A stretch of DNA of 10,496 bases from a candidate division WOR-3 bacterium. Lineage in GTDB: Bacteria; Hydrothermota; UBA3072; B12-G15. Numbering within the stretch: the stretch's first letter is position 1; each line of letters starts with the position of its first letter. Positions 1 through 10,496 of this stretch are shown here, piece by piece. The DNA lies in contig CBFGJG010000062.1 of NCBI GenBank assembly GCA_965649055.1, forward strand, positions 1-10,496. Direction: 5' to 3'. Below the pieces are notes generated by a model. That model was not told the DNA's origin. It worked only from the letters and a program-made list of their open reading frames with translations, and made no database searches. Both the position numbers and the translations under genes were made by a program.

Positions 1-88
1 GAAAAAGACGATGAAATTTGAACAATGGAAAAGGAGAAAAATAACCATGCACTTACACAAAATTATTGACAAGTGCCAAAATTATTAC

Positions 89-116
89 TTGAATTCTTTC
101 CTCTTTTTGCTAAAAT
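89..116 (+). promoter_or_regulatory. Putative sigma70-type promoter of the cyclase gene (extended -10, probably giving a leaderless transcript)
   Basis: TTGAAT (89-94), 16-nt spacer, TG at 108-109 and TAAAAT (111-116). ATG at 123 lies 6 nt after the -10 box and has no Shine-Dalgarno sequence. Confidence 0.6.
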
Positions 117-122
117 ATAAAT

Positions 123-3100
123 ATGGCAAAGAAGAGAAGCATTACTGAGGCAATACTATCTTTTTTGCCAAGGAATATAGATTTATCAAAAGAAGTAGAT
201 TATTTTAATTCTACATTACTTTTTGTTGATATTTCAGGCTTCACTTCAATGAGTGAAAAGCTCGCTAACCTTGGGAGGGAAGGTTCAGAGGAAGTAAACA
301 GGATAATCAATAACTTCTTTTCACCACTTATTCAAATAGTTTATAAGTATAATGGAGATATATTGCATTTTGCCGGTGATGCTTTCCTCTCTCACTTTAA
401 AGGTGATGATGAAAAGGCGACAGAAAACGGAATGTTAGCAGCTATTGAAATAATTGGATTTGCCGAAAAAAATTCATCCGTAAAAACAAAGATGGGGACA
501 TTTAATTTAAAATTACACATTGCTTTAAATAAAGGAAAGGTTTTTTATATCGATTTAAAAAACAGATATTTTTTCTGTGGGAATACTGTCAATGAACTTA
601 TGAAACTTGTTGACCTTGCAAGCTCAGGAGAGATAGTTGTTAGTGAATCGGTAAAGAAGGATATTAAAAATGCAAGGTTTAAAGAGATAAAAGGTGCTTA
701 TAAATATATTAATGGGGATTTGAAAATAAAAGAACATACTGAAAGAAATTTGTTTCCTACACAGGATATCCCTGAAGATAAAATTAAATGTTTAATCCCT
801 GATTGGCTCCTTAAAAGGATAAAGATAAAACCGGAGTTTGATTATAAAGATGGGGAACACAGAAAGATAACATTTGTATTCCTCCATTTCTCGGGAATTC
901 CTTATGATAGTGACAAGGATAAGTCTGTAAGATTGCTTAGAAAATTTAACAGAATATTAAAACTCACAGCTGATAAATATGATGGTTGGGTTAATCGTTT
1001 AGATGTTTACAAGGATAGTGAAAGGGCTTTTATTATATTTGGTTTCCCGATTGCTTACGAAGATCAGGAGGAAAGGGCATTGCTTTTTATAAATGAGATA
1101 ATAAATAATTCTGATATTAAAGATATAAAGATAAGAGCTGGTGTTAACTCCGGGTTTGTATTCATATCACCGGTTGGTAATGAGATAAGAAGAGAATATA
1201 CTATAATTGGTGATGCAGTAAATCTTTGTGCAAGGATTGCTTCATCTGCAGATATTGGAAATGTTTTTATCACTGAAGAAATATATAATAGAACTTATGA
1301 TTTATTTGAATATGAATCAATAGGTGCTAAAGAATACAAAGGTAAGAAAGATAAAATACCTATTTTTGCACTTTTAACAAAAAAGAAAATTGAGCATAAA
1401 AAAACAAATAGATGGATAAGTGAGAGTGAAAAACTGGTAAATAGGAAAAAAGAAATAGAAAAGATAAAAGAATTAATTAATCTATCTTATGCTTCAAAAG
1501 GTCAGATAATAAGAATCGTTGGTGAACCGGGAATAGGTAAATCAAGGCTCACAGAGGAAATGATAAAAATATCAGAAGAAAAGGGATTTAGTATTTTTGT
1601 GGGAAATTGTGTTTCATATGGAAGTTCATTTTCATACCATCCTTTTATTAATATATTAAACGAACTATTTGGAATATCTTTAAATGATCCAGTAGAGTCA
1701 AAGAAGGAAAAAATTGCTAAAAAATGTGAAAAAGTGAATAAGGAGCTAGTTGAATGGCTACCTTTAATCGGTGAAATTATGGGAATAAAGTTTGACGAGA
1801 CTAAACTTATAAAATATATAGACGCTAAAACTAAAAAGCAAAGGATAAATGAGATAATTTTTGAGCTTGTAAGATTTGAATCAAATGTAAAACCAATAAA
1901 CATTATAATTGAAGATATGCACTGGGCAGATTCAGGTTCAATTGATGTAATAAACTATATAGGTAGAAATATTGAAAACGAAAAAATATTATTGACACTT
2001 GTATATAGACCAATTGAGAGAATAGAAGAGTTTATGGAAAAAGAATGGTCTCATGAATTTATACTGAAAGAACTATCAGGTGAAGAAATAAGTGAATTGA
2101 TAACTAACCTTCTTTATATAAAAAATATCCCTGAAGATTTATGGAAAACAATAGTAGAAAAATCTCAGGGGAATCCATTCTATGTTGAAGAACTTATAAA
2201 ATCACTCATTGAACAAGGAGTTATTATAGAAGAGAAAGAAGGATGGAGTTTTAATAAAGAGACGAAGGAAATAAAACTACCTGACACACTTGAATCTTTA
2301 ATCCTTTCAAGGATAGATAGACTTGCATTTCAGGATAAGAATATATTGCAGATTTGTTCTGTCTTTGGTAAAGAATTTGATGAATTCCTGATAATGGGAC
2401 TTATAGATAATAAAAATGAACTTAACAGATCAATTCAAAACCTTCAACGCCTTGATCTGCTTAAAAAAGAAACTAAAACTGGTGAAGTTAAATACTATTT
2501 CAAACATATTCTTACGAGGGAAGTTACATACAATACAATTTCATATGCCAGGAGAGAAGAGTTACATAAGAAAACAGCACTTTATATTGAAAAAGAAATG
2601 CAAGAAAGAAAAGATGAATTTTTACATTTACTTTCGTATCATTTTTATATGGGGAAAGATTATGAGAAATCACTTATATATTCTGTTTTAGCTGGCGAAA
2701 GGGCAAAAAAAATTTATGCAAATAAGGAAGCAATAGAATTTTTCACAAGGGCAATAGAATCTTATGAAAGACTCAACGATATAGATAAAAAAGAGAAAAA
2801 GGAATTATACATTAAAGCACTTGAAGGACTGGGTGATGTTGAACATTTAATTGCGAAATATGATGAATCTATAAAAAGATATGAAAAAATTAAAGATATT
2901 TGTGTAGATGATATTGAAAAAATACACAATGCTACATATCAAATTGTTCTGAATATAATTTTGGGTAAAGATGATATTGATAATGCGAAGAAAATAATTA
3001 AAGAATTGCTCTTAGAGATTGACAGGATTAAGGAAAAGGACTTATTCCTGAAATCATTAAACATTCTCGGAGTTATAGAAAGAAGACGAGGAAATTATGA

Positions 3101-3815
3101 TGATGCTTTAAAATATCTTAGAGAAGGATTGGAATTGTCAAAAGAACTGAACGATAAGGAAAAAACATGTGTATTCCAGTCTAATATTGCACACATTGCT
3201 TACAATAGGGGTGATTATGACACTGCGATCGAAATGTTCAATAAATCATTGGAACTTGTGGATAGAGAAGATATGATAAGATTAGGGCAGATATATTCAA
3301 ATCTAGGGCTTATATATCAGTATAAAAAGGAACTGGATAAAGCACTTGAATATTATAATTTATGTTTGAAGATGTGTGAAAAGATAGGGTATAGAAAACT
3401 ATATGCACACACTCTTGGAGATATCGCTGTTATATATAAAGAAAAAAAAGACTATAATACAGCACTTGAATATTTAAACATGGCACTTTCTATCCTTAAA
3501 AATATTGATGCCTTAAGAGATACGGGAATAGTAATTTCTCTAATTGGCACTGTTTATTTTAGTTTGGGGGAATTTGAAAAAAGTCTTGAATATATAAATA
3601 ATTCTTTATCTATATACAATAAATTAGGTGATAAAAGACTGATTGCAACGAGCTATCAAAAAATTGGTGAGATTTATATAAAATTAAAAAGATTTAAAGA
3701 TGCTTATGAATTCCTGAAAAAAAGCGAAGAGATATTTGAAAAAATCAAAAATAAACCAGAACTGGAAAAAACCCGTGAACTTCTTAAAGAAATAGAAAAA
3801 CAAGATTTAAAATAA
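123..3815 (+). CDS. Adenylate/guanylate cyclase domain protein: tandem class III cyclase domains + STAND/AAA ATPase + TPR repeats
   Basis: 1230-aa ORF. Cyclase domain 1: LLFVDISGFT (D36) and FAGDA (D86). Cyclase domain 2: RREYTIIGDAVNLCAR (T360, N367, R371). Walker A GEPGIGKS (aa 467-474, nt 1521-1544), Walker B IIIEDMHWAD, GNPFY, YYFKHILTREVTY winged-helix motif, then ~40-aa helical repeats at the C terminus. Confidence 0.93.
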   Translation: MAKKRSITEAILSFLPRNIDLSKEVDYFNSTLLFVDISGFTSMSEKLANLGREGSEEVNRIINNFFSPLIQIVYKYNGDILHFAGDAFLSHFKGDDEKATENGMLAAIEIIGFAEKNSSVKTKMGTFNLKLHIALNKGKVFYIDLKNRYFFCGNTVNELMKLVDLASSGEIVVSESVKKDIKNARFKEIKGAYKYINGDLKIKEHTERNLFPTQDIPEDKIKCLIPDWLLKRIKIKPEFDYKDGEHRKITFVFLHFSGIPYDSDKDKSVRLLRKFNRILKLTADKYDGWVNRLDVYKDSERAFIIFGFPIAYEDQEERALLFINEIINNSDIKDIKIRAGVNSGFVFISPVGNEIRREYTIIGDAVNLCARIASSADIGNVFITEEIYNRTYDLFEYESIGAKEYKGKKDKIPIFALLTKKKIEHKKTNRWISESEKLVNRKKEIEKIKELINLSYASKGQIIRIVGEPGIGKSRLTEEMIKISEEKGFSIFVGNCVSYGSSFSYHPFINILNELFGISLNDPVESKKEKIAKKCEKVNKELVEWLPLIGEIMGIKFDETKLIKYIDAKTKKQRINEIIFELVRFESNVKPINIIIEDMHWADSGSIDVINYIGRNIENEKILLTLVYRPIERIEEFMEKEWSHEFILKELSGEEISELITNLLYIKNIPEDLWKTIVEKSQGNPFYVEELIKSLIEQGVIIEEKEGWSFNKETKEIKLPDTLESLILSRIDRLAFQDKNILQICSVFGKEFDEFLIMGLIDNKNELNRSIQNLQRLDLLKKETKTGEVKYYFKHILTREVTYNTISYARREELHKKTALYIEKEMQERKDEFLHLLSYHFYMGKDYEKSLIYSVLAGERAKKIYANKEAIEFFTRAIESYERLNDIDKKEKKELYIKALEGLGDVEHLIAKYDESIKRYEKIKDICVDDIEKIHNATYQIVLNIILGKDDIDNAKKIIKELLLEIDRIKEKDLFLKSLNILGVIERRRGNYDDALKYLREGLELSKELNDKEKTCVFQSNIAHIAYNRGDYDTAIEMFNKSLELVDREDMIRLGQIYSNLGLIYQYKKELDKALEYYNLCLKMCEKIGYRKLYAHTLGDIAVIYKEKKDYNTALEYLNMALSILKNIDALRDTGIVISLIGTVYFSLGEFEKSLEYINNSLSIYNKLGDKRLIATSYQKIGEIYIKLKRFKDAYEFLKKSEEIFEKIKNKPELEKTRELLKEIEKQDLK

Positions 3816-3848
3816 ATCTTGTATAAATAAAAAATTTGGAATTAGGAT

Positions 3849-3885
3849 AAACTGGTTTTAAATTTAATCGGGGTTTCTATTTTTT
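3849..3885 (+). terminator. Possible weak intrinsic terminator after the cyclase gene
   Basis: CTGGTT (3852-3857) can pair with AATCGG (3866-3871) using two G-U pairs, followed by a T6 run at 3880-3885. The stem is weak. Confidence 0.25.
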
Positions 3886-3894
3886 ACTATCTCC

Positions 3895-3922
3895 TTGACT
3901 TAAAAGGAAACAGTTATAAGAT
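3895..3922 (+). promoter_or_regulatory. Putative sigma70-type promoter of the carbamoyltransferase-XDH operon
   Basis: TTGACT (3895-3900), 16-nt spacer, TAAGAT (3917-3922), just upstream of a strong RBS. Confidence 0.6.
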
Positions 3923-3931
3923 AACATAAAC

Positions 3932-3938
3932 AGGAGGT
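3932..3938 (+). promoter_or_regulatory. Shine-Dalgarno sequence of the carbamoyltransferase gene
   Basis: AGGAGGT. GGAGG ends 7 nt before ATG 3945 and 4 nt before ATG 3942, which favours 3945 as the start. Confidence 0.85.
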
Positions 3939-3944
3939 TTTATG

Positions 3945-4949
3945 ATGGATTTTAAAAATAAGCATTTGATCACATTTGATACATGGACAAAGGAAGAAAT
4001 AGAACATGTCCTTGATGTTTCGGGTTTTCTTAAAGAAAAATACAAGAAAAAAGAACCAACAGAATACCTTAAATATTACACTCTTTTTATGATTTTCTTT
4101 GAACAATCAACAAGGACAAGGAACTCCATGGAAGCCGGGATGACACAACTCGGTGGTCATGCACATGACTTGACACCTGAAAAGATGCAATTATCACACG
4201 GTGAGACACCAAAGGATACTGCAAAAGTCCTTTCAAGGATGGGAGAAGGAATAGCAATAAGGAATTGTTTCTATAATATCGGGAATAGATACATAGAAGA
4301 GGTTGCAAAATATTCTGAAATCCCTGTTATATCAATGCAGGATGATGTTTATCATCCTTTACAGGTTATAGCAGACCTGATGACTATAAGGGAACATTTC
4401 GGGAATAACCTTAAAGGTCTTAAAGTTGCAATACTATGGGCTTATGCAACAAGCCATGCAAAACCTTTGTCAGTTCCACAATCACAGGCTCTGCTTTTCC
4501 CAAGATATGGTATGGATGTTGTTATTGCAAATCCGGAAGAATTTCCATTGCAGAAAAATATAATAGAGAAGGCTAAAAAAAATGCAAAAGAGAATGGTGG
4601 AAGTATAAAGATTGTGAATAGTTTTGAAGAAGGTATAAAAGATGCAGATATAGTTATACCTAAAAACTGGGGTGGATTTGGATACTTTGATAAATGGGAA
4701 GATACAGATGAACAAAAGAATATTATGAAAAAAAACCTTGAAAAGCACAAGGACTGGATATGCGACGAAAAAAGATTCAAACTTGCAAAAAAAGATGCAA
4801 AGATAATGCATGCATTACCAGCAGATAGAGGAAAAGAGATAGTTGATGAACTTCTTGACGGACCAAATTCAATAATATACGATGAGGCTGAAAATAGACT
4901 CCATACATCAAAGGCAATCCTTACACTGACAATGAGAGGTGGAGTATAA
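3945..4949 (+). CDS. Ornithine/aspartate carbamoyltransferase-family protein, YgeW-like knotted transcarbamylase
   Basis: Carbamoyl-phosphate motifs STRT (4107-4118) and HPLQ, plus EAENRLH. WAYATSHAKPLSVPQ loop and DADIVIPKNW resemble YgeW (WAYSPSYGKPLSVPQ, DADIVYPKSW). No DxxxSMG ornithine motif, and HALP replaces HCLP. Alternative start is ATG 3942. Confidence 0.9.
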   Translation: MDFKNKHLITFDTWTKEEIEHVLDVSGFLKEKYKKKEPTEYLKYYTLFMIFFEQSTRTRNSMEAGMTQLGGHAHDLTPEKMQLSHGETPKDTAKVLSRMGEGIAIRNCFYNIGNRYIEEVAKYSEIPVISMQDDVYHPLQVIADLMTIREHFGNNLKGLKVAILWAYATSHAKPLSVPQSQALLFPRYGMDVVIANPEEFPLQKNIIEKAKKNAKENGGSIKIVNSFEEGIKDADIVIPKNWGGFGYFDKWEDTDEQKNIMKKNLEKHKDWICDEKRFKLAKKDAKIMHALPADRGKEIVDELLDGPNSIIYDEAENRLHTSKAILTLTMRGGV

Positions 4950-6067
4950 AATTCAAACAGAGATGCTTTGAATGTAAAAAAGAATATGATTTTGACCCAT
5001 TTTTGATGCTCTGCCCTGAATGTTCAAAGAAAAATACGAAAGAAAAACCATTACACGGAATACTTGAGTTTATATATGATTTTGATAAAAAGGAAATATT
5101 AAATCTTCCAGTAGAAGATGATTTTTTTCCAAATATACCAGTTGGTAAAACACCTTTATTTAAACCTGATTATTTTAAATCATCAGGTTTTCAAAATGTA
5201 TTTATAAAGAATGATTCATTAAATCCTACTGGTTCATTGAAAGACAGGGCTTCTATACTTGTTGCAGCTTCTGCAAGAAAATACGGTATTAAAGAGATAG
5301 TTGTTGCATCGACAGGGAATGCAGGTTCATCCATGGCAGGAATTGGCGCTGCGTCTGGGATAAAGGTAAAATTGTTTGTTCCTGAAAAGATACCAAAAGC
5401 AAAACTTATTCAGGCAAAACAGTATGGTGCAGAAGTTGTTCTGGTTAAAGGAAACTATGATAAGGCTTATGATTTATGTATGGAATATTCCTTAGAAAAA
5501 AAAATCCTATCAAGGAATACCGCATACAATCCGATGACAATAGAAGGAAAAAAAACAGTAGTCTTTGAGATATTTGAGGAGTTAAAAAGAATTCCGGATT
5601 ATATTTTTCTTCCAGCAGGTGATGGTGTTATACTTGGTGGTGTTTATAAAGGTTTGCTTGAACTTTATAAGATGAATAAAATTAAAAAGATTCCAGAAGT
5701 ATTTGCAGTCCAGAGTGAAAGAAGTTCTGCTATTGCGAATGCTTTAAAAGAAGGTGATTTTAGAAGGATAAATGCGGATTCTATTGCTGATTCAATAAAT
5801 GTAGATGTCCCGAGGAATGGATATTATGCGCTAAAAATGCTTAAAAAATACAATGGGGAATGTGTGGTTGTAAGTGATGATGAAATTTTAAAATCTCAAC
5901 TATTGCTCTCTTCAAAGACCGGTATATTTGCAGAACCTGCTGCTTCTGCATCTTTTGCTGGATTTATGAAGATGAAGGATAGGATAGATAAAGATAAAAT
6001 AGCGGTTATCCTGATAACAGGCTCAGGGCTTAAAGACATAGAAAATGCATCAAAATTGATAAAATGA
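4946..6067 (+). CDS. Threonine synthase-like PLP-dependent enzyme (fold type II) with N-terminal CxxC...CxxC zinc ribbon
   Basis: NPTGSLKDR (PLP Lys at 5240-5242), ASTGNAG, EGKKT, GIFAEPAAS, LITGSGLKD. The ORF track starts at TTG 5003, but the frame is open upstream and encodes the first CFEC pair (4964-4975). I place the start at ATA 4946, 5 nt after GAGGT. The start is less certain than the family call. Confidence 0.88.
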   Translation: MKFKQRCFECKKEYDFDPFLMLCPECSKKNTKEKPLHGILEFIYDFDKKEILNLPVEDDFFPNIPVGKTPLFKPDYFKSSGFQNVFIKNDSLNPTGSLKDRASILVAASARKYGIKEIVVASTGNAGSSMAGIGAASGIKVKLFVPEKIPKAKLIQAKQYGAEVVLVKGNYDKAYDLCMEYSLEKKILSRNTAYNPMTIEGKKTVVFEIFEELKRIPDYIFLPAGDGVILGGVYKGLLELYKMNKIKKIPEVFAVQSERSSAIANALKEGDFRRINADSIADSINVDVPRNGYYALKMLKKYNGECVVVSDDEILKSQLLLSSKTGIFAEPAASASFAGFMKMKDRIDKDKIAVILITGSGLKDIENASKLIK

Positions 6068-6624
6068 ATTCAGATGTTATAATACTTGCAGCAGGAAAAT
6101 CGGAGAGGATGAAAACTTGGAAGATAGAACTTGATTTTAAAGGTAAGAATATGATTGAGATTGTTGTTGAAAAATTTGAAGACATTTGTAAAAATATTAT
6201 AGTTGTAGGTGGTTATAATTTTGATATGTTGAAAAAGATACTGAATAAAAAAAAGATTAATATGGTTTATAATGAGAGATACAATGAAGAAATGTTTTTA
6301 TCAGTAAAAAAAGGTGTTTCATTTGTTGAAAGTGAAAGGTTTTTTATTATCCCTGCAGATTGCCCATTTGTTAGGAAGGAAACAATCTTAAATATGCTTA
6401 GTTTAGATGAAGATATTGTTGTTCCGTTCTATAATGGTAAAGGGGGTCATCCGATTCTTATGAAAAAATATTTGAAGATTGAATTGCTGAGTGAGCCAGA
6501 TACATCAAGCTTAAAAGAATTTATCAAAAGAAAAGGATTTAAAAGGATATATGTTGATGATGAAAATATTTTGATAGATATTGATACTTTGGAAGATTAT
6601 GAAAGATACAAAGAGATATATTGA
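6064..6624 (+). CDS. mocA: Molybdenum cofactor cytidylyltransferase-like nucleotidyltransferase (MocA/YgfJ, NTP_transf_3 family)
   Basis: IILAAGKSERM...K, PADCPFV, GKGGHPIL and DIDTLEDY motifs. ATGA overlap with the upstream gene. Adjacent to XDH-family subunits, which typically use molybdopterin cytosine dinucleotide. Confidence 0.85.
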   Translation: MNSDVIILAAGKSERMKTWKIELDFKGKNMIEIVVEKFEDICKNIIVVGGYNFDMLKKILNKKKINMVYNERYNEEMFLSVKKGVSFVESERFFIIPADCPFVRKETILNMLSLDEDIVVPFYNGKGGHPILMKKYLKIELLSEPDTSSLKEFIKRKGFKRIYVDDENILIDIDTLEDYERYKEIY

Positions 6625-8650
6625 TGATATAGATTTTGGTGATGTCCTTTATGGTAAGACATTATATTCAGAGATTCCAAAAGGAGAGATTTTATCTATA
6701 GAAATTCCAGAGCTTCCTGATGGATATTTTATTGTCGATTATAAAGATGTTCCTTTAAACAGGGTGAAGGTGATAAATGATGAACAACCAGTATTTGCAG
6801 AAAGGTATGTGAATTATGTGGGTGAACCAATACTTCTTGTTGTTGGAAAAGATAAGGGGATTTTAAGCGAAATAATAAGAAAAATAAAGATTGATTACAG
6901 GATTGAAGAACCTGTTTTAACAATTGATGATGCGATAAGTAGAAATAATGTTATTGTGAGTTATCAGTATGAGAAAGGGAATGTTGAAGAAACAATGAAA
7001 AACGCAAATGAGATAATTGAAGGAACATATGAAACAGGTTATCAGGAACATCTTTATCTTGAAACACAAGGGATGGTTGGTGTTTATAAAGATGGAAAAA
7101 TCTCTGTTTATGGTTCAATGCAATGCCCTTACTATGTTAAGAATGCATTGATACACGCATTGAAAATGGATGAAGATAAGATAAGGGTTGTTCAGGTTTC
7201 AACTGGTGGTGGATTTGGTGGTAAGGAAGATTACCCATCTATACTTGGAATTCAGGTTGCAGTTGCAGCAATGAAATGTTCAAAACCTGTTAAGATTGTT
7301 TACGATAGAAAAGAAGATTTTATAATGACAACGAAAAGGCATCCTTCAAGGATTATATATAAGACAGCTCTTGATGATGATTTAAAACCTGTTGGTATGG
7401 ATGTTTTGATTTATCTTGATGGTGGTGCATATACAACTTTATCACCTGTTGTTCTTCAAAGGGCAATGTTTTCAGCAGAAGGTGTTTACAATATCCCAAA
7501 CCTGAGGGTGAAAGGCATTGTCTTAAGAACAAACAAAGTTCCATCAGGTGCAATGAGGGGATTTGGAGCACCACAGAACTTTTTTGCTGTTGAGACACAT
7601 ATTGATGATATAATAAGAAGGTTTAATCTTAATCCATATTATTATAGAAAGAAAATATTAATAAAAGAGAATGATAGAACACCAACGAATGGGATATATA
7701 GAGGTGAAATAAAGATAAGGGAGATGCTTGATAAGATAGTGAAGGAATCAGATTTTCTTGAAAAATACAAAAGATTTAAAAAGATGAAGAATAAAGGAAT
7801 TGGTATTTCCTGTTTCTTCCATGGTTGCGGATTCACTGGTTCAGGTGAGATACTATTAAGAAGCACTGTTAAGGTGAGAAAAAAAGGAGATAATATTATA
7901 ATTTATATGAGCAATGTTGATATGGGGCAGAAATCTACTGAAGGTATTAAGAAGATAGCAGCAATGACACTTGGTATACCATTAGAAAATATAATAATTG
8001 AAAAACCTGATACAGATATAGTTCCTGATTCAGGACCAACCGTTGCATCAAGGACAACACAGATTGTAGGGAAACTTGTTAAGGATGCATGTGAGGAGAT
8101 AAAAAAGAATAAAGATAAAAAAGAGATAACTGTTTTGAAAACATTCAAATTTCCAGAAGTTCTTTTATGGGATGGTGAAAAATTTTCAGGTGATTCCTAT
8201 GGAGAATATTCATTCGGGATAAATATTGCAGAGGTTGAATTTGATGATATAACAAAAGAGGTGAAGATTTTAAAGATATATGGTATTTATGATGTTGGGA
8301 CACCAATTGATAAAGAATTTGTGAGGCAACAACTTGAAGGTGGGATTGTCCAAGGTCTTGGTTATTCAATATTTGAATCACTTGATGTTGATAAGAATGG
8401 AAATTTTAACAAATTCACATTAACAGATTATGCAGTCCCAACATCAATGGATATTCCTGAAATAAAAATATGGATTTATAAAACAAAAGGTCTATTTGGA
8501 CCTTTTGGAGCAAAATGCTGTGGAGAACTTCCATTTGTTGGTGTTGCACCTGCTGTATGTTCTGCTGTTAGAATGGCTCTTCGCAAAAATATTTCAAGGA
8601 TACCGATAACCCCGGAATATATTCAGAGGATTTTAAAATATGAAGATTAA
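6599..8650 (+). CDS. Xanthine dehydrogenase family molybdopterin-binding (large) subunit
   Basis: YIDD, QEHLYLETQG, GGGFGGKE, AMRGFGAPQ, VDMGQ, DSGPTVASR, EGGIVQGLG and KCCGELP (catalytic Glu at 8525-8527). Start is ATG 6599 or TTG 6581, with an in-frame TAG at 6575-6577 limiting any upstream extension. Confidence 0.93.
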   Translation: MKDTKRYIDDIDFGDVLYGKTLYSEIPKGEILSIEIPELPDGYFIVDYKDVPLNRVKVINDEQPVFAERYVNYVGEPILLVVGKDKGILSEIIRKIKIDYRIEEPVLTIDDAISRNNVIVSYQYEKGNVEETMKNANEIIEGTYETGYQEHLYLETQGMVGVYKDGKISVYGSMQCPYYVKNALIHALKMDEDKIRVVQVSTGGGFGGKEDYPSILGIQVAVAAMKCSKPVKIVYDRKEDFIMTTKRHPSRIIYKTALDDDLKPVGMDVLIYLDGGAYTTLSPVVLQRAMFSAEGVYNIPNLRVKGIVLRTNKVPSGAMRGFGAPQNFFAVETHIDDIIRRFNLNPYYYRKKILIKENDRTPTNGIYRGEIKIREMLDKIVKESDFLEKYKRFKKMKNKGIGISCFFHGCGFTGSGEILLRSTVKVRKKGDNIIIYMSNVDMGQKSTEGIKKIAAMTLGIPLENIIIEKPDTDIVPDSGPTVASRTTQIVGKLVKDACEEIKKNKDKKEITVLKTFKFPEVLLWDGEKFSGDSYGEYSFGINIAEVEFDDITKEVKILKIYGIYDVGTPIDKEFVRQQLEGGIVQGLGYSIFESLDVDKNGNFNKFTLTDYAVPTSMDIPEIKIWIYKTKGLFGPFGAKCCGELPFVGVAPAVCSAVRMALRKNISRIPITPEYIQRILKYED

Positions 8651-9080
8651 ATTTTATTTGAATGGAAAAAGAAAAATAATAGATGTAAATCCTTTAAGGA
8701 GACTGGTTGATGTTTTAAGGGAAGATTTAAATATAAAAAGTGTTAAGGAAGGATGTGGTGAAGGTGAATGTGGAAGTTGTATGGTTATTGTTGATGGTAA
8801 GATTATGAATTCCTGTCTTATTCCTGCGGGTTCTTTATATAATAAGAGAATTTTAACGATTGAAGGAATAAAGAATGATAAAGTTTTTATGAAAATCAGG
8901 AAGAAGATAGAGGATGAATTCCAATGTGGATTCTGTGAGAATGGAATGCTTATATCTTTGTATTGGTTATATAAAAATAAGAAGAATCCAGAGAAGAAGG
9001 ATATAAAAGAAGCAATATCAGGAAATATATGTAGATGCACTGGCTATCAGGGGATAATAAAAGGATTAAAGGATGGATGA
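8640..9080 (+). CDS. Xanthine dehydrogenase family (2Fe-2S)-binding small subunit
   Basis: Two cluster motifs: GCGEGECGSC...NSC and QCGFC...CRCTGY. GAGGA RBS at 8626-8630. Overlaps the large subunit by 11 nt. Confidence 0.93.
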   Translation: MKIKFYLNGKRKIIDVNPLRRLVDVLREDLNIKSVKEGCGEGECGSCMVIVDGKIMNSCLIPAGSLYNKRILTIEGIKNDKVFMKIRKKIEDEFQCGFCENGMLISLYWLYKNKKNPEKKDIKEAISGNICRCTGYQGIIKGLKDG

Positions 9081-9927
9081 AATTGTAATTCCTGTTGATT
9101 TAAAAGATGCTCTTAATATTTTGAAGGATAGGAACCTTATTCCATTTGCAGGTGGGACTGATTTGATGGTAAAATACAGGTTTGATAAACCTGAAAAGCC
9201 TTTTATATTCATAGGTGATTTAAAAGAATTAAGATATATAAAGAAAGAAGGTTCAGTTGTAAGAATTGGTGCATCTATAAGATATAACGAATTACTTGAA
9301 TCTAAGATTATTCCAGTTGTATTCAAAGATATAATAAAAAATATAGGTTCACCATCAATAAGGAATATGGGAACTATTGGTGGGAATATATGCAATGCCT
9401 CACCTGCTGCTGATACATTACCATTTCTATACGCAATGGATGCAGAGGTTGTAGTTTCATCTTTTGAGAATGAAAAGATTATTTCCATTTTTGATTTTAT
9501 AAAAGGTCCCAAGGAAACAATCTTAATGAAAAATGAATTATTAAAAGAGGTAAGATTTAAGTTGGAAAAATTTAACAAATATTATTATAGAAAGATTGGA
9601 TTAAGAAATGCAAATTCTTTATCAAAGGTCTCATTCTTTGGATGTGCGAAGATTATTGAAGGTAAGATTGAAGATATAAGGATAGCATTTGGTGCAGTTT
9701 CTCCTATAGTTGTGCGTGATAGAAAAATTGAAGAAATGTTTATTGGGAATGACAGAAAAGTATTGGATAAAATTAAAAAAGATATAATAGAAAGATATTC
9801 TGAAATTATAAGACCAATAGATGATCAGAGGTCGACAAAAGAATACAGGAAAGAAATAGCATTAAGATTACTTGAAGATTTTATTCTTATGTTATTCAAA
9901 AAATCAGAGAAAAAATGCGTAAATTGA
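9073..9927 (+). CDS. Xanthine dehydrogenase family FAD-binding (medium) subunit
   Basis: AGGTDL, IRNMGTIGGNICNASPAAD, RIAFGAV and PIDDQRSTKEYR motifs. Overlaps the Fe-S subunit by 8 nt. Confidence 0.93.
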   Translation: MDEIVIPVDLKDALNILKDRNLIPFAGGTDLMVKYRFDKPEKPFIFIGDLKELRYIKKEGSVVRIGASIRYNELLESKIIPVVFKDIIKNIGSPSIRNMGTIGGNICNASPAADTLPFLYAMDAEVVVSSFENEKIISIFDFIKGPKETILMKNELLKEVRFKLEKFNKYYYRKIGLRNANSLSKVSFFGCAKIIEGKIEDIRIAFGAVSPIVVRDRKIEEMFIGNDRKVLDKIKKDIIERYSEIIRPIDDQRSTKEYRKEIALRLLEDFILMLFKKSEKKCVN

Positions 9928-10347
9928 ATGAGGTTATTTTTGTAATAAGTTCTATTATTTTTAATTTATCCGTGAGCGTTGTTTATGTATCTTCAAAGGA
10001 TGATTTGACAAATATTTTTTTAAAAATTTCAGGCTTGATCGTTGTTTCTTTAATAATTCCATTTATTATATCACTTGTTGGTTTTATTAAAGGCAGGGCA
10101 AAAATAAAGATAATAATCTCAAATATTATTGTAATTTTCTATCTATTACTGGAAAATATTATTAGATTATATCTTACGAATACCTTTCAGGCAAATTTTA
10201 TCTATTCATTTACCATATATAATTATCTTTTATGCTGCTACTTTCAGTATGATAGGTGCAAGTTTCACAATAAACAGGAAAATCGGATTTATTGTATTGG
10301 GAACATTTTTTGTTTTAATGGGATGTTTAATTTATAATCTTAGTTAG
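9915..10347 (+). pseudogene. Small integral membrane protein of unknown function, interrupted by a +1 frameshift near 10153-10156 (pseudogene or sequencing error)
   Basis: Codons 9915-10154 give about three hydrophobic helices ending FYLLLE. Dropping one A from the A4 run continues as ILLDYILRIPFRQILSIHLPYIIIFYAATFSMIGASFTINRKIGFIVLGTFFVLMGCLIYNLS* (TAG 10345-10347), giving 143 aa. The uncorrected ORF is 9915-10337. Confidence 0.7.
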
Positions 10348-10385
10348 TATAAATTAGTCAAAAAATTATAATTTATCTGTTATTT

Positions 10386-10434
10386 CTATAATATATGTCA
10401 TATGTTTTTACTATAAAATATGTCACATTGTTTT
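10386..10434. repeat. Imperfect tandem direct repeat, 25-bp period, two copies
   Basis: CTATAATATATGTCATA-TGTTTT (from 10386) and CTATAAAATATGTCACATTGTTTT (from 10411). Confidence 0.7.
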
Positions 10435-10496
10435 CTAAACATAAGTTCTTTCCTTCAATATTTCTTCTATTCTTCTTTCTTTCCTTATCATTTCAT
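10435..10496 (-). CDS. 3' end of a convergent gene running in from beyond the window (product unknown)
   Basis: Minus strand reads ...EMIRKERRIEEILKERTYV* with TAG at 10437-10435. The purine-rich strand switches to minus here and the K/E/R-rich tail resembles other C termini in the window. Confidence 0.55.
   Translation of the reverse strand, partial: EMIRKERRIEEILKERTYV

Follow-up and report, generated by a model that had tools for sequence, protein, structure and literature searches.

The central finding of this analysis is the gene at 4946..6067 of the window (the whole 10,496-nucleotide stretch of DNA studied here), which encodes a pyridoxal phosphate (PLP) enzyme with the fold of threonine synthase (ThrC) and is referred to here as ThrCL. 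ThrCL is not a housekeeping threonine synthase and, in line with an earlier sequence-only reading that had proposed it as a replacement for diaminopropionate ammonia-lyase, it occupies the place of YgeX/DpaL in a conserved reductive urate cluster. Given this context and the anti-correlation with DpaL, the balance tips slightly towards ThrCL carrying out the YgeX step itself, namely the conversion of 2,3-diaminopropionate to pyruvate and ammonia.

The ThrC fold and its altered phosphate site

Table 1. Positions of the genes in the window and of the residues discussed for ThrCL.
Feature	Position	Strand	Description
Putative regulator, 1230 aa	123..3815	+	PF00211 (2 stretches), PF13191, TPR families
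OTC-like carbamoyltransferase, 335 aa	3942..4949	+	PF02729 + PF00185
ThrCL	4946..6067	+	ThrC-fold PLP enzyme, N-terminal zinc ribbon, changed phosphate-site residues
ThrCL zinc-ribbon cysteines	4964..5023	+	C7/C10 (CFEC), C23/C26 (CPEC)
ThrCL PLP-binding lysine codon, K99	5240..5242	+	NPTGSLKDR; aligns to K61 of 1uim
ThrCL A126	5321..5323	+	Replaces ThrC T88 (STGNT to STGNA)
ThrCL NPMTIEGKKT, residues 195-204	5528..5557	+	ThrC NPxRxEGQKT: R160 to T198, Q164 to K202
ThrCL PAGDGVI, residues 223-229	5612..5632	+	ThrC PVGNAGN: N188 to D226
MocA-like molybdenum cofactor cytidylyltransferase	6064..6624	+	PF12804; TIGR03310 137.8 < 186.45
XDH-family molybdopterin-binding subunit, 689 aa as listed	6581..8650	+	PF02738, PF20256, PF01315
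XDH-family 2Fe-2S subunit	8640..9080	+	PF01799, PF00111
XDH-family FAD-binding subunit	9073..9927	+	PF00941, PF03450

ThrCL has the ThrC fold together with the PLP lysine and the cofactor loops. It matches PF00291 with 238.9 bits, and the top Foldseek matches to its AlphaFold model (pLDDT 88.1, pTM 0.89) are all short-form threonine synthases (2d1f, 6nmx, 6cgq, 2zsj and 1uin; TM 0.72-0.83). The curated threonine synthase model TIGR00260 is passed marginally (171.3 vs cut-off 167.1), and the specific short-form ThrC models all fail (PRK05638, 197.8 < 421; PRK08329, 195.3 < 358; PRK06450, 193.7 < 301).

Both motifs highlighted in the sequence-only reading, NPMTIEGKKT and PAGDGVI, lie where it had placed them, and the PLP lysine motif is intact as it had stated. 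The three substitutions that it named, Arg to Thr198, Gln to Lys202 and Asn to Asp226, are real: when ThrCL is aligned by phmmer with the four top-matching threonine synthases of solved structure (2zsj, 6cgq, 2d1f and 1uim; E 3e-47 to 5e-38), the corresponding columns read NPYRIEGQKT, NPYRLEGQKT, NPVRIEGQKT and NPHRLEGQKT, respectively, with PVGNAGN as the second loop. The alignments revealed a further change absent from that reading, from ASTGNT(S/A)AS to ASTGNAGSS, through which T88 becomes A126. Numbering by counting along the 1uim row (K61, T88, N154, S155, R160, Q164, N188), T88, S155, R160 and N188 of the Thermus thermophilus enzyme, which we take to be the residues binding the phosphate of O-phosphohomoserine, correspond to A126, T192, T198 and D226, i.e. 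the phosphate site is not retained in ThrCL. None of the four solved enzymes shares the substitutions, all of them keeping T/R/Q/N. The changes in the pocket are not chance, because the same residues are invariant among 21 aligned homologues (N195, P196, E200, G201, K202, K203, G225, D226, V228 and I229); K99 and A126 are likewise invariant in the homologue alignment. The zinc ribbon has the consensus CSECG...MLCPECS, with C23 and C26 nearly invariant.

The signature A-x-K-D at the T88/R160/Q164/N188 columns is carried by 124 of 162 relatives, the canonical threonine synthases of the set having T-R-Q-N. For phylogeny, canonical ThrCs were chosen by BLAST-guided picking, and nine long-form ThrC loci (L097-L099, L101, L106-L110) with no match to ThrCL at 1e-10 were left out. 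In the resulting FastTree phylogeny one 132-row clade (support 100) contains all 124 A-x-K-D sequences and the six T-R-Q-N rows group apart from it in a clade of their own (support 99), which places ThrCL in a large signature-bearing group apart from canonical ThrC.

The start of the gene given in the sequence-only reading calls for a correction. Frame 1 is open from 4946 up to the TGA at 6065-6067, but the codon at 4946 is ATA, overlapping the carbamoyltransferase stop (ATAA), and no ATG, GTG or TTG occurs in frame from the upstream stop (4895-4897) until 5003. Since conserved coding sequence extends 5' of 5003, the first canonical start, initiation is placed near the ATA at 4946; a relative of the same family, L121, has a TTG start at the equivalent position.

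Genomic setting and alternation with DpaL

The gene preceding ThrCL, previously described as ygeW-like, does encode a carbamoyltransferase but is not YgeW, as it falls well below the YgeW models (NF005538, 211.9 < 453; TIGR03316, 201 < 500), with an alignment ending at model position 334 of 396. It shares 39.6% identity with E. coli YgeW, its best NCBIfam score is for OTCase and is also below cut-off (TIGR00658, 257.9 < 280.85), and it is likely a YgeW stand-in that serves as the ureido-group phosphorolysis enzyme. Its orthologues (53-72% identity) occur in 24 of 80 related loci, about 20 of them ending at most 200 bases from ThrCL. Downstream, the start of the MocA-like gene overlaps the ThrCL stop (ATGA). 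The best NCBIfam matches of the XDH molybdopterin-binding subunit are pucD/XdhA, all far under cut-off, and its true start may be further downstream. The putative regulator upstream of the operon combines adenylate/guanylate-cyclase, AAA_16 ATPase and TPR-repeat domains and has no homologue across the 80 related loci.

These 80 loci were seeded on ThrCL; counts of immediate neighbours refer to 74 of them, the ThrCL ORF being unrecovered in six when ORFs were taken as the longest non-overlapping ones. At least one of XDH, carbamoyltransferase, M20/YgeY, SsnA, YgfK, a hydantoinase-like gene and carbamate kinase lies near ThrCL in 65 of the 80, a conserved reductive urate neighbourhood. Representatives of YgeY (475.6 > 321), SsnA (475.5 > 444), YgfK (1050 > 835) and carbamate kinase (403.9 > 266) score above the curated cut-offs, and identity to the E. 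coli orthologues reaches 71% for YgeW, 75% for YgeY, 70% for YgfK, 72% for SsnA and 58% for XdhD. YgeX occurs in none of the 80 loci, tblastn with the E. coli protein giving only partial matches of 43-47 bits. As in the window, MocA or the XDH molybdenum subunit lies directly 3' of ThrCL in 26 of 74 loci.

The source genome (93.8% complete) lacks recognisable hom and thrB, whose absence from the window had been pointed out before: a PF00742 profile search for homoserine dehydrogenase gave no match, and no homoserine kinase exceeded the cut-off (best TIGR00191 match 64.5 < 168.25), so that the pathway supplying the substrate of ThrC was not found. ThrCL is the only ThrC-family match in this genome, and the search for DpaL/YgeX returned nothing better than ThrCL itself (27 bits). 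The genome does hold YgeY (497 > 321), an SsnA-like gene (375 < 444) and genes for a PydA-like reductase and carbamate kinase, as well as a second XDH accompanied by a hydantoinase-like gene. These other urate-pathway genes are on contigs C36, C37, C41 and C58, away from the window. Synteny with L025, L054 and L203 only suggests that the window's contig, C62, adjoins C41, which bears a second PLP enzyme gene (PALP486, below); the window end shares no sequence overlap with either end of C41.

The anti-correlation with dpaL that the sequence-only reading had put forward as a check is observed. Besides its absence from the related loci, DpaL exceeds the cut-off in only one of 50 other ThrCL genomes. 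Among 301 sampled Spirochaetota genomes 57 are SsnA-positive, of which 27 have only the ThrCL type, 27 only the DpaL family, one both and two neither (Fisher p = 8e-13, with kin that are not independent); in the single genome with both, ThrCL carries an in-frame TAA. The DpaL-only group consists mostly of about 22 genomes whose scores are nearly the same and which probably belong to a single genus, and independent contrasts are therefore few. Across the whole sample, without conditioning on SsnA, the association is not significant (p = 0.22) because ThrCL and DpaL are both rare, and only the SsnA-conditioned table is therefore informative. SsnA is present in 28 of the 29 ThrCL-type Spirochaetota genomes. 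Of the 50 ThrCL genomes, five (G012, G031, G032, G037 and G039) yielded nothing of the SsnA family at E <= 1e-60 and three further ones (G026, G029 and G044) only weak matches; the pair of ThrCL and PALP486 is therefore not confined to complete urate pathways.

Proposed reaction and the co-occurring enzyme PALP486

We propose that ThrCL, a PLP enzyme of fold type II derived from ThrC, has ceased to use O-phosphohomoserine and acts in the final, three-carbon part of reductive (2,8-dioxopurine) urate degradation, the slot of YgeX/DpaL in E. coli. Two sources describe conversion of diaminopropionate to pyruvate by YgeX as the end of the pathway (PMC12507026; 10.1101/2025.04.24.650524), and the latter reports that an E. 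coli ygeX deletion accumulates diaminopropionate when given urate under anaerobic conditions. After ring opening, the carbamoyltransferase and YgeY would take off the two ureido groups, and ThrCL would bind 2,3-diaminopropionate, forming the external aldimine at K99, and remove the alpha proton. The beta-amino group would then be expelled, the newly acquired Asp226 and Lys202 standing in for the phosphate pocket that has been lost, and the released aminoacrylate would be hydrolysed to pyruvate and ammonia. Inferred here are which substrate ThrCL takes, that it works by elimination, and what Asp226 and Lys202 contribute; candidate substrates are diaminopropionate, a ureido-alanine or possibly something else.

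Against this reading, ThrCL just clears the curated ThrC cut-off, and the ThrC pocket fits a four-carbon chain plus phosphate whereas diaminopropionate is much shorter. Albizziin (2-amino-3-ureidopropionate) would be about the same length as O-phosphohomoserine, and a ureido group would be just as feasible a ligand for the Asp/Lys pair. In addition, replacement of YgeX by ThrCL is not obviously one-for-one, given that PALP486 is present in 47 of the 50 ThrCL genomes; if ThrCL alone does the job of YgeX, PALP486 requires another explanation. DpaL and PALP486 occur together in no more than three clusters, a fourth of the same build stopping at a contig edge before the PALP486 position.

PALP486, whose pairing with ThrCL is new here and absent from the sequence-only reading, is a 486-residue protein with a CysK/CBS-like core for which the ESM Atlas offers generic names only ('putative cysteine synthase', 'PLP-dependent protein subunit beta'). 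It is found in 24 of 29 ThrCL-type Spirochaetota genomes and directly downstream of ThrCL in 26 of 74 loci, and where a metagenome locus has a ThrC-like gene as a neighbour of PALP486, that gene bears the K/D signature in 36 of 37 cases. A complex prediction of ThrCL with PALP486 (score 0.00, mark 0.32) speaks neither way. The idea that PALP486 is a divergent YgeX was rejected, as it matches no DpaL model and co-occurs with DpaL. True DpaL-family genes accompany PALP486 in clusters of otherwise similar make-up, and it is therefore ThrCL that alternates with DpaL, not PALP486.

This near-obligate co-occurrence, together with the adjacency and the shared K/D signature, favours a reading in which the pathway ends in a module of two enzymes, ThrCL and PALP486, that share the work YgeX does alone, and we regard this as possible, if distinctly less probable than ThrCL acting by itself. 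One enzyme might serve each diaminopropionate enantiomer, or a racemase might be combined with a stereospecific lyase; alternatively, the substrate of ThrCL might be a mono-ureido intermediate, either albizziin or 3-amino-2-ureidopropionate, and not free diaminopropionate, a variant for which the length of albizziin would be suitable. The module is also favoured by the absence of PALP486 from all 26 genomes with YgeX over the TIGR03528 cut-off, and by reports that E. coli YgeX is equally active on D- and L-diaminopropionate and that the pathway intermediate is (R)-configured (PMC12507026; 10.1101/2025.04.24.650524). However, YgeY or a second carbamoyltransferase is kept in most clusters and should already free diaminopropionate, and of 41 well-flanked metagenome loci with PALP486, 14 have no ThrCL inside 10 kb; in three of these 14, PydA-like and M20 genes adjoin PALP486, which may therefore have a wider role. 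Extended further, and with similarly modest odds, a large share of reductive urate-degrading anaerobes might end the pathway with an obligate, uncharacterised PLP pair instead of one bispecific enzyme: a ThrC-derived lyase, its phosphate pocket rebuilt with Asp and Lys for an amino or ureido group, and a 486-residue CysK-like partner that would, for example, racemise (R)-diaminopropionate or cleave a ureido-alanine. If so, the published last step, and possibly the last intermediate, would be different in these organisms.

It is unlikely that PALP486 is the true replacement of YgeX, with ThrCL having an unrelated job linked, for instance, to the adjacent MocA/XDH genes. The frequent position of those genes directly after ThrCL would agree with this, as would the CysK/CBS-like core, a fold capable of beta-elimination and beta-replacement. 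Yet a DpaL-family gene (NF006058, 393-438 > 276) occurs together with PALP486 and without ThrCL in three clusters (L111, L112 and L113/L114), whereas ThrCL and DpaL meet in only one of the 57 SsnA-positive genomes. Furthermore, L117 has a window-type XDH (43.6% identity) and a true YgeX without ThrCL or PALP486, and ThrCL is therefore not tied to this XDH.

Finally, that ThrCL is a normal threonine synthase whose active site just happens to be atypical, as its TIGR00260 score, its status as sole ThrC-family gene of the genome and the database name of its relatives (threonine synthase) might suggest, is highly improbable in view of the missing homoserine enzymes, the T/R/Q/N residues of all four solved ThrCs aligned, the catabolic operon, a second and higher-scoring ThrC in 43 of the 50 other ThrCL genomes (198-331 bits vs 119-195 for ThrCL, many of the latter under the cut-off of 167.1) and the lack of a ThrC-like gene at E <= 1e-20 in 24 of 30 relatives, including 15 of 15 genomes of the best-sampled genus, which makes threonine auxotrophy plausible in the lineage.

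Should ThrCL perform the last step, a widespread "threonine synthase" family, with confirmed members in at least 567 genome stretches, is mis-named, and genome-based predictions of both threonine prototrophy and urate degradation are affected. It would also show neatly how a biosynthetic enzyme that catalyses gamma-replacement can become a catabolic lyase once its leaving-group pocket is rebuilt. The reductive urate pathway was elucidated only in 2025 and is pursued for gout/hyperuricaemia probiotics and in microbiome surveys. In such surveys YgeX was scored by BLAST identity to a Clostridium YgeX (10.1101/2025.04.24.650524) or with PF00291, a broad Pfam family (PMC12507026); the former misses ThrCL organisms and the latter lumps ThrCL, PALP486 and YgeX. 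No paper describing ThrCL in urate breakdown was found in the literature searched.

Comparison with known systems

ThrCL resembles the short-form threonine synthases (2ZSJ of A. aeolicus, 6CGQ/6NMX of B. subtilis, 2D1F of M. tuberculosis and 1UIM/1V7C of T. thermophilus; 29-33% identity) in its fold, its PLP lysine, the S-T-G-N loop, the glycine-rich cofactor loop and the C-terminal TG(N/S)GLKD. It differs from them in the A/T/K/D pocket, the N-terminal CxxC...CPxC zinc ribbon, its separate clade, its catabolic urate-pathway setting and a genome without hom or thrB. Archaeal cysteate synthase is derived from ThrC, and the ThrC-like scaffold is similarly reused in the CapA2 structure 9K3C (structural match rank 21, TMq 0.78), which shares 19% identity with ThrCL; no sulfonate-pathway context was seen for ThrCL. 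With YgeX/DpaL (E. coli b2871; TIGR03528, TIGR01747, NF006058), ThrCL has in common that both are PLP enzymes of fold type II, and the slot in the reductive urate cluster. At the family level the two are not homologous, as ThrCL scores 27.1 bits against the TIGR03528 cut-off of 532 and DpaL models are absent from its best 25 NCBIfam matches; the activity of ThrCL may resemble that of DpaL, but by sequence it falls outside the DpaL family. In addition, PALP486 does not accompany YgeX proteins that exceed the TIGR03528 cut-off, whereas it is almost always found with ThrCL.

Taken as a whole, the genome resembles those with reductive (2,8-dioxopurine) urate clusters in having YgeY, SsnA(-like), a hydantoinase-like amidohydrolase, carbamate kinase, XDH-family enzymes and a carbamoyltransferase, and unlike a single cluster its pathway genes are scattered over at least five contigs. 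An OTC-like carbamoyltransferase stands in the place of YgeW, a PydA-like reductase in that of YgfK, as with UacX of C. difficile, and ThrCL plus PALP486 in that of YgeX.

Residues, fold and family of ThrCL

ThrCL, the PLP enzyme of threonine synthase (ThrC) fold, has its top phmmer matches among solved structures in the short-form threonine synthases 2zsj, 6cgq, 2d1f and 1uim (E 3e-47 to 5e-38), and the best Foldseek matches of its confident AlphaFold model (21 homologues; pLDDT 88.1, pTM 0.89) are all ThrC (TM 0.72-0.83). The PLP lysine is intact (K99, corresponding to K61 of 1uim), as the sequence-only reading had held, and with translation from 4946 the two altered motifs it had reported, NPMTIEGKKT and PAGDGVI, lie exactly at 5528-5557 and 5612-5632, where it had placed them; the four structures read NPxR(I/L)EGQKT and PVGNAGN. 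In the phmmer rows, ASTGNAGSS of ThrCL likewise stands against ASTGNT(S/A)AS. Relative to 1uim, the substitutions are T88 to A126, S155 to T192, R160 to T198, Q164 to K202 and N188 to D226, and T88, S155, R160 and N188 are the residues that we take to hold the substrate phosphate in the T. thermophilus enzyme. Judged from these residues, the leaving-group pocket of ThrCL has lost Arg, Thr and Asn and gained an invariant Asp and Lys, with the cofactor site left intact.

The best 120 of more than 7800 word-indexed matches to ThrCL are full length at 53-100% identity and are mostly unnamed or called 'threonine synthase', and 873 clusters (50% identity) match at E <= 1e-30 in an exhaustive search of representatives. 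A set of 162 sequences was compiled from the window protein with 18 close members of its family, five Spirochaetota sequences, six ThrC-family genes from genomes (five canonical, plus L102, which reads M-L-Q-D) and 132 representatives between 330 and 480 aa long, 18 of the listed 150 being left out for length. Ala, Lys and Asp occupy positions 126, 202 and 226 in 124 of the 162, and position 198 in these is T, L, M, C, S or Q, never Arg. All 124 belong to a single clade with 132 rows (SH-like support 100) in the 162-row tree, which was made with FastTree only and has many open inner forks, and the six sequences with the canonical T-R-Q-N make up a clade of their own (support 99). When one genome was scanned for each species, at least 567 stretches encoding ThrCL relatives were obtained, of which 80 loci were kept, spanning Spirochaetota, Marinimicrobia, SAR324, Acidobacteriota, Desulfobacterota, Zixibacteria, Bacteroidales, Ignavibacteria, Chloroflexota, betaproteobacteria and others.

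Translation of ThrCL probably initiates at the ATA at 4946, because no ATG, GTG or TTG occurs from the upstream stop (4895) to 5003, where the first canonical start, a TTG, lies. A start at 5003 would remove half of the N-terminal zinc ribbon (CxxC...CPxC), which is conserved among homologues and whose coding is underway by 4949. Within window 4934-4964 the ATA is preceded by GAGAGGTGGAG and overlaps the carbamoyltransferase stop (ATAA, 4946-4949), and in a relative of the same family TTG occupies the corresponding position. The two closest database homologues (P0003, P0005) are likewise called from an internal Met.

Gene neighbourhood and the reductive urate pathway

The genes from carbamoyltransferase to the XDH FAD subunit form a tightly packed operon with stop/start overlaps, among them ATGA at 6064-6067 between ThrCL and MocA. 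The window comprises all of contig C62. The assembly measures 2.08 Mb in 85 contigs (93.8% complete), with a G+C content of 30.5% in the window vs 31.6% in the genome.

Features of the window and of contig C41 of the same genome
Contig	Feature	Coordinates	Strand
Window	Cyclase/AAA/TPR protein, 1230 aa	123-3815	+
Window	Carbamoyltransferase	3942-4949	+
Window	ThrCL, 373 residues translated from 4946	4946-6067	+
Window	MocA-like cytidylyltransferase	6064-6624	+
Window	XDH-family molybdoenzyme, Mo subunit	6581-8650	+
Window	XDH-family molybdoenzyme, FeS subunit	8640-9080	+
Window	XDH-family molybdoenzyme, FAD subunit	9073-9927	+
Window	Hydrophobic ORF, 140 aa	9915-10337	
C41	Unknown, DUF4213+DUF364, XdhC and NTPase_1 proteins (L085)	1049-3797	
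C41	PALP486, 485 aa (L085)	3601-5058	

The protein directly 5' of the operon, which combines an AAA_16 ATPase with two stretches of cyclase domain and a long array of TPR repeats, probably lies outside the conserved system, because none of the 80 related loci has a homologue. The hydrophobic ORF overlapping the end of the FAD subunit, 159 bases from the contig end, is without a Pfam family or a homologue in related loci. The Mo-subunit ORF as listed begins at a TTG 44 bases inside MocA (6581-6624); its true start is probably downstream of 6581, since orthologue tblastn matches begin at about 6608-6617.

Neighbours were obtained by clustering the ORFs of the 80 ThrCL loci and scanning representatives against models. 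They include the XDH Mo subunit (45/80), the CysK-like PLP enzyme PALP486 (41), carbamoyltransferase (39), M20/YgeY (37), SsnA (28), YgfK (19), MocA (17), a hydantoinase-like protein (12) and carbamate kinase (8), and at least one of these, PALP486 and MocA not counted, is present in 65 of the 80. The recurrent order is hydantoinase-like, SsnA, YgfK, YgeY, carbamoyltransferase, ThrCL, MocA, XDH (Mo, FeS, FAD), unknown, DUF364/DUF4213, XdhC, NTPase, PALP486. By tblastn with E. coli K-12 proteins, the loci encode orthologues of YgeW (to 71%), YgeY (75%), YgfK (70%), SsnA (72%) and XdhD (58%), and YgeX is found in none of the 80, ten weak matches (43-47 bits) being ThrCL itself. In the 2025 descriptions of the reductive urate pathway (PMC12507026; 10.1101/2025.04.24.650524), urate is converted to 2,8-dioxopurine, YgfK, SsnA and HyuA open the rings to give 2,3-diureidopropionate, YgeW and YgeY take off the ureido groups, and YgeX converts 2,3-diaminopropionate to pyruvate and ammonia.

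The window carbamoyltransferase scores below the curated cut-offs for both OTCase (257.9 < 280.85) and YgeW (211.9 < 453), and by that measure is neither, forming a conserved group of its own. This type (53-72% identity) occurs in 24 of the 80 loci, in about 20 of which it ends less than 200 bases from ThrCL, and a 61% identical copy sits in a DpaL-type cluster (L111). Three Spirochaetota loci (L009, L013, L065) read PALP486, carbamoyltransferase, carbamate kinase, YgfK, SsnA, ThrCL, and their genomes (G002, G006, G043) have no YgeY over the cut-off. L013 has two carbamoyltransferases, and phosphorolysis may remove both ureido groups there.

The remainder of the pathway is encoded elsewhere in the WOR-3 genome: C58 carries an SsnA-like gene (374.8 < 444), a PydA/PreA-like reductase, as C. 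difficile UacX, and YgeY (497.4 > 321); C36 a second XDH trio and a cyclic amidohydrolase; C37 a carbamate kinase (329.8 > 266); and C45 an 8-oxoguanine deaminase. Neither DpaL nor a full-length YgfK was found in this genome. The order on C41, namely an unknown 203-aa protein, DUF364/DUF4213 ('putative heavy-metal chelation'), XdhC, NTPase and PALP486, is that found downstream of the XDH genes in L025, L054 and L203. The set preceding PALP486, conserved between it and the XDH genes in related loci, presumably serves molybdenum-cofactor maturation.

Distribution of ThrCL, threonine synthase, DpaL and PALP486

ThrCL is not the cell's threonine synthase. It scores just above the TIGR00260 cut-off (171.3 vs 167.1), and its genome has no match to homoserine dehydrogenase at 93.8% completeness (control positive in 14/14 reference genomes) and a best homoserine kinase match of 64.5 bits, below the cut-off of 168.25. 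In other phyla, 43 of 50 ThrCL genomes have a second ThrC-family gene, which scores 198-331 bits against TIGR00260 vs 119-195 for ThrCL. A ThrC-like gene at E <= 1e-20 is absent from 24 of 30 relatives of the WOR-3 genome, including 15/15 of the best-sampled genus, and just two of the 30 have a ThrCL orthologue, which suggests that the surrounding lineage is threonine-auxotrophic and that the urate cluster was probably acquired patchily and horizontally.

Among 50 genomes taken from the 80 loci, one (G033) has a DpaL over the TIGR03528 cut-off, and another (G009) has a 301-bit match with an in-frame stop. Profile searches for ThrCL, DpaL-family and SsnA-family genes in 301 Spirochaetota genomes gave ThrCL at >= 458 bits in 12 and at 308-411 bits in 16 (canonical ThrC scores about 210-245), the signature being present in 5/5 sequences fetched from the latter group; with G073, where the match is split by insertions, 29 genomes are of ThrCL type. 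DpaL-family genes occur in 34 and SsnA-family genes in 57 of the 301. The 57 SsnA-positive genomes divide into 27 with ThrCL only, 27 with DpaL only, one with both and two with neither, which bears out the expected anti-correlation (Fisher 8e-13, among genomes that are kin); independent contrasts are far fewer than genomes because of this kinship and because about 22 DpaL genomes, near-identical in score, are probably one genus. In the genome with both (G222; C285:5341-6498, C671:12355-13539), ThrCL is interrupted by an in-frame TAA, perhaps because replacement is under way or through an assembly error.

PALP486 retains the PLP-lysine motif intact (PTGAHK, K107), together with STGN and glycine-rich loops, on a CysK/CBS-like core (TM to target about 0.8) that is extended by additional, long helical segments at the N- and C-termini, and it matched no specific family model. 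It is single-copy in 47 of 50 ThrCL genomes (43-68% identity, 46 of the 47 at 55-68%), the other three being 1.9-2.2-Mb assemblies, and occurs in 24 of the 29 ThrCL-type Spirochaetota. With PALP486 as the seed, 80 metagenome loci were examined: a ThrC-like gene is a neighbour in 37, the signature Lys and Asp being present in 36 of these, and a YgeX-like gene occurs in none; 14 of the 41 loci with enough flank have no ThrCL within 10 kb, and in three of these PALP486 follows PydA-like and M20 genes. Three Spirochaetota (G243, G101, G061) carry PALP486 without ThrCL, in a similar cluster adjoining a DpaL-family gene over the cut-offs of NF006058 (393-438 > 276) and TIGR01747 (308-356 > 274), and a fourth cluster of this build (G076) reaches the contig edge. 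PALP486 is absent from all 26 genomes with a DpaL over the TIGR03528 cut-off. There are, as such, three layouts: YgeX alone, ThrCL with PALP486, and a DpaL subfamily with PALP486. In these few genomes ThrCL and DpaL are interchangeable within clusters and PALP486 substitutes for neither, and it is mainly because ThrCL alternates with DpaL, and PALP486 does not, that we assign the step of YgeX to ThrCL.

Candidate reaction and relation to known systems

The proposal that ThrCL replaces DpaL holds for its place in the urate pathway, which is well supported by the clusters and by the anti-correlation, and the lyase reaction itself is putative. On the simplest reading, diaminopropionate would lose its beta-amino group by alpha,beta-elimination, in which Asp226 might hold or protonate the leaving amine, yielding aminoacrylate and then pyruvate and ammonia. 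However, the pocket of ThrC has the dimensions of O-phosphohomoserine, whose length is matched by albizziin and not by diaminopropionate. The constant presence of PALP486 alongside ThrCL further suggests that the final step, or the final two, follow another organisation than in E. coli. Possible arrangements are a division of enantiomers between the two enzymes, a racemase paired with a lyase, or a reaction on a mono-ureido intermediate.

A full-text literature search found no paper linking a threonine-synthase-like gene to the reductive urate pathway, and 'Threonine synthase' occurs 0 times in the accessible text of PMC12507026 and 10.1101/2025.04.24.650524. The former colours every PF00291 gene near SsnA as 'YgeX', which would conceal the ThrCL variant. 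The ThrCL clade consists of uncharacterised, mis-named enzymes, and with it the known urate pathway appears in a new form.

Follow-up and report, generated by a model that had tools for sequence, protein, structure and literature searches.

An oxygen-free route of uric-acid breakdown was solved in 2025 (Li et al. 2025, PMC12507026; Liu et al. 2025, preprint 10.1101/2025.04.24.650524), and these two reports are the source of the pathway chemistry used below. According to them, the E. coli cluster comprises xdhABC, ygeW-ygeX-ygeY-hyuA-yqeA, mocA and ygfK-ssnA-ygfM-xdhD, and Li et al. (2025, PMC12507026) describe a C. difficile-type variant with UacX for YgfK and UacY for YgeW/YqeA.

The stretch of DNA analyzed here (the window, 10,496 nt) is one whole contig ending within a repeat, and its host is probably an uncultured bacterium of candidate division WOR-3 from hot-spring samples. 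The window carries six well-supported genes in a row, namely a carbamoyltransferase (TC), a ThrC-like enzyme, a MocA-like protein and three xanthine dehydrogenase (XDH) subunits (Table 1). It appears likely that these genes serve the entry step and the closing steps in a variant of reductive uric-acid (2,8-dioxopurine) degradation. The pathway itself is known, but here the place of E. coli YgeW would be taken by a carbamoyltransferase of smaller size, and that of YgeX by an enzyme resembling threonine synthase.

As in the E. coli urate cluster, the genome has a carbamoyltransferase, the M20 hydrolase YgeY and a PLP enzyme of fold type II; SsnA, an amidohydrolase of hydantoinase type, an XdhD-type enzyme, MocA, carbamate kinase and a second XDH are common to both as well. 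The differences are that TC has 335 aa in comparison to 396 aa for YgeW and is without the YgeW inserts and C-terminal extension, that ThrC-fold and CysK-like enzymes are present while no DpaL/YgeX-family member was found in this genome, that UacX takes the place of YgfK, and that the assembly has the genes on five contigs or more. As in the C. difficile-type variant, a PydA/PreA-like UacX reductase adjoins SsnA and YgeY, but where that variant has the hydrolase UacY, this genome retains a predicted phosphorolytic carbamoyltransferase along with carbamate kinase, and both of its dehydrogenases have FAD subunits.

Layout and boundaries of the locus

Table 1. Features of the window and related genes on other contigs (C) of the same genome
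Feature	Position	Strand	Remarks
Candidate sigma-70-like promoter	3895..3922	+	TTGACT-16-TAAGAT; weak consensus match, tentative placement
TC, 335-aa carbamoyltransferase	3942..4949	+	Pfam OTCace_N + OTCace
ThrC-fold PLP enzyme, 373 aa	4946..6067	+	PALP, 239 bits; N-terminal Cys4 zinc ribbon; ATA start
MocA-like (MobA-family) nucleotidyltransferase	6064..6624	+	NTP_transf_3, 102 bits
Molybdopterin-binding large XDH subunit	6599..8650	+	Ald_Xan_dh_C, MoCoBD_1, MoCoBD_2; alternative start TTG 6581
Two-[2Fe-2S] small XDH subunit	8640..9080	+	Fer2_2 + Fer2
FAD-binding medium XDH subunit	9073..9927	+	FAD_binding_5 + CO_deh_flav_C
Doubtful hydrophobic ORF, 140 aa	9915..10337	+	earlier "membrane protein"; unsupported as system member
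Dispersed repeat at contig end	10377..10496	.	100% identical to 95-120 nt stretches in C56, C57, C82
SsnA, UacX-like, YgeY	C58
XdhD-like trio, HyuA-like amidohydrolase	C36
Carbamate kinase	C37
XdhC-like	C41

The earlier note had read the locus as a complete operon of seven consecutive overlapping genes behind one promoter, ending at a convergent gene. The first six genes are supported by their families, and the overlaps of 4 (6064/6067), 26 (with the ATG at 6599), 11, 8 and 13 nt match those it gave; the other 4-nt overlap, between TC and the ThrC-like gene, requires a start at 4946, where the codon is ATA. The seventh gene, a membrane protein, was not confirmed. The doubtful ORF of Table 1 had no family match among Pfam and NCBIfam profiles and homologues in 0 of 80 related loci (the best 80 of 365), for its tail a different frame, ending at 10347, is the better reading and the only one with a membrane helix, and the conserved membrane protein which follows the FAD subunit in other loci matches C41:1049-1660 instead. 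The single promoter was not confirmed either, as it was deduced from one gap, the only sizeable intergenic one (3816-3941, 126 nt), into which the candidate promoter falls; promoter-like sites were no commoner in the window (33) than in shuffles (38.1 +/- 5.2). Past 10337 the minus strand has no ORF reaching 25 aa, so that a convergent gene was not seen. The locus is cut at the contig end because the dispersed repeat sits there, and since the window is a whole contig with a terminal repeat shared with three other contigs, completeness of the operon is not established.

Gene identities and conserved neighbourhood

TC is a member of a subfamily that is related to YgeW but short, and whose C-terminus resembles that of OTC. 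Its identity with E. coli YgeW is 39.6%, in comparison to 27% with ArgI, YgeW-specific indels and motifs are also present in it, and its carbamoyl-phosphate motifs are invariant. The subfamily shows 55% to 72% identity across many phyla, and TC falls below every NCBIfam cut-off (YgeW-type score 201 in comparison to a cut-off of 500).

The gene neighbourhood was compared in the best 80 of 365 genome stretches encoding the TC subfamily. Of the loci that could be assessed, 54 of 68 had YgeY immediately 5' of TC, 49 of 72 had the ThrC-like gene immediately 3' of it (7 others carried this gene at another place in the locus), and 34 of 67 contained a MocA homologue. SsnA-like (30), YgfK-like (34), UacX-like (12), HyuA-like (16) and XdhD-like (12) genes also occurred among these 80 loci, and window-type XDH genes are frequent in TC loci too. 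In one locus (L020) the order is XdhD-Hyu-SsnA-YgfK-YgeY-TC-ThrC-MocA-XL-XS-XM-membrane protein-DUF364-XdhC-NTPase-CysK-like.

The ThrC-like gene begins at the non-canonical codon ATA in this genome. Public data from two studies confirm this, as the contigs of three runs are identical at 4946-4948. The codon overlaps the TC stop (ATAA), and an orthologue (MKFYYKC...) has its ATG at the aligned position; no ATG, GTG or TTG lies between the upstream stop and TTG 5003, and the conserved CxxC...CxxC zinc ribbon starts upstream of that TTG. The nearest solved relatives of the enzyme (model pLDDT 93.8) are threonine synthases, with fold matches to the short bacterial ones (A. aeolicus 2ZSJ, B. subtilis 6CGQ/6NMX and T. 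thermophilus 1UIM/1V7C) at TM 0.77 to 0.79 and 30% to 33% identity, and the PLP lysine and STGN loop are conserved. In difference to those synthases, the enzyme has an additional N-terminal Cys4 zinc ribbon, NTAYNP(L/M)TIEGKK in place of SVNPYR(I/L)EGQKT, GDG in place of GNAGN, and a catabolic gene context. Ser155 and Arg160 of threonine synthase, whose roles were reportedly described by Omi et al. in 2003, are what we take to be its phosphate-binding residues; in 59 of 59 ThrC-like sequences these columns hold Ala/Gly and Thr/Leu/Met, with no Ser and no Arg. G014, a genome from the same order, has an orthologue (60%) plus a 34% ThrC-family paralogue. The enzyme thus appears not to be a biosynthetic threonine synthase. 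An orthologue was found in only 2 of 40 relatives searched; this, like the non-canonical start, was counted against the urate-pathway reading.

The MocA-like protein scores 137.8 with TIGR03310 (MocA), under the cut-off of 186.45, is 29% identical to E. coli MocA, and is probably a molybdenum-cofactor cytidylyltransferase for the dehydrogenases. The best solved relatives of the large XDH subunit are bovine, rat and R. capsulatus XDH. It shares with the classical enzymes (bovine XOR and R. capsulatus XDH) the three cofactor modules and all eight active-site equivalents listed, i.e., Gln767, Glu802, Arg880, Arg912, Phe914, Phe1009, Thr1010 and Glu1261, while the window enzyme is divided into three small subunits. 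In eight orthologues, Gln767, Glu802, Arg880, Phe914, Phe1009 and Glu1261 are retained, these six being the columns read. In length the large subunit falls about 60-90 aa short of E. coli XdhA and R. capsulatus XdhB, and its score is far under the PucD and XdhA equivalog cut-offs (342 in comparison to 784); the 2Fe-2S subunit (PucE/XdhC-type models, 136-150 bits) and the FAD subunit (XdhB-type models, 143-180 bits) are likewise under theirs. The E. coli XdhA/XdhD type, which carries Gln, Asn and Tyr at the compared active-site columns, is distinct from the window enzyme, and XdhD-type enzymes differ from the window-type large subunit at 4 of 6 motifs. By residue pattern, the window dehydrogenase preserves the classical xanthine-oxidase active site.

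Pathway genes on other contigs and alternative readings

The remaining pathway genes, among them the amidohydrolases, carbamate kinase and XdhC that the earlier note had expected outside the operon, were located on C58, C36, C37 and C41 (Table 1). The five pathway contigs could not be joined because all end in repeats. The YgeY of this genome passes its equivalog cut-off (497 in comparison to 321), while SsnA, the XdhD-like subunit, HyuA-like, TC, MocA and the XDH subunits are all under the curated NCBIfam ones. SelD and YqeC, another difference from the E. coli cluster, were not found when this genome was searched, and this absence was counted against the urate-pathway reading. According to the preprint, SelD and YqeBC are present in all cluster-bearing gut strains examined, and C. 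sporogenes requires SelD for purine degradation (Liu et al. 2025, preprint 10.1101/2025.04.24.650524).

It is highly improbable that TC and the ThrC-like gene are normal argF and thrC genes serving arginine and threonine biosynthesis, with a dehydrogenase operon simply next to them. TC homologues are publicly named "ornithine carbamoyltransferase", and the ThrC-like enzyme lies narrowly above TIGR00260 (171.6 in comparison to 167.1) and is the sole ThrC-family gene found in the genome, but a separate canonical OTC is encoded on C1 (TIGR00658, 433.7 in comparison to a cut-off of 280.85), and the OTC motifs DVWxSMG and HCLP read KNWGGFG and HALP in TC. Furthermore, homoserine dehydrogenase (Homoserine_dh) was not found in this genome, which is 93.8% complete, while the control search detected it in 14 of 14 genomes; both residues that would hold the phosphate (Ser and Arg) are replaced throughout, and the synteny with urate genes is kept across many phyla. 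An operon for another N-heterocycle or ureido compound (pyrimidine-, hydantoin- or nicotinate-like), merely resembling the urate cluster, would agree with the sub-threshold scores of TC, the XDH subunits and MocA and with the wide substrate range of xanthine-dehydrogenase-family enzymes. We nevertheless consider it improbable, since the large subunit retains from classical XDH both the Glu802/Arg880 pair, which is purine-specific, and the Phe914/Phe1009 sandwich, since TC is linked to YgeY, SsnA, HyuA-like, XdhD-like and YgfK/UacX, which is the defining set of the urate pathway, and since YgeY scores above its threshold. The view of a rearranged catabolic module for purines (or another N-heterocycle) with a divergent transcarbamylase and a PLP enzyme different from YgeX, put forward in the earlier note, is thus supported by the conserved synteny, the pathway genes of the same genome and the non-biosynthetic character of TC and the ThrC-like enzyme; the co-occurrence of these subfamilies that it had asked about was observed.

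Proposed route and its last step

In the proposed urate route, with predicted substrates throughout, the three-subunit dehydrogenase would convert hypoxanthine and xanthine to urate, with the MocA-like protein supplying its cytosine-dinucleotide molybdenum cofactor. The XdhD-like urate reductase, UacX-like reductase, SsnA and HyuA-like amidohydrolase from the other contigs would then lead from urate to 2,3-diureidopropionate. TC may phosphorolyze one ureido group of this compound (which of the two we can only infer) to give carbamoyl phosphate, from which carbamate kinase would form ATP; YgeY would hydrolyze the other ureido group, yielding 2,3-diaminopropionate, and a PLP enzyme would convert this to pyruvate and ammonia. 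For this last step the first candidate is the zinc-ribbon ThrC-fold enzyme, translationally coupled to TC, which may act alone or with a second conserved PLP enzyme, the CysK-like protein (485 aa, C41:3601-5058).

The roles could also be swapped, with the CysK-like enzyme as diaminopropionate ammonia-lyase analogue and the ThrC-like enzyme in a different accessory step, for example inverting or processing a D-configured intermediate, or acting on the free-amine mono-ureido product of TC; we hold this to be possible but doubtful. The CysK-like enzyme occurs in 74 of 80 TC-bearing genomes (36% to 69% identity), and 24 of 80 loci have its gene inside the cluster, directly after the ThrC-like gene in some. 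A DpaL-family member above cut-off was present in only 8 of the 80 genomes, and the ThrC-like gene co-occurs with it in all 8, so the two do not simply replace and exclude each other. The CysK-like enzyme is absent from 3 of these 8 in comparison to 3 of the 72 others (one-sided Fisher 0.012, the related genomes not being independent), a pattern which weakly indicates it as the YgeX analogue. According to the two reports, the pathway proceeds through R-configured intermediates (Liu et al. 2025, preprint 10.1101/2025.04.24.650524) and E. coli YgeX accepts both isomers (Li et al. 2025, PMC12507026), and therefore two enzymes might be needed as replacement. Against the swap, the DpaL homologues in three inspected genomes (G042, G089 and G078) are without urate-pathway neighbours and thus may serve another purpose. 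An XdhC-DUF364-NTPase block lies 3' of the XDH genes in this genome and in 4 of 80 loci (L020, L029, L040 and L084), and is followed by the CysK-like gene in this genome and the first three of them, a position which fits a role in cofactor sulfuration equally well. The ygeX-like slot beside TC is, in those 49 of 72 loci, occupied by the ThrC-like and not the CysK-like gene.

Gene neighbourhoods and the rest of the pathway

The analysis supported the locus as a new variant of the known reductive urate (2,8-dioxopurine) pathway, with the purine-catabolic reading put forward in the earlier note supported by synteny, by the other pathway genes of the same genome and by active-site patterns, and with the gene row itself confirmed in part. 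The neighbourhood scan matched 365 genome stretches, and the best 80 of the 365 loci were kept and compared with the window proteins, with the other pathway proteins of the genome and with E. coli proteins. The results showed that YgeY lies directly upstream of the carbamoyltransferase (TC) in 54 of the 68 loci whose upstream sequence reaches 1.3 kb or more (in 8 it lies elsewhere in the locus and 6 are without a match passing the coverage filter), and that the threonine synthase-like PLP enzyme (ThrC-like) lies directly downstream in 49 of the 72 loci whose downstream sequence is likewise 1.3 kb or longer (7 elsewhere, 16 none). MocA-like proteins were present in 34/67 loci and a large subunit of the window type, at 40% identity or more, in 11/48, while urate genes were represented by YgfK-like (34/80), SsnA-like (30/80), HyuA-like (16/80), UacX-like (12/80) and XdhD-like (12/80) proteins and by carbamate kinase (6/80). 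The gene combination is hence conserved across genomes, and the gene set around TC is that of the reductive urate pathway as described in the article texts of Li et al. 2025 (PMC12507026) and of the preprint of Liu et al. 2025 (10.1101/2025.04.24.650524). Only 2 of the 40 relatives searched carried a ThrC-like orthologue, and the cluster has a patchy distribution within the phylum but occurs widely across phyla.

The genome behind the window is metagenome-assembled (2.08 Mb in 85 contigs, about 31% G+C, 93.8% completeness and 0.04% contamination), and the window comprises one of its contigs, C62, in full length (10,496 bases). The amidohydrolases, carbamate kinase and XdhC that are missing from the row had been expected elsewhere in it, and this expectation was borne out by four other contigs. 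C58 carries an SsnA-like protein (374.8, below the cut-off of 444), a PreA/PydA-like UacX and YgeY (497.4, above 321); C36 carries a FAD/Fe-S/XdhD-like trio (39% identity to E. coli XdhD) together with an allantoinase/hydantoinase-type amidohydrolase; C37 carries carbamate kinase (329.8, above the subfamily cut-off of 266); and C41 carries XdhC-like, DUF364, NTPase and CysK-like proteins. Homologues of XdhD-type enzyme, UacX, SsnA, HyuA, carbamoyltransferase and YgeY are all present, the terminal PLP lyase being represented by analogy only. Three further genes named in the earlier note did not turn up in the rest of this 94% complete genome, as DpaL/YgeX was not found and, despite two enzymes of the xanthine-dehydrogenase family, neither SelD over its cut-off nor YqeC was found. 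According to the article text of Liu et al. 2025 (10.1101/2025.04.24.650524), SelD and YqeBC occur in all cluster-bearing strains among the gut strains of that study.

The anaerobic urate pathway was elucidated as recently as 2025, from work on E. coli and clostridia (PMC12507026; 10.1101/2025.04.24.650524). No description of the present variant was found among the titles listed in the literature searched, 2025-on dioxopurine papers included; the word "threonine" has 0 occurrences in the article text of Li et al. 2025 (PMC12507026), and "threonine synthase" and "cysteine synthase" have 0 occurrences in that of Liu et al. 2025 (10.1101/2025.04.24.650524). As stated in the article text of Li et al. 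(PMC12507026), the published neighbourhood survey took membership of PF00185 as sufficient for YgeW and membership of PF00291 as sufficient for YgeX, so that environmental versions with different enzymes are hidden in its count. The TC and ThrC-like families carry the database labels ornithine carbamoyltransferase and threonine synthase, a mislabelling which reaches hundreds of genomes (365 stretches found) and which would falsely credit organisms with arginine and threonine biosynthesis.

Extent of the gene row

Features of the window and their positions
Feature	Positions	Remark
Cyclase-AAA-TPR protein, 1230 aa	123-3815	Upstream of gene row, 126-nt gap before TC
TC carbamoyltransferase	3942-4949	
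PALP/ThrC-like enzyme	4946 (ATA) to 6067	Start at 4946 needed for overlap with TC
MocA-like nucleotidyltransferase	6064-6624	NTP_transf_3 domain
Molybdopterin subunit	6581 or 6599 to 8650	
2Fe-2S subunit	8640-9080	
FAD subunit	9073-9927	
140-aa ORF	9915-10337	Without family match

The earlier note had described an apparently complete operon of seven overlapping genes, ending in a membrane protein and closed by a probable convergent gene. The overlaps are present, the first one requiring the ATA start of the PLP gene, and a tight row of six genes stands. The seventh ORF has no homologue in the 80 loci, a membrane-helix-like tail is seen there only in another frame, and no convergent ORF follows position 10337. 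In other genomes, as in the related locus L020, the genes after the FAD subunit encode a membrane protein, DUF364 and XdhC proteins, an NTPase and a PLP enzyme of the CysK-like type, and the same collinear block was found on C41 instead of in the window; the assembly has thus truncated the operon, and its completeness is not demonstrated. The last 120 bases of the window are a repeat common to three other contigs. Rfam at gathering thresholds and ARAGORN gave no match in the window, and the scan for promoters and terminators was uninformative in this AT-rich DNA.

Dispersed repeats of about 100-200 nt, belonging to at least two families, break the assembly at many contig ends. One family is common to the C41 5' end, the C58 3' end and the C82 5' end, a second is common to the 5' ends of C36 and C37, and the window ends (1-77 and 10377-10496) match yet other contigs. 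Since C41, C58, C36, C37 and the window contig all end in members of dispersed repeats, joining the pathway contigs by common ends allowed no linkage to be inferred.

The large protein upstream of the row contains an adenylate/guanylate cyclase domain, an AAA_16 domain and TPR repeats, and belongs to a multi-copy family with members on C22 (67% identity), C48, C9, C1, C5 and C61; it adjoins TC in 0/80 related loci. It was considered as a regulator of the operon, an idea that was rejected as unsupported because the protein had 0 matches in the 80 loci and has many paralogues in the genome.

Carbamoyltransferase and dehydrogenase

The family models did not assign TC, which scored below every NCBIfam cut-off: 201.0 against 500 and 211.9 against 453 for the YgeW models TIGR03316 and NF005538 (residues 4-296 only), and 257.9 against 280.85 for the ornithine carbamoyltransferase (OTC) model TIGR00658. 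It shares 39.6% identity with E. coli YgeW and 27% with ArgI, and by phmmer its distances to P. furiosus OTC (195.7 bits) and to YgeW 3Q98 (191.8 bits) are about equal. The carbamoyl-phosphate motifs S56-T-R-T-R60, H138-P-L-Q141 and H290-A-L-P293 are present, and their residues are invariant in 34 subfamily members except L140 and L292, the latter nearly invariant. The extensions that YgeW has at both termini are missing from TC, as are its internal inserts, and the C-terminal helix of TC is OTC-like. The ornithine-binding motifs DxxxSMG and HCLP of OTC read KNWGGFG and HALP in TC, with Ala replacing Cys in HxLP, and the alignment showed that TC and E. coli YgeW have in common WAYxxSxxKPLSVPQ with a 4-residue insert relative to OTC, PK(N/S)W (DVWxSMG in OTC), HKDWxC and the IRxxxY-xxGN insert. 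These YgeW-specific motifs and inserts are absent from ArgI, PyrB and the genome's own canonical OTC on C1. Judged by these substrate-domain features, which decide the matter, TC is YgeW-related, and the gene context supports a putative role in the phosphorolysis of a ureido group of 2,3-diureidopropionate.

The TC subfamily is highly conserved, with 55-72% identity across Anaerolineae, Cloacimonadota, Spirochaetota, Acidobacteria, Thermotogae, Izimaplasma/Acholeplasmataceae, Neomarinimicrobiota, Ignavibacteria, Calditrichaceae and others; where its members are named, the public label is ornithine carbamoyltransferase. One homologue of 91% identity is labelled candidate division WOR-3.

For the dehydrogenase, the best solved relatives were bovine, rat and R. 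capsulatus XDH. The residues compared follow bovine XDH numbering and are presumably the purine-binding and catalytic ones; they were placed by counting along the alignment (chain numbering + 570, the offset being checked there). The window enzyme keeps the equivalents of Gln767, Glu802, Arg880, Arg912, Phe914, Phe1009, Thr1010 and Glu1261, and eight orthologues keep those of Gln767, Glu802, Arg880, Phe914, Phe1009 and Glu1261, whereas at those columns the XdhD-like protein on C36, seven orthologues of it and the E. coli proteins XdhA and XdhD show Gln, Asn (or another residue) and Tyr, together with a different loop. Because the classical residues are kept, the window enzyme is predicted to be of the classical xanthine-oxidising type, and the C36 enzyme would be of the urate-reducing type. 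The XDH subunits fell below the NCBIfam cut-offs of the PucD, XdhA and XdhB types (best 342 against 783.65), and the MocA-like protein scored 137.8 with TIGR03310, below the cut-off of 186.45.

An exact 102-nt copy of window 3927-4028, comprising the TC ribosome-binding site and first 29 codons, was observed on C58 (locus L003, 260-361), on the same strand as SsnA-UacX-YgeY and about 7 kb downstream of them. It lies just after two ORFs of 80 aa and 217 aa without family matches and is fused tail-to-tail to an apparent 5' fragment of a DNA-methylase gene (judged by eye only); a 335-nt contig with both junctions occurs in the public run X1. The copy may descend from an ancestral YgeY-TC junction that an inserted island has since disrupted, or it could represent a strain variant. 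The roughly 7-kb island that separates YgeY from the TC fragment (L003 359-7424) encodes an 815-aa protein with weak, below-cut-off matches to adenine-methyltransferase models and, besides the two small ORFs, a 995-aa protein likewise without family match, and may be a defence island.

The threonine synthase-like enzyme and the replacement of YgeX

The ATA start of the ThrC-like gene at 4946 is real. There is no ATG, GTG or TTG in frame upstream of TTG 5003, and the N-terminal CxxC...CxxC zinc ribbon, found in 57 of 59 ThrC-like sequences (one of the remaining two being truncated), has its first CxxC upstream of that TTG in the window protein. ATA 4946 is preceded by GAGGTGGAG and aligns exactly with the ATG of a same-order orthologue (IKFKQRC and MKFYYKC, respectively); the orthologues of loci L020 and L027 likewise start with ATG. 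Positions 4946-4948 are covered without difference by contigs from three public hot-spring runs of two studies, at low depths (2.6-4.6) and with one run possibly being the source sample. The contigs of X2 and X3, hot-spring runs from different studies, show A>C at 5006; this substitution turns the internal Met codon that follows TTG 5003 into a Leu codon, with loss of the ATG, and leaves ATA 4946 unchanged.

A threonine synthase would be the reading closest to the database label: the enzyme scored 171.6 with TIGR00260, above the cut-off of 167.1, its PLP lysine K99 is invariant in the family, and its nearest solved relatives, by sequence and by fold, are threonine synthases (model pLDDT 93.8; TM 0.77-0.79). 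The family has NTAYNP(L/M)TIEGKK where the two synthases aligned, A. aeolicus 2zsj and B. subtilis 6cgq, have SVNPYR(I/L)EGQKT. In threonine synthase, a Ser and an Arg are said, in work attributed to Omi et al. in 2003, to hold the substrate phosphate, and we take T. thermophilus Ser155 and Arg160 to be these binders of the O-phosphohomoserine phosphate. In the 59 ThrC-like sequences the Ser155-equivalent column holds Ala in 49 and Gly in 10, and the Arg160-equivalent column Thr in 52, Leu in 5 and Met in 2. Homoserine dehydrogenase (PF00742) had 0 matches in the 93.8% complete genome, the control being positive in 14/14 genomes, and because of this absence a role in threonine biosynthesis appears unlikely. 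With the separate canonical argF on C1, the view that the first two genes do not serve arginine and threonine biosynthesis was upheld.

Neither does the enzyme belong to the YgeX/DpaL family (TIGR01747, 25.4, below 274; 22% identity to E. coli YgeX), the fold type being alike and the families different. The search for DpaL, CysK-like and ThrC-like enzymes took in the entire genome behind each of the 80 loci. A DpaL family member over the cut-off was found in 8/80 genomes and a CysK-like enzyme in 74/80, and the ThrC-like enzyme was found at E <= 1e-30 in 49 of the first 50 genomes (at least 215 bits in 42/50) and at E <= 1e-50 in 26 of the other 30. All 8 DpaL-positive genomes also have ThrC-like, and CysK-like is missing in 3/8 of them compared with 3/72 other genomes (one-sided Fisher 0.012, the related genomes not being independent). 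The DpaL homologues inspected, those of G042, G089 and G078, had no urate genes as neighbours, and the CysK-like slot of loci L084 and L008 held an amidohydrolase and housekeeping genes only, with no alternative enzyme. Gene position favours ThrC-like as the replacement of YgeX and the co-occurrence pattern slightly favours CysK-like, and both readings were thus kept. According to the article texts, the pathway intermediates are R-configured (Liu et al. 2025, 10.1101/2025.04.24.650524) and YgeX accepts both isomers (Li et al. 2025, PMC12507026), so that a two-enzyme replacement is conceivable.

In a wider proposal, the ThrC-like enzyme would be a new lyase for D-2,3-diaminopropionate or a beta-ureido-alanine-type intermediate, would form with the CysK-like enzyme a two-enzyme replacement of YgeX, and would mark with the short TC subfamily an environmental version of ATP-yielding anaerobic urate fermentation, maybe selenium-independent, across many uncultured phyla including hot-spring WOR-3; taken jointly, these parts make a tentative and somewhat doubtful proposal. 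Knowing the real activities of the two PLP enzymes would contribute one or two enzyme functions and would test whether urate fermentation runs without the selenium cofactor trait.

The block on C41 (locus L005, 1049-5058) consists of a membrane protein, DUF364/DUF4213, XdhC-like and NTPase_1 proteins and the 485-aa CysK-like PLP enzyme at 3601-5058; the latter is 66% identical to its L020 counterpart and could serve in cofactor sulfuration or as a terminal lyase. On C37 (locus L004, 4443-5753), a 436-aa ORF without Pfam or NCBIfam match overlaps the carbamate kinase start by 4 nt, and this pair is followed by an Asparaginase_2 gene.
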